A DNA stretch of 64,000 bases from a virus. Taxonomy: Duplodnaviria; Heunggongvirae; Uroviricota; Caudoviricetes. Below are positions 1 through 64,000 of the stretch, piece after piece. The first letter of the stretch is position 1. Every line of letters starts with the position of its first letter. The DNA lies in IMG/VR virus record IMGVR_UViG_3300029887_000004; one strand, given 5' to 3'. The notes under the pieces are model-generated. The model was not told where the DNA came from. It saw only the letters and a list, made by a program, of their open reading frames with translations, and made no database searches. Position numbers and translations under genes: made by a program.

Positions 1-2585
1 TTACCGAATTCTGAAAAGAAATTTAATTTAATAAGAATTTCTAATTGTTTCGAATTAACAGATGTGTTTTTAATATCAATCAACAAATCAATAAAAGTTT
101 CATATTGATTATCTTTTAATAAATATAAATCATCTCCGACATTATCTCCGATATATTTAATTGAAGACATTCCTTTATAAATCGTATTCTCTTTTTTATT
201 ATAAGAATATTTAGATGTCGAATGTCTAAATTTAATATCGCTCAATTTAATGCCAAAATATTCAAGTTCTTTTTTTAATTTATTAGTTCTAACCTGATCA
301 TCTGCATAATTATTGAAACATACACTATAATATTCCAATGGATAATTTACTTTCAAATATGCTCCATAACACATGTCAAGAGACACCGCTGCGGCATGAG
401 CACTACAAAATCCATACGCCATGCAGCTTTGAATCATTCCCCATGTCTCATCAAACATATCCTCGGCGCCAGTATTAATAATCCATTGTTTCTTCAGACG
501 TTCTTCTAAGTTGGCAAAATCCTGTGGTTTGATTTTTTTCTTTGAAATTTTCTTAATTAAACCAATGGATTCCGCCGGTGTAACCCCAAGCCAATTAAAA
601 TATTGCATTAAAGACTCTTGAAACAGAATATATCCATGTGTATCTTTCAAAACCTGATCAAGTTGTCGTGATCCAGTAGAATATTTCTCTCTATTTAAGA
701 ATGATTCTCTCCATGAATCAAAAGATGGACGGATGGCAGCTGCGATATGTGCGCCATCTTCAAAAGATGAAATTTTATATCTTTTCGCCTGTTGTGATCC
801 ATTATCACTATCGACTTGATTTAATGTACAAGTAATACCATTTTTAAATAAATCCCATATTTTTTGATCGTTTTTGATTTCATTCAAAAGTTGATTGGCA
901 GGAATAATTGGCTTCCCAATTTCTTTAAATGTTTCATCAATTAACTTCCATACTTTAACGATCAGATAATCGTTCTTTAATACTTTATATTCATCGGCTT
1001 CTGATGACGTAATAAGAACACAAAGATTTTCGCCCAAACGAGTAACGCCATATTCATATAATAAATTTTTATCACTAAGAATATGAGCACAGGGATGCAC
1101 TGAGCCAGACACAATGGTTCCAACATATTTATTCGCTTCTTCGATGATCGGTTTCCATTTTTCATCGTTTTCATATGATTCCAGGTTCTTGGCAACATCA
1201 TTAAATTCATCAAAATCCATACCTTTGGAACGACATACATTTCTAAATGCTTCAGACATTTGCATCGTTCCTGGTGCATACATAGGATAACAACCGTGTT
1301 CGCCTAATAATTCTCTCGACGCCTTAACAAACGGTTCCTGCTCTTTAACATTGAAGTCAATATCTGGTAAACTACGGTTTTCAAGTAATCTTGCCGTAGA
1401 AGCAAATCTATCAGGGAACAAAGGAAGATTAATCTTAAATCTATCTAACTGAGTCATGCCTAAAATTCTGTTAATATAGAAAGATCCGCAACTTCCTCTT
1501 CCGCCTCTTGTTAATACACCACCATATTTATTTACCGCTAAATCGACATTTTTTTCATTAAAAAGAAAATAGTCTGCAGTATGTACTTCATCATTAGTAT
1601 CTTCAATGATTTTCATTTCATATCTAATACCTTTTTTATATACTTTGTAATCTTCATCTGAAATATGTTCTTCTTTTCTGATTACTTTAAAGCGTTTATT
1701 TACCTCTGATTTTAGCAAATTTACACGTTGTTTTGGTGTGAGATCGGGATAAATAGTTGGCATCTTAATAGAATAATCAAGCTGTATTTCTTCGCAATTA
1801 TCAAAAATTAATGTATTATTAATAGCTGAATCGATTTGTTGTTCCGATAAAACACCTTGTTTTTTAAAGCGATGTATCATTGTCTCCGCAGTAGGATAAT
1901 CTAATATAAAATCATCTTCGCTGCCATAATTAATATGTTTTCCTTTTAATAACTCTAATCTTTCTTGCTTTCCTCCCTCGTCAATATAATGTGAATCATT
2001 AGCCGCAATTAAAGATAGCCCGTATTCATCGGAATAATATATAGCTTTTTTATTGATCTCAACTTGAATGGGATCAAGATGATCTTGAACCTCCAATAAT
2101 ACGTTATTCCCAAAATGCTCAAATAACGGCATAAAAATTTTATTAATCGAATCATCATCCCTCAACAAACCAGCGACACAGGCTGTGGTAATATAAACAT
2201 CATCTTTGTCTAGGGTCAATAAATCCTTCATAAAGAATCTCGGTTTATAATAAAATCCATTGATATTTGCCATGCTAGAAACATAGTTCATCTTTTTACG
2301 AGCAAGATCTGTTTTAGGAATAACAATTATATGATAGTTCCGTTTATCTTTTTCTGAAGCATCTGGAACAATATATCCTTCAATTCCTGCAATACATCGG
2401 ATTCCGTATTTATTACATAAAGTTCTTGCTTCAAATATATCTCCAAAACTACCATGATTCGTTGTGAAATAATTCATATGCCCGTATTCAATCGCCTTTT
2501 TTATATATTCTTCCTGTTTAGTGTTTGTGTCCGGCGAAAAAATATTGGAAATATGATCATGTTTATGATAATTATTATATCTCAA
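1..2585 (-). CDS. dnaE: DNA polymerase III alpha subunit (DnaE-type); N-terminal ~860 codons, C-terminus lies beyond the window start
   Basis: The minus-strand frame is open from 2621 to position 1, which is why the ORF track shows no stop here. The N-terminus reads MRYNNYHKHDHISNIFSPDTNTKQEEYIKKAIEYGHMNYFTTNHGSFGD, a PHP-domain signature (HxHxH, TNHG). The TTG start at 2585 has RBS GGAAGAGGAAA and overlaps the upstream stop as TTGA. The track's ATG at 2477 would remove the PHP motif. Confidence 0.8.
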   Translation of the reverse strand, partial: MRYNNYHKHDHISNIFSPDTNTKQEEYIKKAIEYGHMNYFTTNHGSFGDIFEARTLCNKYGIRCIAGIEGYIVPDASEKDKRNYHIIVIPKTDLARKKMNYVSSMANINGFYYKPRFFMKDLLTLDKDDVYITTACVAGLLRDDDSINKIFMPLFEHFGNNVLLEVQDHLDPIQVEINKKAIYYSDEYGLSLIAANDSHYIDEGGKQERLELLKGKHINYGSEDDFILDYPTAETMIHRFKKQGVLSEQQIDSAINNTLIFDNCEEIQLDYSIKMPTIYPDLTPKQRVNLLKSEVNKRFKVIRKEEHISDEDYKVYKKGIRYEMKIIEDTNDEVHTADYFLFNEKNVDLAVNKYGGVLTRGGRGSCGSFYINRILGMTQLDRFKINLPLFPDRFASTARLLENRSLPDIDFNVKEQEPFVKASRELLGEHGCYPMYAPGTMQMSEAFRNVCRSKGMDFDEFNDVAKNLESYENDEKWKPIIEEANKYVGTIVSGSVHPCAHILSDKNLLYEYGVTRLGENLCVLITSSEADEYKVLKNDYLIVKVWKLIDETFKEIGKPIIPANQLLNEIKNDQKIWDLFKNGITCTLNQVDSDNGSQQAKRYKISSFEDGAHIAAAIRPSFDSWRESFLNREKYSTGSRQLDQVLKDTHGYILFQESLMQYFNWLGVTPAESIGLIKKISKKKIKPQDFANLEERLKKQWIINTGAEDMFDETWGMIQSCMAYGFCSAHAAAVSLDMCYGAYLKVNYPLEYYSVCFNNYADDQVRTNKLKKELEYFGIKLSDIKFRHSTSKYSYNKKENTIYKGMSSIKYIGDNVGDDLYLLKDNQYETFIDLLIDIKNTSVNSKQLEILIKLNFFSEFG

Positions 2586-3853
2586 GATATTTCCTCTTCC
2601 TGAATCATTTGTAATAATTCATCTTCTTTAATTTCTGATAAATCATATTTGTCAATTATCTTCTTAGTTTTTACATAGGGAATTTGATGGCTACGACAAT
2701 AATTATTTAAACCAATTTTATTGCCATCATTTAAAACGATGTACACATACCGAACAGGTGGTGTAACATTAGAGTTGTTTATTATCTTTTTTTGGATAAT
2801 ATCAAAATTTTCAGGGAAAATATTCAAAATCATTTTATCGATTTTTCTACTTGATGGTGCGTCAAAAGTTAGATATCTTTCATCTTTTTGTCGCCAACAT
2901 ATTAGATTTAATCGTTCTTTGCATAATCGAATATATAAATCAATTTCTTCTTGAGAATATTCTGCTAAACATAAATACCAAGTATTTCCTCTGCTTCCAT
3001 CGTCAAGAACATGTAAACATAATCCAAGTTCATTGAGTTTTTGAATTTTTTGAATGCGTGGCATATCCCGAATTTCTTTTAATTGATTAATAATTCTTGT
3101 TTCAAATCTATAATATGGTTTGCATAGATATTGTTTATTCGTTCCAAAACTTGTATAAGTTGCTTCATAATATTTTGGTGGCGCACTACATAAATCCTTT
3201 AATTTATCATACTTCCAAAACACATAGTCCGTTTCGTCGATAGCATGACTTTCAATGTAAAGAGGTTGATCCTCCCTCTTATCTATATGTCCATCTCCTA
3301 ATGTTCCAAATAGAATTATTTGATATTGTAAGTCTGATAATTGCTTATACTCTTTAAAACTCCATTTATTCAATCTATGTATTTGAGAGCACCATTTTTG
3401 AATTACTCTTAACGATGCTCCACATTCATTCGCCATTTCCTGATGTGTCATACCTTGTACTATGTATCTTTGATAGCACCAATCATAATCCTGATAAACT
3501 GCTTTAAATTTCACATTATTACTTCGCATGTATTTATCGCCAAGTTTTAAACTACAGCTTTTAGCTCTTACGGATTTTACCGACAATCCCATCTCCTTAC
3601 CAATGTCGCACATGGACAATCCAATAGCATATAGAGATTTTAATTGTTCTTCTTCTTCCTTCGTCCATTTATGTCGTTTCTGATGAGTTGATTGTTCTTT
3701 ATCCAATAAATATCCATGTCGAATAAGCTGATTATAATGTTTGTTACATAATTCTTTAAGATAAAATTCGCCTTGTCGTTGCCAAATATAATATGCAATA
3801 CTTTCCGTGTCTCCACACACAGAACAACGTTTTTGTTTACTGGACTTACTCAT
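2582..3853 (-). CDS. freestanding homing endonuclease (LAGLIDADG-like motifs LFGTLGDGHIDKRE / LHVLDDGSRG) with N-terminal CxxC zinc finger and sigma-region-4-like HTH
   Basis: 423-aa ORF lying between dnaE and recJ. It has a CSVCGDTE zinc knuckle, an HTH (LKSLYAIGLSMCDIGKEMGLSVKSVR) and two LAGLIDADG-like motifs. Confidence 0.5.
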   Translation of the reverse strand: MSKSSKQKRCSVCGDTESIAYYIWQRQGEFYLKELCNKHYNQLIRHGYLLDKEQSTHQKRHKWTKEEEEQLKSLYAIGLSMCDIGKEMGLSVKSVRAKSCSLKLGDKYMRSNNVKFKAVYQDYDWCYQRYIVQGMTHQEMANECGASLRVIQKWCSQIHRLNKWSFKEYKQLSDLQYQIILFGTLGDGHIDKREDQPLYIESHAIDETDYVFWKYDKLKDLCSAPPKYYEATYTSFGTNKQYLCKPYYRFETRIINQLKEIRDMPRIQKIQKLNELGLCLHVLDDGSRGNTWYLCLAEYSQEEIDLYIRLCKERLNLICWRQKDERYLTFDAPSSRKIDKMILNIFPENFDIIQKKIINNSNVTPPVRYVYIVLNDGNKIGLNNYCRSHQIPYVKTKKIIDKYDLSEIKEDELLQMIQEEEIS

Positions 3854-5462
3854 CGGAATTCACCTCCGAAAGTACATCGCATACTGCTTTTAGTACAAAT
3901 TTTCTACCTAAAAATCCACTATCTAGACTACATACGGCTTCGAATTCATCATTCATAGTGCTATGATCCTCCATATCATCAAATGAACCGTCGAAGTTCC
4001 ATTTGATAATTTGCAAGTAATCATTCGGTTTTAGAACTAAATGTTTATAATCACTCATCTGACCAATTTCGTAATCACAAATATTATCCATATAAGCTCT
4101 TACTGGTTTAAAATTTGTGCCAGAAATACGATCAATCTTTTTGATATTCTCTACTAATCGTCTGGTAATATCTTCGACATCAATTTGAATATCAATGTCA
4201 ATTGTTGGTTCTTTAAACTCTGGAAGGTTTGTCTCAATATAAGACAAGAAATTGTTAAGATCTGATTTTTTGATTTGAATACCTGATGCAAGTTCATGTC
4301 CATCTGCTTTTGCATAACCACTATCATTGCAGATTTTTCGGAAATCATCAACACCTACGGCTCTCATAGAACCTGCATATTTTGATCCGATATCTTTCAA
4401 CACTAAGATCGGCTTTTGATACTTTTCTAGTAGCTTATTTCCTAATAAACCAGCAATACCATATTGTGTATCAATATATACAGCGATTACCTTTTGATCC
4501 TTTTGTTTCTCACATTGTTCATAAACATTCGGCAGTAAACGCTCCACTTCTTGATTTTGTTCTTCCTTACATTTCTTTAATGCTTTTACATAGGCAAGCA
4601 CTTGTTTGTTATTATCTTCTAGAAATGCATTCATAGCAGTTTCATTTTCACCCATACGGTTCGCTGCATTTACAATTGGAGCAATACTAAACGCAATTGC
4701 CGTACTGTTGAATTCAAATCCGCCGACAATCTTCTTAACTGCTGGATTATAAATCTTCTCAAGCCCTTTCGATACGATATAACGGTTTTCCATAACTGTC
4801 ATATCCATCATATCTCCAACTAGACCACATGCCGCAAGATCTACTAATTCATCTGCATAATCTGTAAGAAATTGTTCATCCAAATATTTACAGAATTTCC
4901 ATACCACCCCTGCTCCAGATAATTGCGAATTATCATAATCTCTTTGCGAAGAAATAAGAATTGTATATGTATCATATGGAATTTCCCGTTTAATTGCATG
5001 ATGGTCTAAAATAAGTACATCAATTCCTGCTTCTGACAATTCTTTATACTGAATTTCGTCTTCGTCTAAACTATCTACAACAATCAATAAATCTAAAGAT
5101 GCAAACTGCTGTAAATTTTGTCCTTTTAGTCCATGCTGCTTACCATCATCAATATATGTAAAAATGTCGTCGGTGAAATGTCTCAAATATCGCGTCATAA
5201 TCGTTCCTGCAGTGATTCCATCCGTATCTGTATCAAACAAAATACCAATGTTTTCGTTTTCTTCAATTGCCCGATTAATACGCATATATGCTTCATCAAT
5301 CCTATATAAAGAATCCAGTGGAAGCAAATCTTCTTCTGTCGGATTTAGAAAATGTTTCGCATCTTGAATTCCTCTTTGTTTAAGAATCGTATCAAATACT
5401 TCATCCTCATACATTCCTCTACAATCGTTTAAAATATTATAATTCTTCTTCGTCCTTATCAT
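3846..5462 (-). CDS. recJ: RecJ-like single-strand DNA exonuclease (DHH/DHHA1 phosphoesterase)
   Basis: Motifs LFDTDTDGITAG, ILDHHA (DHH) and a GSMRAVG region (DHHA1). Length 538 aa. Confidence 0.75.
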   Translation of the reverse strand: MIRTKKNYNILNDCRGMYEDEVFDTILKQRGIQDAKHFLNPTEEDLLPLDSLYRIDEAYMRINRAIEENENIGILFDTDTDGITAGTIMTRYLRHFTDDIFTYIDDGKQHGLKGQNLQQFASLDLLIVVDSLDEDEIQYKELSEAGIDVLILDHHAIKREIPYDTYTILISSQRDYDNSQLSGAGVVWKFCKYLDEQFLTDYADELVDLAACGLVGDMMDMTVMENRYIVSKGLEKIYNPAVKKIVGGFEFNSTAIAFSIAPIVNAANRMGENETAMNAFLEDNNKQVLAYVKALKKCKEEQNQEVERLLPNVYEQCEKQKDQKVIAVYIDTQYGIAGLLGNKLLEKYQKPILVLKDIGSKYAGSMRAVGVDDFRKICNDSGYAKADGHELASGIQIKKSDLNNFLSYIETNLPEFKEPTIDIDIQIDVEDITRRLVENIKKIDRISGTNFKPVRAYMDNICDYEIGQMSDYKHLVLKPNDYLQIIKWNFDGSFDDMEDHSTMNDEFEAVCSLDSGFLGRKFVLKAVCDVLSEVNSDE

Positions 5463-6465
5463 CTCCTAATATTAAAATTTCGTTGTTTATGATATACTCA
5501 AATTTTTCTTTACCCATATCGGTTGCAGAAACCTTTGGAGCATAATATGATTTTGTCCAGTCCCAATATCCAATTTCAAATTCTGCAAACTTAGAATAAT
5601 GACGTAAAACTTCTACGTTTCTCTTTATATTGTCTAATTCATATCCTTGGTCATGAAGAAAAATCACCTTTGTTGGATGTAATTCCACAAGCAACCGTGC
5701 TTGCTGTACACTTAAACTTCCACTCATAAGCGCAACAGCGTTTCTATATCCGTATGAATAACATTGCATGACAAATTTTTCTGCTTCTCCTACAAAAACA
5801 GTATTTTCAACAAGATATTGATAATTTTGAGCATAACCAAATAATGTAGTGCTGCAACGCCCAGGATAAGAATAAAAATATTTCAGCGCACCATCTGAAA
5901 TCTCATAATTAAAACGTTCCTTAACCCCAATAAGCTGTCCATATTCATTTCTGATGGGAATAACAATTCCTTGTGATTCGACGTCATATCTTATTCCAAA
6001 ATACTGCTGTGCATCTAATGATATATGATCTTTCAAAAATCGAATATTGGGATAGAATTGAAATTCATCTAATATTTTTTCGTCATATATTTTCGATTGA
6101 ATAGTGTTTCTTTGTCTAATCTTTTCATAAAATCCTCCAAAGATTCCTTTTTTCTGAAAGTGTCCAATATAATCTTGTATATGTAACACATTTTTTATTT
6201 CATTTAAGACATCTACAAATTCTACTTTTCTTTGATTGGTGATATATGAAAAGATATCAGTTTGAATATTTCGAGCATAATCATGTACGTACAGCCAATT
6301 ATTATTTTCAAGCTTAATTACAATACTTTTTTTCGAAGATTCTTCATCTCGCCCAAATTGCATGTATGTAGACCGAATGACTATATTACAGTATCCAAAA
6401 TGTTCCAATACCTCTTTTAGTTTTTCTGGATTATTTAATAGCTCTTTTTTAATATCTTCTAACAT
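5437..6465 (-). CDS. DnaG-like DNA primase (TOPRIM domain)
   Basis: VFVGEAEKFV (the TOPRIM ExxD region) followed by KVIFLHDQG. Sits directly upstream of the helicase gene. Confidence 0.65.
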   Translation of the reverse strand: MLEDIKKELLNNPEKLKEVLEHFGYCNIVIRSTYMQFGRDEESSKKSIVIKLENNNWLYVHDYARNIQTDIFSYITNQRKVEFVDVLNEIKNVLHIQDYIGHFQKKGIFGGFYEKIRQRNTIQSKIYDEKILDEFQFYPNIRFLKDHISLDAQQYFGIRYDVESQGIVIPIRNEYGQLIGVKERFNYEISDGALKYFYSYPGRCSTTLFGYAQNYQYLVENTVFVGEAEKFVMQCYSYGYRNAVALMSGSLSVQQARLLVELHPTKVIFLHDQGYELDNIKRNVEVLRHYSKFAEFEIGYWDWTKSYYAPKVSATDMGKEKFEYIINNEILILGDDKDEEEL

Positions 6466-6486
6466 ATATCACCACCAAGTTATTTT

Positions 6487-8046
6487 TTATCTTATTTCTC
6501 CATGTTTTGGACGGCATTGTGCCACTTCTCTGAAGATAGAATGATCGCCTGAAAACTTCAAAAGATACGCAATACCAGTATCACTGGAGTTATTACCATT
6601 CCGAGTTTTTTCTACAAATAACATTCTCCATACTGCATTTGGATCTGCTCTATATTCCTCTTCAATCCATTTATCGTTAATCTTTTTCAGTCTAAATGGA
6701 TGGCAATAATATTTACTTTTTTCATCAAGTTCTTCAGCATAAACAGTTCGCATAAGGAACAAATTCTCAAGAATTTCTTTCGTCTGCTTGGCATTACTAA
6801 GGCAACTGGCATCCAGGAATAATTTTCCTTTCATATATTCTGCCAACTGAACTGATGCCAACATGATTAAATTATATTTTTTTGCCAACTTATCTAACTC
6901 TCTACTGTCTCTAACTAAAGACAAATCTTGTCTGGAGGATGAAAAATCGCTCTCTTGGATTTTAAACGTATCGTATAGAACTGTATCATATCCAAATTTA
7001 AGAACATTCTCGCGTACTTTCTTCTTAACAACAGCCATGTCTGCATCGTTCATAGCAATGAACTTTACGCGACCCTTATAATTCTTTCTCCAGAATGCTT
7101 GCACATCTTTTAATTGCTCACGACTTTCCTTGTTTATATCACCCACAGACATTTTCTTTTTCGTAAGTTTAAAATATCTGTTCCTCTTGCCAAGGAGCCA
7201 AACCATAAATTTGATTTTAAATTTTTTAATATTTTCTTCGTTGGAAATAATAAGAATTTTCCGATCATAATATAGAAGAGCCATAAGAACTGTAATCCAC
7301 CAAGTGGATTTTCCTGCGCTACTGAATCCTCCCATCATTGTGAGAGTTCCTTCTAACAATCCCATTATTTGCCTAGATAAAAAAGGAAAACAATTGATTT
7401 CTTCTCCGTTTTTATCATATCCTGCTATATCAAAAGGTACACCATTTTCTTCACCTTCTGCACATGATTCAATAAATTCGTCATCGAAATCTATTTCTTC
7501 TTCTTCCAGGATCTTGCTCGAATATCCGGTACCATAAGTGCTTATTCTTGCCTCGTACCAATCCGTTACCTCTTCAGCAGTCATCTTTCGAAATAATTTA
7601 AGAGGAATAACTTTCTTATCCTTGATATTAATCTCTTTTAAAAGATTAAATCCATCATCGCACATGCGAAGCATAACATTTTCTCGATACAAGATATCAA
7701 TGTATGTATCAAAATTCTGTGTATTGATAATGTCCATCTGATGCTGAATCGAATCCCATCCACCACAATCCTCATATCGATCAATGACTTCTTGTTTTGA
7801 ATTTGACAGAATAGTTATTTCATCAAGAGAATAGAATCCTTTTTTTCGTAAATCTTTCAGTAGTGAAAAATAAAACCGACCATCAACAGTGATAAAATCG
7901 TCCTTCTCAAATGTCGTGTCATCCAAAAGAAGCATATCCTTAAAGAAACAGCTTACAACATTTCCCTCATATTCAATTCGTCCTTTCAATAGCTGCGCAG
8001 GATACTTTTCTTTGACACCTGTAATAAATTCAGCTATATTACTCAC
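6487..8046 (-). CDS. DnaB-family replicative DNA helicase
   Basis: Walker A GGFSSAGKSTWWITVLMAL and a RecA-like C-terminal domain. 519 aa, adjacent to the primase. Confidence 0.8.
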   Translation of the reverse strand: MSNIAEFITGVKEKYPAQLLKGRIEYEGNVVSCFFKDMLLLDDTTFEKDDFITVDGRFYFSLLKDLRKKGFYSLDEITILSNSKQEVIDRYEDCGGWDSIQHQMDIINTQNFDTYIDILYRENVMLRMCDDGFNLLKEINIKDKKVIPLKLFRKMTAEEVTDWYEARISTYGTGYSSKILEEEEIDFDDEFIESCAEGEENGVPFDIAGYDKNGEEINCFPFLSRQIMGLLEGTLTMMGGFSSAGKSTWWITVLMALLYYDRKILIISNEENIKKFKIKFMVWLLGKRNRYFKLTKKKMSVGDINKESREQLKDVQAFWRKNYKGRVKFIAMNDADMAVVKKKVRENVLKFGYDTVLYDTFKIQESDFSSSRQDLSLVRDSRELDKLAKKYNLIMLASVQLAEYMKGKLFLDASCLSNAKQTKEILENLFLMRTVYAEELDEKSKYYCHPFRLKKINDKWIEEEYRADPNAVWRMLFVEKTRNGNNSSDTGIAYLLKFSGDHSIFREVAQCRPKHGEIR

Positions 8047-8521
8047 CTACCTGTTCTTCAATATCAGATAAACTTCTTTTCTTCTGTCGTCGTTTATAAT
8101 GACCATCCGATATATCAACTTCCACCTGTTTAGGTACTTCTTTTTCTTTTACTTTAAAATCTGCGATACCATTTTTGATCATTGCAGAAAAATATCTGAT
8201 TTTAGCGTATTCACTCGAATAATCTCTTTGCTGAATGACAGATGTCATGTAATCTTTATTCTCTTCTAAATATGCTAAAATCCGATCATAAGAATAAGAT
8301 CCAATTATAAAACTTAACTCTTTGAATAATGCAGTATTAATTACTTTATAACCAAAAATCTCATTAATACACTCGTATGTATCGTCTCTTATTTTTCTGT
8401 CATGCAATACAGTTAGATATTCTGCTTCATTGCAGTAGTAGATGTTTTTACCATCCACTACCACTTTGAAAGCATCTTTTCTATCTACCTTGTTATTGCA
8501 ATATCTGCATTTAACAAGCAT
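8039..8521 (-). CDS. hypothetical Cys-rich protein
   Basis: ORF with RBS AAGGAG 8 nt upstream. Contains a CRYCNN...YYCNEAEY zinc-finger-like region. Confidence 0.5.
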   Translation of the reverse strand: MLVKCRYCNNKVDRKDAFKVVVDGKNIYYCNEAEYLTVLHDRKIRDDTYECINEIFGYKVINTALFKELSFIIGSYSYDRILAYLEENKDYMTSVIQQRDYSSEYAKIRYFSAMIKNGIADFKVKEKEVPKQVEVDISDGHYKRRQKKRSLSDIEEQVGE

Positions 8522-8533
8522 ACATGATACTCC

Positions 8534-9676
8534 TTAGTTCATCATATCGTAAATTCGTTTCAGTCCATCTTCATCTACATCATTAAGTTTGCCATATTCT
8601 GCAATGACTTTTCTGACGCTTGCTTTCTTATCTTTATCAGTACACTCTTTGAACATTGTACGAATTACTGCAGCGAGATCATCCGGATAATCAGAAGTTT
8701 CTGTCGTGGTTTCTTCTTGTGCTACTGTCTCCTCTACTGGAATATCATCAATATCCTCATCTTCTTCAATCGGTTCCAGATCAGGTTCTACTTTTTTCTT
8801 CTCCACAACTGGTTTAGATTTTTTACCAAGAGTAGATTTAGATTTCTCCATACCTTCCTCGACAACTCGAATAAAATCTGCCGCCATATTAGGTTTATCA
8901 AATACCAGATATTCTGGCACAGCGCCATCTGCAAAACGACCACCTGCGTCAATGAGTGTTGTTCCTCTGAAATAAAGTTTGCGAATAGTATCTGTCGCAT
9001 ATTTTTTGGTTTTATCTCCGACTTTTTTCTCCTCAAGATCACGGTCAATGACACCAGTAAGAGTTACATCAAAAATGTCTCCGAATGCTGCTTCATAATC
9101 CGATCCCATATTTGAAGAAAGCTGCATGTAACCATCTTCTTCCAGTCCACCCTTTTCTTTAATTGTTTTGAATTTTGTATGAGCAATAACCCACACGCCA
9201 AACCCAGCATCTTCAAGACGAGTCATATACGGTTTAATGATGTCATTTGCGGAGAATTTTTCACCTGCTGTATATCCTCCAAATGCAGCCTTAATTGATT
9301 TACATTTTTTGGTTGGATTCTCTACATTACTCTGACGAATTGTTTCCGCATCTGCAATTAGAGCAAGTTCATCACCGGTATCAAATGCCACCATTTCGAT
9401 ATCATGCTCTTTACCCTTTTCTTTAATAAGCCAGTCTGCTAACTCCTGAAGATCTTTATATGTCTTGACCTGTGTGGTATTTAAATTGTCAAGCATTTTA
9501 TAACCTTTCTCGTTTCCACATCCGACAAGCAGACCTTTTGCCGGATCTCCATATTTTTCCAGAATTACATCACGGAAAAGTGTCGTCTTACCAAATTTCT
9601 TAGTACTTCTAAGGTAAATAGAAAGATTTTTGATGTCTGGTTTAATTACATTGATTGTTGGTTTCTGAAATGCCAT
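8534..9676 (-). CDS. RecA-fold AAA ATPase (Sak4-like recombination/annealing-associated ATPase)
   Basis: P-loop TKKFGKTTL and an acidic C-terminus. Gene order typical of phage recombination modules. Confidence 0.55.
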   Translation of the reverse strand: MAFQKPTINVIKPDIKNLSIYLRSTKKFGKTTLFRDVILEKYGDPAKGLLVGCGNEKGYKMLDNLNTTQVKTYKDLQELADWLIKEKGKEHDIEMVAFDTGDELALIADAETIRQSNVENPTKKCKSIKAAFGGYTAGEKFSANDIIKPYMTRLEDAGFGVWVIAHTKFKTIKEKGGLEEDGYMQLSSNMGSDYEAAFGDIFDVTLTGVIDRDLEEKKVGDKTKKYATDTIRKLYFRGTTLIDAGGRFADGAVPEYLVFDKPNMAADFIRVVEEGMEKSKSTLGKKSKPVVEKKKVEPDLEPIEEDEDIDDIPVEETVAQEETTTETSDYPDDLAAVIRTMFKECTDKDKKASVRKVIAEYGKLNDVDEDGLKRIYDMMN

Positions 9677-9744
9677 AAATATATATCTCCTTTATATATG
9701 TAGTTTATTATTGAAGAATAAGGAGGACATAGCCCTCTTAATTC

Positions 9745-10953
9745 TTATAGTTCATCATCCTCGTCGAAAAGATCTTCTGTTCCTTCCGGAAGTTCTTGCT
9801 CGATACTATGAATCACCATGTCGTCTGCAGCGTACACCGTGTCCTGGCGGCCTTTCGTGAACCCTCTGGCTGGTTTTACAAACTGATACTCCTTGATTCT
9901 GTCACCATAAACTCCTTTGCTATATTCAGCACGGATATCATCCATAGTGATAAGTCCACAATCAAGGTCATTTTTCTGCTCATCGGTCAGCATATCTTCT
10001 GTAATTTCAATTCTCTGTGCGCCATTCAGCATATTAACGATTACGCCATATTCCTTAAAACCATCATCCTCGACGATAAATTTATGTTTAATTGCTTCGA
10101 TTCTTTTCTTAGCTTTTTCATCTGCATCTTCTGCTGCTACTGGAATTGCGACCGTAACCGGCACTGGAATATTGGCTTTTCTATTGTTGTCATACTCCAT
10201 CATGTAACCATTAACATAATATTTGCCCTTTTCTTCAACGCTCATATCATCAAAGCTTTCGGAATTGAATAGAATATTAAATGTTGCCGTCGAAGATTCT
10301 TCTGCATCTTCTGCTGCTAGATAAATTCTATTTGGCATATAAGATTCATAAACAGTTCCTTTATTGTCGGAATACTGATATTCTCCATTTCCTCGAATAA
10401 AGAATTTTTTATCAGCATATTTTCCACTGTCAATTACTTTCTTAATGAAATCGATATAATCCCATTCAGAAATAAACTCATGACGTTTTTTAATACTCTT
10501 CTCAAGCGCGTCGGATACCTCATCTGGAGATGTCAGTCCAACTTCTTTTAGTTCTTCATCCGTTAGCTCACTACCCTCATGAAGCTTATCTGCCATATTC
10601 TGAAGTTTGTATCTTCGTCCAGGTTTTTCAAGATCAAAGATGAATTTTTTAAATTCAGCAACTTCTGCTAGTTTCGGAGAAGTCAGACGTTCTTTAAACG
10701 GAATCTGAATACTTTCTCCTTTAGTTTTTTTACCATTTTCATCTGTACCACCTTTACTGAAGGTATATACAAATCCGTGTTCATCACCGAAAGCTCCCGC
10801 ATTGACGGTAAGCATATGACGATTGTCCCCGCATGTCGCATTGAAAAGAAGTTGTTTTCTCACCCAACCAGATTCATACTTATTTTCAGAATATGGATGA
10901 AATTTTTCTGTATCTTTTCCAATACTTAGTTTTCCTGTCATTTCAAAATTCAT
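9745..10953 (-). CDS. hypothetical protein with acidic C-terminal tail (possible phage SSB / recombination partner)
   Basis: 402-aa ORF ending ...EDLFDEDDEL, immediately downstream of the Sak4-like ATPase. RBS TAGGAGGA. Confidence 0.45.
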   Translation of the reverse strand: MNFEMTGKLSIGKDTEKFHPYSENKYESGWVRKQLLFNATCGDNRHMLTVNAGAFGDEHGFVYTFSKGGTDENGKKTKGESIQIPFKERLTSPKLAEVAEFKKFIFDLEKPGRRYKLQNMADKLHEGSELTDEELKEVGLTSPDEVSDALEKSIKKRHEFISEWDYIDFIKKVIDSGKYADKKFFIRGNGEYQYSDNKGTVYESYMPNRIYLAAEDAEESSTATFNILFNSESFDDMSVEEKGKYYVNGYMMEYDNNRKANIPVPVTVAIPVAAEDADEKAKKRIEAIKHKFIVEDDGFKEYGVIVNMLNGAQRIEITEDMLTDEQKNDLDCGLITMDDIRAEYSKGVYGDRIKEYQFVKPARGFTKGRQDTVYAADDMVIHSIEQELPEGTEDLFDEDDEL

Positions 10954-11178
10954 TAATTTTTGTCCTCCTAAAATTAAAATTTATATTATTGTTAAATAAA
11001 ACAATCTATTTTAACGCCCAATACATGGACGGAACACAGAATTAAATCTATGTTTAACTATGTAAACAGTGATTCAGGGCGCACAAACCCAAGGTATGCT
11101 GTTAGCCACCTCAAAATTTATCTATCCTGTTTTCACAAATATTTGAAAATTTGGAATTTATTGGCTGAATAGCCGAGA

Positions 11179-11544
11179 TTAATTATTTAAGAAATTTCTG
11201 ATATCATCCATCATTTTGTCTGCTTCATTAAGACAATATCTATATGTATTTTCCCCATCGTAATACTCAAAGTATGGGATTGGTTTTTCTTCTTCATCAT
11301 ACACATAACCTAATTCTGAATATCCATCAAAATATACAGATACATGCTTATTCTTATAATCAATGGTAAATCGAATAACTGCTCCAGCAAATGGAGGAAT
11401 GATTTTTACATTCCATTCTTTGTCAAAATGAAATACTGGTAATTTTTCGATCCATCCTCTAAAATCATGAATCTGTTCTGCTTTTGACAGAATTAATACC
11501 TTATTTAGATACTCTTCCATGTTTATTTCTCTCTCTTTCTTCAT
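11179..11544 (-). CDS. hypothetical protein
   Basis: Compact minus-strand ORF with a TAA stop and good coding periodicity. Confidence 0.5.
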   Translation of the reverse strand: MKKEREINMEEYLNKVLILSKAEQIHDFRGWIEKLPVFHFDKEWNVKIIPPFAGAVIRFTIDYKNKHVSVYFDGYSELGYVYDEEEKPIPYFEYYDGENTYRYCLNEADKMMDDIRNFLNN

Positions 11545-11842
11545 CTAATTCTTGCGCTGCATCCAATTTGTATGCAAAGCGCTTAGTAACAAAATGATCG
11601 CGATGATGAATATCACATGACAAATGGTACTCATCGAACTGCAAATTTGTTATTTTTGCATCTGATGAAATATCTGCTCCAGGCATACTGCTCGCAGTAC
11701 CATAATGAACACGAAGTCCACTATAATTTTGATATTTTTTACAGTAATCTTTCCAATCGTTAATTAATATCCATCTTGCTTGATGATCTTTAATATTATT
11801 CTCTCCATCGACTGAAAGATTTGTTTCGATAATTTTTACCAT
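11501..11842 (-). CDS. hypothetical protein
   Basis: ORF overlapping the start of its downstream neighbour, a typical phage arrangement. Confidence 0.45.
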   Translation of the reverse strand: MVKIIETNLSVDGENNIKDHQARWILINDWKDYCKKYQNYSGLRVHYGTASSMPGADISSDAKITNLQFDEYHLSCDIHHRDHFVTKRFAYKLDAAQELDEERERNKHGRVSK

Positions 11843-11844
11843 TT

Positions 11845-12060
11845 TTAATTACCTGCCGTCATAAGTTTTGGAACCGCATCAAAATCTCTTTTCGTTGTTG
11901 TTGTTATCCAACTTGGCTGTCTTAATTCTTTCTGTCCATCCTGATAACCAGCTTCATATGTTTTGTTCAAAAGCTCTTCGAGATCAGTTTTCTTAATAAC
12001 GATCTTATTATTCGGATCATCCTTATCTGGTTTGAAATCGTAAAATACAATTGGTTTCAT
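11845..12060 (-). CDS. hypothetical protein
   Basis: 71-aa ORF, tightly packed with neighbours. Confidence 0.45.
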   Translation of the reverse strand: MKPIVFYDFKPDKDDPNNKIVIKKTDLEELLNKTYEAGYQDGQKELRQPSWITTTTKRDFDAVPKLMTAGN

Positions 12061-12091
12061 TTTTCTTATTCTCCTTTAACTCTTGAAATAT

Positions 12092-12126
12092 TTTAGTTTT
12101 CTGCTATAATACCCATACAGGTCATA
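12092..12126 (+). promoter_or_regulatory. sigma-70-type promoter (TTGAAA -17- TATAAT) on the plus strand
   Basis: Reads cTTGAAAtattttagttttctgcTATAATacc, directly visible in the sequence. It drives a ~180-nt GC-richer leader and the small plus-strand ORF. Confidence 0.55.
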
Positions 12127-12310
12127 GCAGCCAAGTTTACCGCATACTGACTCAATAGCACGGCTATACCTGGGCTATATCAAATAACTCATGCGGTAGC
12201 ACAATTGTAAGTTGTGCGACAAGAATAAGTGAAAAACATATCTAGCCCGTTCTGGGCAAATACTTTTCCTGTTTTGAAAATATCTTACAGGAAGGAGGGT
12301 AGAATTTAGA

Positions 12311-12496
12311 TTGTACGATTTTGTAATTTTATGTGCAATCATTGGTATTGTGCTTTGCTATGTAGCAAAAATCATCACAGTATATTGGATCTGCAAGCAT
12401 CCAAAACTGTCTGATGAAAAAGTTAAATACTTAACCAGCATGATCTCCAAACCACACGATTTATCATTTCTAAAAGATCTGATTAAGCGTTCATAA
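12311..12496 (+). CDS. small hydrophobic single-TM protein (TTG start), type-I-toxin-like or holin-like
   Basis: RBS GGAAGGAGGG 7 nt before TTG. 61 aa with TM segment VILCAIIGIVLCYVAKIITVYWI. One of only three plus-strand genes called in the window; a terminator follows it. Confidence 0.5.
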   Translation: MYDFVILCAIIGIVLCYVAKIITVYWICKHPKLSDEKVKYLTSMISKPHDLSFLKDLIKRS

Positions 12497-12567
12497 TTTC
12501 ATATCCACCTATTGTATTCATACTAGACTTGTTTGTATATTCATTTATTCTCCTTTTAATTCAATAT

Positions 12568-12610
12568 TCTTTATCGTGGTCGAGTCTTGTGTATCCACTC
12601 ACAGGATTCG
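12568..12610 (+). terminator. rho-independent terminator (GGTCGAGTC...GATTCGACC + TTTTTGC)
   Basis: 9-bp inverted repeat with one mismatch followed by a T-run, downstream of the small plus-strand ORF. Confidence 0.5.
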
Positions 12611-12642
12611 ACCTTTTTGCACTTCCACATGAGGTTATTTTC

Positions 12643-13158
12643 TTAATCTAAAATCACATCTCCTGCAGAGATAAGTCCATATGCTTTTTTGATTGAGTTT
12701 TCGTCTAATACATATCTTTCACCTGCCATTTTCATTTCTTCATTAATACTATTAACAGAAAGTATTAGTTTTTCTTTTGCTACTTCCTTATTCTCTGCAC
12801 AAACAACGATTTTTTTAATTAACGGACTTTTCTTCCATCTACCGTCAAGGTCATGCCATTCCATGTTTGCAATTCCAGTATAAAAGTCTATTGCCGCCGA
12901 ATCTTCTTCCTCTTCATCGTATTCTCCATATTCACATGTATCGCAAGTAGAAAAATATTTGTCATGGACTTTGCAGCATTCTGGTCTATTATCTTCAAAA
13001 TCATCAAAATCAATTTTGGGAACATGCTTCTTTCTTTCAGTTACAACAATTGTATCCACAATAGGCTGGCACAAAATCACTCGATCAAATCTTGTTCTAT
13101 CCTTTTCAGATAAATTATTCCACTTCTCTAAAAGCGAATCTGCATCTATTAATCTCAT
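12643..13158 (-). CDS. hypothetical protein
   Basis: 171-aa ORF with a TAA stop. Confidence 0.55.
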   Translation of the reverse strand: MRLIDADSLLEKWNNLSEKDRTRFDRVILCQPIVDTIVVTERKKHVPKIDFDDFEDNRPECCKVHDKYFSTCDTCEYGEYDEEEEDSAAIDFYTGIANMEWHDLDGRWKKSPLIKKIVVCAENKEVAKEKLILSVNSINEEMKMAGERYVLDENSIKKAYGLISAGDVILD

Positions 13159-13187
13159 ATTGCTGCTCCTTTTATATAAAATAAGTT

Positions 13188-13571
13188 TTATTTAATGACA
13201 ATGTTTGGATAAACACCAACGCCACTATCATAAATTCTGTTTAATTCGTAAACTTCAACAATCCTGTACCATAAAAACGGTGAACCAATTTCTTTTTCTT
13301 GAAACAAATCCGGTAATCGTTCTTGTAATTCATCTGTTACAAATCCGCCAATTCCTAAAGTGTTGCCAATTTCAATTAACTCATCTAATGATACTGTTTC
13401 AATATTTTTTAACTCATCTGAAGGATCAGGATCATAACAAAAATCTATTCGATCTTTCTCTAGCTCAACTACTCCAAATCGATTATGTTCAGTTCTTACT
13501 ATCATCCCAGTTTTTAAGTCTGATTTTTTCAATGACGTCTCTCCTTTCATAAATTTGTGAAGCAATTTCAA
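13188..13571 (-). CDS. hypothetical protein
   Basis: 127-aa ORF. Confidence 0.55.
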   Translation of the reverse strand: MKLLHKFMKGETSLKKSDLKTGMIVRTEHNRFGVVELEKDRIDFCYDPDPSDELKNIETVSLDELIEIGNTLGIGGFVTDELQERLPDLFQEKEIGSPFLWYRIVEVYELNRIYDSGVGVYPNIVIK

Positions 13572-13712
13572 ATTTGCATCAATTAATTCACATATAACAA
13601 GGCTTAATTTCTCACTTTTATATGTGTAATATTTTTTAATTTACGGATGAAATTAACTTTTCATTAAGTCAAATGACACAATCGTCCATTATATTCCTTC
13701 AGAAAAGTAAAG

Positions 13713-13786
13713 TGGATCATACTGGACTTGAACCAGTGACTTCCCAGTTATGAGCTGGGCGTTCTAACCTACTGAACTAATGATCC
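13713..13786 (-). tRNA. tRNA-Met (anticodon CAT), 74 nt, no encoded CCA
   Basis: Reverse complement folds as a cloverleaf: acceptor GGATCAT/ATGATCC, D-stem GTTC/GAAC, anticodon stem CCCAG/CTGGG with loop CTCATAA, T-arm ACTGG-TTCAAGT-CCAGT. Confidence 0.8.
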
Positions 13787-13942
13787 TGGTTGCACCATAA
13801 AGCGAAGCTATGCACGACCTCCAATGGATTAGCCTTTCATAATACCTTTTCGCTGCATTTAGTTACACAAAACATACGATTTTTGTGTTGCGATATTCTT
13901 TTACTTCCAACTAAACAAAGTTGCATACTTTATGGTGCTAAA

Positions 13943-14023
13943 TACTGACGGTGGGACTCGAACCCACATATCTGTGATCCTGGTATTTGAAGCCAGTGCG
14001 TATACCAATTCCGCCACGCCAGC
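13943..14023 (-). tRNA. type II tRNA, most likely tRNA-Leu (anticodon CAA), 81 nt
   Basis: D-loop GGAATTGGTA (Leu/Ser-type), anticodon loop TTCAAAT, a 12-nt variable arm with a small hairpin, T-arm GTGGG-TTCGAGT-CCCAC. The acceptor stem needs two G-U pairs and the anticodon stem has a C-A mismatch, so confidence is moderate. Confidence 0.6.
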
Positions 14024-14179
14024 ATGTGTGCGATAGTTGCTTCATCCGTTTAGGACATTTCCTAACGAGGATGCTGATCCCAACCCATCGCTTAAGTGAT
14101 CAGTTTATTACAAGTGGAGGCTTGTGTTGCGATACATGATAAGTTTTATGTCTTTCATGCTTGGACAATTATCGATTTT

Positions 14180-14395
14180 CTAACAAAAAATTACAGCTAA
14201 CGTGATAAACAAGAAAATCAAAATGATTCCGCATGATACTCCAAAACTTACATCCTCTCCCCATCGTTTTTCAACATAAGCAATAATTTTATCATATGAT
14301 TTTGCGATAAATGTCATCCCAAATACAGACACAACTGCAATCGCAACAATTTCTAATACTAAAGTTAAAAATAACATTAACCAATATTCATTCAT
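14180..14395 (-). CDS. small two-TM membrane protein
   Basis: 71 aa, sequence almost entirely hydrophobic. Confidence 0.5.
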   Translation of the reverse strand: MNEYWLMLFLTLVLEIVAIAVVSVFGMTFIAKSYDKIIAYVEKRWGEDVSFGVSCGIILIFLFITLAVIFC

Positions 14396-14414
14396 ATATG
14401 TACATTCTCCTTAA

Positions 14415-14843
14415 TCAATACTGCCTAAAAGTAAAACTCTCGCCACACTCGGTGCAAACAACCGATCCAACTGATACTTCGGCAAAATCCTGAAATTCAT
14501 ACTTAAATCGACCATTTACGATTAGTTTATGTCTTTTTGTAAGATGTTTTTCAATCCACTCTCTGATCTTAGTATCTTCATCTTCCGTAATCGGAAATCC
14601 TCGATTCAGTTCTTCCTGCATTGCTTGCATTTTTCTTTTCATCATCTGCAATTTAGAATCTTTATAAGCTTCATCCCTTAATCTTTTATTCTCTTCTCTC
14701 AATCGAGTAATTTCTTCATCACGCTTTTTTAATCCATCTTCAACATTTTTGATAATGTACGGTGTCTGATCTTCTTTATTAGCGATTTGACAAAGGATCT
14801 CATTAATATTTTTATCCATTGTTTTATTCTCCAATCTCTTCAT
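14415..14843 (-). CDS. hypothetical protein (coiled-coil, C-terminal CxxC)
   Basis: 142-aa ORF. Confidence 0.55.
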   Translation of the reverse strand: MKRLENKTMDKNINEILCQIANKEDQTPYIIKNVEDGLKKRDEEITRLREENKRLRDEAYKDSKLQMMKRKMQAMQEELNRGFPITEDEDTKIREWIEKHLTKRHKLIVNGRFKYEFQDFAEVSVGSVVCTECGESFTFRQY

Positions 14844-15042
14844 TTAGCCACTGGATACAATCTTCAATTGCCTCATCTCTATACTTAAACTGTTTTTTAG
14901 ACGGTGATTGCCAAACAAGTTTTTCATCCAGACACAAATTTTCATCTAAAATATCAGCTGTCGATTTGATATCTAATCGAACCAAATATTCGGCTAGTTC
15001 ACTAACTGGCATAACTCTCAATATGTCTAGATTTCGCATCAT
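14824..15042 (-). CDS. hypothetical protein
   Basis: 72-aa ORF. Confidence 0.4.
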   Translation of the reverse strand: MMRNLDILRVMPVSELAEYLVRLDIKSTADILDENLCLDEKLVWQSPSKKQFKYRDEAIEDCIQWLNEEIGE

Positions 15043-15126
15043 TACACCTCCATATTCTCTCTTGTTGTATAATGTTATTTCACTTAGTACTCCGTGCAGC
15101 TATTACACCGCACAGAGTAAAATACA

Positions 15127-15861
15127 TTATTTCTTTTGAGCTGCTTTTAGTGCATCCAATTTCTTCTGGAGTTCTTCATCTTTCATCTTTTTATCCAGAC
15201 GCTTCATCTGAACGTCAATGGAATTCTTGTAAGCGATTCTTGTACCGTCAGCCTGTTCTTTTGTTTTCTGAACGCCTTCACGAACCTTTTCAAGCATTCT
15301 ATCTTCTTCTTGACTTGAAGTGCTTGTGGCAGATTGTAAAGATTTTACGGTTTCTGCAGCCTCGAGTGTGAATACTGCTTTATCCTTTTCTGCTTTTAAA
15401 GATTTAATTTCTTCCTGCAGAGCTGTTAAATTTTCTTTCTGTACATCTCTATTCTCTTTTAATTCTTTCAGAGTTGTCTTAATCGTTTCAATTTTGTCCG
15501 TGATTTCCTGCTGTCTCGCAAGATATACTTTTGCACCTTCGTCATCATTTCTATCAATACAGGATGCAACACTAAGATCCATCTGCATATTCTCTTTCTG
15601 CAACTGTCTTAATTGTGTTTCATAATTCTGGATTTTACCCTCGACCTGGGTATATAAAGAGTTTATTTTGGTGTAAGTATCTCCCTTCTTCCAAATAATA
15701 GAATTATAGTAGGCTTTTGCTCCATCTGGCGTAGATGCATCATTGCCAATGATTTCATCTGCTGTTCCTGATGCTCTCATTTTTAGTCTCTTACCCGTTT
15801 TAGTTGTTGTAAAAAATACAACTGCCGCAATCACAAGAATTACGATAATCAATACTGTCAT
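15127..15861 (-). CDS. membrane-anchored PspA/IM30-like coiled-coil protein
   Basis: N-terminal TM helix, long coiled coil, and a C-terminal region SATSTSSQEEDRMLEKVREG resembling the PspA FERMEEKV motif. Its ATG overlaps the stop region of the TerD gene. Confidence 0.5.
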   Translation of the reverse strand: MTVLIIVILVIAAVVFFTTTKTGKRLKMRASGTADEIIGNDASTPDGAKAYYNSIIWKKGDTYTKINSLYTQVEGKIQNYETQLRQLQKENMQMDLSVASCIDRNDDEGAKVYLARQQEITDKIETIKTTLKELKENRDVQKENLTALQEEIKSLKAEKDKAVFTLEAAETVKSLQSATSTSSQEEDRMLEKVREGVQKTKEQADGTRIAYKNSIDVQMKRLDKKMKDEELQKKLDALKAAQKK

Positions 15862-15863
15862 AG

Positions 15864-16502
15864 TTAATCCCTTCCTTCGTCAATATCAAGTCCAAAGTTT
15901 TTGAATAGTTCTGTCATACCACCCATATAACCAGATCCAAGAGCCTGGAATTTGAATCCATCACCATATTTATAAAGCCTACCCATCTCAACGGCATTGA
16001 GCTTTTCAAAATTCTCATTTTCAGAAAGATCATATTCCCATTTTGTTGTCGGATTGTCATAATCACAGATCATCATAGTTGCGTTATTAACCATTCCAAA
16101 ATTCTGTAGTCTCTGTACAGCTCTGAAAATAGTAAGGCAAATTGTGAAGTCTGTTCTATCTGATGGAAATGTATCTGCATGAATAATAAAATATTCATCA
16201 TAATGGTGTCCGTCAAAAGTAATTCCCTGAGAATCGTCGCCAGTAAGATTGTCTCCAGAATATTCTACCCACGGATATCCACTACCATCACCATATGTAT
16301 TATAGTTTACAATATCTTTTGGATAAGCTACTTTTCGATCTGAATTTGTAAGAAATCCATTAATATCAAAATCAATATCTGATTCACCTGCATAACGATT
16401 CTGATCCCAATTCACACCAATAAAAAAGTTTTTGATTGCAGTTCCATCTTCTTTTGTCATACTAATTTTCTGATTTTTGCTCATATTAATTACGTTTGCC
16501 AT
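15864..16502 (-). CDS. terD: TerD-family (tellurite-resistance/stress, Ca2+-binding) protein
   Basis: MANVINMSKNQKISMTKEDG...GVNWD...GDNLTGDD...RLYKYGDGFKFQALGSGYMGG aligns along the whole TerD fold. Confidence 0.8.
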   Translation of the reverse strand: MANVINMSKNQKISMTKEDGTAIKNFFIGVNWDQNRYAGESDIDFDINGFLTNSDRKVAYPKDIVNYNTYGDGSGYPWVEYSGDNLTGDDSQGITFDGHHYDEYFIIHADTFPSDRTDFTICLTIFRAVQRLQNFGMVNNATMMICDYDNPTTKWEYDLSENENFEKLNAVEMGRLYKYGDGFKFQALGSGYMGGMTELFKNFGLDIDEGRD

Positions 16503-16525
16503 AATTATGTATTCTCCTTTTCTTA

Positions 16526-17296
16526 CTATTTATTATTGAGCCAATCTTTATATTGTCTTAGAAGTTCTGTATATAATTCTTCATCTGTCATTTTGTCCAT
16601 GTCTTCTACTGCAATAAATCCGGTATTATCGCATTTTCTACTCTTCATATCATCCAGAGACTTTAAATAACTAAAGCTTTCATTTCCAATTCCAACAAAC
16701 TGTACAAACATATTGTAATTAGAAAGCTCTCTCACAATTTTATTTGTTTCTCCCGTATCCCAGTTTTCACCATCTGTAATAAAAATGATAAATGCTGGAA
16801 TTGTACTTGGTTCAATGTCCTTATAATAAGAAACAATGTCTTTCAAGACTGGAGCGTAATTAGTTCCACCCATGCTCATATGAGAATTCATCATAATTTT
16901 TCGAACATAGTTTTTATAATTATCAATTGTGATTGGTTTTAGAGAATCAAAATCATTTGAAAATAGCCAAGATTCCAACTCTCTATTGTCATCAAATTTA
17001 AGAGCGATTGGCAGAAGTCTTGTAATTACATTCTGTACAGATCCATTTCTAAAAAGATTACCCATACTTCCAGAATAATCCATAGCGAGCGCAACCCTTG
17101 CTTGATGCTTAGTCATATCAATTTTGCTTGATTTCGACATATTAATTAGCACATTATTTAGATTTTCTGCTGACTTAGACATGTCAATTACAACTGGCTG
17201 CGCTGCATTTTCTTCATGTACCACAGCGGATGTATTATCCGCCATAGTATTTGTTGTTGAAGTCTTTTTTCCAAAAAGTTTGTCAAATAGTCCCAT
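16526..17296 (-). CDS. vWA-domain protein with TerD-like N-terminal segment (TerY-like)
   Basis: MIDAS motif ALAMDYSGSMG with ITDGE further on. The N-terminus (VVIDMSKS...INMSKSSKIDMTK) resembles the start of TerD. Preferred start is MGLFDKLF at 17296 (RBS AGGAGAGGA) rather than the track's 17341. Confidence 0.7.
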   Translation of the reverse strand: MGLFDKLFGKKTSTTNTMADNTSAVVHEENAAQPVVIDMSKSAENLNNVLINMSKSSKIDMTKHQARVALAMDYSGSMGNLFRNGSVQNVITRLLPIALKFDDNRELESWLFSNDFDSLKPITIDNYKNYVRKIMMNSHMSMGGTNYAPVLKDIVSYYKDIEPSTIPAFIIFITDGENWDTGETNKIVRELSNYNMFVQFVGIGNESFSYLKSLDDMKSRKCDNTGFIAVEDMDKMTDEELYTELLRQYKDWLNNK

Positions 17297-19910
17297 GATT
17301 TTTATCCTCTCCTTTGATAAATAATTTTCGAATAACATCAACCACGATTACCGTGAGTGATAGTCCAATGATTGCGATCCACTGACTCATATTCATTGCT
17401 GTTACCTGGATAAGTCCACCGAGTACATTACATAAGGCAATAGTTCCAAGTACAATACCTGCTGCAATATATACAAATGTTTTATTGTTTTTCAGTCCAT
17501 TGAGCAAATTAATATGTTCTGTACGAATACCAAATCCATTGCATACAGACATGATGCAAAGCATTGCAAATCTTGCAGTCATAGCCTCGACATCTGTTGT
17601 AAATAATTTTGATACTGGTGAAAACATAAGAACTCCATATAGTACAATAAATGTTACTGTGCTAATAGCAATTCGTTTCTTTGCACCTCGAATAAACAAT
17701 CCAGAACCCTTCTTAATTGGATTCTCTGTCATATATTCAGCTTTCGGAGGTTCACCGCCAAATGATAATGAATTAAGTGAGTCCATGATAATATTGATAA
17801 TCAGAATCTGAACGGAAGCTAGTAATACTCCGCCAGATAAAATAGGAAATAGAATACTTAAAATAAGAAGTGAAAAGTTAATTGGCAACTGAAACTCCAA
17901 AAACATCATGATATCGTGCATAAATGTTCTGCCAAGTTCCACACCTCTAATAATACTTGCGAAGTTATTGTCTGTTAGAATAATATCGGATGCTTCTTTT
18001 GCTACATCAGATCCAGCATTCATACCGAAACCTACATCAGCTCGTTTTAATGCTGGACTATCATTAACCCCGTCACCTGTCATAGCTACTGATCTACCAA
18101 GCTCTTGTGCTAATGTTACAAGTCTCAGTTTTGTATTAGGTGAGCATCTGGAAATTACTCGAAGTACAGGAATAATTTTCTTGACTTCATCGTCAGACAT
18201 CGCTTCAAACTGTGCGTTTGTAAGGGCAAGATCACCTTCTTTATAAATGCCAGCTTCCGTAGCAACGGCTACTGCAGTTTCATGACAATCACCGGTAATC
18301 TCGATAACCTGAATGCCAGCTTCATGAGCGACCTGCACAGCCTTTGGAACCTCTTTTCTTACTGGGTCAATGACACCGATAATTCCTAGAAATACCATAT
18401 CATCTGGTAATGTATTCTCCACCAGCGGTGAATTAGAAAATGTAAGAGCGATACAACGCATAGACTTTTCAGTTAAAGCCTTAATTTTGTCATACAGCTT
18501 TTTCTTGCCATCCCCACCAAATGGAATGGCTTCTAAATCTAGCCAATGCGTACAATGCTCGATCAGTTTTTCAGGTGCTCCTTTATAATATGTAAACGAT
18601 TCGCCCCAGCTATATTTGCTCTCAAAAGCAGAATATTTATTTTCACTACTAAAAGTTTGCTTCTGAACTAATGGATACTTTCCAAAAATATCTTCACATT
18701 CTTTTGGATTAACAAGACTTAAAACTGCTCTGTCAATGGAATTTCCACCTGTGATATTATTCTCTGAATCATATGTGGCACTGTTGTTTAAGCAAATATT
18801 ATTTACAATATTTTTCCAAAGATCAGAACCATGATCTACTTCATTACCTTCTCCATCAATAATAGTTACAGGCGTCATAACACCAGTCGTAAGCGTCCCT
18901 GTTTTATCAGTACAAATAAGATCAACGTATGCTAACTCAGGAATCTTATTAGGATTTTTAGCAAGAATATTGAATCGTTCCATTGTCTTGACATTCTGTT
19001 TTGTAACAAGCTTGATAATTAATGGAAGTCCTTCTGGAACAGCAGCTACAATGATTGTTAGAGCAACCGAAATGTTCTGTGCAATCTTTTGGATAACTTC
19101 TAGCACACCACCATTGATATATTCTCTGAATCCAATATACGCAATATCCGTTACCATCAGTGCAATAAACGTGACGACTGCAGCAATCGTTCCATATCTC
19201 GAAATTGTATCACAAAGTTTATCGATCGCAATCTGAAGTGCTGTTTTAGGTGGCTCAAGTGTCTGCATTTTTACAAGTGTGTCACCATTTATGGTGTTTA
19301 CGCCAACTTCGCCTACGATCATCTTTCCTTCGCCAGACAGAATCGTTGTTCCAGCAAATAAGCTATTTTGATTCGTAAAATCATCGGTGGATGTTGATTT
19401 TTTGTATACATAACCATTAATTGGAATTTTCTTACATTCTTTACTTTCTCCGTTGATAGCAGCATTGCTTACAGAAATTTTACCCTCAATAATATATCCA
19501 TCCGCGTAAATTTCCTGTCCAGTTCCAATACAAACCACATCACCAACAACTAAATTATCTTTGTTGATTGTCTGAACTTGCCCATCTCTGATAACATCAC
19601 AATACCTAGTTGATGTCTTTGCTCTTAGTTCTTGTGTTGATTTTTGAATACCAAGCGCCATTTTTACACCAATATATGTACATAATGAAATAACTAAAAT
19701 CACCATGATTGGTTCTGAAAATGATGCCAATCCAAATACTGCAGCGAAAATCTCATATGCAGATAATGCTAATAACAGCATCAGCGTTTTATCACCAAAG
19801 ATATTTTCAATCGCAAATTCATACCACTTTTTAAGTTTTGGTTCTGGTAGTTTGTTTGAGCCATATTTTTCCCGACTCATTTTTACTTGTTCGTTTGTTA
19901 GTCCTTTCAA
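17283..19910 (-). CDS. P-type (type II) Ca2+-transporting ATPase
   Basis: ICTDKTGTLT, AVPEGLP, ITGD and MTGDGVNDSPALKRADVG motifs, with ~10 TM helices. 875 aa. Confidence 0.85.
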   Translation of the reverse strand: MKGLTNEQVKMSREKYGSNKLPEPKLKKWYEFAIENIFGDKTLMLLLALSAYEIFAAVFGLASFSEPIMVILVISLCTYIGVKMALGIQKSTQELRAKTSTRYCDVIRDGQVQTINKDNLVVGDVVCIGTGQEIYADGYIIEGKISVSNAAINGESKECKKIPINGYVYKKSTSTDDFTNQNSLFAGTTILSGEGKMIVGEVGVNTINGDTLVKMQTLEPPKTALQIAIDKLCDTISRYGTIAAVVTFIALMVTDIAYIGFREYINGGVLEVIQKIAQNISVALTIIVAAVPEGLPLIIKLVTKQNVKTMERFNILAKNPNKIPELAYVDLICTDKTGTLTTGVMTPVTIIDGEGNEVDHGSDLWKNIVNNICLNNSATYDSENNITGGNSIDRAVLSLVNPKECEDIFGKYPLVQKQTFSSENKYSAFESKYSWGESFTYYKGAPEKLIEHCTHWLDLEAIPFGGDGKKKLYDKIKALTEKSMRCIALTFSNSPLVENTLPDDMVFLGIIGVIDPVRKEVPKAVQVAHEAGIQVIEITGDCHETAVAVATEAGIYKEGDLALTNAQFEAMSDDEVKKIIPVLRVISRCSPNTKLRLVTLAQELGRSVAMTGDGVNDSPALKRADVGFGMNAGSDVAKEASDIILTDNNFASIIRGVELGRTFMHDIMMFLEFQLPINFSLLILSILFPILSGGVLLASVQILIINIIMDSLNSLSFGGEPPKAEYMTENPIKKGSGLFIRGAKKRIAISTVTFIVLYGVLMFSPVSKLFTTDVEAMTARFAMLCIMSVCNGFGIRTEHINLLNGLKNNKTFVYIAAGIVLGTIALCNVLGGLIQVTAMNMSQWIAIIGLSLTVIVVDVIRKLFIKGEDKNHGTI

Positions 19911-20003
19911 TTTTACACTCCTTTTCTATTTGTTTTAGAATATCTATAACAAAGATAGTCCAAAAATAATAATGACCATCTTAGTCATCTTAATTTTTAT
20001 TCT

Positions 20004-20900
20004 CTATCGAGCAATGTCACATTCATGGAAGTCTAATAACATCTGATATTTATATTCTCCAAAACGTTCTTTCCATCTGTGTTTTGCTTTCTCTGTATTC
20101 CAACCAAATGGCATCATGTGGTAATTAACTAGAAAACACATATCCAGAAATTCGTCGCTAGATAAATCATAAAATGTATCATGTAGCTCTGATAAGATTA
20201 AATACGCAGAATATTCAGCATGACCAAAGTAATGAGCAACCCCATTTTCATCAAAGCTTTGTGTATATAATTTTCCAACGTCATGGTAAAAGGCAGCTAA
20301 TCCAAAATATTCTGGATAATTATATTTTTTAAATAACCGCATAGTATAATCGCAATGTCCGCCTAATGTTTTATTATGATATGGTGTCTTTTGATCAAAT
20401 TCATTCATAAAATTAATTACGTTGATCATATTTGCCCTATAATGAAGATTTTCAATTATAATTTTATCGAGTCCTTCTCCTTTGAACGGAATTTGAAATC
20501 TTCTAATTTGATTATCTAATACAAATTCCGGAACAGGATGTTCTCTATTCTTATTATCTTGTCTACATACCAAGATATGTTTTGGAATAATATAACAAAT
20601 CTTCTCAACATCCAAGTTTCCTACATTCTGCAAAATTGCTCTACGGCTTTTCATCGTAAGATTGGTTGCGTCTGCTATTACATTTTTATTATTCTCCAGG
20701 TTCTCACGAATTCTTTTGTGAAATACCTTGAATACTTCATCATTTCGATCCTGATTTTCATAATCACCAGTTAATTCTTCTCTAATTTGATCGGAAGAAA
20801 CAATAACTGTATTTTCATGCTCTTGTGCTAATTTCTGAGCGATTGTAGACTTTCCAGATCCACTCAGCCCGCACATAATCCAAAGTGTAGGTTTATTCAT
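20004..20900 (-). CDS. polynucleotide kinase (P-loop) fused to HD-domain phosphohydrolase, an RNA end-healing enzyme
   Basis: N-terminal GLSGSGKST with a DAT lid, C-terminal HD motifs (YHDVGK, GHAEYSAYL). ATGA overlap with the ligase gene. Confidence 0.65.
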   Translation of the reverse strand: MNKPTLWIMCGLSGSGKSTIAQKLAQEHENTVIVSSDQIREELTGDYENQDRNDEVFKVFHKRIRENLENNKNVIADATNLTMKSRRAILQNVGNLDVEKICYIIPKHILVCRQDNKNREHPVPEFVLDNQIRRFQIPFKGEGLDKIIIENLHYRANMINVINFMNEFDQKTPYHNKTLGGHCDYTMRLFKKYNYPEYFGLAAFYHDVGKLYTQSFDENGVAHYFGHAEYSAYLILSELHDTFYDLSSDEFLDMCFLVNYHMMPFGWNTEKAKHRWKERFGEYKYQMLLDFHECDIAR

Positions 20901-22186
20901 TCGTCCTCCTGTGTAAAAATGTCGGCATAATTTGATACACCCATATCATTTAATTTTAAATATTTGGGATTACCGCCCTCATGACTCTTAATAACATTGA
21001 TTGATTTTCCAAAATACAAACTTTTACAATATTGTCTGTATTTTTTCGGTATATTTCGATCGATCCAAATCATAAAATCTTTCTTACTATCTTTCGGTGC
21101 CTGATTATAATATTCTCTAATTGTCTTTTCGGTTTTCTCGATATAATCAAACACAATAAATGCGATTCTTTTTACATTATCATGGTAAGCAATAGGAAGT
21201 TTTGAAAGAAGATCATCGTATGTATCATCTGCGATACAACGAATAATAAGATTAATAGAAGACAACTTAGACAATGCTTTATGAATGTGAACATAGTCAT
21301 TGTATTTTAGCTTTACTTTATAATCATCAATATTGATTACAAATCCTTCCGCTTCATCAGATGATTTATCATCTAATTCACTCATAACTGTATCTAGTGT
21401 TTTGTCAAATACTTCAGTCGTAAGAATGTCATACTGTTTAGCAACAGCTAGTACTGTTTTGTAATCCGCTTCTATGCCAAGTGCATTGCTTCTTATTCCA
21501 ATAAGGTATAATCCCTCTTGCTCTTTGGTATATTTAACAACATGTGCATCTTTTAATGAAATATATTCAAAAATAAAAGTATGGTGTTCGAAATCTTTTA
21601 ACATCTTTTCATATCCTGGTAATGCTCGAATCATTCTATACCCATCCTGCAATCTCCAAGAATTTTCAGGATTAATAGTCTGACTACCAGCCATAACAAT
21701 TTCTCCGTTATACCACGTAGCAGACTGCATCGATCCATCCAATTTATTTGAGAATTCAACAGTATGAGCCATACTGATTCTTTTTTGAATATTCTTCAAG
21801 CTCGTTTCTGCGATCTCGTTAATATTAAAAAACTTTCGGAACGGGCATAGAACAATACAATCATTCACTACATCAATAACAATGCTCCTACATTCACGAT
21901 AAAATCCATTATATCTTTCCCAAATATCTTCACCTGAATTTTCAATTTCTCCATCGTAAATATTGCTATATCTTCCATATCTCAAAAGAAGAAAATTGTT
22001 ATGCTGATTTAATTCTAAACAAGAAAGTAAGTCTGTATATTCTGAGTATTGATTACATTGTTTTATGCTATTTAATTCATCGATCCATCTTTCCAGACAT
22101 GTTTTTGATTCATCTGTATATCCTTCTGTATAGTCATATGCGATATTGCTGAATCGTTTTTTTATACTCATTTTTGATTTCAACAA
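20897..22186 (-). CDS. RNA ligase (nucleotidyltransferase motif I KxDGS)
   Basis: EFSNKLDGSMQSA (KxDG), 429 aa, translationally coupled to the Pnk-HD gene. Gene pair resembles T4 pnk/rnl. Confidence 0.6.
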   Translation of the reverse strand: MLKSKMSIKKRFSNIAYDYTEGYTDESKTCLERWIDELNSIKQCNQYSEYTDLLSCLELNQHNNFLLLRYGRYSNIYDGEIENSGEDIWERYNGFYRECRSIVIDVVNDCIVLCPFRKFFNINEIAETSLKNIQKRISMAHTVEFSNKLDGSMQSATWYNGEIVMAGSQTINPENSWRLQDGYRMIRALPGYEKMLKDFEHHTFIFEYISLKDAHVVKYTKEQEGLYLIGIRSNALGIEADYKTVLAVAKQYDILTTEVFDKTLDTVMSELDDKSSDEAEGFVINIDDYKVKLKYNDYVHIHKALSKLSSINLIIRCIADDTYDDLLSKLPIAYHDNVKRIAFIVFDYIEKTEKTIREYYNQAPKDSKKDFMIWIDRNIPKKYRQYCKSLYFGKSINVIKSHEGGNPKYLKLNDMGVSNYADIFTQEDE

Positions 22187-22210
22187 ATTTATTTAATACT
22201 GGATTCCAAC

Positions 22211-22591
22211 TCACTCGTAATCTTCCTCCTCGAACGGAATATTTGTCTCATACCAATCTCTTGTTACAACTACACGATATTCTTCATCTCCAGAATATCT
22301 AAAAACGCAGATATGAAAATCTCCGAATCCAAGTTCAATAGCGAATTCGTCTTTATTTTCTCTAAAATACTTAATTGCTCTTCTAATCTCACGTAAAATA
22401 ACTTCGGCGCCTACTTCTTTACAGCCATGATATTTACTTTCATGCGCAAAATATTGCGGATATTTTAGATTATCTTTTGTCAAAGTAATACCTTCAAATT
22501 CATCAACCGTAGTTTCTTTCCCACAACAAGGACATGTTGTAAACCTAGCTCCAAGCCAACCAATATATGTATCATTCATTGATACTTCCAA
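22211..22591 (-). CDS. hypothetical zinc-ribbon protein
   Basis: CPCCGKE motif. The upstream in-frame region holds another CDSCDS pair but no canonical start codon. Confidence 0.5.
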   Translation of the reverse strand: MEVSMNDTYIGWLGARFTTCPCCGKETTVDEFEGITLTKDNLKYPQYFAHESKYHGCKEVGAEVILREIRRAIKYFRENKDEFAIELGFGDFHICVFRYSGDEEYRVVVTRDWYETNIPFEEEDYE

Positions 22592-22771
22592 TTCTGAATC
22601 GCAACTATCGCAGAATGTTGTTACTACATCCGTATTTTCTTTTTTATAATTATTCCTAATAACTTTTATATTCTCACCACCTTTGCAAAATTACCAGAAT
22701 TAATCTCTCATCCAAGATCCAATAATCGCAAGCCCATTACCAGACTCAACAATTAATTCGCTAGCTCCTCA

Positions 22772-23296
22772 TTAACATAATTCCCACCAGAAATCATATA
22801 ATTTATGAGCCATATTACCTTTATGTAATTCGCCCTTATATCTACGAATCTTTCTATTTGATTGCTGCTTAAAATACTTACTACGTTTTCCACGATACCA
22901 TCTTTTATAATATGGTTTAGTGTACTGAACATAGCCATGTCCTTTAATCCAAATTTCATCCATATATCCAACTGGCGCAGGATAATAACCACCAGCAATT
23001 TCATATAGGTGCTTAAGATTATTTTGATGTTTCAAATATCTCGCACGTTTATTTCTTCTCTTTTTGTTTGATTGAGTTTTAACAACATTTCCTATTTGAG
23101 AAGATTTTTCGCAGTATCCCATATATCCTACTTTTCCACCAACCTTGTCGCACCAAATAGATTGTTCGATTTCTTCTTGAGACAAATCAGTAAAGTTTTC
23201 AGATAATCTCACATAATCTTCATATCCATAAGGACAATCAAAGCACAACATTTTATTCTCCATCATACTTTTCAGGCAATGACATCCATGCAACAA
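22772..23296 (-). CDS. hypothetical protein (basic C-terminal region)
   Basis: 174-aa ORF, preferred over the overlapping 22753..23004 frame. Confidence 0.5.
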   Translation of the reverse strand: MLHGCHCLKSMMENKMLCFDCPYGYEDYVRLSENFTDLSQEEIEQSIWCDKVGGKVGYMGYCEKSSQIGNVVKTQSNKKRRNKRARYLKHQNNLKHLYEIAGGYYPAPVGYMDEIWIKGHGYVQYTKPYYKRWYRGKRSKYFKQQSNRKIRRYKGELHKGNMAHKLYDFWWELC

Positions 23297-23537
23297 CTTT
23301 ATTTCTTACAGCCATTCTTCGTCCACCTGTCCCATAGGAATACCAAATATATTCATCAGGCCATTTGAACGCTTCTTCTTTCCAACGCTCAGCAATGAAA
23401 TAATTACCATTTTTTGTATAAACCAATACTTTATCAGACCTATAATGTCTTGAATATGCTGAATATGAAATCTCTGTCATGTCAGGATATCTTTCTTTTA
23501 ACGAAATCCAACAATTTTTATCCACAATAATCACCAC
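23253..23537 (-). CDS. hypothetical protein
   Basis: GTG-start ORF preceded by tandem stops TGA-TAG of the upstream gene. Confidence 0.45.
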   Translation of the reverse strand: MVIIVDKNCWISLKERYPDMTEISYSAYSRHYRSDKVLVYTKNGNYFIAERWKEEAFKWPDEYIWYSYGTGGRRMAVRNKVVAWMSLPEKYDGE

Positions 23538-23540
23538 CTA

Positions 23541-24569
23541 TCAAATTTCATCCTTTACAACTCTTTCATTTACACTCATCACAAATTCATTGATTTTGTC
23601 ATAGTTAGGTCTTTCTGGCAAAGAAGTATTTTTCTTATCGTACTCAAGCCTTTTATCCAGCACATCAACCATCTCAAAGAATTCTGGGATTGGTTGATTA
23701 CTGCTATCTAAGTATTCTCCATTACGAATATTCATTAACAGGTCATGTTCTTTTTCTCGATAGGTAACTACTTTTTCATTCTCCAGAATGTCAAAACACA
23801 TATAATATAACCGCACTAAATGCATCATGTGTTTATTCAATTTATTCGAAGGTACAGCCTGCCTATTCGTTATACTAAGCTTCGCATAGTCTTTTACGAT
23901 ACTATGCATTTCAGCCCACATCGCCTGGTAATCTCGTAATGGATAATGTTTCAGGTTGACATCCATGAAAATTTCCTTATCCATATCTTCTTGGGTAGCG
24001 TCATCGAGATATAGTTTGATGCTATTTTCTGAATATCTAAAATATTTTTCTGGGAATGATGTCATTGCATTATAGATACTATTTAAGACATGATTTTCTC
24101 GATGTTCCTGATCGACTGTACGAACTGCTTTGTTGTCGATTCTTCGCGCTTGTGATCGAATAAATCCTTGGAAGCTATATGCTGCTTTTTTAGAAAGAAA
24201 TAAATGTGAATTATCTAATAGCTCGTATCCAATCGAGCTGACATATAAATAATGTTCTAGATTTAAACCCAGCAGCTCGATAGTGTTTGGGTTACAATTT
24301 GATAACAGCTTGATAATCTTATTAAACCCGTAGATTGTCGTATCTGTCTGCTTATTTTCAAACTGTTCAAATCGCTCGTTCGTCAAAATTTCTGCTTTAG
24401 TATTTAGTGCAATTCCGCGCACGTCTAGGTCGCTGGTTTCTACATTAGTGCCATATGAATAGCTACCACCTAATCCAAGAAGAATAATTCTATTTTCTAA
24501 ATGTTTGTCCGTCCTCAGAAAATCATACTCTTCTCCAGCAATCTTCTTTTTGATTTCTTCAATCGTCAT
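23541..24569 (-). CDS. Pol-beta-superfamily nucleotidyltransferase (GS...D.D motif)
   Basis: GLGGSYSYGTNVETSDLDVRGIA is the minimal NTase signature. The substrate is unknown; the gene lies inside the RNA-repair neighbourhood. Confidence 0.55.
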   Translation of the reverse strand: MTIEEIKKKIAGEEYDFLRTDKHLENRIILLGLGGSYSYGTNVETSDLDVRGIALNTKAEILTNERFEQFENKQTDTTIYGFNKIIKLLSNCNPNTIELLGLNLEHYLYVSSIGYELLDNSHLFLSKKAAYSFQGFIRSQARRIDNKAVRTVDQEHRENHVLNSIYNAMTSFPEKYFRYSENSIKLYLDDATQEDMDKEIFMDVNLKHYPLRDYQAMWAEMHSIVKDYAKLSITNRQAVPSNKLNKHMMHLVRLYYMCFDILENEKVVTYREKEHDLLMNIRNGEYLDSSNQPIPEFFEMVDVLDKRLEYDKKNTSLPERPNYDKINEFVMSVNERVVKDEI

Positions 24570-24578
24570 TTATATCAC

Positions 24579-25019
24579 CTACTTTAATAGCTCGGCAATG
24601 GAATCCAGCTCCAACTCCGTTTTTTTATCTTCGGATAAAAGCTTGTCCAATTTTGTTTCCATTGCTTTGAGATTATTCTCTTCCCTCTTAGTTGCAATAA
24701 CCTCTAATCTTGCTTTCACATCTGTAATCCAATCGTTCAGATCATATCCAGAAATTTCAAATTTATCTAAACCAAGATCTGCTGCAGACATACGATAAGA
24801 GTTTAATCTTACCATCAAGAAAAACAATGCACTTTCTGACAGAACATTAAGATTTAATGTTAATCCATCCATCTCAAGAATACAATTTGTCATTGGCGCA
24901 AATCGTGTCTTCTTACTTGCGATTTCTTTCTTTTTATCTTCTACCTGTTTTTTTAATTCTAAAATTCTATCATCATTTTTACTCATATAGTGTACCTCTC
25001 GTTTCATATTCTCTTCCAT
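24579..25019 (-). CDS. hypothetical protein
   Basis: 146-aa ORF. Confidence 0.5.
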   Translation of the reverse strand: MEENMKREVHYMSKNDDRILELKKQVEDKKKEIASKKTRFAPMTNCILEMDGLTLNLNVLSESALFFLMVRLNSYRMSAADLGLDKFEISGYDLNDWITDVKARLEVIATKREENNLKAMETKLDKLLSEDKKTELELDSIAELLK

Positions 25020-26196
25020 TTTTTAAATACATTTTGATATATTCTGGATGCATCTTTTCATAAATTTCTTCCAAAGTAACAGGAATCATTCGTTTCTCAT
25101 AATAAGACGTCTCTTCACATGGAAATAAATCTGATCTCTTGAAATATGTGTTTTTTTCATCAATATATCCTTCTGTAATAGTATATTTCCCTGGCCCCTC
25201 ATGATGAAGTTCAAAAGTGTTATATTCACCTTTACATTTGCTTATGAATTTAAACCAACATTGTGTTTCTACTTCATGTTTAAAATCATCAATATCCCAT
25301 GATTTGTATTCATCCTTTGATGGATCATAAGGAGAGTATCTGTGATCCCCTTCCATCTCATAAAATAAGTCAGCATATTTTTCGCTACATGTATCATCAC
25401 TGCAGCAAACAATTTTATTCTTAGGAAATGATTTTTGATGCATAAATTGACGATAATGTGAATCACCAGTATAAAACCAAAATTGTTTTCCAACATATCC
25501 AGTTGTGTATTTATATTCATACTCACGGTATGAATAATTAGAATCATATGTTATCCCCTGTTTTTGACACCATTCACGAAGCGCTTTGTATGTAGTGAAG
25601 GTTTCTTCGATATCATCTCTTGTATAACAATAGTTATCATACGTATCGTATTTACCCATATAGATCCATTCTTCATTATCTTTTGTCAAATATGTAGCAC
25701 CAACAACCAAATCTTTTGCTTTAATGTCTTGTTTATCATTTATCTTATCACTAAACGCAGAAATTTCTTTATAGTCAGGTGAATCAACCGGCATAAGAAT
25801 CAGTTCTTTCCCGTCCCAACCATATACAAATTTTCCTTCAAGTCCTTTTCCTTTAACGCATGAACAATTAGCCAGAATATATAGTAAATTCTCGATCGTA
25901 ATCTCAAACTCAAAATCTCTAGGATCATAAACTCTGCAGTACGATTTACGAACATCCCATTCATTGGAATATTCTCTACCGCCAGCAGGTTTATTGAGTA
26001 CAAACCCTTCTGTCGGAACATTATCAAATTCTGTATTAGCGATTTCCTCATCTCGCCAATTATTCCAGGATGTTTCTTTTCTTAGTTTTCCTTTTTCATC
26101 ATAATAAATAACATACGCAATTTTCCCTGTATATGTGTCTTCTCTGTTCTGGTATCCGACATTAAGTCGTTTTGGAATATAAATATTACTTTTCAT
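24979..26196 (-). CDS. hypothetical protein
   Basis: 405-aa ORF, Tyr/Trp-rich, no recognised domain. Confidence 0.55.
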   Translation of the reverse strand: MKSNIYIPKRLNVGYQNREDTYTGKIAYVIYYDEKGKLRKETSWNNWRDEEIANTEFDNVPTEGFVLNKPAGGREYSNEWDVRKSYCRVYDPRDFEFEITIENLLYILANCSCVKGKGLEGKFVYGWDGKELILMPVDSPDYKEISAFSDKINDKQDIKAKDLVVGATYLTKDNEEWIYMGKYDTYDNYCYTRDDIEETFTTYKALREWCQKQGITYDSNYSYREYEYKYTTGYVGKQFWFYTGDSHYRQFMHQKSFPKNKIVCCSDDTCSEKYADLFYEMEGDHRYSPYDPSKDEYKSWDIDDFKHEVETQCWFKFISKCKGEYNTFELHHEGPGKYTITEGYIDEKNTYFKRSDLFPCEETSYYEKRMIPVTLEEIYEKMHPEYIKMYLKNGREYETRGTLYE

Positions 26197-26347
26197 TAGT
26201 CACCTTCTTACTCTAATAAATCAAGTGTCACAACTGTAGGAAGCGCAAACGCCCACAAACATTTCATATCATGCATTGTCACAATTCCAGCAATTACTGC
26301 TGCGGATATGGCAATCCACATTAAACCAATTGTTATATTTTTCAAAC

Positions 26348-26749
26348 TTATTCTTCTCCGTTATGTTGTTTCATAATTTCAGCAATCATTTCTAAATAAG
26401 ACGTCATATCTGTGAAATCTCCACTCATCATGGCACCAGTTGTTTTAATTTGATACCTATAATTCTCTGGTTTAATTGTAGGTTCTATTGGATAACCATG
26501 ATACAGAACTGTACCTTTAGGAATTGTTACTGTTGCGTATGTATCAAGATAATCTCTTTTTAACTCTTTCAGACAAGACCGACATCCTTTATTGTATGTT
26601 TTACAATTGTCTCTTCCTGTATTATTGACTTCCACAATACGATTTGTTTTCTTAGAATAATCCTTGTATAAGAATTTATTTACAATAAGCAGCACACCAT
26701 CTGTGATTCTATAAACATCTTGATATTCTGTGTTTGCTAATATTTCCAT
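26348..26749 (-). CDS. hypothetical protein
   Basis: 133-aa ORF. Confidence 0.5.
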   Translation of the reverse strand: MEILANTEYQDVYRITDGVLLIVNKFLYKDYSKKTNRIVEVNNTGRDNCKTYNKGCRSCLKELKRDYLDTYATVTIPKGTVLYHGYPIEPTIKPENYRYQIKTTGAMMSGDFTDMTSYLEMIAEIMKQHNGEE

Positions 26750-26793
26750 CTACTCATCACCATCTTTCCATGCATAATACTTATTCTCCATCT

Positions 26794-27153
26794 TCAAAAA
26801 ATTTCAACATCAATACACAACAAATCATGCAGATTCTTAATCTGTTCTTCGGTCGGTTTCTTCCATGACGTATACTCTGTAATATCAAAAGTCATTGCTC
26901 CGCCACATAATTTAATTCTTGCAATTGTTTTTGGTAAGCTACATTCTACGACTTTCGGCATCGGAATATCACAACTTGTTTTTGGTAATTGTGATTTCTG
27001 TGAATATTCAAACGCTCTTAATTCATCTTTTCCAAGCCATTTTATCCATGCTCCACAAACATCACAATATAACCCTGTGTTATTACCTTTTACTTCCGTA
27101 TGCAAAGATGTACTTCCACACTTTTTACAACAATTTTGATACATAATCTTCAC
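26794..27153 (-). CDS. hypothetical zinc-ribbon protein
   Basis: CCKKCGS...CDVCG motif. Confidence 0.5.
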   Translation of the reverse strand: MKIMYQNCCKKCGSTSLHTEVKGNNTGLYCDVCGAWIKWLGKDELRAFEYSQKSQLPKTSCDIPMPKVVECSLPKTIARIKLCGGAMTFDITEYTSWKKPTEEQIKNLHDLLCIDVEIF

Positions 27154-27159
27154 ATCGCG

Positions 27160-27696
27160 TCAAATCAATTTATTCTCTACCAATTCGCCAATGTAATAAT
27201 ATCTGTCAATTGATTCTTTATCTCCAAGAACCCACCTGTTGCATTCAACTTCTTCCATCTCATCAATCCAATTATCCCAATTATCTGCAATGAGCTGACA
27301 GAATTTTTCACCACTTCCACGCAAGAAACATCTTCCAATCCACTCTGCTTTCATACTTCTATCTGGATAAACCAATGTGAAATAGATTCCATTTTCAATC
27401 AGAGCATCTCTTACTTCTTTGTGGCTGCTTACGAAAATATAATCAGCTTTTCCAATATTCTCTTTAATGTGCTGAATATAATTACTTGGAAATTCTGGAT
27501 TACGAACCTTTATATACCTTTCTTTGTAATTCTTTTTCCCACGATTCTTCATTTCATATATTTTATCAACAACATCCATCCAACTAAATTTACTACTGTC
27601 GCTATCGAGAATTTCATACCCATTCTCATTAAGTTTTTCAAAAGCATATGTTTTCCCACAAGCAGGGAACGCACTAATAATTTTTGTTTTCTTCAT
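27160..27696 (-). CDS. P-loop NTPase / nucleotide kinase-like protein
   Basis: Walker A SAFPACGKT, 178 aa. RBS GGAAGGAGAA. Confidence 0.55.
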   Translation of the reverse strand: MKKTKIISAFPACGKTYAFEKLNENGYEILDSDSSKFSWMDVVDKIYEMKNRGKKNYKERYIKVRNPEFPSNYIQHIKENIGKADYIFVSSHKEVRDALIENGIYFTLVYPDRSMKAEWIGRCFLRGSGEKFCQLIADNWDNWIDEMEEVECNRWVLGDKESIDRYYYIGELVENKLI

Positions 27697-27709
27697 AATA
27701 TTCTCCTTC

Positions 27710-27871
27710 CTAAGAAATCATTTCAGGATAGAAATCATATAAATAATCTCTAAAGTCTCCGCCAGTATCAGAACCAATTATCTTCTGCCAATGATTTATC
27801 CATTCCTTACCCTCTTTTGTTAGTATGAATTTTTCGTATTCCTCTTTAAGTTCTTTTTCTTTTGTAGTCAT
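27710..27871 (-). CDS. small hypothetical protein (53 aa)
   Basis: RBS GGAGGA followed by ATG. Missed by the ORF track because it is under 60 aa. Confidence 0.35.
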   Translation of the reverse strand: MTTKEKELKEEYEKFILTKEGKEWINHWQKIIGSDTGGDFRDYLYDFYPEMIS

Positions 27872-27913
27872 TATTTATTTTTTATCCTCCAAACGAAACA
27901 AAACTTTTATATA

Positions 27914-28111
27914 TTAATTGTTATTATTAAACACAATTTCATTTTCGCATTGTGGGCAAACAATAATTCCATAAGATTTCTTACGTACTTCCATTCCGCA
28001 TATACCAATTCCAGTACGAATATTCACATCTTCATCGTCAAAAGAAAATAAACATCCGCAATCATTACAACGTATTTTATGATTTGTTCCTTTTTCAATA
28101 ATTTTGATCAT
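27914..28111 (-). CDS. hypothetical zinc-ribbon protein
   Basis: CNDCGC...CPQC motif. Confidence 0.45.
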   Translation of the reverse strand: MIKIIEKGTNHKIRCNDCGCLFSFDDEDVNIRTGIGICGMEVRKKSYGIIVCPQCENEIVFNNNN

Positions 28112-28133
28112 AGCTTATCTCCTATATTTGTAT

Positions 28134-28247
28134 TATCGACAATAATCCATCTTGTTAATTACTTTCTGCAAAGTATCACAACATTTCTTGTCAATTTCAA
28201 ATGACTCTAAAATGTTGATACCGGCTTCTTCAATCCCAAGATCCATG
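28134..28247 (-). CDS. small protein (37 aa), truncated paralog of the C-terminal domain of the 28841..29119 product
   Basis: RBS AAGGAG. Shares the motif CCDTLQKVINKMD / YCDALQRVIDEME with that gene, and a ~45-bp DNA repeat is found at 28143-28190 and 28851-28898. Confidence 0.3.
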
Positions 28248-28335
28248 CCACAAGCTCCTCTAAAATAACTCTTTGCTGTAATTTTCATATTTAATTTTCC
28301 TATTCTGTGAAATTATTTGAGCGAACACTCATGAA

Positions 28336-28560
28336 TTATTTATTTCTATCTAAGACTTGTTTAATATCATAACATATTAACGAATTTATATCCCAAGCAC
28401 AATTTGTACACAAATCTACTTCCGTTGGTTTTACCACATCAAAACACAAGATTGTATTGCAGCCAGATTTATCATTCGCTTTTTCTTTGTAATGAAAAGG
28501 TAGTACGTACTTCGTGGTTTTCGCTTTTTTACCGCAAATATCACAATATTCTTTGATCAT
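28336..28560 (-). CDS. hypothetical Cys-rich protein
   Basis: 74-aa ORF. Confidence 0.45.
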   Translation of the reverse strand: MIKEYCDICGKKAKTTKYVLPFHYKEKANDKSGCNTILCFDVVKPTEVDLCTNCAWDINSLICYDIKQVLDRNK

Positions 28561-28840
28561 TTTTCCCCCTAATTGTTTTTTTATTAGCTGTGATCAACCT
28601 AAACTATGAGATGGAGACCAATGATATGCAATAGCCTTATATGGTTTTAAATCAGGATATTTCTCTTTTAAAATTCTCTACATTGATGTTCCGTGATTAT
28701 ATTTTCTTCTAACCAAATAATGTCTGCATCTTCATGTTTTTTATAATACTTTTTTTTATTAAGTTTATCGATCCAATAAAACCATCTATCTTGGTAATGC
28801 ATATAGTGTAAACATTTATTTTCTTCCATCGTCTCCATTG

Positions 28841-29119
28841 TTACTCCATCTCATCAATTACTCTCTGCAAAGCATCACAATATTTCTGTGCAGCTTCTTT
28901 ATCCAAAACTTTTACATTACATGGTACAATAGCTGCACCACACCTATCAAAAATCCCAGCACCTTCCCATGCCTTATAGAATTCAAGAACAGTACCAATA
29001 TTTATATATTCATTTCCTGGATCAAATTGAAGAACAACTACATCACCTTTATCTGGATGAATCTTTCTCAGCTTAATCATGTTCTTCTTAATAAACTTCT
29101 TTTTCTGTCGTTTGTTCAT
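28841..29119 (-). CDS. hypothetical protein
   Basis: 92-aa ORF, paralog of the small 28134..28247 ORF. Confidence 0.5.
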   Translation of the reverse strand: MNKRQKKKFIKKNMIKLRKIHPDKGDVVVLQFDPGNEYINIGTVLEFYKAWEGAGIFDRCGAAIVPCNVKVLDKEAAQKYCDALQRVIDEME

Positions 29120-29164
29120 ATCTATCTTCCTTATCTTTGTAATAATCTGACATTTATTTGCACC

Positions 29165-29416
29165 TCACATAAATTCTAAATAATACGCAGCAACATATTT
29201 TCTTCTCTTCCAAAACTTCCACCACGGAAATTTTACATATTTTATTTCAATAACTCGAAACATTTTATCTCTATTTTTACCTAAAGCAGGTGATCCAAAC
29301 ATTACTTCAGCTAATTCGTCAACAGAAATATATTTTCCAATCTTATATTTTTGTTTGTGTGGTTGTGGAGGTCTGTAAGAAATTATGTCATGTTGGCGCA
29401 ATTCGTATACTGCCAT
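29165..29416 (-). CDS. hypothetical protein
   Basis: 83-aa ORF. Confidence 0.45.
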   Translation of the reverse strand: MAVYELRQHDIISYRPPQPHKQKYKIGKYISVDELAEVMFGSPALGKNRDKMFRVIEIKYVKFPWWKFWKRRKYVAAYYLEFM

Positions 29417-29428
29417 CTATTTATTCTC

Positions 29429-29842
29429 CTATATTTTTACTGTAACAATACGATTCTTTACCTCAGACCAATCTTCAAATTCAATACGACCATCATCAAA
29501 TTTAATCAATCTAGGCATAATAATAGGATGTATAATACAATCTTTTACATCTTGTCTTATATCTGCATCTACAATACAACCATTGAATTTGTATCCTGTA
29601 CAATTTTCTGATGGTTGAAAGATTTTCATATAACTACCGTTCGAAAACTCTACAAACATTTCTCTTTCTGTGAACCGGCATTTTATAATTTGTAACTGTA
29701 AATTCGCTTCATTTTCTTTCTTCAAAATTTCCTTTATCTTGCCAATCTTTAACGTATCTGAAACAAAAATTGCTGCTTTATATCCGTCAAAATTTATGCA
29801 ATATTCGATTTGTTTCTTGATTTCTCGTCTTAAACTATCCAT
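29429..29842 (-). CDS. hypothetical protein
   Basis: 137-aa ORF. Confidence 0.5.
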   Translation of the reverse strand: MDSLRREIKKQIEYCINFDGYKAAIFVSDTLKIGKIKEILKKENEANLQLQIIKCRFTEREMFVEFSNGSYMKIFQPSENCTGYKFNGCIVDADIRQDVKDCIIHPIIMPRLIKFDDGRIEFEDWSEVKNRIVTVKI

Positions 29843-29944
29843 GGCATTTATTCTCCATAAACCAATACTATATATAGTGTATGGTCGTTCTTATATCTAC
29901 TATATATAGTTTTATTTTTCGGATGAAATATCGCTTTCGTTGCT

Positions 29945-30559
29945 TTACCTATTTCCCCTAAAAGATGAAATATCTTTAATCTCTTCCCAGGTTCTAGGAC
30001 AATAATCAATCCAATCCATCATTGCACCAACATTATAAGCATATGGAAGGTTTCTGAATTTTTTCATTTCTTTATTCTCTGTATTTAATTCTCTTACTTT
30101 ATATCTGAGTTTTTTCAGGGATCCCTGATAGATAATATCGTCGAAGTTGCCATGTGTATGACCATAGAGAAGGACTGTATCTTTATAACAACCATTCCAT
30201 GAAAAGATAGGATAATGCGAAAGCACGATTTTTTGATTAATTCCGTTATGATTATCAGTAAGTTCGAAATAATCTACGACTGATTCAAATAGCTGTTTTA
30301 CTCTGTAATCTTGTAAACATTTTTCGTCATGATTCCCAACCACTAAAATTTTTTTAGATTTAAGTCTTGATATAACAGAACACAAATATTCATTGTCTTT
30401 GTTAGTTCCACATCTTCCAATATCACCTAGAATGAATGTTATATCATTATTATTAACAACAGAATTCCAGTTCTTAATAAGAATCTCATCATGCTCTAAA
30501 GCACGATGTTCAAAAGAATTCATGCATCCTATGTGTAAATCTGCAATATATCTATACAT
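29945..30559 (-). CDS. calcineurin-like metallophosphoesterase
   Basis: DLH...GDIG...GNHD...GHTH motifs present. Confidence 0.7.
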   Translation of the reverse strand: MYRYIADLHIGCMNSFEHRALEHDEILIKNWNSVVNNNDITFILGDIGRCGTNKDNEYLCSVISRLKSKKILVVGNHDEKCLQDYRVKQLFESVVDYFELTDNHNGINQKIVLSHYPIFSWNGCYKDTVLLYGHTHGNFDDIIYQGSLKKLRYKVRELNTENKEMKKFRNLPYAYNVGAMMDWIDYCPRTWEEIKDISSFRGNR

Positions 30560-30816
30560 TACTTTTCTCCATTAATTCTTCGCAGACATGTATTAAAACC
30601 TGCTGTCCAACCACGATCGAAACTACATAGATCTTCATTTCCGTTTTCTTCTTTTGGTAGCTCCTTTAATGGACACCCTTTCATTAACTCATCCCACGAA
30701 TCACCGGCATTGAAATTTGCATCATCATCTTGTACTATGCATTTATCTTCACTATTTAATAATAGACAATGTATGCATTTCTCTGGTGTGTCCATGACTA
30801 ATACTGATTTATTCAT
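30559..30816 (-). CDS. hypothetical Cys-rich protein
   Basis: 85-aa ORF. Confidence 0.45.
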   Translation of the reverse strand: MNKSVLVMDTPEKCIHCLLLNSEDKCIVQDDDANFNAGDSWDELMKGCPLKELPKEENGNEDLCSFDRGWTAGFNTCLRRINGEK

Positions 30817-30829
30817 ATTATATTCTCCC

Positions 30830-31459
30830 TCAATTCAATAACCCTTTGTCAATAATCTGGAAATTAGCTCTGTGAATATACAGCGCCTTTCCGTCAATCA
30901 TTAATTTTGTCGTTTTCGGCAGATCTTCGCATACCTCATAATACACACTATCACCAGAATAAGCACAAATCGGATCACCAAGCTGAGACTGGATGACGAC
31001 TACACGAGCCTTACCAAAATAATTCTTAAATCTATTGACAACGCTTGCAATAATAACATTCTCTCCAAGACTACCATCAGTTTTGCTATTGATTACTTCT
31101 GGACTCTGAAAATCCACATCAGGATTTAATCCTTTTTCAGCAAAAATCATTGTAGTTCCACAGTTCTCCACTTCCTTACCATCGATTGTAACCGTAACTA
31201 CGCTGGACAATTTTTTCGTATAACCCCAACTTCCGTCTGAATACGTTTCTTCTTCTACAATATTGGAATCCAGGTCAATTTTCTGTCCACTCATATCCAT
31301 GAACTTTTCACCTTCATTCGTATAAAATGAAGCATTATATGTATTACCCGTAATAGATCCATTTAGATCGTTTACTTCGCTATTCAACCCTTCGCATCCC
31401 GTAAGACATGATACCGCAAGTGCTGCCATTAGAATTCCTGCTACTAATTTTTTCTTCAT
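30830..31459 (-). CDS. lipoprotein (signal peptide with lipobox LTGC)
   Basis: N-terminus MKKKLVAGILMAALAVSCLTGCEG. Confidence 0.65.
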   Translation of the reverse strand: MKKKLVAGILMAALAVSCLTGCEGLNSEVNDLNGSITGNTYNASFYTNEGEKFMDMSGQKIDLDSNIVEEETYSDGSWGYTKKLSSVVTVTIDGKEVENCGTTMIFAEKGLNPDVDFQSPEVINSKTDGSLGENVIIASVVNRFKNYFGKARVVVIQSQLGDPICAYSGDSVYYEVCEDLPKTTKLMIDGKALYIHRANFQIIDKGLLN

Positions 31460-31525
31460 ATGTATTTTCTCCTTTATTTTTTTATAAATGTCACCCGTAG
31501 CTATGACACCACGGATGACAAAATA

Positions 31526-32452
31526 TTATTCTCCAATACTTACGATAGGAGTATTACTTCCCTGTACCTGCGGAACATCGCCGCTCCACTTTTCAATCTT
31601 CTGCTTTTCGATAAGCTCTGGAGTAAGAGATTCTGCAATCTTTTTATTCGCTTCAGCTTCCGCCTCTGCTTTGATTCTTGTAGCTTCCGCTTCACCTTCA
31701 GCCTGGATCTTCTTCTGCTCTGCTTCGATTGTAGCCTTTTCTTTTTCCTGTTCTGCAGCAATAAGAGCCACTTCTTTATCTTTATCGGCCTGTACCTTAG
31801 CTGTCTTTGCTTCGATATTTGCCAGCTCAAGTTCCTGCTGTGCAGTTACTTTTCTCTGGATCGCTGCAGACGTCTCCGAATCCGTTACAATATTGGTAAA
31901 ATTAACAGTGTCAATAACAATACCATATGGCTCAAATTTTTGTTTCAGATATACATCAAGAGCTTCATTTAATTCCTGACGTTTGTCCCCAAATACATCA
32001 GTAACAGGGAATTTTGCTGTAACTTCCTGTGTCCAAGCTCTCATTTTAGGCTTGATAAATGTATTCTTCACTGTCTCACCAGACTGACCTTTAAACATTG
32101 TAAAAGTTTTAGTAATTCTATCTGGATCAAATTTGTAAGAGAACTCAAGATCTACAGTAAGAGATTTTCCGTCAGATGTTGGTGTAGAAAAACTTTCATC
32201 TTTTGGAGAATCACCCTTATCTTCGGATGTAAGGTATGACTGCTCAATACCAACCGAATATGTAGTTACTTTTTTCGTAGGAGATACAAAATGCCATCCC
32301 TGTGTTAGCACCTGATCGGAAATTCCGCTTGAGAAGTTATACACAACTCCTACATATCCTGCTGGAACTCTTTCCATACATTTGATACCAACGATCAAAC
32401 CTGCTGCAAGAACTACTCCTAAAACAATTCCGCCTAATTTACCATTTTTCAT
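31526..32452 (-). CDS. SPFH/band-7 (prohibitin/HflKC-like) membrane protein
   Basis: N-terminal TM helix, SPFH core, and a long Ala/Glu/Lys coiled-coil tail. Confidence 0.8.
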   Translation of the reverse strand: MKNGKLGGIVLGVVLAAGLIVGIKCMERVPAGYVGVVYNFSSGISDQVLTQGWHFVSPTKKVTTYSVGIEQSYLTSEDKGDSPKDESFSTPTSDGKSLTVDLEFSYKFDPDRITKTFTMFKGQSGETVKNTFIKPKMRAWTQEVTAKFPVTDVFGDKRQELNEALDVYLKQKFEPYGIVIDTVNFTNIVTDSETSAAIQRKVTAQQELELANIEAKTAKVQADKDKEVALIAAEQEKEKATIEAEQKKIQAEGEAEATRIKAEAEAEANKKIAESLTPELIEKQKIEKWSGDVPQVQGSNTPIVSIGE

Positions 32453-32619
32453 TTTTCTTTCTTCTCCTTTTCTTTATGTTTTTCATCGTCTTCCATTGTT
32501 TCTATCGTATCGTCTATGATACGAAGTAGGAATTTTCCTAATGGCTGGAACAGAAAAGTCAACAGAAACCATAAAATTACTGTAACTAATACTGCTCCAA
32601 GGATCAAAATTGGATTCAC
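32449..32619 (-). CDS. small membrane protein (56 aa, GTG start) translationally coupled to the SPFH gene (NfeD-like partner)
   Basis: RBS GGAGGTGATGAT-GTG; reads VNPILILGAVLVTVILWFLLTFLFQPLGKF...; its TGA stop overlaps the SPFH start as ATGA. Not in the ORF track because it is under 60 aa with a non-ATG start. Confidence 0.5.
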   Translation of the reverse strand: MNPILILGAVLVTVILWFLLTFLFQPLGKFLLRIIDDTIETMEDDEKHKEKEKKEK

Positions 32620-32636
32620 ATCATCACCTCCTCATC

Positions 32637-32915
32637 TTAGATGTTTCCAAAAATTTCATTCTTGACTTTATACTCTCTATGGTCTTTTTTTTCAATATTT
32701 CCTATAAAATTTTCTTTGTTAGTGAACGAGTTATAGCAAACTTCATGCAGAAGCATATTTGGAATATATTTATGATTATTAATCATCAAAATAACATTTT
32801 CGTCAGATCCTATATTTTCATTACAACAATAGCATTTTCTTGGATTCAAATACATTTGTAATTTTTTAAGATGATATACTTTAACAAATGAATCTTTATA
32901 ATTTATTGTTTCCAC
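32637..32915 (-). CDS. hypothetical Cys-rich protein
   Basis: 92-aa ORF. Confidence 0.45.
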   Translation of the reverse strand: METINYKDSFVKVYHLKKLQMYLNPRKCYCCNENIGSDENVILMINNHKYIPNMLLHEVCYNSFTNKENFIGNIEKKDHREYKVKNEIFGNI

Positions 32916-32947
32916 TATTAAATCACCTCCATCATGAAAGACGCATT

Positions 32948-33571
32948 TTATTCTATGTTTGTAACAACAGGATGTGTCTCCTTGTATCTATCTTGTTCTT
33001 TTAAACATTTTCTATAGTAATCCGTCGATTTTAAACTTTGATCTTTACTGTTTTTCAAATCATTACAATACAAACATCTGTAACGTTCATGTTCTTCAAG
33101 ATCTCCTGCATCATACAATTCTACTACCATATCTTTTGTGCATAATCTATTGCAATCACAGCACGTAACAATATCTTCATATGTAATACCAAGTTGTTGT
33201 TCGATGATGTCAATAAAATACCCTAAAATAAAATGCCTATCAATAAGCATATCCGTAATTTCGCCATCAAATAAATCGGCATCATACCATGGTAACGTTC
33301 TACTATAATTATAAAGTTCCTCAGATCCTGTTAGCATACAAGCCTTAAAGAATGCTGCTGAATAACCACCTGTTCCTGTATTCACTGGAACACTATATTC
33401 TGCAAATGCATCAAGTTTATAGTATCCATGAATTCTAAAAAGTTGATCACGAAATTCTTTTAAAAATTCATCTGTAACAAGCTTTTTGATGTTTTCTGGC
33501 ATGTGATATTCTACATGGACATCTTTTCCTTCTCCTACTATGGGCATAATCATTTCCTCCTCTTCATCCAA
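32948..33571 (-). CDS. hypothetical protein
   Basis: 207-aa ORF with a C-terminal Cys cluster. Confidence 0.5.
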   Translation of the reverse strand: MDEEEEMIMPIVGEGKDVHVEYHMPENIKKLVTDEFLKEFRDQLFRIHGYYKLDAFAEYSVPVNTGTGGYSAAFFKACMLTGSEELYNYSRTLPWYDADLFDGEITDMLIDRHFILGYFIDIIEQQLGITYEDIVTCCDCNRLCTKDMVVELYDAGDLEEHERYRCLYCNDLKNSKDQSLKSTDYYRKCLKEQDRYKETHPVVTNIE

Positions 33572-33803
33572 CTGCTCCGAACACAGTCATATCTATATAT
33601 ACCGGTTCTTCAGGATGATAACCCTTAGATACGTCATCCTCATATTTTTCTTTTAATCTTGTATTTTTCTTTTCTGCGTACTCACGCATTTCTGAAATCG
33701 TAGCATCATCATATTCTACATGATTGTAGATATAATTATTTAGCTTTCGTTCCAAAATATATTCTCTCTTAAAAATATTATCTATTCTTTTTAATCCATT
33801 CAT
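33564..33803 (-). CDS. hypothetical protein
   Basis: 79-aa ORF. Confidence 0.4.
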   Translation of the reverse strand: MNGLKRIDNIFKREYILERKLNNYIYNHVEYDDATISEMREYAEKKNTRLKEKYEDDVSKGYHPEEPVYIDMTVFGAVG

Positions 33804-34053
33804 TAAAGCTTAAATCATACATATTATTCATCCTGTATCCATTTTTAAGATAATCCAATAAATCTTTAATGAATTGTGTTATTCCTCCAAGAGTACTAAC
33901 CTTGTATTTATAGTTTCCTACACAGAATCCAATATATTCTAATGCTTTGTCGTACCCATATTTTCTCTGGTTATAAATTAGTTCGTGATATTCGTCTTCT
34001 GTAAAAGTATAAGTCTTGACTGTTTGAGTAACTTTTTCTTCTTTAATTTCCAC
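33778..34053 (-). CDS. hypothetical protein
   Basis: 91-aa ORF. Confidence 0.45.
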   Translation of the reverse strand: MEIKEEKVTQTVKTYTFTEDEYHELIYNQRKYGYDKALEYIGFCVGNYKYKVSTLGGITQFIKDLLDYLKNGYRMNNMYDLSFNEWIKKNR

Positions 34054-34071
34054 GCTGCATCCTTCCTCAAT

Positions 34072-34443
34072 TTAATACGCATAGTCATAAGATAAATAAT
34101 ATCCTTGATCAGATAGCTTTTTAAACCATTCAATGCGAGATCTCATATTAACCTTATCTATCTCTCTTCCGTCTAAAATTCTCTGGCAAATCTCAGTCAT
34201 TTCTTTTGGATCAATCAGATGTAAATCTTGATCTTCTGAATCGAGCCATTCTCCTTGTATAGCAGGTATTCTCTTTCCACTATATTTTTCGATCAAATCT
34301 TGCACCAAGCCAATATTATATTCAGAATGTGATGTGCTGCCTCCGCCAATATATTCGATGTCTGAATCATCATAGTCATACATCGTGGTTCCTTTATGGA
34401 TGTGTATTTTGTATGATTTGAACCAATTGAATCCTACTGACAC
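34072..34443 (-). CDS. hypothetical protein
   Basis: 123-aa ORF. Confidence 0.5.
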   Translation of the reverse strand: MSVGFNWFKSYKIHIHKGTTMYDYDDSDIEYIGGGSTSHSEYNIGLVQDLIEKYSGKRIPAIQGEWLDSEDQDLHLIDPKEMTEICQRILDGREIDKVNMRSRIEWFKKLSDQGYYLSYDYAY

Positions 34444-34486
34444 ATCATTCTCCTTTCACATATTTTGCAATGAAAACAACATTTCA

Positions 34487-34657
34487 TTAGTTTTTGTCAA
34501 CCGTTATCATAAATATATTTTTATCGCCATCTTCGTTTTCTCTCATCCAGCGTACTCTAAATCCTTGATTTTTAAGGCTTTTTAGATCATCATCTGTTAA
34601 ATATGTTGGATTTAAGGCAATTTCTTCGATTTTGTAACCATTTATAACTTTTTCCAT
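34487..34657 (-). CDS. small hypothetical protein (56 aa)
   Basis: Open frame in an otherwise unannotated 245-bp gap, with a weak RBS. Confidence 0.3.
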   Translation of the reverse strand: MEKVINGYKIEEIALNPTYLTDDDLKSLKNQGFRVRWMRENEDGDKNIFMITVDKN

Positions 34658-34688
34658 AATTTTTCACCAGATGAAATTTCGATTTCAT

Positions 34689-35585
34689 TTATTCATTCTC
34701 TGTCACAATTCGCCTAAACATCTCATCTGTAGAATCTATCAGATCATATCTTTTATCCATTGGCGCTGTTGAACTTTTTGCAAATTTTCTTTCTACCATG
34801 TCAATATAGTAAGTAAAATTGCCATCATCGCCCATGTAAAATTCTTCCCATTCTTTGTCCGTAAAGAAACGTCGCATATTAAGCTGTTCGATGGCTAGAT
34901 TGTCAAATGACACAACTTTGAATTTGTCGTAAATGTTACAGATGTTCTCTTTCAACCACATCTGTCTTACTACAATATTTTCATGATCTTCTGTATACCA
35001 ATCAGTCCCTCTACGGAGCTGCTTATAGCCCAGGATCAGCATCTTCAGATTATTATTCTGTAATGCTTCAATATCTGATGGTTTTAAAATTCCATTAATA
35101 ACATGGAGTACTACATTTGGATACTGCTTTATCATGGAGATGAATTTTTCCGTTGGATTGACAAGTGATACACCAAGACCGTAGATCAGTTTTTCATTAA
35201 CTAATCTTTTTATCAGATCCTGTTTTTGTTCAAAATGAATCTGATTTACAGTAATATTCGCAATTACTTTTCGTTCTTTAAGTTTTTGTAGGAATGGAAT
35301 TACATCAGGATGTGTAGTGATATCACCGCCACCGATTGCTACCTCCTGATATGGATGTAAAGTATCAATAAACTTTTCGTTCATAATATCTCCATGTCTG
35401 CCATTTTCCGTACTTCCTTCATGACACATAGGACAATTTCGATCGCAACAATTTGTTATTTTGATATCCATATTTTCTGCAAAATCCGGAATAAACTCAT
35501 CATCATTTGTTTTTCTGATCTTTGTCCCATCGCTCAATATAAGAGTACGATAATTGCCATTTTTATAAGCTCCTAATAATTCCAT
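34689..35585 (-). CDS. radical SAM domain protein (CxxxCxxC)
   Basis: NCCDRNCPMCH gives a Cx3Cx2C motif, with a glycine-rich GGGD segment after it. Confidence 0.6.
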   Translation of the reverse strand: MELLGAYKNGNYRTLILSDGTKIRKTNDDEFIPDFAENMDIKITNCCDRNCPMCHEGSTENGRHGDIMNEKFIDTLHPYQEVAIGGGDITTHPDVIPFLQKLKERKVIANITVNQIHFEQKQDLIKRLVNEKLIYGLGVSLVNPTEKFISMIKQYPNVVLHVINGILKPSDIEALQNNNLKMLILGYKQLRRGTDWYTEDHENIVVRQMWLKENICNIYDKFKVVSFDNLAIEQLNMRRFFTDKEWEEFYMGDDGNFTYYIDMVERKFAKSSTAPMDKRYDLIDSTDEMFRRIVTENE

Positions 35586-35608
35586 TCCTATAATCCTCCT
35601 AAATTTTA

Positions 35609-36019
35609 TCAGCAGTCATACCCATTATAGCCGAACGTAATAACAGTGTCCCCATTCTCTGTTGTGAATGATTCTTCAAAAGTTTCCCAATCTTCGCACC
35701 ATTCATTCCAAAAATAATCATAATCATACCATTCATTTTCATGAAGAAAATCCAAAAGATCTCCTTCTGTGTCGTATGTAAAATTTGGATGATACTTGCT
35801 AGATTTTTCAAAGGTGATTGCTTCTTCTTTTGTATAAAAATGATTTACTTGAGGTTTGTTGCCATCTGGATAAGCATAGCCACTTCCTCTAAATAGAAAT
35901 ACTTTTCCTTGCTCCCATTTATCATAATCGCTTTTATTACACATTACGAGCGAGTGAACCGAGCTACTATTTGTTTCAAATGTTCCTTTTCTAATTTGTG
36001 TTTTCATCTTTCCCACCAT
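35609..36019 (-). CDS. hypothetical protein, paralog family MKTQIRxGxFExNSSSxHSL
   Basis: Its N-terminus is conserved with that of the adjacent gene. Confidence 0.5.
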   Translation of the reverse strand: MVGKMKTQIRKGTFETNSSSVHSLVMCNKSDYDKWEQGKVFLFRGSGYAYPDGNKPQVNHFYTKEEAITFEKSSKYHPNFTYDTEGDLLDFLHENEWYDYDYFWNEWCEDWETFEESFTTENGDTVITFGYNGYDC

Positions 36020-36750
36020 TCCCCTTCTGGATATTCATGATCAATTGCATCCATATTGATTAAACCTGCTTCTTTCATTCCAGAAAAATAGCATGTTTCA
36101 TCTCCATCCTGAATTACTACATATTTTTTGTTAGAAATAAACTCTTCTAATGTGATATTCTCTTTTTTTAAAAATCCACTAAGGATATCTTCATCCACAG
36201 AACCAGTATCTGGAATATTGAATCTCCAGAATTCATTTTCTGAATCAGTCCAATAATTAATTTCAATTCCATATTGTTCTTCTTTGTCAGAAAGAAACTT
36301 GTTTAACTTTTCTTCCGTCATTCCTTCCTGGTAATAATTGTCTGCATTATATTCTTCGTTATCTTTATTCGGAATATATTTACATTTTTTTGGAAGTTCA
36401 ATTTTCTTTAATGTCGGCACATATTTCTTAACAATTCGTAATAATTCTTTATATGTATCATCATTATATTCTTCAACCAACGAAGCACAAGCATATAGCC
36501 ATTTATCAGAAAAACTTGCTAATGCCCTAAATGGAGATCTTCCAAAATATAAATCTCCCTCATATGGTATCCAAATACAATTTTTCTCTCCTGTTTTTGA
36601 ATCATTCCATAACCACATATCATGAGTAATTTCTTGTGGAGTATATTTACCTTCATTTTTCATCACGCAAAGCGAATGCATACTTGATGAATTTGATTCA
36701 AACACACCCATTCTAATTTGAGTTTTCATATTTCCTTTTCTTCTATTCAA
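36004..36750 (-). CDS. hypothetical protein, paralog family MKTQIRxGxFExNSSSxHSL
   Basis: 248 aa, tandem paralog of 35609..36019. Confidence 0.55.
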   Translation of the reverse strand: MNRRKGNMKTQIRMGVFESNSSSMHSLCVMKNEGKYTPQEITHDMWLWNDSKTGEKNCIWIPYEGDLYFGRSPFRALASFSDKWLYACASLVEEYNDDTYKELLRIVKKYVPTLKKIELPKKCKYIPNKDNEEYNADNYYQEGMTEEKLNKFLSDKEEQYGIEINYWTDSENEFWRFNIPDTGSVDEDILSGFLKKENITLEEFISNKKYVVIQDGDETCYFSGMKEAGLINMDAIDHEYPEGEWWER

Positions 36751-37054
36751 AAATACAAATCATACCATTATTATCGACACCTGCAGTCTCATCAAAATAA
36801 ATATAGGGCCATGTAATCCCTGAAATAACGTCAAAATTCATATCATGTGTAGCAATTTCTTTATCACCATATTTCTCCATCGCTTTCTGTAGTAGTTCGA
36901 TAAAGTCCGAAATTTTATATACATTGTCTTTATCGAATGTCAATGCTTTTGTTATATGCTTATCAAGACATTCAAAATCTTCCTCGATGATCTTATTCAT
37001 CCATATCTCCTCTACAAATTTTATTAGCATTTTCTTTGCCGTACACAACTTCAT
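36743..37054 (-). CDS. hypothetical protein
   Basis: 103-aa ORF. Confidence 0.45.
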   Translation of the reverse strand: MKLCTAKKMLIKFVEEIWMNKIIEEDFECLDKHITKALTFDKDNVYKISDFIELLQKAMEKYGDKEIATHDMNFDVISGITWPYIYFDETAGVDNNGMICIFE

Positions 37055-37271
37055 CTGCCAGTTTTCGAGAAATACGGCTAACCTGCTTTAATCCCTCTCT
37101 GATAATTGTTCCGCTCGGCTGCTGATGATCTTCGATAAATTCGATCCACTGATCTTCGTTTAGAATGTTTCTTTCACTTTCATATACTACTGCATAGTTC
37201 AGTTCCCGTTTCACAAGGTGAAGTGTTTTGATCATGCAGTCAATATCATCTAATACATCTTTAATCGGCAC
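36993..37271 (-). CDS. hypothetical protein
   Basis: 92-aa ORF. Confidence 0.45.
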   Translation of the reverse strand: MPIKDVLDDIDCMIKTLHLVKRELNYAVVYESERNILNEDQWIEFIEDHQQPSGTIIREGLKQVSRISRKLADEVVYGKENANKICRGDMDE

Positions 37272-37398
37272 TGGTTTTTTGTCCTCTCTTTATGTAAATA
37301 GTTATATGTTTCTATGTAAGATTATTCTCTTAGAATCCATTTTCAAAAAGCGTTCTACAATTTATATACCTAGTAAATTAGAATTGATTGTAGAACGC

Positions 37399-38880
37399 TC
37401 ATGATATCAAATTATTAAAGTTATTTTGGATTGTTGATTCTACGGCATTGTTTCGTGCTTTGTACTCCCAAATAAAACCTCGACATGATTTTTGTCTATG
37501 TGCACAACATGCTTGTATATTTGTATGTGCTATCATAAAAAAATTTGCTGCTTCGGTTATGCTGCTCCATTCTTTAATAATATTTCCATTTTTATCTTTT
37601 TGATAAACTGCTTTTGCTGATGTTTTATTTGGAGAAGATGCCCATTTAATTGCATCTTCTATGTTCAAATTATCATCGTCATGTGCCCATGCATATCCAC
37701 CAGCTGTTTTACAATGTCTTTTACAGCAGTCTGAAATTTGACCATATGAAATTCCTGTCCTTCTATGTGCTTCTTTCAAGCTTTCATATCTAGCAACAAT
37801 AGTCCTCGTATTGATATCAATTTGAACAACTTTTCTTTTTGGTACAAGTTTATGTTTGATCTGATATTCGTTCTTTATATCTTGTGATGTAAAAATAAAA
37901 TTTTTATTTGTGATATTATTTTCAAAAATTTCTTGATAAAATTTTTCAAATATTTGTTCCTTTACATTAAAATTTGTATATTTAATTAATAAAAGTGGTA
38001 TTTGGTTTTTATTACAATATGATGTCTTTATCTCATCCTTATGTTTTCTATCTTGAAAATTTTCTTCTTTTACTAAATCAGATTCTCCACAAAACGTAAA
38101 TGGAGTATAATGTTGTTGGCCTTGTAATTCAATTAAAAACATTAGCTCTTTATTGACTGGATGGAATATAGCAAAATCAAAAGGAAGACGTTCTTTATCT
38201 TTACAATCTTCAAATTTATACTGGGATATATACTGTATGTTCTTCTGCTGAATATATTTTTCTAGTTCATATTCTGCTGCAGATATAAGACATCCACATG
38301 ATTTTTTATGCCCAGAACATAGTTCAGATGTACATGCAATACAAGTATTTTCACATTCACATTTACAATACCAATACTGTTTCCCGTCTTTTATAAACGC
38401 TCTTTTATATGGCGTTAATTTTCCAAAATGCTGATTTGTTATATCTTTTGCTAAAATTTTTCTCATTTTTTCAGTTCTAACACAACCACAACTTGTTGTA
38501 TGTCCCGATCTTAAATGTGTATCTGTGACATTTACAATATTTCCACAATCACATATACATTCCCATATAACTTTTGTTGAACCATTTGGTTGCATTTTAT
38601 TCTCTAAACGACTTAATACTACTAATCTTCCAAATCTTTGTCCGACTTTTGTACCAGTCTCTTGTTGATTTGGTTTGCAGTTTTCACAATATTGATAATT
38701 ATTATTACGAACTTTATATGCATTAAGTTCTTTAATATTTCCACAATTTATACATTCGCATACATAGTATGGTTTTGATTGTCCACTTGGTGTTATTCTG
38801 CTCTCTGCCATTCCTATAATTCTATAACACCCATATATCATTCCAATTTTATCTTTTGATTTGTTTCTAATATTTAGCAC
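37399..38880 (-). CDS. homing endonuclease: N-terminal zinc fingers, Vsr/DUF559-like nuclease core (FDFAIF...LIELQGQQH), two C-terminal NUMOD/IENR-type DNA-binding repeats
   Basis: Tandem C-terminal repeats IVARYESLKEAHRRTGISYGQISDCCK and IIKEWSSITEAANFFMIAHTNIQACCAHR. The gene is immediately adjacent to the disrupted pncB. Confidence 0.6.
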   Translation of the reverse strand: MLNIRNKSKDKIGMIYGCYRIIGMAESRITPSGQSKPYYVCECINCGNIKELNAYKVRNNNYQYCENCKPNQQETGTKVGQRFGRLVVLSRLENKMQPNGSTKVIWECICDCGNIVNVTDTHLRSGHTTSCGCVRTEKMRKILAKDITNQHFGKLTPYKRAFIKDGKQYWYCKCECENTCIACTSELCSGHKKSCGCLISAAEYELEKYIQQKNIQYISQYKFEDCKDKERLPFDFAIFHPVNKELMFLIELQGQQHYTPFTFCGESDLVKEENFQDRKHKDEIKTSYCNKNQIPLLLIKYTNFNVKEQIFEKFYQEIFENNITNKNFIFTSQDIKNEYQIKHKLVPKRKVVQIDINTRTIVARYESLKEAHRRTGISYGQISDCCKRHCKTAGGYAWAHDDDNLNIEDAIKWASSPNKTSAKAVYQKDKNGNIIKEWSSITEAANFFMIAHTNIQACCAHRQKSCRGFIWEYKARNNAVESTIQNNFNNLIS

Positions 38881-38891
38881 CTCTTTTTATT

Positions 38892-40133
38892 TTAATTATT
38901 TTTTCTTTCATGTTCCATTCTCCAATCGATACATCTCTGCAGATAATCAACGTATTCTGGATTTTTACACATGCATTTACCCATATCATCACTGATCTTA
39001 GCTACATCCTGTCCATTTGCAACAGTTACTTTCATAACAATGTTAAGTGGTGATACTTCTGTATCATTGGATAAGTATGTTCCGATGCCAAATGCAACAT
39101 TTGTTCTTCCATTAAACACTCTAAAAATCTCATCGGCTTTTTCAAAATTTAAAGAATCAGAAAACAGCAGAGTTTTTGTTCTTGGATCAATACCAAGACT
39201 CTGATAATGATCAATCATCTTCTGCCCTCATTCAATCGGATCTCCAGAATCATGACGTACACCAGAAAATAATGTGGCGTATGTGAGCTGGAAATCTTTA
39301 AGAAAACAATCTGTTGTAATTGTATCAGTTAATGCGATGCCGTTAAGAACTCCATATTCTTTGATCCAGGCATTCAATGCATACCAATTTGAATATGCTG
39401 GATTATGTTTATGATTTCCCTGACCTACACACATAATCCATTCGTGTGCCATTGTTCCAACCGGTGTTACACCGTATTTTTTGGCCAGATACACATTGGA
39501 CGTTCCAATGAATTTTGAAGCAGAATGCATTGTATCATTTAGGTGAGAAAACTTTTCCACAACCATTTCCTGGGCTTCTGCAGATAATCTTCTACGAAGA
39601 CCAAACTCCGAAAATGTTCCTGCATACCAATTTCCATATTTCAGTTTGTTGAATTTCTCATCAAGACGTTTTTCAAAGCTTTCAAGAAGCTCGTCATAGT
39701 TGTACTTCATACGGAAATATACTTCATTTACAATTGCAAGAACAGGAATCTCATACATAGAAGTATTGAGCCATGTACCTGCTGTTTCAATACTAAGTCC
39801 GCATTCTGCATCATTTGAAATCGTAAAATCTTCAAAACGTGGCTGCCAAAGTCTTAAGAAGTCAACGTAGGAACCTTTGATCCATTTGATACTATTGAGA
39901 CAAATCAGCTCCTCTTCTGTAAACCGAAGATTGCAGTATGCTTTAACCTGTTCTGTAATTTCGTCTACCATATCTGTAGTAAAATATACATCTTTGTTTC
40001 GACATTTGAATGTCCAAGTCGTTTTATAATCCGAGAACTGATGATAAATTGCCTGACCCATACTGTACTTATATAAATCATTAGACAGTAGACTTGTAAT
40101 AATCTGATCTAATTTCATATCTCTATTCTCCAA
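38892..40133 (-). pseudogene. pncB: nicotinate phosphoribosyltransferase (PncB) interrupted by a single in-frame TGA at 39228-39230, at the conserved DPxEW position
   Basis: The two track ORFs (301 aa and 108 aa) are collinear and in the same frame: ...RHDSGDPIE-TGA-GQKMIDHYQSLGIDP...FGIGT. E. coli PncB has W at this point ([13 protein letters not shown]). Other tryptophans in the gene are TGG. Confidence 0.6.
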
Positions 40134-40632
40134 TCACATTAATCTGGCAACTTCTCATAACTTCGAGTGCTGCTTTATGTTTCTCAGGTGTCGATCCAGC
40201 ACAGCAGCTGGCATCTACTGTAATTTCTGTTTTTGGAAACACTGCTCTTAAAATCAATGCATTTGAAATCACACAGATATTCGTCGTTAAACCGACTAAC
40301 TCAATATCACCTCTAACCCATCCCAATGTAATCCATTGCAAAGTTCCAAAACAATCTTTATTTACATACATGCAGTTAGGAACTTCAAGTCCATCTACAA
40401 TCTTCCAGCCTTTTGAACCGTAAATACAATGTTTTACTGGAAGTTTTCTTCCTTCCTGAGTATTCAAATAATCGTCATAATGCGTATCTCTTGTAAAGAT
40501 AATTTGATCTCCACGATTGTAATACTCCTCAATTTTCTTTTTTACATTCGGAATGATCGCCTGTGCTTCTTCCGATCCAAGGCTCCCATTTACGAAATCA
40601 TTCTGCACATCTACTACAATTAAAGTTCTCAT
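40123..40632 (-). CDS. pncA: nicotinamidase / pyrazinamidase (isochorismatase family)
   Basis: LIVVDVQNDF together with the catalytic-Cys context TNICV. 169 aa. Confidence 0.7.
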   Translation of the reverse strand: MRTLIVVDVQNDFVNGSLGSEEAQAIIPNVKKKIEEYYNRGDQIIFTRDTHYDDYLNTQEGRKLPVKHCIYGSKGWKIVDGLEVPNCMYVNKDCFGTLQWITLGWVRGDIELVGLTTNICVISNALILRAVFPKTEITVDASCCAGSTPEKHKAALEVMRSCQINVIGE

Positions 40633-40835
40633 TGTTTATTCTCCTCTCTTACTTCGTCAAATCTCTTTACCCAGTCCTCAAATGACACATCGTCTCCCAC
40701 TGTGCCATCGTATTTACACATCCAATATAGAGTTTTCTTTCTCTCGTATTCCAAGTCATCTCTTAAATTATGAATAATTGACTGAGCAAAATCTTTCATG
40801 TGATTGTATTCGCTTTTTAAGACTAATCCAAACAT
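40629..40835 (-). CDS. hypothetical protein
   Basis: 68-aa ORF, ATGA overlap with pncA. Confidence 0.4.
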   Translation of the reverse strand: MFGLVLKSEYNHMKDFAQSIIHNLRDDLEYERKKTLYWMCKYDGTVGDDVSFEDWVKRFDEVREENKQ

Positions 40836-41215
40836 TAAATTTCCTCTTTATCTTCTGCAAGTTTATTCCAGACACTTGCAATTTCTGACATCACTTCTTC
40901 TACGGTTTTGCCATCCGTTGAAATTCCTAATCTATCAAGATATTCCTTTAATTCAGACATCGTGTTTTCTATTATTTTTTCCTCACTTTCCAAAATTTTA
41001 GTAATCGTTACTAATTTCTAATTTCGATTTTTTTTCGAATCTATCTACATATTCTCTGACACGTTCGTATGCTGCAGGAACACTAATATGTTCTTTCAGT
41101 AAAAGTTCTTCTACAGCTGCTCGTTCAATAAGAATTTTTCGATCGTGTTCTTCTTGCGTCATAATAATCACCTTATAAGTTTGGCTGACCAGTTTTATAC
41201 CAGCCAGCCATTTTT

Positions 41216-41596
41216 TTAGTCTAATTCATCAAGCATTTTCTGCAGATCTTCAACGGACGCATTTCGAAGTGCTTCATCCTGTTTTGTAGCAATAATCTGC
41301 ATAATCTTCTGTTTCTTCTCTTTACGTTCTGCAGCTTCCTGCCGATTCTTTTTCTCTTCCAGTTTCTCATTAAAGATATATTTTACAATCTCAATCTTAG
41401 TCGCAAGAATATCATCTTCCTCGGATTTAGTCTGAAGCAGACTTTCTTCATCCGTCTTCTTTACTTCTGCATTCAGCGTCTTAAACACTGTATCCAGCGA
41501 TCCAAGCGGAAGATCATATAAATCTTCTACTGCAATCTGTCCCTTATACGGGAAACGATATTTACCTTTTACTGCTTTTTCAAACATATTACTCAT
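41216..41596 (-). CDS. hypothetical protein
   Basis: 126-aa ORF. Confidence 0.5.
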   Translation of the reverse strand: MSNMFEKAVKGKYRFPYKGQIAVEDLYDLPLGSLDTVFKTLNAEVKKTDEESLLQTKSEEDDILATKIEIVKYIFNEKLEEKKNRQEAAERKEKKQKIMQIIATKQDEALRNASVEDLQKMLDELD

Positions 41597-41613
41597 AATT
41601 TTATTCTCCTTTA

Positions 41614-43677
41614 TTAAAATTTGATTTTCATAATTCTTTCTGTAGCACCTTTAACTTTTACAACAAGCTCATTGCGCTGCGTCAGACTAAAACCAACACC
41701 AGAGAGCTGATCATCGACGTCTGTTACACTACACTTTGCACCAAGTGCTTCAAATACTTTACGATGTGGAACTAATTCATTCTTAAGATATTCCACAAAG
41801 AAACCATTCGGCTGTTCTGGATTTACACATCCATTCAGGAAGAAGAAAAGATGTTTATTCCCGATCCCATTCTGCTCATCAAAATAGTTCGGGCTGTAAC
41901 TGATTACAGATACAGGTGTAAACTGATTTGTCTGTACTCCCCATACTTCTCTACTAGAAGTAACCGAGTGACCAAAAAGTTTTTCTTTGATGGTAAAGTT
42001 TCCGTTCGTATCCATAATTACTTCTGCGACGTCTACGTCTCCACGCACTGGGTTATTGTATTCAAACGAATAGATCTCGCCATCGAATTCAATTTCTGCT
42101 TTAAATCCTTTACTTCCTCGGTTGGTATACTGATTTACAAAGAATCTGTATGCGCCAGGAATCATTCTCGATTTGTCCTGCCATGTAATATTTTCCACTG
42201 CTGGCTTCCCTGGCATACTGCTATATGGCTCAATCACATCAATATCAAGCTGACCACCAAGTTTCGACATAGATGGTTTTCTATCACTACCAAAATAGAT
42301 TTCATGACCATTTGGTTCAATACAGTGAGCATCAAGATCACTGTTGTCATTCTGATCCTCGTTCCACATAATAGAGAATCTAAGCACTCCATCTACATTT
42401 CCACCAGCATTCTTTACATTCTGTTTGATATCAGAATCGGTAATGTTTCCTGTATATGCCCAGCTCAGACCATTGTTCCATTTGAACATTGTGTTGGCAT
42501 TCGAATTTTCTGGGGCAATTAAAGAAACAAAGTTTTTCTCATGTTTATTCTCTACAAATACTTCAACCTCTTTCGCGGTCGGAAGAACCTTTTCTACGAA
42601 ATCCTGTGCTGTCACTTCTTCTACTCTAGAAAATTTCTTTGGATTAACTGCTACAGATTTTGACATCTCTGTAAAAATGTCTCCTCTACCAGAAATTCTC
42701 TTCGCTGCATCTTTATTAGAAAATAGAATATTATTTACTGAGATATCATCCAGATTTGCAAAGCGACGCTTCAGAGAATCCATATACCCAAGTTCTGTAA
42801 GAGTTTTCTTTGCATCGTCCAGCATTCTCTGAGTATAAATTGGCTTACTTCTTTTATAGTTGCTGGGTGCTACAATCTGCTCATATTTTTTAACTGCAGT
42901 ATCAAGATCCATTCCTTCACTTACATTTACAAGTAGTGTTCCAATAGAATGGTTTCTGATTTTACCAATAACAGCTCCTGCTTTCAGAGATTTCTCCCAA
43001 ACATACAAATCTTTTTCTTCTTCTGGAAGTTTGTCGTATTCCTTTTTGTATTTCTTGAATTCAACCAGCGGAACCCTCCACTCTGCTCCACGATACAGCG
43101 TATTGGAATTAATCAGCTCAAGAATTGTTTCCACAGAATCCATAGTGATCTCATCCAGAGAACGTTTAAATACGTTTTTAATATCTCTGTATTCACCATG
43201 GATATTACCTGCAGATCTACGAGAGTCAAATACAAACTTATTAGGAAGTCTCATATAAAAGTGATCCCACTGATGAGATTTTCCGTTGATCATTTCAAAG
43301 TTCTTATCTGTGCCAATATTTTTAAGCTGACTTACAAAAACATCGACTACCTCTTCGTTATGGATAAGTTTGGAAAGTGCCTTGACTACCGGCTCATAAA
43401 TAGTTCCAGACATATCTACATCCCAAATACTTTCCATTTTATTATCCTTGATTACAACCACAGCGCCGATTGTACGAATGAACTGGCGGCAGCAGGTACA
43501 GTCATGTTCTCTTCTCTCTCTAAAAATATTGTTCGTTCCTGGCGCAAAGCTATCGAGATATGTATCCCACAGCAGTTCCTTGTCTACGTCCACTTCGAAT
43601 AACTTATCTGCATTTGCGGACATTTTATCGAAATGTTTCTGAAGCTTCTCCTTAAAAATTACGAACTGATCTAACAT
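41614..43677 (-). CDS. large hypothetical protein (687 aa)
   Basis: Long intact ORF with no recognised motif, sitting next to the NAD salvage genes. Confidence 0.55.
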   Translation of the reverse strand: MLDQFVIFKEKLQKHFDKMSANADKLFEVDVDKELLWDTYLDSFAPGTNNIFRERREHDCTCCRQFIRTIGAVVVIKDNKMESIWDVDMSGTIYEPVVKALSKLIHNEEVVDVFVSQLKNIGTDKNFEMINGKSHQWDHFYMRLPNKFVFDSRRSAGNIHGEYRDIKNVFKRSLDEITMDSVETILELINSNTLYRGAEWRVPLVEFKKYKKEYDKLPEEEKDLYVWEKSLKAGAVIGKIRNHSIGTLLVNVSEGMDLDTAVKKYEQIVAPSNYKRSKPIYTQRMLDDAKKTLTELGYMDSLKRRFANLDDISVNNILFSNKDAAKRISGRGDIFTEMSKSVAVNPKKFSRVEEVTAQDFVEKVLPTAKEVEVFVENKHEKNFVSLIAPENSNANTMFKWNNGLSWAYTGNITDSDIKQNVKNAGGNVDGVLRFSIMWNEDQNDNSDLDAHCIEPNGHEIYFGSDRKPSMSKLGGQLDIDVIEPYSSMPGKPAVENITWQDKSRMIPGAYRFFVNQYTNRGSKGFKAEIEFDGEIYSFEYNNPVRGDVDVAEVIMDTNGNFTIKEKLFGHSVTSSREVWGVQTNQFTPVSVISYSPNYFDEQNGIGNKHLFFFLNGCVNPEQPNGFFVEYLKNELVPHRKVFEALGAKCSVTDVDDQLSGVGFSLTQRNELVVKVKGATERIMKIKF

Positions 43678-43721
43678 GATATTTTCTCCTTCTTTATGTT
43701 TTTCTTCTATTTTGTTATCTT

Positions 43722-44768
43722 TTACTCTACTTTGCTCTCTGTTTCCTCCATCTTATTGGTTGTTTCTTCTTTTACATTATTCTCCGGACTTTCTTCTTTA
43801 TTATTTTCACCAACTACATTTGCTTTTTCTGGTTCTTTATTTTCCTTTGTATCTTCTGTAGTATTCTCTGCATCAGAAAGCAGTTTTTCAACCTTTTTTA
43901 CGATTTCTTTTGTTGATTCGGTCTGTTTTTCTTCCTCTTCTTTTTTAGATTCGAGTTTCTTTTTCTCTTCTTCAAACTCCATCATTGCCTGAAGATATGC
44001 TTCTTTCTGAATTGCAATCTGTTCATTTCTTCTCTCTTCTTCTTTTTTAGTTGCTTCTTCTGCTCTTCTTGCACGACGTCGTTCATTTCTCTCATGACGT
44101 TTCTGTTTCTGACGAAGTTTAATTTCTTCCTCTTCTTTGTCTAATGCGGCGAGCTTCTGCTGACATTCATATACTTTCAGAGCATTCTTGACTTTGGATA
44201 CATAAGATTTTGCATATTTAAACTCATAAGCTTTCTTCTCAATACCTTCTGACGTATACACGTCATTATATTGTCGTTTTGCATATGCGATGTATAATGC
44301 TCTTTCAAGAGAGAATGTATCATTTTTGTCGCATACTGTTTTTACTTTTGCTTTCGTCCAAAGATCATCATTGAAAGTCACTTCCACCACTCGATTTGGT
44401 ACAATAATATTGACAGAGCATACACCCGACTTATAGATATACTCTTCCATTTTGTTTTCAATACGTTCCCTCTGTGTTAATCCTACTTCCTGTTTTCTCA
44501 TTTCTTTGTTCTCCTTTTTAGCATTGAATGTAAATGTATCATTTTTATTTCCTGAGTCAGAGTTTGCAACAACTTTTTCAAGACACTTTTCTTCAAATAT
44601 AAAATCAGCACCGCAATTTAACCTATATGCACTACAATCAGAATACAATGTTATTTCAGTTATGATATATTTATGCCCACAGTAACATTTCATACTTGGC
44701 ACAAAAGTAGAACAATCAATGTCTTTATAATCCTTAACTCTTACAATATCTCCTACTTTGAAACTCAT
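43722..44768 (-). CDS. hypothetical protein with Lys/Glu-rich C-terminal low-complexity tail
   Basis: 348-aa ORF. The upstream gene ends in a tandem TGA-TGA. Confidence 0.55.
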   Translation of the reverse strand: MSFKVGDIVRVKDYKDIDCSTFVPSMKCYCGHKYIITEITLYSDCSAYRLNCGADFIFEEKCLEKVVANSDSGNKNDTFTFNAKKENKEMRKQEVGLTQRERIENKMEEYIYKSGVCSVNIIVPNRVVEVTFNDDLWTKAKVKTVCDKNDTFSLERALYIAYAKRQYNDVYTSEGIEKKAYEFKYAKSYVSKVKNALKVYECQQKLAALDKEEEEIKLRQKQKRHERNERRRARRAEEATKKEEERRNEQIAIQKEAYLQAMMEFEEEKKKLESKKEEEEKQTESTKEIVKKVEKLLSDAENTTEDTKENKEPEKANVVGENNKEESPENNVKEETTNKMEETESKVE

Positions 44769-44774
44769 ATTTCA

Positions 44775-45227
44775 TCACGCCTCCACTTCTTTTGATAATT
44801 CTTTATACTCTTCCAGAAGCTTTGCAAATTTTGAATTCGTTTCTGCAAAAATCTCATATTTTTTATCATCTTTTGTTGACTGAATAATATCATCCATCAT
44901 TTGTCTTAACTGATGTTTTTTATATTGTATTTTTGCTAATTCCTTTCGTCTTTTCTCTCGATCTTCGTAAGCTGTCATGTCAATAGCACCTGGGTCGATT
45001 TTACAAACAATTTCCTGCGTGATTTTTTCGTTTTCATGAAAATGTTTCATATCATCCAATGTAAGAATATTTTGAATTGTTAAAATTTGACCTCTACGAT
45101 AACCAGTAACTAATACCTTATCTCCCTTTTCGTATTTATAGCCGTCGTTATAAATTGCAAAATATTCTTCCTTCCCCATAAGATTAATTCCTGCTACGGC
45201 TATATAGCCTGTTAATTCTTTTGCCAT
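44775..45227 (-). CDS. hypothetical protein
   Basis: 150-aa ORF. Confidence 0.5.
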   Translation of the reverse strand: MAKELTGYIAVAGINLMGKEEYFAIYNDGYKYEKGDKVLVTGYRRGQILTIQNILTLDDMKHFHENEKITQEIVCKIDPGAIDMTAYEDREKRRKELAKIQYKKHQLRQMMDDIIQSTKDDKKYEIFAETNSKFAKLLEEYKELSKEVEA

Positions 45228-45428
45228 GTTTTATTCCTTCTTATGTTTATATATTTTCTAAAGAAATGTGCCTTTCATCTCGTTTTATATTTCAGTCATG
45301 CGATTTGAAATGCCTAAAAATGGATGGACGGCGTATCCATCATCTCAGGTACTCTTTGCAGAGTGCGTCGGGAACCATTTCCAACCTCATTTTTAGACAT
45401 GTTAAATCGCATGACCTACTATTCTCCG

Positions 45429-45584
45429 TTAATATATTCCGAAAAAGCTATACACTAGCTCAACCACAGTAGTTACAATAATAGTGATCCATAAAGCCTT
45501 TTCACTTTTTCGTTCTGGCTTCTCTTCAATTAGATTTAACCAGGCGAAGATAATTAGAATGATTCTTAGGATTGTAAGTAGCAT
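45429..45584 (-). CDS. small membrane protein (51 aa)
   Basis: RBS AGAGGTGA. Reads MLLTILRIILIIFAWLNL.... Lies 24 nt downstream of the iscB stop. Confidence 0.4.
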   Translation of the reverse strand: MLLTILRIILIIFAWLNLIEEKPERKSEKALWITIIVTTVVELVYSFFGIY

Positions 45585-45607
45585 GTTTTTCACCTCTTTT
45601 CTTTTAT

Positions 45608-47155
45608 TTATACAGCCATTCCTTCTTGATCCGTATGGGTCGCTTCGTACTCTAGACGATTATATTTTCTCCAAATCATTCCACGCCTTGTTCTTACAAT
45701 TTTTACTTTGTCTAATAAATTACTCTTTAGTAATTCATATTCTTCTTGTTTTATATTTATAGAAGGGTATTTGACTGTTTGTGCTTTATATGTAAATCGT
45801 ATTTTGAAATTACCATTAGGTAGTTTTTGCATGGATTCTACTTCTGCGATATTTCCTTTATGCTTTCCACTATTTATGTAAATTAAATCTCCACATTTCA
45901 AACAATATGAATTACAAACAAAAGTGCGTTTACCAGGTTTAATTTTCTTACCACGAAATTGTCTCATATTGTTTATATATTCTTTTTGCGTGACTCGTTT
46001 AGACGGAGCATTTGGAAGCCTTTCCTTATATAATGTATTACCACTTTTTTCTTTTCCATCACGTACATCTATGTATTTTGCATCACTAAATGTCTCCATG
46101 CTCCTGTCATTGCATCGTTTTTGATCTACAATATAGATATTCTCCGTTAATGTCACATCCTTGTAATCATTAATACAAACAGCATCCGTATAATGAAATT
46201 TTCTTAAACCGGTATTCCTTCTATTAATTTTTGTTTGATATCCATACCCAACTTTGACGTCATATTTGCCAGAAAGCCTTTCAAAAAGTTCCCAACGAAC
46301 CATATTCATATAAGTACTGTCTTTGTATGTATCCGATAACTTCATACTCTTGACTTTCTCAAAATATTTATTGTCGTTATTATTGGAATGCACCTTCCGA
46401 TGACAACTATGACATAAAGATATTAGATTACTTGGTTTATCGGTTCCTCCCTTTGAACGCGGTTGGATATGATGAACTTCAATCACAACATTTTTATTTG
46501 CGCCACACAACCGACATGTATGTTTATCTCTATCTCTAACATAAGCTGCTGCATTTTCATATCCTTTCATTTCTCCATTTTGATAATCTTTTCCTGATAT
46601 TTCTTTCCCGTCAGCTAAAGCTTTTATCATCTGGATATCAAATTTAGCAACTTCTACAATTACCTTATCTACTGGAATCCATGACGCAATTTTATCTATT
46701 AAACGAATATGTGAATCAATTTTATGTTGTATTGATGGAGCAAACCATCCTTCTTCATTTCCATTTTTATATGTTGGATTATGTATAGTTTTGTAGTCAA
46801 TGTTCTTATTTTTTCTATACCTAATTCTGGATCTTCTCGTTCTTCTATATCCATTTCGATTTGTTAATCTATCCGACATTCCTTTTAATAATTCGACTTG
46901 TCCAGCTAAATACTCATGATAATTATCACTGACAGAAAATCCTATGTTCAAATATCCACTATCAATTTTTAATTCGAAAATATCTCTATTTTCAAAATCG
47001 CTTTGATAATCGTCTATTCGTTTTATTACTAATGGATCATGATTAATGATTTTTGCTTTATTATTTCTAAGCAAATAACCAGCTCTACCGTTTGAAATCG
47101 GTACACACGGTTTATCATTTTTATCTACTACTAAAGTAAAATCTAAATATTCCAT
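45608..47155 (-). CDS. iscB: IscB (OMEGA) RNA-guided nuclease, Cas9 ancestor: PLMP-like domain, RuvC-I, Arg-rich bridge helix, RuvC-II, HNH, RuvC-III
   Basis: N-terminus KPCVPISNGRAGYLLRNNKAKII...PLVIKR (PLMP domain); RuvC-I ELKIDSGYLNIGFSV; bridge helix RTRRSRIRYRKNKN; RuvC-II IVEVAKFD; HNH CRLCGAN...EVHHIQPRSKGGTDKPSNLISLCHSCHRKVH; RuvC-III HYTDAVCIN. 515 aa. Confidence 0.85.
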   Translation of the reverse strand: MEYLDFTLVVDKNDKPCVPISNGRAGYLLRNNKAKIINHDPLVIKRIDDYQSDFENRDIFELKIDSGYLNIGFSVSDNYHEYLAGQVELLKGMSDRLTNRNGYRRTRRSRIRYRKNKNIDYKTIHNPTYKNGNEEGWFAPSIQHKIDSHIRLIDKIASWIPVDKVIVEVAKFDIQMIKALADGKEISGKDYQNGEMKGYENAAAYVRDRDKHTCRLCGANKNVVIEVHHIQPRSKGGTDKPSNLISLCHSCHRKVHSNNNDNKYFEKVKSMKLSDTYKDSTYMNMVRWELFERLSGKYDVKVGYGYQTKINRRNTGLRKFHYTDAVCINDYKDVTLTENIYIVDQKRCNDRSMETFSDAKYIDVRDGKEKSGNTLYKERLPNAPSKRVTQKEYINNMRQFRGKKIKPGKRTFVCNSYCLKCGDLIYINSGKHKGNIAEVESMQKLPNGNFKIRFTYKAQTVKYPSINIKQEEYELLKSNLLDKVKIVRTRRGMIWRKYNRLEYEATHTDQEGMAV

Positions 47156-47203
47156 AATTCATTTCCTTTAATTAATAACTCGACTTATAGTCGGTAATAC
47201 TCT

Positions 47204-47232
47204 TTGACAATGTTATTACAAGTTTTTATGCT
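47204..47232 (+). promoter_or_regulatory. candidate sigma-70 promoter (TTGACA -17- TATGCT) reading toward the repeat array
   Basis: ctcTTTGACAatgttattacaagttttTATGCTtaa. Transcription could instead run on the minus strand as an iscB 5'-leader. Confidence 0.35.
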
Positions 47233-47397
47233 TAAATCACTTGCGACAAGAAAGTTAGACGTAACGCATGTTTAAATCTAAACGATATAATTTGATACTA
47301 GAGTTACATATCAATATATTTTGTTGTAATAACGTAGATTAAATCTAAGTCTATTTTTATTTAACGTCTTAATTTTATAGAGTTATTTTATTTTGAG

Positions 47398-47695
47398 GAT
47401 TTGCAACCCTATAAAATTACATTCCTCTAAAACAGCATCGGAAAGAGGAAAAACCGCGCAAGGATTTACAACCCTATAAAATTACATTCCTCTAAAACAA
47501 GCAGACTACAATCGGATTTCAGTAGTGGGATTTGCAACCCTATAAAATTACATTCATCTAAAACAGCATCCTCGTAATCAATCAAAAGAACGGTGATTTG
47601 CAACTCTATAAAATTACATTCATCTAAAACCTTAACATAGACGTTTTGGAAAGCAGATGGATTTGTAACCCTACAAAATTACATCCCTCTAAAAC
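47398..47695. CRISPR. CRISPR-like array: five 36-bp direct repeats (consensus GATTTGCAACCCTATAAAATTACATTCCTCTAAAAC) with four unique 29-30-bp spacers
   Basis: Repeats at 47398, 47463, 47529, 47595 and 47660. Spacers are 29, 30, 30 and 29 bp. Mismatches rise from R1 (0) to R5 (4), and a possible sixth degenerate unit follows. The minus-strand repeat reads GTTTTAGAGG..., like type II repeats. Confidence 0.7.
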
Positions 47696-47858
47696 TTACT
47701 ATGTAATTTATAATAGGTTTGTGGATTTTCAGCTTGAATCAGCCATTCAGATGTGATATCCTAAGACTGAGGATAAATTCCTTCAACCTATTAATTTCTC
47801 TTTTTGAAGATCATCGTGATCTGGTCGCCAAACTTTCTCACAATGGTCTTCTATGTAT

Positions 47859-47913
47859 ACTATATATAGTGGTTTTATTTTCGCTAGACCACTATATATA
47901 GTATTTATTTTCC
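47859..47913 (+). terminator. rho-independent terminator hairpin (14-bp perfect stem ACTATATATAGTGG / CCACTATATATAGT + ATTTATTTT)
   Basis: Perfect inverted repeat followed by a T-rich tract on the plus strand, about 160 bp past the array. Confidence 0.45.
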
Positions 47914-47932
47914 TATGAAATCAGTCTTTCAT

Positions 47933-48130
47933 TCAGAAGAAGCTCTTTGATGTCGGACAACCAAGACATAACATACATTGTGTTAAATCGCACATATGAT
48001 GTGCCTTAATAAAATCCTTATCAGCAGCCTGTTCATCTGTGATTACGGTTCCACATTCGTCCATATTCTGGATCTCGTTTTCTTCATAAACCTTTCCTGA
48101 ATATTTTCCTAACCTTTTCATTTGTCTCAC
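47933..48130 (-). CDS. hypothetical Cys-rich protein
   Basis: 65-aa ORF. Confidence 0.45.
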   Translation of the reverse strand: MRQMKRLGKYSGKVYEENEIQNMDECGTVITDEQAADKDFIKAHHMCDLTQCMLCLGCPTSKSFF

Positions 48131-48137
48131 CTCCTTT

Positions 48138-48614
48138 TTATTTCGTTTTAATTTCGATCTTTTTGTTGATCAGCACCTTACTGTATTCTCTCCCGTCAAT
48201 AATATTCTCTCTTTGAATTTCTGTAACTTTGACTGGTTTTACACCTTTTTTCGTAACACATAATACTGCGTCACCAATCTGCAGATTATTGATGAATTTT
48301 CTCCATCCTTTAACTCTTGGCACTCGCCAAATGTATTCTTTCGTACCAATACCATCGTAATTGATATGAACACCTTTGATCAGCGCACCTGGCTGACCTT
48401 TATATACTGTCCGAATTGTTTTGGCACCATTTCTTTTCATGATAAGATATCGGATATATCCATCTACGAGATAACCATTCTTATCCAAAATAATTGGCTT
48501 GTCTTGATGATTTGTACGAAGCCAATATTTTTCAAATCGTTCCATCTTTTCTTGAGATGGATGAGAATCAAGAAACTGATCTGAAATTTTGATGTCATCA
48601 ATATTCATCTGCAT
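48138..48614 (-). CDS. hypothetical protein, possible ParB/Srx-fold domain
   Basis: ILDKNGYLVDGYIRYLIMKRNG resembles the ParB N-terminal motif; the match is weak. Confidence 0.4.
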   Translation of the reverse strand: MQMNIDDIKISDQFLDSHPSQEKMERFEKYWLRTNHQDKPIILDKNGYLVDGYIRYLIMKRNGAKTIRTVYKGQPGALIKGVHINYDGIGTKEYIWRVPRVKGWRKFINNLQIGDAVLCVTKKGVKPVKVTEIQRENIIDGREYSKVLINKKIEIKTK

Positions 48615-48632
48615 TATTTTATTCTCCTTTCT

Positions 48633-49061
48633 TTACACTGCGTTTCCTTTCCCAACAAGAAAGTTTTCGAAATCTCGTTTCATGAATCTGAAATTAATAC
48701 CCTGATTGGAACTATATTCATCATCTGCATTCTGATATTCTCCAATCCACTGTTCAAATTCCTGATCCTGATTATTCTGCGCTGCATAAACCATCAATGC
48801 AATTAACGCTGTTTTACACTGCTGATAAACATTTGCAGACACTTTTGTATCCTGAAGACACTCGTTGTAAAATTCGATGTCGTCTGGATCTACTTTCTCA
48901 TTTACATGAGTATGTACAAAATCAATATCATTCTGATCAATACGATCATCAACACCAATGATTGCAGATTCTTCACCCTCTGAATTTTCTGATGAGTCTT
49001 TGATACTTTCGCTCTCTGCATCTTCATTTGGTTTATTCTCTTTAATATGTAAAAAATCCAC
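48633..49061 (-). CDS. hypothetical acidic protein
   Basis: 142-aa ORF. Confidence 0.5.
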   Translation of the reverse strand: MDFLHIKENKPNEDAESESIKDSSENSEGEESAIIGVDDRIDQNDIDFVHTHVNEKVDPDDIEFYNECLQDTKVSANVYQQCKTALIALMVYAAQNNQDQEFEQWIGEYQNADDEYSSNQGINFRFMKRDFENFLVGKGNAV

Positions 49062-49080
49062 TAATAAAGTATGTAAATAA

Positions 49081-50136
49081 TCAATCTTCTGCTGAATTAC
49101 TTTTTTTGTCCTTCGTGTGTTTATCCTGTTCTATTTCAATCCAATCAGTATCATTGACTTTGATTTCTTTCATGTCATTAAATGCAATCAGGAATTTTCC
49201 AAAATTTTCTGGTGAAACTCCTTCATCTAAGGCTCTTTTCATAAGAGTCATCCATGCCATAAAATCTTTTGACACAAATAATTCAGCTACTTCTGTATGA
49301 TCGAGTTTATCTGCGTAAGGAATTAACATATTAAAGTATTTGTTCAGTGTATCAAATTCTTCTTCTGTTCCGTTCTCATTAAGATACTTGCAGATATCCC
49401 TTGGCGCCTTTTTCCATTCTTCTAAATGAAACATCGCCATAACGCATTCGATGATCACTCTTTCCCAGATGCCTTTTTTCTTGTCTAACTCATTCAGCAT
49501 CGTACAATCTTTAAGAAAACGATTATTATCTTTAATCCGTTTAATTTTATCCGCAAATGTACCAATGTAAGTAAACGCCTTCTGGCTTACATTCATTGGA
49601 ATAGTAGAGTTATATAACATGACAAGATCGCAGGTATCTTCTGGAGTACATTCCTGATAAATTGCAGCAGACAACTGACATGATCTCATTCTCTTTTTCA
49701 GTTCTGGTGGGAAATCATTATAAGTTTTATTAACCAGATCAAATGTTTTGATTTCTTTGATCAGTTTTCCATTTTCATCTCTCATAGGTTTTCCATTTTT
49801 ATCCAGTTTGTTTCCTTGATAAGTCACATATCTATTCCGGATTGATTTAGAGATCTTATGCCCATCAAACACAAAACGTCTGAGCGCTTCTGTTCTCTGA
49901 CCACCATCCACTACGTATGTAGTAGTAAGCCCATCTTCTCTTTTTTCTTCTGCAAGAATAATGTTGGGAATGTAAATCCGTTTTGGAGATACAGTACTAT
50001 AAATCAAATTATTGATCATTTCATTTGACCAACAAAACGCTCTCTGGACTGCCTGATCAACAGTAATAACTTCCTCATCAATACTATCAACATAAGCTCC
50101 TACGCCCATCTGTTCGATTCTGTATTCATCTAACAT
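49081..50136 (-). CDS. DUF262 (ParB-like nuclease superfamily, DGQQR motif) protein
   Basis: VVDGGQRTEAL, the motif found in GmrSD/DndB-type N-terminal domains. Confidence 0.5.
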   Translation of the reverse strand: MLDEYRIEQMGVGAYVDSIDEEVITVDQAVQRAFCWSNEMINNLIYSTVSPKRIYIPNIILAEEKREDGLTTTYVVDGGQRTEALRRFVFDGHKISKSIRNRYVTYQGNKLDKNGKPMRDENGKLIKEIKTFDLVNKTYNDFPPELKKRMRSCQLSAAIYQECTPEDTCDLVMLYNSTIPMNVSQKAFTYIGTFADKIKRIKDNNRFLKDCTMLNELDKKKGIWERVIIECVMAMFHLEEWKKAPRDICKYLNENGTEEEFDTLNKYFNMLIPYADKLDHTEVAELFVSKDFMAWMTLMKRALDEGVSPENFGKFLIAFNDMKEIKVNDTDWIEIEQDKHTKDKKSNSAED

Positions 50137-50846
50137 TAATAATCCCTCCTAAGTATTCTTGTATTTGAGTTGTTCCGGATAGCTTTTAAGCTATCGTTAT
50201 AGAGTGACTTAGAAATATGTAAATTTTGAAGAATTTCTTCTTCATTAAATCCATCTGCAAGCATATGTAAAATTACACTCTGTACTCGTGATAATTTACT
50301 TGTATATTCTCTCATTAATGAAGACATTTCTTGATCATTTTGAAAGACGACATCTTCCACGGTTTTCCCAGATACAAATGTCTCCCAGAGCTGCATTCCA
50401 TCTTCGTCAATTTGAGAATAAATGGAAATATCAAATACAGGTTTCTCTTTAGGATTACCATCTTTATCGAATTTCTGCTTTCCAGTCTCTTCGTCAATAT
50501 CTGGAACAAAAACACAGCGTTTTTTACGTTCGATATCTCTTGTATATGTCCAATATTTTCTCCAAATATTTCCATATAAATACGTTTTAAAAGTGCATTT
50601 GACATCCGAATTGTATTTAAGTAAACTCGACAGAAAAACTTCTACTGCTAAACTTTCAAGTTCTGCATCATGAAGTGTCGGTAAATCTTGAGATGACTTT
50701 TTCTTTTTGTAAATCAAAGTTTTGCAGATTTTTTTAAGCTCGCGCATGTCGTTGTCTAAATACGTTTGCTGGATCTCATCTGCTTCTTCTGGTGTAAGAA
50801 ATTCTAATTTTTCTCTTTGAGTCTCTGTCAAATATTTGTATCTCAT
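50136..50846 (-). CDS. sigma-70-family sigma factor (regions 2 and 4)
   Basis: C-terminal HTH SVILHMLADGFNEEEILQNLHISKSLYNDSLKAIR matches sigma region 4. Confidence 0.6.
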   Translation of the reverse strand: MRYKYLTETQREKLEFLTPEEADEIQQTYLDNDMRELKKICKTLIYKKKKSSQDLPTLHDAELESLAVEVFLSSLLKYNSDVKCTFKTYLYGNIWRKYWTYTRDIERKKRCVFVPDIDEETGKQKFDKDGNPKEKPVFDISIYSQIDEDGMQLWETFVSGKTVEDVVFQNDQEMSSLMREYTSKLSRVQSVILHMLADGFNEEEILQNLHISKSLYNDSLKAIRNNSNTRILRRDY

Positions 50847-50857
50847 TTTTGCTCACC

Positions 50858-51541
50858 CTACCCTTCCAATATTTTCATCGCTTCGTCAAATTTTGCAGTT
50901 CTTGGTTTATAGTTTTCATATTCTCCATTGCCAGTTTTATTTAATTCAGTTTGCAGTTTTCCAAGAGAGTAATGGTACGTCAATGCATTTTTCATTGCCT
51001 GAAGTTTATAGATACATGCTTTCACATGTGCTCGATCAATAAGAATCCGTAAGAACAGATATCCGATTTTAGCAATTCTATGTGCTTGTGGTAATTTTCC
51101 ATCATGTTTATATGTATAAATAACGAGTGCATGTTTAATATCACTCTCTTCTGAATCAAGCTTAGACAAATATGTACTAAGAGATTCCAACATGTTGCTC
51201 AATTCAGATTCATCCCATGCAGCCAAACTTAAAAACTTTGTACACTCATCTTCAATCTGATCGAGTAAGTTCAGATCAACTACAATGTCATTTTCATTTA
51301 AAAATACACCTCCATTCCCTTTTGCTTTAGGAGAAACTGTTGGCTTGTTTCCATCCTCTCCAACCATGGAATATCCATTCCGAATCCAACCTAGTTTTTT
51401 GCTACGTGCATTCAACAGATTTTTAGCCTGTTTGAATGTAAACTGTTTTGCATTGGATGATTTTGTGGATTCCATGTACTCGCCAGGACGTATTGGATTT
51501 TCAATCACCCAATATTTTCCATTTGTGATAATGTAGTACAT
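50858..51541 (-). CDS. hypothetical protein
   Basis: 227-aa ORF. Confidence 0.55.
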   Translation of the reverse strand: MYYIITNGKYWVIENPIRPGEYMESTKSSNAKQFTFKQAKNLLNARSKKLGWIRNGYSMVGEDGNKPTVSPKAKGNGGVFLNENDIVVDLNLLDQIEDECTKFLSLAAWDESELSNMLESLSTYLSKLDSEESDIKHALVIYTYKHDGKLPQAHRIAKIGYLFLRILIDRAHVKACIYKLQAMKNALTYHYSLGKLQTELNKTGNGEYENYKPRTAKFDEAMKILEG

Positions 51542-51697
51542 TTTCTGATCACTCCTTCTTTATTTAATTTTAAAAATAGGTAAACTTAATATAGGTTCTT
51601 ATCGTTCATCAAATGAATAAGTACCTTTACGTATTGGTTATTCTCCTATTCTGTTTGTGTAAAATTGTGAAATAATAGCGAACTGCTCAAGATAGAC

Positions 51698-51726
51698 TTG
51701 CAGAATTGCAAATTAATATGTATAAT
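51698..51726 (+). promoter_or_regulatory. sigma-70 promoter TTGCAG -17- TATAAT on the plus strand
   Basis: acTTGCAGaattgcaaattaatatgTATAATgatc. Confidence 0.5.
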
Positions 51727-51732
51727 GATCTT

Positions 51733-51877
51733 AAGCAGGACATTGCTATTATTCGTTTAAGATGCTCCAACACCTTAAACACATATGAATATTGCTTGTT
51801 TTGCTTGTTATGTATAGGAAGGGATTCATACCGTATGCGCTCCAACGCAGGTATGGCTCCCTTCTTTTATTTTTGTT
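51733..51877 (+). ncRNA. candidate small RNA (~145 nt) between a consensus promoter and a strong intrinsic terminator
   Basis: Terminator GGAAGGGAttcATACCgtatgcgctccaacgcagGGTATggcTCCCTTC followed by TTTTATTTTTGTT. Internal stem ATCTTAA/TTAAGAT. No ORF longer than 8 codons in the 5' half of the transcript. Confidence 0.45.
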
Positions 51878-52018
51878 CGACAAAATTATAATACATCGAA
51901 CTAATGTTCTTGTCAATATATTTTCGAACATTTGTTTGTGTTGTTATAATTTTATCTTTCCTTATATTTCCATTTTATACCTCTTAACTTGCATATTCTA
52001 GCGGTAAATATTTCCATT

Positions 52019-52321
52019 TTATTCTTTTAAATGTGGTAAAATAATGTCATGCATAATACCTTCTCGATTGATGTGTTCGATATCTTGTATCGTAGAATAT
52101 AATTGCATATGTTCGATGATTTCATCTCTGTTAAGGAAAATAGTTTTTGCTTTTTTAATTAATTTACATCCTTCAGCAGGTGTAGTTATTTTTTTACTTT
52201 CTTCATTTTGATCATAATCAATTGTATAAATAAGAATTTTGTACTTCTTATTCTTTTTTTCAAGTTCTTTCATTTTCTGCATCGCTTGGTTATAATCAGA
52301 GTATTCATATGCTTCTATCAT
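52019..52321 (-). CDS. hypothetical protein
   Basis: 100-aa ORF immediately downstream of the MazF-like gene. Confidence 0.5.
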   Translation of the reverse strand: MIEAYEYSDYNQAMQKMKELEKKNKKYKILIYTIDYDQNEESKKITTPAEGCKLIKKAKTIFLNRDEIIEHMQLYSTIQDIEHINREGIMHDIILPHLKE

Positions 52322-52325
52322 CTTG

Positions 52326-52697
52326 TCATTCCTCCATTAATAATGTCTGCAAACTAATCTGCATTGCTCTGTTCACTTCTTTTTGCTTTTTGGGACTAAT
52401 CTCTCCGATCTTATCCAACAATCTAGCTTTATCTATTGTTTTAATTTGTTCACATGTTACTAACGAATCGGAACTTAATCCATTCAACGCATCTTTTTCC
52501 AAAATGACATGAGTAGGAAGATTGGGCTTCCTTTTTGATGTGATTGTCACGACTATGGTTGTTGGAGAATGTTTATTCCCAATGTTATTTTGGACAACAA
52601 GTGCTGGGCGTTTTCCGCCTTGTTCAGATCCTTTCGTTTTCCCGAAATCTACCCAATAGATTTCACCACGTTTAATTTCGCCACAATGTACATCCAT
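52326..52697 (-). CDS. MazF/PemK-family endoribonuclease toxin
   Basis: RGEIYWVDFGKTKGSEQGGKRPALVVQNN...PTTIVVTITS is the classic PemK/MazF signature. RBS GGAGGAA. Confidence 0.75.
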   Translation of the reverse strand: MDVHCGEIKRGEIYWVDFGKTKGSEQGGKRPALVVQNNIGNKHSPTTIVVTITSKRKPNLPTHVILEKDALNGLSSDSLVTCEQIKTIDKARLLDKIGEISPKKQKEVNRAMQISLQTLLMEE

Positions 52698-52740
52698 ACC
52701 CGGTTCCTCCTTTCTCTCTTGTTTTTCTTACGTTGAACTC

Positions 52741-52769
52741 ATTATATCAACATATCTTTAATATGTCAA
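52741..52769 (-). promoter_or_regulatory. consensus sigma-70 promoter (TTGACA -17- TATAAT) for the MazF-like gene
   Basis: Minus-strand reading TTGACAtattaaagatatgttgaTATAAT. Confidence 0.55.
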
Positions 52770-52894
52770 TACTTATTATAAATATATCTTTATTATTTTC
52801 GCTATTATATCACAATTTATCTTTATTTATATAAACATGTCTTTATGGATTTTCTTATTCAATTATGTTATAATCATTGACACGGAGGTGCAAT

Positions 52895-53224
52895 ATGATT
52901 AAATTAGATATTCAACATTTAATATTGAGCAAATATAAAAACCAAGCTGCATTCGCAGAAGCTACTGATCTCTCTTTGCCATCAGTATCAAAAATTTGTT
53001 CTGGTAATATGGCAAGCATTCGCTTTGAAACTCTTGAAAAAATTTGTGAAGCATTAGAATGCACCCCGAACGATCTACTTACTTCCGATAAAAACGAATG
53101 GGATACAAAAATTCCATCACATGTTACAGAATATATCGATCGAATGGAACATATCTCGCAAGAAATTCAGGATGCGAATTTCCGTTATAGAGCTGCAGCA
53201 TATCATAAAGAAAGCGATGACTAA
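52895..53224 (+). CDS. XRE-family HTH transcriptional regulator (Cro/CI-like), divergent from MazF-like gene
   Basis: HTH QAAFAEATDLSLPSVSKICSGN. Preferred start is the ATG at 52895 with RBS ACGGAGGTG, rather than the track's TTG at 52877. An extended -10 TGtTATAAT lies at 52866-52874. Confidence 0.7.
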   Translation: MIKLDIQHLILSKYKNQAAFAEATDLSLPSVSKICSGNMASIRFETLEKICEALECTPNDLLTSDKNEWDTKIPSHVTEYIDRMEHISQEIQDANFRYRAAAYHKESDD

Positions 53225-53240
53225 ACCAGCCATCGCTTTC

Positions 53241-53435
53241 TTACTGCTCATATTCAGATCCGCTCAAATCCATTCGAAAATTGATTTCTTGTATACACCA
53301 CCAATACAGTCTTTCTGCATCCTCATTATCTTTTCGATCTCGATCTGTGAAAATCATTAATTCTATTACATTCTCTTCTGACATATTTCTTAGATCTGCA
53401 GGTGTTACTGTATAGTCCAAATATTTTGGAATCAT
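53241..53435 (-). CDS. hypothetical protein
   Basis: 64-aa ORF. Confidence 0.4.
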   Translation of the reverse strand: MIPKYLDYTVTPADLRNMSEENVIELMIFTDRDRKDNEDAERLYWWCIQEINFRMDLSGSEYEQ

Positions 53436-53626
53436 TTTTCATTCAAACCGTTCCGTTTTAAGATTTCTGTTACTTGAGATACAGGAATACAAAATCTTCT
53501 GGATACAGCTTTCTTATCTTTGTATTTCTCGAAATCTTTTAAAATATCTTTATCTGTCCACTCTAACTGAATAGGAGCATTCATATGGTTTTCCATTGTT
53601 CTCTCCTTTTGAAATGTCTGATTCAT
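53432..53626 (-). CDS. small HTH-containing protein
   Basis: CIPVSQVTEILKRNG looks like an HTH. Confidence 0.4.
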   Translation of the reverse strand: MNQTFQKERTMENHMNAPIQLEWTDKDILKDFEKYKDKKAVSRRFCIPVSQVTEILKRNGLNEK

Positions 53627-53892
53627 TAATTGAAAACAAATTGAAAATCTTTATCGTTTATTTCACATGTCATGAGTTCTTTGTTGTTGTCAAGAATATC
53701 TACAACAGCACTTTCATATCTTGAATAAGCTGCTGTACATTCATATTCTTTACCTTCTGTAAAATGTTCATCGGTTTTTCTACAAATAGCCTTATTGTTC
53801 ATCTTATCCCTCCGTTTAAAACCATTCCAACATAGTCTTTAAATTCTCCAAAGCTCATTGTAATTGCTTTTACATTTTTCATATCGATCACT

Positions 53893-54426
53893 TTACCTTT
53901 CTAAATATTTTGTTGGTACTTCTTTAGTTAACCAAACATTATTCACAGACAAATAAAATTTATATCCATCTCTATGCATCTGACCAGATGCCACCTGATA
54001 CACAATTTCTTTTCCGTGTCTTTGTCCGACTTTTTCTGCAGTATCAACGTCACTTGAAAGATGAACATATAACCGGCTTTTTGGAATTAACCCAATCTGA
54101 TCGATTGACACTACGTATTTTTCGCCAGTTCCATGATATAAAAATTCTGGTGGCTGTTTCTCTTCTAATTCTACATCTACAGGAATCGAATGTCCTTGGT
54201 TGCATCTGATCAGTGTTTTATCTTCATTAAAAGAGTATCTTCCCTTCGAATCTGTTTCTACTATCTCGTACAGATGATCCAGATCGAATCCAGGATTGTC
54301 TTTCCTAATCCCGTCAATCAGTTCGACGACATTAGCCCACCCATGTTCATCCAAAGTAATGCCAATTGCTTCTGGTTTATGTCTGAGAATTAAACACATG
54401 TATTTACTAATATTTTCTAAGTTCAT
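53893..54426 (-). CDS. kptA: RNA 2'-phosphotransferase Tpt1/KptA
   Basis: ISKYMCLILRHKPEAIGITLDEHGW...HGTGEKYVVSIDQIGLIPKSRLYVHL is the KptA/Tpt1 family signature. Confidence 0.75.
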   Translation of the reverse strand: MNLENISKYMCLILRHKPEAIGITLDEHGWANVVELIDGIRKDNPGFDLDHLYEIVETDSKGRYSFNEDKTLIRCNQGHSIPVDVELEEKQPPEFLYHGTGEKYVVSIDQIGLIPKSRLYVHLSSDVDTAEKVGQRHGKEIVYQVASGQMHRDGYKFYLSVNNVWLTKEVPTKYLER

Positions 54427-54440
54427 GCTTTTACTTCCTT

Positions 54441-54695
54441 TTATTTAATTTTATTTTTCAGATGCCAAACAAAATCTTTTGAATCAAGTAATGAACCTTC
54501 AAACAATTTTTCACCTTCAGCTTCATAAATTCTCAACGATCCATCAAAACCAACCACAACATATTTTCCGTTATATTTTTCCATGTCAATCAGTTTCCAT
54601 TCAAGTGCTTGATACTGAGTTCCATCTTCCATCACATCTGCATATCCATCATATGTAAATAACGGAATGTCAAACATATAAATTATATTATCCAT
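54441..54695 (-). CDS. hypothetical protein
   Basis: 84-aa ORF. Confidence 0.45.
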   Translation of the reverse strand: MDNIIYMFDIPLFTYDGYADVMEDGTQYQALEWKLIDMEKYNGKYVVVGFDGSLRIYEAEGEKLFEGSLLDSKDFVWHLKNKIK

Positions 54696-54730
54696 ATTTT
54701 GTTTCTTCCTTTTGTTGTCTATATTAATTA

Positions 54731-54982
54731 TTATACGGTTTCTATATTTATTACTTCTAATAAATTATCTTCCATCCATTCGCAAATATCTTGTACTACT
54801 GCATAAGTATCTTCGTATCCATAGGAGGCATTGCTCCAGGTATAACAATCATTATATTCGTCAAACCAGATTTCTACAGATTCTCCATTTGACAAATCAA
54901 GCCTAATGGAAATTTTATCTTCTTGTTCTTCTGCATATCCCATTTCTTCGACAACATATTTGTTAATATCTGCTTCAGTCAC
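54731..54982 (-). CDS. hypothetical acidic protein
   Basis: 83-aa ORF. Confidence 0.45.
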   Translation of the reverse strand: MTEADINKYVVEEMGYAEEQEDKISIRLDLSNGESVEIWFDEYNDCYTWSNASYGYEDTYAVVQDICEWMEDNLLEVINIETV

Positions 54983-55039
54983 AACATTTCACCTGCCTTC
55001 TGAAAACAATCTTTCATCATCTCTCTATAATTGCAAAGA

Positions 55040-55249
55040 TTAGCCAAACATTTTTAATTCTGGCATATGCTTTTGAATAGCGTTACTTCCAATATTTTCC
55101 CAATCAATTTTATTTTCTGGATTAAATAAAATTTCTCTTAATACAGAAGCTCCTCCTTGGTCATTCATTTTATCTAAAATCTCCACAGCTATAATATTTT
55201 TCACCTCTGATTCTCTCATAATCTGCACCTCCTTAGTGAAGTCTTTCAT
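55040..55249 (-). CDS. hypothetical protein
   Basis: 69-aa ORF. Confidence 0.4.
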   Translation of the reverse strand: MKDFTKEVQIMRESEVKNIIAVEILDKMNDQGGASVLREILFNPENKIDWENIGSNAIQKHMPELKMFG

Positions 55250-55543
55250 CTACTCTCTAATTGTTTTATAATAACTTCCGAACCAGACATGTACAGGAGG
55301 ATTTTTCGCCCATGGCATTAAAGAACCACTTACCATTTCCCTAACCTGACCAGAATCATTCCATCCATTTGATTCCATTTCTTTTTTATGTTCCATTCTT
55401 TCTTCTTCTGAGTCGTAATAATACTGTTCTATAAGCTCTGTGTACTTATCTACGCAGTTATCTCCATCCCACACAAATTTTGTTGTATTATCTTTCATTT
55501 TAATTCTTTTCATATAATCATCCCACTTTTCCATTGAAAGCAA
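55250..55543 (-). CDS. hypothetical protein
   Basis: 97-aa ORF. Confidence 0.45.
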   Translation of the reverse strand: MLSMEKWDDYMKRIKMKDNTTKFVWDGDNCVDKYTELIEQYYYDSEEERMEHKKEMESNGWNDSGQVREMVSGSLMPWAKNPPVHVWFGSYYKTIRE

Positions 55544-55550
55544 TCATTAA

Positions 55551-55838
55551 TTAATTCCAATTATTGCAATAGAAATCATCATCTACAACTTTTCCATTCT
55601 GCTCCATACAATGAAGAGTATCTCCATCGAGATCCCCTTCTTCTGGAAAACTATTACTGCAAGATAAACAATCTCTTATCACAGATAAATTTTCAAATTG
55701 ACCACAAGCCACAAAATTTCCGTCAAGACCTAATTGTTTATTAACACTTGCAAATTCACAATCATCTTTGAAATATTTACAATCCTTACATTTATTCACG
55801 TAAACATCTCCATTCTTCCATTTAAGACAATCTTTCAT
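55551..55838 (-). CDS. hypothetical Cys-rich protein
   Basis: 95-aa ORF with multiple CxxC pairs. Confidence 0.45.
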   Translation of the reverse strand: MKDCLKWKNGDVYVNKCKDCKYFKDDCEFASVNKQLGLDGNFVACGQFENLSVIRDCLSCSNSFPEEGDLDGDTLHCMEQNGKVVDDDFYCNNWN

Positions 55839-55841
55839 TGC

Positions 55842-56120
55842 TCACATATTCTCAACACATTTCATAAATGTTTTAGTTTCCATATCAAATGGATTGCAAT
55901 CATAGTAAAAAAGACATTTTGTAAAGTTCTCTGTACACTGTAATATAAGCGTATCAATATCTGTTGTATTTGAGTCAAATAATTCAATGTCAGCTCCAAA
56001 TACTTTACAAATATGTTCTTTCTTATTTTCGTCCTCTGTTATAACCAGCTCCCAGAATTTTCCTTCTGGATAAGTATTTAAAATAAATCCTTTTCTTTTT
56101 AACAAGTCATTATAATTCAA
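55842..56120 (-). CDS. hypothetical protein
   Basis: 92-aa ORF. Confidence 0.45.
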   Translation of the reverse strand: MNYNDLLKRKGFILNTYPEGKFWELVITEDENKKEHICKVFGADIELFDSNTTDIDTLILQCTENFTKCLFYYDCNPFDMETKTFMKCVENM

Positions 56121-56134
56121 ATTTTCACCTCTAT

Positions 56135-56380
56135 TTAAAAAACGTCTGGCACATTTAAATATTTTTCTACTACTTCATTATCAAAGAAACATTCATGTTC
56201 CATATCATCATTAGAATAAATTGTCACACCAAATGTTTCTTGAATAAAACAATACCAAAAACCTTTTCTGAAAAGATAATTTTCTCCATCATTAGAATAT
56301 TTATCCTGTTTCATTTGAGTCATATGTTTTTTCAATTCATTTCTTAATATTTCAATATCTGTAATATTATCTAAGTCCAT
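56135..56380 (-). CDS. hypothetical protein
   Basis: 81-aa ORF. Confidence 0.45.
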   Translation of the reverse strand: MDLDNITDIEILRNELKKHMTQMKQDKYSNDGENYLFRKGFWYCFIQETFGVTIYSNDDMEHECFFDNEVVEKYLNVPDVF

Positions 56381-56421
56381 TTGTTCACCTCATCACCTAA
56401 CGAAAGCAATTTTTCATTATG

Positions 56422-57000
56422 TCACATTGCAGCAACTTCTTCATAAAACGAGGAAAAACTATTCTTATATTTTTCTTTAAAATCTTCTTTAAATGTTTTG
56501 TCAACAAATTCCATCATCTGATTTTTATCCGCCCTAAATATAGCGTTAAATATAGGATACAGTTCTAACCAGTCAGTCATTAAAGCATAGTATTCACCAT
56601 TTCTTTCAAAGGCGCATTTATATCCTACTTTATTGAACAATGTCAGAATAGAATTTGCAGATAAGCTTTGACTAAAATTTTCTTTGATCCAACTTAAATC
56701 TTTTTGTTGTTCTTTTACTCGATTGCATTTTATTTTTAACTGATTTATCAGTTCAACACTTCCTTCTTCAACAAATTTTAAACAATCTTCATTCCACCAA
56801 GAAGAACTACCACCCGTTTCCATATCCATAATTGAGTATCCACCGTAACAAGTTCCGTCACCATATTTTTCTCCATATGAATACTCTATTACATACAACT
56901 TTCCTATATCATTTCGTGATTCATTTAAACTACCATGCCAATAAGTATCAATTTTTCTAACAATATTACCTGACTTAAAACTCATACGATCATCTCCCAT
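56422..57000 (-). CDS. hypothetical protein
   Basis: 192-aa ORF. Confidence 0.5.
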   Translation of the reverse strand: MGDDRMSFKSGNIVRKIDTYWHGSLNESRNDIGKLYVIEYSYGEKYGDGTCYGGYSIMDMETGGSSSWWNEDCLKFVEEGSVELINQLKIKCNRVKEQQKDLSWIKENFSQSLSANSILTLFNKVGYKCAFERNGEYYALMTDWLELYPIFNAIFRADKNQMMEFVDKTFKEDFKEKYKNSFSSFYEEVAAM

Positions 57001-57015
57001 TTTCTCTTGAAATCG

Positions 57016-57369
57016 TCATTTCTTCTGCTCGTCAATTAAATCCAATACTTCGCATAAAGCCTTATATCTGCCTTCTTCTAAGTCATTCATATTGCGATTT
57101 TTTGTTTCATTTTCTAAATCCTCAATAAGCTGCTCGATTTTAATTCTTAATTCGTCCACTGTTATACCTCCAATTCTCTTTCTAATCTCTTCGTTACTTG
57201 AACACTTCTGCAACTGATTTATTGAAACATGTCGCTGTTCAATATAACCATCTTCCATTTCAAAATCAACATCTGCTTCCTCGTTTGGATTTTCCCATGC
57301 ATAATCTACAAATATTCCAAACAATTTTAAATTTTTGTGAAACACTTTATCACCTTTTTTAAATTTCAT
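57016..57369 (-). CDS. hypothetical protein, tandem paralog (shared C-terminal motif RIKIEQLIEDxENxxxNRNMNDLExGxY...LDLxDE)
   Basis: Shares a ~45-aa C-terminal domain with the gene at 57370..57678. Confidence 0.5.
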   Translation of the reverse strand: MKFKKGDKVFHKNLKLFGIFVDYAWENPNEEADVDFEMEDGYIEQRHVSINQLQKCSSNEEIRKRIGGITVDELRIKIEQLIEDLENETKNRNMNDLEEGRYKALCEVLDLIDEQKK

Positions 57370-57678
57370 TTATTTCACCTCATCTAACAAATCCAATATA
57401 TCTCTATATCCATCATATTTTCCTTGCTCTAAATCATTCATATTACGATTTCCAATACTATTTTCAAAATCTTCTACAAGTTGTTCAATCTTAACTCGAA
57501 GATCCCTCATAGTATTATCTACTGACACATCAATAACATTTAATCCAGCGTCTTCAAGATCCTGCTCAACACAATATCTAACAGTTTCTTCACTGCTTTC
57601 ATCATCATAGAATTCAGCTTCAACTTCTACTGTTAGTTTTGCTTTTATTTTATTGGGCTTATCTATTATTCTTGCCAC
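57370..57678 (-). CDS. hypothetical protein, tandem paralog of 57016..57369
   Basis: C-terminus reads RDLRVKIEQLVEDFENSIGNRNMNDLEQGKYDGYRDILDLLDEVK. Confidence 0.5.
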   Translation of the reverse strand: MARIIDKPNKIKAKLTVEVEAEFYDDESSEETVRYCVEQDLEDAGLNVIDVSVDNTMRDLRVKIEQLVEDFENSIGNRNMNDLEQGKYDGYRDILDLLDEVK

Positions 57679-57711
57679 CTATATCACCTCTTCCAAGTAA
57701 ATCATGCATTC

Positions 57712-57913
57712 CTAGTATTCTAACATCTCTTCCAGATCTCTTTCTTTGTATTCAATATTTCCCATTTCCAATCTAATTCTTTCTAACTCATGGTTATAAA
57801 ATTTTTTTTTCTTTACCACTTTTTGCTGACTTAAACATATCATAAGCAAATTTTTCTTGTATACATAATGCGTTTAAACGTGATTTTTCACAATTCTTAA
57901 TTTTATTTTTCAT
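57712..57913 (-). pseudogene. small gene interrupted by a frameshift within a T9/A9 homopolymer (57802-57810)
   Basis: MKNKIKNCEKSRLNALCIQEKFAYDMFKSAKSG... continues in another frame as ...KKKFYNHELERIRLEMGNIEYKERDLEEMLEY after the A9 run. RBS GGAGGTAA. Confidence 0.3.
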
Positions 57914-57942
57914 TTTTATTACCTCCACTTGAAATTTAACTT

Positions 57943-58122
57943 TCATTGCCAAATTTCATCGTTGTCTGCAAGCGAAGCTTCCCATTTCCAGTTATGACCT
58001 GTTTTTCTTTTTACTATTTCTATTGCCTCATCATAACTTACAGCTTTAACTACATAACAATAATTAGATACATCTTCTGAATATCACGGAACATCTTTTA
58101 CAACATATAATTCATTTTTCAT
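57943..58122 (-). CDS. small protein (59 codons) with an in-frame TGA at codon 13 (58084-58086)
   Basis: RBS GGAAGGA 7 nt before ATG. Reads MKNELYVVKDVP-TGA-YSEDVSNYCYVVKAVSYDEAIEIVKRKTGHNWKWEASLADNDEIWQ. No in-frame start exists after the TGA. Confidence 0.45.
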
Positions 58123-58156
58123 AATATTTTCCTTCCATAGAAAAAGTTAAATTTAC

Positions 58157-58381
58157 TTACCAAATACTACTTTTATCTTGAGGTTTGCCAGTTTTGATTT
58201 CTAGTTTTCTGGTTTTACAACATTTTTCTACGCTTGCTTTGATATTCTCTTTAACGCATAAACAACTGTTTTCATTATCACATGTCATAAAAATATCGTT
58301 AAGTATAACATGAATACCCTCGATTGAATTAATATCTATTTTGTTTCCAAATTCATCTGTATATATAATTTTCTTCGACAT
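58157..58381 (-). CDS. hypothetical Cys-rich protein
   Basis: 74-aa ORF. Confidence 0.45.
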   Translation of the reverse strand: MSKKIIYTDEFGNKIDINSIEGIHVILNDIFMTCDNENSCLCVKENIKASVEKCCKTRKLEIKTGKPQDKSSIW

Positions 58382-58408
58382 ATTTTTCTCCTTAATTTGT
58401 AAGTAAAC

Positions 58409-58642
58409 TTAGATTTCCTCGTATCCTAAAACTTTTAGACAATGTATAAATCCGTCAATTTCATTTTCTTGAACCATTTCTTTTCGTTCATATCCATCAT
58501 CATTTATATAAACTGTATAATAATCGCAAATTTTCATTCTAATATAAAAAGTTTGTTCCATATCAACTACTCCTTCCGTAGTAAACCTAGATTTCCTCTT
58601 GTTTTTTACAAATTTTATCCAACGATTCATATATTTTTCCAT
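58409..58642 (-). CDS. hypothetical protein
   Basis: 77-aa ORF. Confidence 0.45.
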   Translation of the reverse strand: MEKYMNRWIKFVKNKRKSRFTTEGVVDMEQTFYIRMKICDYYTVYINDDGYERKEMVQENEIDGFIHCLKVLGYEEI

Positions 58643-58988
58643 TAATATATATGTTTTCAGTAATCATTTTCAAGATTTGTTTTGCTTCGTCTAAAGTATT
58701 TATTTTGTCAATTGCATCTGGCTTATTTTTTATTATCTGTTTGTATAAACCATATATATTGTTTTTATTATTCCAATCGGCAGAATATCCACCTAAAATA
58801 TTTATATTTCGTATTCCAATTTGTTCATTAACTCTTACTTGTTCTTTTCTTTCGATATTCCATATAGAATACCCTTTTTCTCTAAACATTTCTATTACCT
58901 TAACAATATCATCCGATACACAAGTACCGCTAAATAATGAGCCGTCCATTTGAAAAACTCCATATACGCTATATTTATGCTTTGTCAT
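58587..58988 (-). CDS. hypothetical protein
   Basis: 133-aa ORF. Confidence 0.5.
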   Translation of the reverse strand: MTKHKYSVYGVFQMDGSLFSGTCVSDDIVKVIEMFREKGYSIWNIERKEQVRVNEQIGIRNINILGGYSADWNNKNNIYGLYKQIIKNKPDAIDKINTLDEAKQILKMITENIYINGKIYESLDKICKKQEEI

Positions 58989-59032
58989 TTTTAATTATCC
59001 TTTCCGTCCAAAGAAAACTTGGTTTCATTTTA

Positions 59033-59254
59033 TTATTCTTCAAATTTTCTGTTATTTATAATGTCATATTTTCCATAATTTTGTTCAATTCCATTCCATA
59101 AAAATGTAAGTTTTCCATCTGGATATAGACTTATACAAGTATTCGTAACTAGATCTGGATTTTCTTTTGAATGATAATACATTCCACCTTTTTCATGTTC
59201 GTACATTTGTACATATGTATAACCGTCCAAATATATTTCTTTTGGATATTTCAT
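59033..59254 (-). CDS. hypothetical protein
   Basis: 73-aa ORF. Confidence 0.45.
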   Translation of the reverse strand: MKYPKEIYLDGYTYVQMYEHEKGGMYYHSKENPDLVTNTCISLYPDGKLTFLWNGIEQNYGKYDIINNRKFEE

Positions 59255-59332
59255 ATAATCACCTCAATATTATATTCTCCATTATGACGAAAACGGGACT
59301 GTCTTTGTAACAATCCCATTTCTCTTTTAAAA

Positions 59333-59515
59333 CTATCGTTTGCATTCCATACAAACGTCTTTTCCATCATAATCATCAGGTCGCTCATAATGTCCAGGAA
59401 AACAATGCATACAACTATAACATGATTGATCCCATCCCATTGGACATTTCTTTGTCTCTTTTGCTTCATGCGTATAAATATGTTTTTCTTCATAATAACC
59501 CATAGTTTTTAACAT
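59333..59515 (-). CDS. hypothetical Cys-rich protein
   Basis: 60-aa ORF, preferred over the overlapping 59251..59493 frame. Confidence 0.4.
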   Translation of the reverse strand: MLKTMGYYEEKHIYTHEAKETKKCPMGWDQSCYSCMHCFPGHYERPDDYDGKDVCMECKR

Positions 59516-59525
59516 ATTATACTTC

Positions 59526-59840
59526 CTATTTTTTCGCTAAATCGTAATCTGAACCATTCACAAATTCTCCATCTGTATTTGTGTCACAATATTCAAGTGC
59601 ATATTCTTCTACATCAACGCAATCAGGATGCTCGTCATATGTACATTTATATTTTGCCAATTCTGCTTTTGCTTCATTGAGCTGATCGTATGTCCATCGT
59701 TTTAATTCTTCTGGATCAGTATTGGGTCCATAAATACAATCTCCTTCAGAGTAATTTTTGAACTGTTTTTTCGTATAAGATCCTTCAGCATGTCTTAAAA
59801 TAATTGTATTATAATATTCTCCCATTCTATTTTCCTCCAA
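59526..59840 (-). CDS. hypothetical protein
   Basis: 104-aa ORF. Confidence 0.5.
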   Translation of the reverse strand: MEENRMGEYYNTIILRHAEGSYTKKQFKNYSEGDCIYGPNTDPEELKRWTYDQLNEAKAELAKYKCTYDEHPDCVDVEEYALEYCDTNTDGEFVNGSDYDLAKK

Positions 59841-59894
59841 CTTTTATATAATTATTTATATTATATCATATTCCTCAGCAATAACATAGTTTTT

Positions 59895-61946
59895 CTATGC
59901 AGTTTCACCCAACAAAATTTTTCTAAACAGGCTTTCAAAAATCGGAACACAAATACTATTGCCAGCCTGTTTATATAATGCCATTCTATATCTTCCTCGT
60001 TTCTGTTGGACAGATGCAGCTGCTTCATAATCCTGATCCGTATATCCCATAAGTCGCCAGCATTCTCTTTCTGTAAGATATCTGTATTTTCCATTATGTA
60101 AGTCAATTACCTGTGCAGGTGTCCGATCCTGGCGAGTCGTGATTGTATAAGCATATTGGTCAATTACGGTTGCTCTTCTAATTCCGGATGCTCCAATACA
60201 TTCCAGAATGCTCGGTTGTGTTACCTCATATACTGGATCAACTTTCTGTTCCAAAAACTCATGAATGTTTCTCATTGGCGTTCTAATCAGATCAGAAAAA
60301 TCAAATTCCTTTCCTTTTAAACAACTTACAGTGAAATAGCGTTCTCTTGCTTGCGGGATACCAAACTCTCTTGCGTCTAATAGTTCATATGTACTTGTAT
60401 ATCCAAGTTTACTTAATTCTTCCATATATCTGTCGTGATTATGCACCATATATTTACTTCTGACATTTTTGACATTTTCCCAAATCACATATTTTGGTTT
60501 CCATTCTCCCATCTGTTTAATAATATTAATTGTTTCCCACATAAGACTCGATCTTGTCCCAGACCCTTCTTCTGCGCCAGCTCCATGATTTGTTCTTCCA
60601 TTTCCAGTAGCTGTGCCTTGATGTCCAGCAATAGACATATCCTGGCAATTATGCACTATACATCCATTTGCCGTATAAGAATGAGCCTCTTCCACTTCTA
60701 TATCATAAACAGTTTCTTTGTTTTCTGTATGTTCAATTTTTGTTATTGGAGACCATAAATATCCATCTTCAATAATTGACATTCTTCTATTGCACTTTAA
60801 AGTCCATCGTATTGTATATGTGTCTTTTTGATGAATCTTTCTTCCTTCTATACATCCAAATTCTTGACGTTTAAATTTACTTATTTGAAACGGTATATTA
60901 TATGCTTTCACAATCAACTGCCCAATTCCATATAATAGTTTCCTATTAACTGAAGTTATAGAATATGTATATTTTTTACATGATCCATCACTATCAACAT
61001 AACCCTCTATTAATTTCCTCACGAGATTAATTGGCATATCAAATACAAATCCAGGTAAATATTTACCTTCAGCACCTTTTCCAAATAGATTGCAAAAAGT
61101 AGCTAATTCTTTATTTGTAAATTGATATTTATATGTCGTATTGTCTTCGACTTTTACGTAATGTGCCCATTCTGGTATTTTTTCTTCAAATAGTTTATCT
61201 TCGCCATTTATTTTTGATGTACATATAATCATGCTAGAAACATTATTGTTTCTGTCTTTCCTCGTTCTTGTCCATCCGTCACCTAAAAATCTTCCTATCA
61301 AATACCATAATCCTTCGTCTTTCATGTTCAGATTATTTTTAATATATTTAGATCTTCCCCTTGTACACTCAACACCATCCCATTTGGGGACAATTGAATT
61401 TTGATTTATTGGGGTTCCGACCAAATAATTTTTATTTAGATCTTTAGCTTCGACCCATTTTGGTTCCGAAAATTTTCTTTTCATCGTCTTCTTCCCATCA
61501 ATAAATGGGTGAATATATGTCTTTTCTCTTACATAAAATTTATGATTGCTAGTAGTTTTTATTTCATGACAATTAGATGCTTTTAGTTTTATAATATTTT
61601 TTTCGCCATTGTTGAATACATTAATTACTTTGTGAAATAAACCATCATGAGAAACAACTTCTTCATTAACGGAAACATCTTTTATTTCTCTAAAACCATT
61701 TTTAGTCAATACTAATGTATCTCCTGTAAAACATGGACTTCCATGTATCAAAATATCTGGACGAAGATTGTATCCGACCACTGTTTGTGTTTTATAGTGA
61801 AGATCTTTTGCGAACATTGCATTGTATGATCTAACCGCTGCTTCGTCAATCTCGACATAATCAATTGATTTAACAGGAATACCGATATTCCGTAATGCAC
61901 ACCGTGGGCTTCCAATTCCACCGAATAATTCTAAAATTTGTACCAT
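59895..61946 (-). CDS. dcm: DNA (cytosine-5)-methyltransferase interrupted by a 362-aa intein carrying a LAGLIDADG homing endonuclease
   Basis: Extein motifs: I LFGGIGS, IV GSP|CQDMS, VI IWENVKNV, VIII GIPQARERYF. The intein runs from CFTGDTLVLT to ...GCIVHN, then the +1 Cys (residues 72-433, DNA 60648..61733). Two LAGLIDADG motifs, LIGRFLGDGW and LIEGYVDSDGS. The insertion sits exactly at the catalytic PC|Q. Confidence 0.8.
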   Translation of the reverse strand: MVQILELFGGIGSPRCALRNIGIPVKSIDYVEIDEAAVRSYNAMFAKDLHYKTQTVVGYNLRPDILIHGSPCFTGDTLVLTKNGFREIKDVSVNEEVVSHDGLFHKVINVFNNGEKNIIKLKASNCHEIKTTSNHKFYVREKTYIHPFIDGKKTMKRKFSEPKWVEAKDLNKNYLVGTPINQNSIVPKWDGVECTRGRSKYIKNNLNMKDEGLWYLIGRFLGDGWTRTRKDRNNNVSSMIICTSKINGEDKLFEEKIPEWAHYVKVEDNTTYKYQFTNKELATFCNLFGKGAEGKYLPGFVFDMPINLVRKLIEGYVDSDGSCKKYTYSITSVNRKLLYGIGQLIVKAYNIPFQISKFKRQEFGCIEGRKIHQKDTYTIRWTLKCNRRMSIIEDGYLWSPITKIEHTENKETVYDIEVEEAHSYTANGCIVHNCQDMSIAGHQGTATGNGRTNHGAGAEEGSGTRSSLMWETINIIKQMGEWKPKYVIWENVKNVRSKYMVHNHDRYMEELSKLGYTSTYELLDAREFGIPQARERYFTVSCLKGKEFDFSDLIRTPMRNIHEFLEQKVDPVYEVTQPSILECIGASGIRRATVIDQYAYTITTRQDRTPAQVIDLHNGKYRYLTERECWRLMGYTDQDYEAAASVQQKRGRYRMALYKQAGNSICVPIFESLFRKILLGETA

Positions 61947-62003
61947 AATAATTTCCTTTCTTATATGAGGCGATAAACAGGAAGTCTACCGCCTCGTTGA
62001 TGT

Positions 62004-63044
62004 TTAGATAATATTTTTCATGATTTCTACAGATTCTTTTTGTGCTTTTTCTTCCATTCCTCTTACATATAACAGCGTTGTATTAATTGATGCATGATGT
62101 AAATTTTTCTGTACAAGCACAATATCACCCGTTGCGTTGTACAATGTGGTACCATATGTTGCCCTTAGTTTATGTGGACTAATTGTTTTTCCTTTTATGT
62201 TACAAGCATATTTTTTTGTAATATCTGAAATTGCACTTGTTGACAATCTCTTTCCGGTTTTCCCAAGAAACAGAGCTGGCGTATCGCGTGCTGTTACAAG
62301 TTGATCTCTGTATGCTAACCATTTCTGCAATTCATCTAAAACTTTTGGAATTAAAATGAATGTATGAACTTTCTTTCCCTTATCTGTTACAATCAAAGTT
62401 CCTTTATCCATATTTAAGTTTTCTATATCCATATTGGATAACGCTGCACAACGTACACCTGTAGAAAGGAAAAGTTTTATAACTGCAATATCCCTTTGTG
62501 ACCAAATAGCTGATGGCTTTCTTGTTTTTCCTGTTAGCTTATGATCAACATTATAAAGATACGTTTGTGTTTCTTCTGGTGTCAAATAACTCTTTTCTCT
62601 TCTTTCTATTGTTCTCTGTTGCTCTCTCTTTTTTGGCTTCGCAATTTCTTCCATATAATTTTTCGAAAAAATTTTATATGCAAACATACATTTTGAAAAA
62701 AGTTTTAACGCAGAATAAACTGCGATTTGATAAGAAGAAACTGTTTCTAATCCATTGTCTTTATCTTGTATTTTTGCCATATAGGATACAAAATCTCTCA
62801 GTTCGAGATCTTCTTCTTTTTCTTTTCCGGTGAACTTTAGAAATTTTAATACATCACACATATAAACATATTTTGTCTTTTCTGATAAATCATGCATATA
62901 TAAAAGGAAGTCTTGTAGATTCTTAGACTTCCCTTTCATAGTGTTTTCGATTTTTCGTTTATATTTAAGTTTTTCTTCCTCTAAACCTGTCTGGACTCTT
63001 TCATTCATTTTATTCCTCCAATCATAAATCGGCAATTGCAGCAA
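62004..63044 (-). CDS. int: tyrosine recombinase / phage integrase
   Basis: LFLSTGVRCAAL, HKLRATYGT and LHHASINTTLLYV supply the R...HxxR...Y catalytic residues. Confidence 0.85.
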   Translation of the reverse strand: MLQLPIYDWRNKMNERVQTGLEEEKLKYKRKIENTMKGKSKNLQDFLLYMHDLSEKTKYVYMCDVLKFLKFTGKEKEEDLELRDFVSYMAKIQDKDNGLETVSSYQIAVYSALKLFSKCMFAYKIFSKNYMEEIAKPKKREQQRTIERREKSYLTPEETQTYLYNVDHKLTGKTRKPSAIWSQRDIAVIKLFLSTGVRCAALSNMDIENLNMDKGTLIVTDKGKKVHTFILIPKVLDELQKWLAYRDQLVTARDTPALFLGKTGKRLSTSAISDITKKYACNIKGKTISPHKLRATYGTTLYNATGDIVLVQKNLHHASINTTLLYVRGMEEKAQKESVEIMKNII

Positions 63045-63136
63045 TAATTATAATAATAATGACCCCAATTGCGACAAAGGTTCCATAGTATCCAACGGCA
63101 TATTCAAGTGACATAATATCTTCCTCCTAAAATTCA

Positions 63137-63475
63137 CTATTCAAAAATGTATGACGGAAACATCAGCTCTAATTCATCTTTTGAAATTTCCATATTTTTG
63201 TTTTGGCTTTTAAATTCTTCATCGAACTGATGATTTAATTTCAAAACATTGTAAGCACTTTCAATCACCCACTCCCTGATGAACTCCATATCTGATTCCG
63301 ACAAATCATATCCATATAGTTCTACATACCTAATCAACTTTTTTCTTATACTTGTTTGTGTTAGGTTCCATTTCTTTTCTAAATTCTCGAACTTACGCAC
63401 ATCTGTTTGACAATATTCTTTGAACGTTTTTCTTTTCATATATTCTCCTTTCTTTGCAACAAAAAACCGGCACAT
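63137..63475 (-). CDS. hypothetical protein
   Basis: 112-aa ORF; the true start is probably the internal MKRKTF. Confidence 0.5.
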   Translation of the reverse strand: MCRFFVAKKGEYMKRKTFKEYCQTDVRKFENLEKKWNLTQTSIRKKLIRYVELYGYDLSESDMEFIREWVIESAYNVLKLNHQFDEEFKSQNKNMEISKDELELMFPSYIFE

Positions 63476-63486
63476 TTCTGTACCGG

Positions 63487-63672
63487 TTAATAACGTTCCT
63501 CCTTTCTGATTTTATTCAATTTTTCTTTCTTTTGATTGATGTGTCGTACTTTTGCTCGTGGCCTATATTTATCACAATGTTGACAATAATGATTGTGATC
63601 TGCTTCTCTCCCTTTACTACATTGTCCTGCGCAAATATAGTATAAGCATGGTGTTTCTCTTGTCTTACTCAT
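63487..63672 (-). CDS. hypothetical Cys/His-rich protein
   Basis: 61-aa ORF. Confidence 0.45.
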   Translation of the reverse strand: MSKTRETPCLYYICAGQCSKGREADHNHYCQHCDKYRPRAKVRHINQKKEKLNKIRKEERY

Positions 63673-63938
63673 CTTTTATCCACTCCTATCGGCATGATAA
63701 TATAACCAGAAATACGGAACCCTCTGGACGCAAGTTCTTTTAAATCTGTTGCAATTCTACCTTCTTTCAATAATTTATGCATATTACAATGGATAGTGCC
63801 TTTGCTTTTAATTCCAACACCTTTTCCAATCTCGTCATAAGACGGAGCATAACCATGCTCAAAAATGTAGTCTTTGCAAAATTCATAGATTTTATCTGTT
63901 GTGTCCTGTATGTTATCATATTTATTTACCATAATCAT
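63669..63938 (-). CDS. LexA-like winged-helix DNA-binding protein (no peptidase domain)
   Basis: GYAPSYDEIGKGVGIKSKGTIHCNMHKLLKEGRI resembles the LexA N-terminal domain. Confidence 0.45.
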   Translation of the reverse strand: MIMVNKYDNIQDTTDKIYEFCKDYIFEHGYAPSYDEIGKGVGIKSKGTIHCNMHKLLKEGRIATDLKELASRGFRISGYIIMPIGVDKR

Positions 63939-64000
63939 TCTCCCTTCTCTTTAAAAACATCACTGACCTGCCACGAAATCATCTCATTTCCAAGCTCAAT

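Follow-up and report, generated by a model that had tools for sequence, protein, structure and literature searches.

A class 1 intein with a LAGLIDADG endonuclease has been reported in the C-5 DNA methylase gp50 of Propionibacterium phage B22 by a 2025 survey of actinophages (bioRxiv 10.1101/2025.01.02.630785, supplementary file 8), in which it is listed without analysis or polymorphism data. In the literature searched, this survey was the only source to mention an intein in a C-5 methylase, no description of the Pro|Cys insertion site in motif IV was found, and methylases are absent from the text of Novikova et al. 2016. Other phage DNA-modification enzymes that host inteins are the N6/N4 DNA methylases of mycobacteriophages, whose inteins are named DNMT-1 and DNMT-2 (Kelley et al. 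2016, PMC5050341; Gosselin et al. 2023, PMC9957025). These inteins are patchily distributed, and there is evidence for their horizontal transfer between methylase alleles; unlike the element described below, they interrupt PF01555 amino-methyltransferases, not C5 enzymes, and at a different site.

The DNA analysed here (hereafter the window) is a stretch of 64,000 nt from a Caudoviricetes genome (IMG/VR record IMGVR_UViG_3300029887_000004). Our main reading, to which we give a probability of ca. 0.85, is that its C5 methyltransferase gene harbours, between Pro71 and the catalytic Cys434, a class 1 intein of 362 aa that would splice itself out of the precursor and home into intein-free alleles.

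The precursor gene and its surroundings

The gene encoding the C5 DNA methyltransferase interrupted by the intein occupies positions 59895..61946 (-) and was delineated from the list of open reading frames, from Pfam and NCBIfam matches and from a Shine-Dalgarno sequence (AAGGA) located 8 nt 5' of its ATG start; it consists of 683 codons plus a stop, for a product of 683 aa. As a first-pass annotation made from the sequence had pointed out, it lies directly beside an integrase ORF (62004..63044 (-); Phage_integrase, 90 bits) situated 57 nt upstream. A functional tie between the intein and this integrase was considered and dropped, nothing having been found in its favour and the same upstream sequence being present in intein-free relatives. 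By base composition, the intein was not distinguishable from the remainder of the methyltransferase gene. Megablast with positions 59000-64000 of the window gave zero matches among GenBank phages, and the phage lineage concerned is known only from metagenomic collections.

The methyltransferase exteins

The precursor protein matches DNA_methylase PF00145 of Pfam (141.3 bits against a cut-off of 22), with the match split in two stretches, and dcm TIGR00675 of NCBIfam (133.5 bits against a cut-off of 100.65). The N-extein (residues 1-71; 61734..61946 (-)), delimited by alignment and by reading of the sequence, contains motif I (ELFGGIGS) and ends with HGSP, which opens motif IV. The C-extein (residues 434-683; 59898..60647 (-)), delimited by alignment and phmmer, resumes with the rest of motif IV (CQDMS) and continues with motifs VI (ENV), VIII (QARER), IX (RYLTERE) and X (GNS). 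Across an alignment of the protein with seven intein-free homologues of 65-74% identity, motifs I (G10, G12), IV (H68-G69-S70-P71 with C434-Q435), VI (E490-N491-V492) and VIII (Q532, R534, R536), which are those first assigned to the exteins, were found to be invariant or nearly so. Once residues 72-433 are removed, motifs I, IV, VI, VIII, IX and X are all present and in order, and the spliced sequence can be aligned over its whole length, motif IV included, with the solved C5 methyltransferases M.MpeI and M.HhaI (phmmer). The predicted spliced product has 321 aa, exactly as many as the intein-free allele encodes in sister genomes, and agrees with the enzyme of ca. 321 aa that the first-pass annotation had rebuilt.

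Methyltransferase activity can reasonably be taken to depend on splicing, and the unspliced precursor should be inactive because the 362-residue insert parts Pro71 from the catalytic Cys434 inside motif IV. A second intein in very long homologues (900-1160 aa) was also considered and rejected, since their added length corresponds to the methyltransferase itself.

Limits of the intein and splicing residues

The intein (residues 72-433, CFTGDTLV...GCIVHN; 362 aa, 1086 nt, 60648..61733 (-)) is delimited by an exact gap in intein-free homologues and by a 1086-nt difference in gene length. In the alignment with the seven intein-free homologues, it appears as a single clean insertion of 362 residues between P71 and C434. 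The N-terminal splicing region (residues 72-140; 61527..61733 (-)) comprises blocks A (Cys72) and B (T132-S-N-H135), and the C-terminal region (residues 411-433; 60648..60716 (-)) comprises block F (VYDIEVEEAHSYTANG) and block G (CIVHN). NCBIfam models place intein_Nterm at residues 72-139 and intein_Cterm at residues 413-434, and the 683-aa protein matches Intein_splicing PF14890 of Pfam with 53.6 bits, so that the search with intein models that had been proposed as a check was positive for all three; Hom_end_hint on residues 72-140 scored 19.8 bits, under its cut-off of 32.1 (Pfam). Among 46 homologues that are 41-59% identical to the window protein, C72, T132, H135, K295, H432, N433 and C434 are invariant and D415 and H422 of block F are at least 90% conserved; T and H of block B are invariant in both conservation alignments. 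A cysteine occupies the first position in all 46 homologues and in 87 of 87 inteins found at the same site, 83 of which end with HN.

The insertion had initially been placed at PC|Q in the heading of the first-pass annotation, whose explanatory text already gave the correct junction. The intein, its LAGLIDADG endonuclease and its position in motif IV are borne out by profile matches, by the insertion itself, by the conserved residues and by the predicted fold, but the junction has to be moved to P|CQ, since Cys72 is the first residue of the intein itself and the catalytic Cys434 takes the +1 position in the C-extein. The TGC codon of Cys434 (60645..60647 (-)) would therefore specify both the +1 splicing nucleophile and, after splicing, the catalytic nucleophile of motif IV (PCQ), this residue being invariant and aligned with FPCQDLS of M.MpeI. 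The features of a class 1 intein are all found (block A cysteine, T-x-x-H, D and H of block F, HN followed by cysteine, in-frame insertion) and on these sequence features we classify residues 72-433 as a canonical class 1 intein, whose splicing we infer.

Predicted structure

An AlphaFold2 model of the precursor has a mean pLDDT of 85.6, with means of ca. 77-98 for the intein blocks and low confidence for residues 435-466 located just past the C-terminal junction. In Foldseek, the intein part of the model matched TliVMA 7qsu (E = 4.7e-16, target TM 0.70), PI-SceI, PI-PfuI and PI-PkoII, and the remaining part matched Dnmt2, M.MpeI and M.HhaI. The top matches of the intein part being solved inteins, its predicted fold is that of a Hint domain.

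The LAGLIDADG endonuclease

A LAGLIDADG homing endonuclease domain, with approximate limits at residues 205-375 (60822..61334 (-)), was delineated from LAGLIDADG_3, from the helices and strands of the model and from Foldseek. It contains two LAGLIDADG helices that each end with an acidic residue and a glycine (LIGRFLGD223G and LIEGYVDSD320G), and both motifs were recognized by residue conservation. Motif 1 (residues 213-225, LWYLIGRFLGDGW; 61272..61310 (-)) carries the putative catalytic Asp223, with G218 and G224 invariant and D223 at least 90% conserved in the 46 homologues. Motif 2 (residues 309-321, VRKLIEGYVDSDG; 60984..61022 (-)) carries the putative catalytic Asp320, with G315 invariant and both D320 and G321 at least 90% conserved in the same set. 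In a further alignment, D152/G153 and D249/G250 (intein numbering) are invariant. The model shows helix 211-223 leading into two strands (224-229 and 235-244) and helix 306-320 leading into two more (321-324 and 327-332); the alpha-beta-beta-alpha-beta-beta-alpha core fold is present in this predicted structure. Over the whole protein, LAGLIDADG_3 (PF14528) reaches 22.6 bits for a cut-off of 22.5, no single stretch passing alone, while homologues score up to 32.7 bits; as the score is barely at the cut-off, the endonuclease call is based mainly on the motifs and on the predicted fold.

Occurrence at the same site elsewhere

Inteins at the Pro|Cys site of motif IV were found in 87 of the 120 best-scoring protein clusters, hence in at least 87, and in the cultured phages B22, A4 and P1-like RCS47; the copy of Mannheimia phage 587AP2 is apparently disrupted. 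That inteins are uncommon in phage DNA-modification genes, as had been stated, is thus overstated for this site, N6/N4 methylase inteins of mycobacteriophages (PMC5050341) being known as well. A scan of bacterial and archaeal genomes with the intein alignment retrieved mostly unrelated inteins in other host proteins, and the only C5 methylase inteins at the same site in that scan were four (L082, L083, L084 and L087) in Clostridium, Bacilli and Oscillospiraceae MAGs.

Polymorphism within the phage lineage

The lineage was sampled through contigs whose C-exteins are 94-100% identical, most of which are 100-216 kb long and all of which are metagenome assemblies. Among these 23 sister alleles, six have the intein (the window, L001, L004, L005, L010 and L011) and 17 do not, the gene measuring 2052 nt with the intein versus exactly 966 nt without. 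When compared to the intein-free contig L002, the window is collinear with 95-97% identity and a single gap of 1086 nt at ca. 60649-61740. In a neighbour-joining tree of the exteins, intein-bearing alleles are scattered amid intein-free ones. The intein copies differ from each other by 0-10 positions per 1086 nt, and the mean synonymous difference in the same six genes is 0.015 for the intein versus 0.148 for the exteins, that is ca. 10 times lower in the intein. With a nonsynonymous difference of 0.011 versus the synonymous 0.148, the exteins of intein-bearing genes are, judging from these rates, still under purifying selection.

The flanks of the insertion point also vary. Just 5' of the intein, GGA AGT CCN is found in five of the six intein-bearing alleles, while the intein-free alleles of the lineage (n=17; L017 has GGT AGT CCA) and the intein-bearing L011 have GGT TCT CCN; this switch of the Ser codon linked to the intein looks like a short co-conversion tract. 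Regarding the two codons directly 3' of the insertion point, intein-free alleles encode PCQ, PCN or PCV and the intein is found beside PCQ only, with 6 of 14 PCQ alleles occupied versus 0 of 11 PCN or PCV alleles (Fisher p = 0.02, for alleles that are phylogenetically related). The PCN motif is as in DNMT3. We rejected this dependence on the +2 residue as a sign of resistance, because homing would itself restore PCQ through co-conversion and because the alleles share ancestry. A broader reading is that a natural phage population is at present being invaded by the intein, while the target gene evolves escape through PCN and PCV alleles that would be cleavage-resistant and still methylase-active; if true, this would amount to an arms race inside a catalytic motif. 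A separate possibility is a redox-conditional splicing via Cys72 and Cys434 that would time methylation during infection. Both are doubtful.

Homing and alternative explanations

In the proposed scheme, the intein would fold following translation, an N-S acyl shift would occur at Cys72, and Cys434, the future nucleophile of the methyltransferase, would attack in a trans-esterification; cyclisation of Asn433 and ligation of the exteins would then yield the 321-aa enzyme with its GSPCQDMS catalytic loop intact. The two-motif LAGLIDADG endonuclease of the freed intein would cut intein-free alleles at the sequence encoding GSP|CQD, the putative cleavage site being ...GGTTCTCCT|TGCCAGGATATG..., and upon co-infection recombinational repair from an intein-bearing genome would copy the intein into the cut allele, resulting in homing. 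The polymorphism (six alleles with the intein, 17 without), the low synonymous divergence of the intein and the Ser-codon switch together indicate, as far as sequence comparison can tell, recent and repeated homing in this lineage. The divergence contrast could in principle also result from recombination homogenising the intein segment alone, without action of the endonuclease, and some intein-free alleles could be explained by precise loss instead of gain.

The intein could alternatively be competent for splicing with a dead endonuclease, in which case it would be an immobile passenger, fixed or decaying, that is inherited vertically and occasionally lost. Degenerate endonucleases are common in inteins as part of the homing cycle, and the marginal LAGLIDADG_3 score points the same way. 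This is nonetheless quite unlikely, for D223, D320 and Lys295 of block D are conserved in homologues whose identity to the window protein is no more than 41-59%, and all 87 inteins at the same site are full size (324-372 aa) with zero mini-inteins among them; moreover, vertical inheritance fails to explain an intein that diverges 10 times less than the exteins at synonymous sites and that occurs on several extein haplotypes. A permanent domain fusion that does not splice, whether a disrupted pseudogene or a nuclease-methylase fusion, is very improbable given that the canonical splicing residues are all present and invariant, that the exteins show the purifying selection described above, and that the insertion is exactly in frame, with alleles of the same lineage lacking precisely these 1086 nt; the comparison with intein-less homologues, set out beforehand as the way to expose a native fusion, thus gave the opposite result.

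Turning from mobility to function, the intein may be beneficial to the phage as a switch by which methyltransferase activity is delayed or gated under certain conditions, for instance through a Cys72-Cys434 disulfide or another environmental control of splicing. Cysteines at both junctions, a +1 Cys that is the enzyme's own nucleophile and the occupation of the site in many lineages are in keeping with this idea, and other inteins, such as that of RadA, have been shown to splice conditionally (PMC4513877). Against it, 17 of 23 sister alleles are devoid of the intein, which argues against a needed regulatory role, and selfish inteins usually insert at a conserved catalytic motif, according to PMC2814812; we consider such a switch improbable. 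Finally, all data being metagenomic, an assembly artefact or chimera might be invoked for the intein-bearing gene, yet the same 2052-nt gene is found in five further independent assemblies (L001 from ENA and four IMG/VR contigs) and the 90% identity cluster of the 683-aa protein has 730 member sequences, so that this explanation is extremely improbable. Chimeric assembly of close strains could blur haplotypes and would not create an intein. A class 1 intein that splices and homes is therefore the reading that we retain, and the element is apparently spreading among phage genomes of ca. 200 kb that are close relatives of one another.

Significance and comparison with known systems

The mechanism proposed here is that of a textbook intein and brings nothing conceptually new, the population signal being a modest bonus. 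The catalytic cysteine doubling as splicing nucleophile offers a natural example of an enzyme that would be activated by splicing, and near-identical genomes with and without the intein make up a natural dataset of unusual clarity, in which homing, the length of co-conversion tracts and the escape of target sites can be studied in uncultured phages. With at least 87 clusters and several cultured phages including a P1-like one, the Pro|Cys junction in motif IV of C5 methyltransferases emerges as a widely used intein site. The element itself is of an already catalogued type; what is new is the polymorphism of the intein within a lineage, the contrast in divergence between intein and exteins, and the linked Ser-codon switch.

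The B22 gp50 intein belongs to the same C5 family and occupies the same site (GGSP|CFVAGTSV...GIVVHN|CQDLS), with full size and a LAGLIDADG endonuclease, but its exteins and intein are distant from those of the window and B22 is a high-GC actinophage of 37 kb, in contrast to the low-GC phage described here, whose lineage has contigs of ca. 200 kb. The same site is also used in Escherichia phage A4 (Asteriusvirus; GGFP|C...VVHN|CQAWS) and in the dmt gene of P1-like RCS47 (GGTP|C...VVHN|CQAFS). The methyltransferase inteins of these two phages and of Mannheimia phage vB_MhS_587AP2 are ca. 340 aa long with LAGLIDADG motifs, but are only 27-30% identical to the window intein. In the public GenBank records of these three cultured phages the inteins are unannotated, the ORF being labelled only as a methyltransferase or, for vB_MhS_587AP2, annotated in pieces, as the gene appears disrupted past the junction. 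Among GenBank phages, the closest intein sequences (32-33% identity over the full length) are those of the anaerobic ribonucleotide reductase NrdD of Lactococcus phages 949, P1048, AM4 and AM5, which differ by their extein and by their insertion site. PI-SceI and the archaeal VMA inteins (PDB 1vde, 1lws; TliVMA 7qsu, 7qss) share the architecture of a Hint splicing domain in which a two-motif LAGLIDADG endonuclease is nested and are the best structural matches to the predicted model (E = 1e-14 to 5e-16), yet they have only 13-17% sequence identity with the window intein, are hosted by a V-ATPase and occur in other organisms.

A C5 methyltransferase gene interrupted in its catalytic motif

The ORF located at 59895..61946 on the minus strand, as reported in the first-pass annotation, starts with an ATG preceded by a ribosome-binding site (AAGGA) 8 nt upstream and encodes a product of 683 aa. 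Read from the DNA, it is composed of an N-extein (61734..61946), an intein (60648..61733) and a C-extein (59898..60647), all on the minus strand. In Pfam, the precursor matched the C-5 DNA_methylase model in two separate stretches (141 bits) and Intein_splicing (53.6 bits); LAGLIDADG_3 was borderline (22.6 bits for a cut-off of 22.5) and Hom_end_hint, at residues 72-140, scored below its cut-off (19.8 versus 32.1 bits). The NCBIfam intein N- and C-terminal models were positioned at residues 72-139 and 413-434, respectively, and the dcm superfamily model scored over its cut-off.

When compared to seven intein-free homologues with 65-74% identity, the precursor displays a single clean insertion of 362 residues, at the motif in which the annotation had placed it. 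The homologues have an ungapped HGSP-CQD[MF]S while the window protein reads HGSP|CFTGDTLV...GCIVHN|CQDMS, the junction being Pro71|Cys72...Asn433|Cys434, so that the catalytic Cys of motif IV is also the +1 residue of the intein. The site had been given both as GSP|CQDMS, which is exact, and as PC|Q, which is slightly off. The spliced sequence aligns to M.MpeI and M.HhaI through motif IV. After this motif, a Gly-rich stretch, GHQGTATGNGRTNHGAGAEEGSG (residues 441-466, ca. 60549-60626 of the window), includes some 10-11 extra residues that also occur in the closest intein-free homologues and are absent from more distant intein-bearing ones; this stretch, over which model confidence is very low, may be an extended catalytic loop.

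Conserved residues and predicted fold of the intein

Two separate alignments were used, one of 46 intein-bearing homologues (41-59% identical to the window protein) and one of 14 excised inteins. Invariant positions were Cys72 (block A), Thr132 and His135 of the block B TxxH, Lys295 and Pro298 (block D), His432-Asn433 (block G) and the +1 Cys434. The Asp223-Gly224 and Asp320-Gly321 pairs ending both LAGLIDADG helices, as well as Asp415 and His422 of block F, were found in at least 90% of the 46 homologues and were invariant in the 14 excised inteins. All residues expected of a class 1 intein carrying a two-motif LAGLIDADG endonuclease are thus present.

The AlphaFold2 model of the precursor has a mean pLDDT of 85.6, with intein block means of about 77-98 and low values limited to residues 69-71 and 435-466, near the junctions. 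The best Foldseek matches of the predicted intein in the PDB were endonuclease-bearing inteins, namely TliVMA (7qsu; E = 4.7e-16, target TM 0.70) followed by PI-SceI, PhoVMA, PI-PfuI and PI-PkoII, and those of the extein part were Dnmt2, M.MpeI and M.HhaI. At the sequence level, the intein termini align with two mini-inteins, gp41-1 and DnaX, and its middle part with PI-PkoII. Domain models, conserved residues and predicted fold thus agree on an intein with a LAGLIDADG endonuclease inside a C5 methyltransferase; the initial observation is confirmed, and its interpretation, once slightly corrected, is supported.

The intein is polymorphic among sister phages

A scan with the C-extein detected 23 IMG/VR loci (L002-L023 and L041) with 94-100% identity. 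The 2052-nt gene with intein occurs in the window, in the ENA contig L001 and in L004, L005, L010 and L011. In 17 other sister alleles, the gene lacks the intein, is 966 nt long and encodes exactly 321 aa, the approximate size that had been predicted for the methyltransferase after removal of residues 72-433. The window and the intein-free L002 are collinear, with 95-97% identity on both sides of a single gap, which matches the intein. Between the six alleles with intein, inteins show 0-10 differences in 1086 nt (0.41% on average) and exteins differ by 2.9-5.8% (mean 4.0%), the synonymous difference being ten-fold lower in the intein (0.015) than in the exteins (0.148). With a nonsynonymous difference of 0.011, the exteins are under purifying selection. 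In the extein neighbour-joining tree, intein-bearing alleles are mixed among intein-free ones, and four of them (L004, L005, L010 and L011) have an intein-free extein as their nearest or tied nearest. Finally, GGA AGT CCN directly precedes the intein in five of these six alleles, and GGT TCT CCN is found in the sixth (L011) and in the 17 intein-free alleles of the lineage, except L017 (GGT AGT CCA). The change of Ser codon is most readily accounted for by a short tract of co-conversion brought in with the intein. Polymorphism, clean indel, divergence contrast, scattered haplotypes and flank mark together form the classical signature of homing that is recent and repeated, as opposed to vertical inheritance. 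Such evidence of mobility was beyond the reach of the first-pass annotation.

In the codons 3' of the insertion point (homologous window position 60642-60647), intein-free alleles of the lineage carry PCQ in eight cases (L002, L003, L006-L009, L016 and L023), PCN (TGC AAT) in ten (including L012-L015, L018, L019, L021, L041 and the partial locus L022) and PCV in L017. What varies is the motif IV Gln, a residue that is normally conserved, and PCN is also the motif of DNMT3 enzymes. The intein was found beside PCQ only (6 of 14 PCQ alleles versus none of 11 others, Fisher p = 0.02), an association confounded by co-conversion and shared ancestry, so that target-site (homing-site) escape is put forward as a hypothesis that may account for it.

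Phage context and neighbouring genes

The window is phage DNA, with PHROG matches to a RecJ-like exonuclease, a DnaB-like helicase and an RNA ligase, as well as to free-standing HNH endonucleases and to several phage families of unknown function. Eighteen of the 23 sister loci lie on contigs of 104-217 kb, nine of them on contigs of about 200-217 kb, and the window is therefore likely to come from a lineage of phages of some 200 kb.

The integrase noted beside the gene is indeed present, a tyrosine recombinase (62004-63044, minus) being located directly upstream and followed further upstream by a small protein that has a DNA-binding domain of the LexA type (63669-63938, minus). The same gene order occurs in L001, whose protein is 99% identical; a serine recombinase lies near the locus on this related contig (L001 2528-3421). 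Both recombinases and the LexA-type protein hint at a temperate or plasmid-like lifestyle, in a phage with sister contigs of up to about 200 kb. As intein-free relatives have the same upstream sequence, no evidence ties the integrase functionally to the intein. Three free-standing HNH/homing-endonuclease-like genes, all on the minus strand, occur at 37399-38880 and 45608-47155 (strong PHROG HNH matches) and at 2582-3853 (weaker match), indicating that, in addition to the intein, the phage bears several selfish nuclease elements.

Two adjoining small ORFs (57016-57369 and 57370-57678, minus) are nearly identical over a C-terminal stretch, R[IV]KIEQL[IV]ED[LF]EN...NRNMNDLE[EQ]G[RK]Y...[VI]LDL[IL]DE, and seem to be tandem paralogues, of unknown function. 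A small-ORF block (59013-59494) immediately downstream of the methyltransferase gene displays indels relative to L002, L009, L012 and L004, in sister phages that are otherwise 95-97% identical, and so forms a variable region beside the gene.

Proposed mechanism and alternatives

We favour, with a probability of ca. 0.85, a reading in which splicing activates the methyltransferase and the endonuclease spreads the intein. Standard class 1 splicing would restore the GSPCQDMS loop and thereby activate the methyltransferase, and the freed LAGLIDADG enzyme would cut intein-free alleles around GGTTCTCCT|TGCCAGGAT; upon co-infection, repair off an intein-bearing genome would then copy the intein into the cut allele.

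That the intein splices but carries a dead endonuclease is unlikely, given that the catalytic residues are conserved, that all 87 same-site copies recovered by database search are full size, and that intein and exteins diverge so differently. An adaptive role as a conditional-splicing switch is just as doubtful, 17 of the 23 sister alleles doing without the intein. It is very improbable that the precursor represents a non-splicing fusion or a pseudogene, and still more so that it arose as an assembly artefact, the same gene being found in five other independent assemblies and the protein cluster of the precursor having 730 member sequences.

Distribution and comparison with known inteins

In a search of 5.8 billion proteins, an intein of 324-372 aa occurs at exactly the same site in 87 of the 120 best-scoring clusters, so that the qualification of such inteins as uncommon was overstated for motif IV. 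The junction is [G][SF]P|C...HN|C[QT] in most of them, HN is the C-terminal dipeptide of 83 of the 87 inteins, and exteins go down to about 40% identity with the window protein. One of the clusters is a Clostridium saccharobutylicum entry of NCBI nr. Only four same-site cases were found in species-representative prokaryotic genomes (in Clostridium, Bacilli and Oscillospiraceae MAGs), a rarity that fits a mainly phage-borne element.

More distant copies (27-30% identical by tblastn) occupy the same motif IV site in cultured GenBank phages. These are a cytosine methyltransferase of Escherichia phage A4 (Asteriusvirus; L162, gene A4_120), dmt of the P1-like Escherichia phage RCS47 (L164, locus 2270-5557) and of a P1 isolate, and a gene of Mannheimia phage 587AP2 (L163) whose frame stops shortly past the C-terminal junction and which looks disrupted after it. 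No intein is mentioned in the GenBank records of A4, RCS47 and 587AP2, where the ORF is called one methyltransferase or is split into "hypothetical protein" and "methyltransferase".

The phage methylase inteins described earlier sit in N6/N4 enzymes (PMC5050341; PMC9957025), and no discussion of the motif IV site itself was found in the literature searched. An intein at this same site is present in Propionibacterium phage B22 gp50, the sole "DNA methylase, C-5" intein (class 1, LAGLIDADG) in the supplement of a 2025 actinobacteriophage survey (bioRxiv 10.1101/2025.01.02.630785). The window intein is a further case of this catalogued, essentially uncharacterised intein allele and not a new kind of element; its biology is ordinary for an intein, and a modest interest comes on top from the homing signal seen at the population level.
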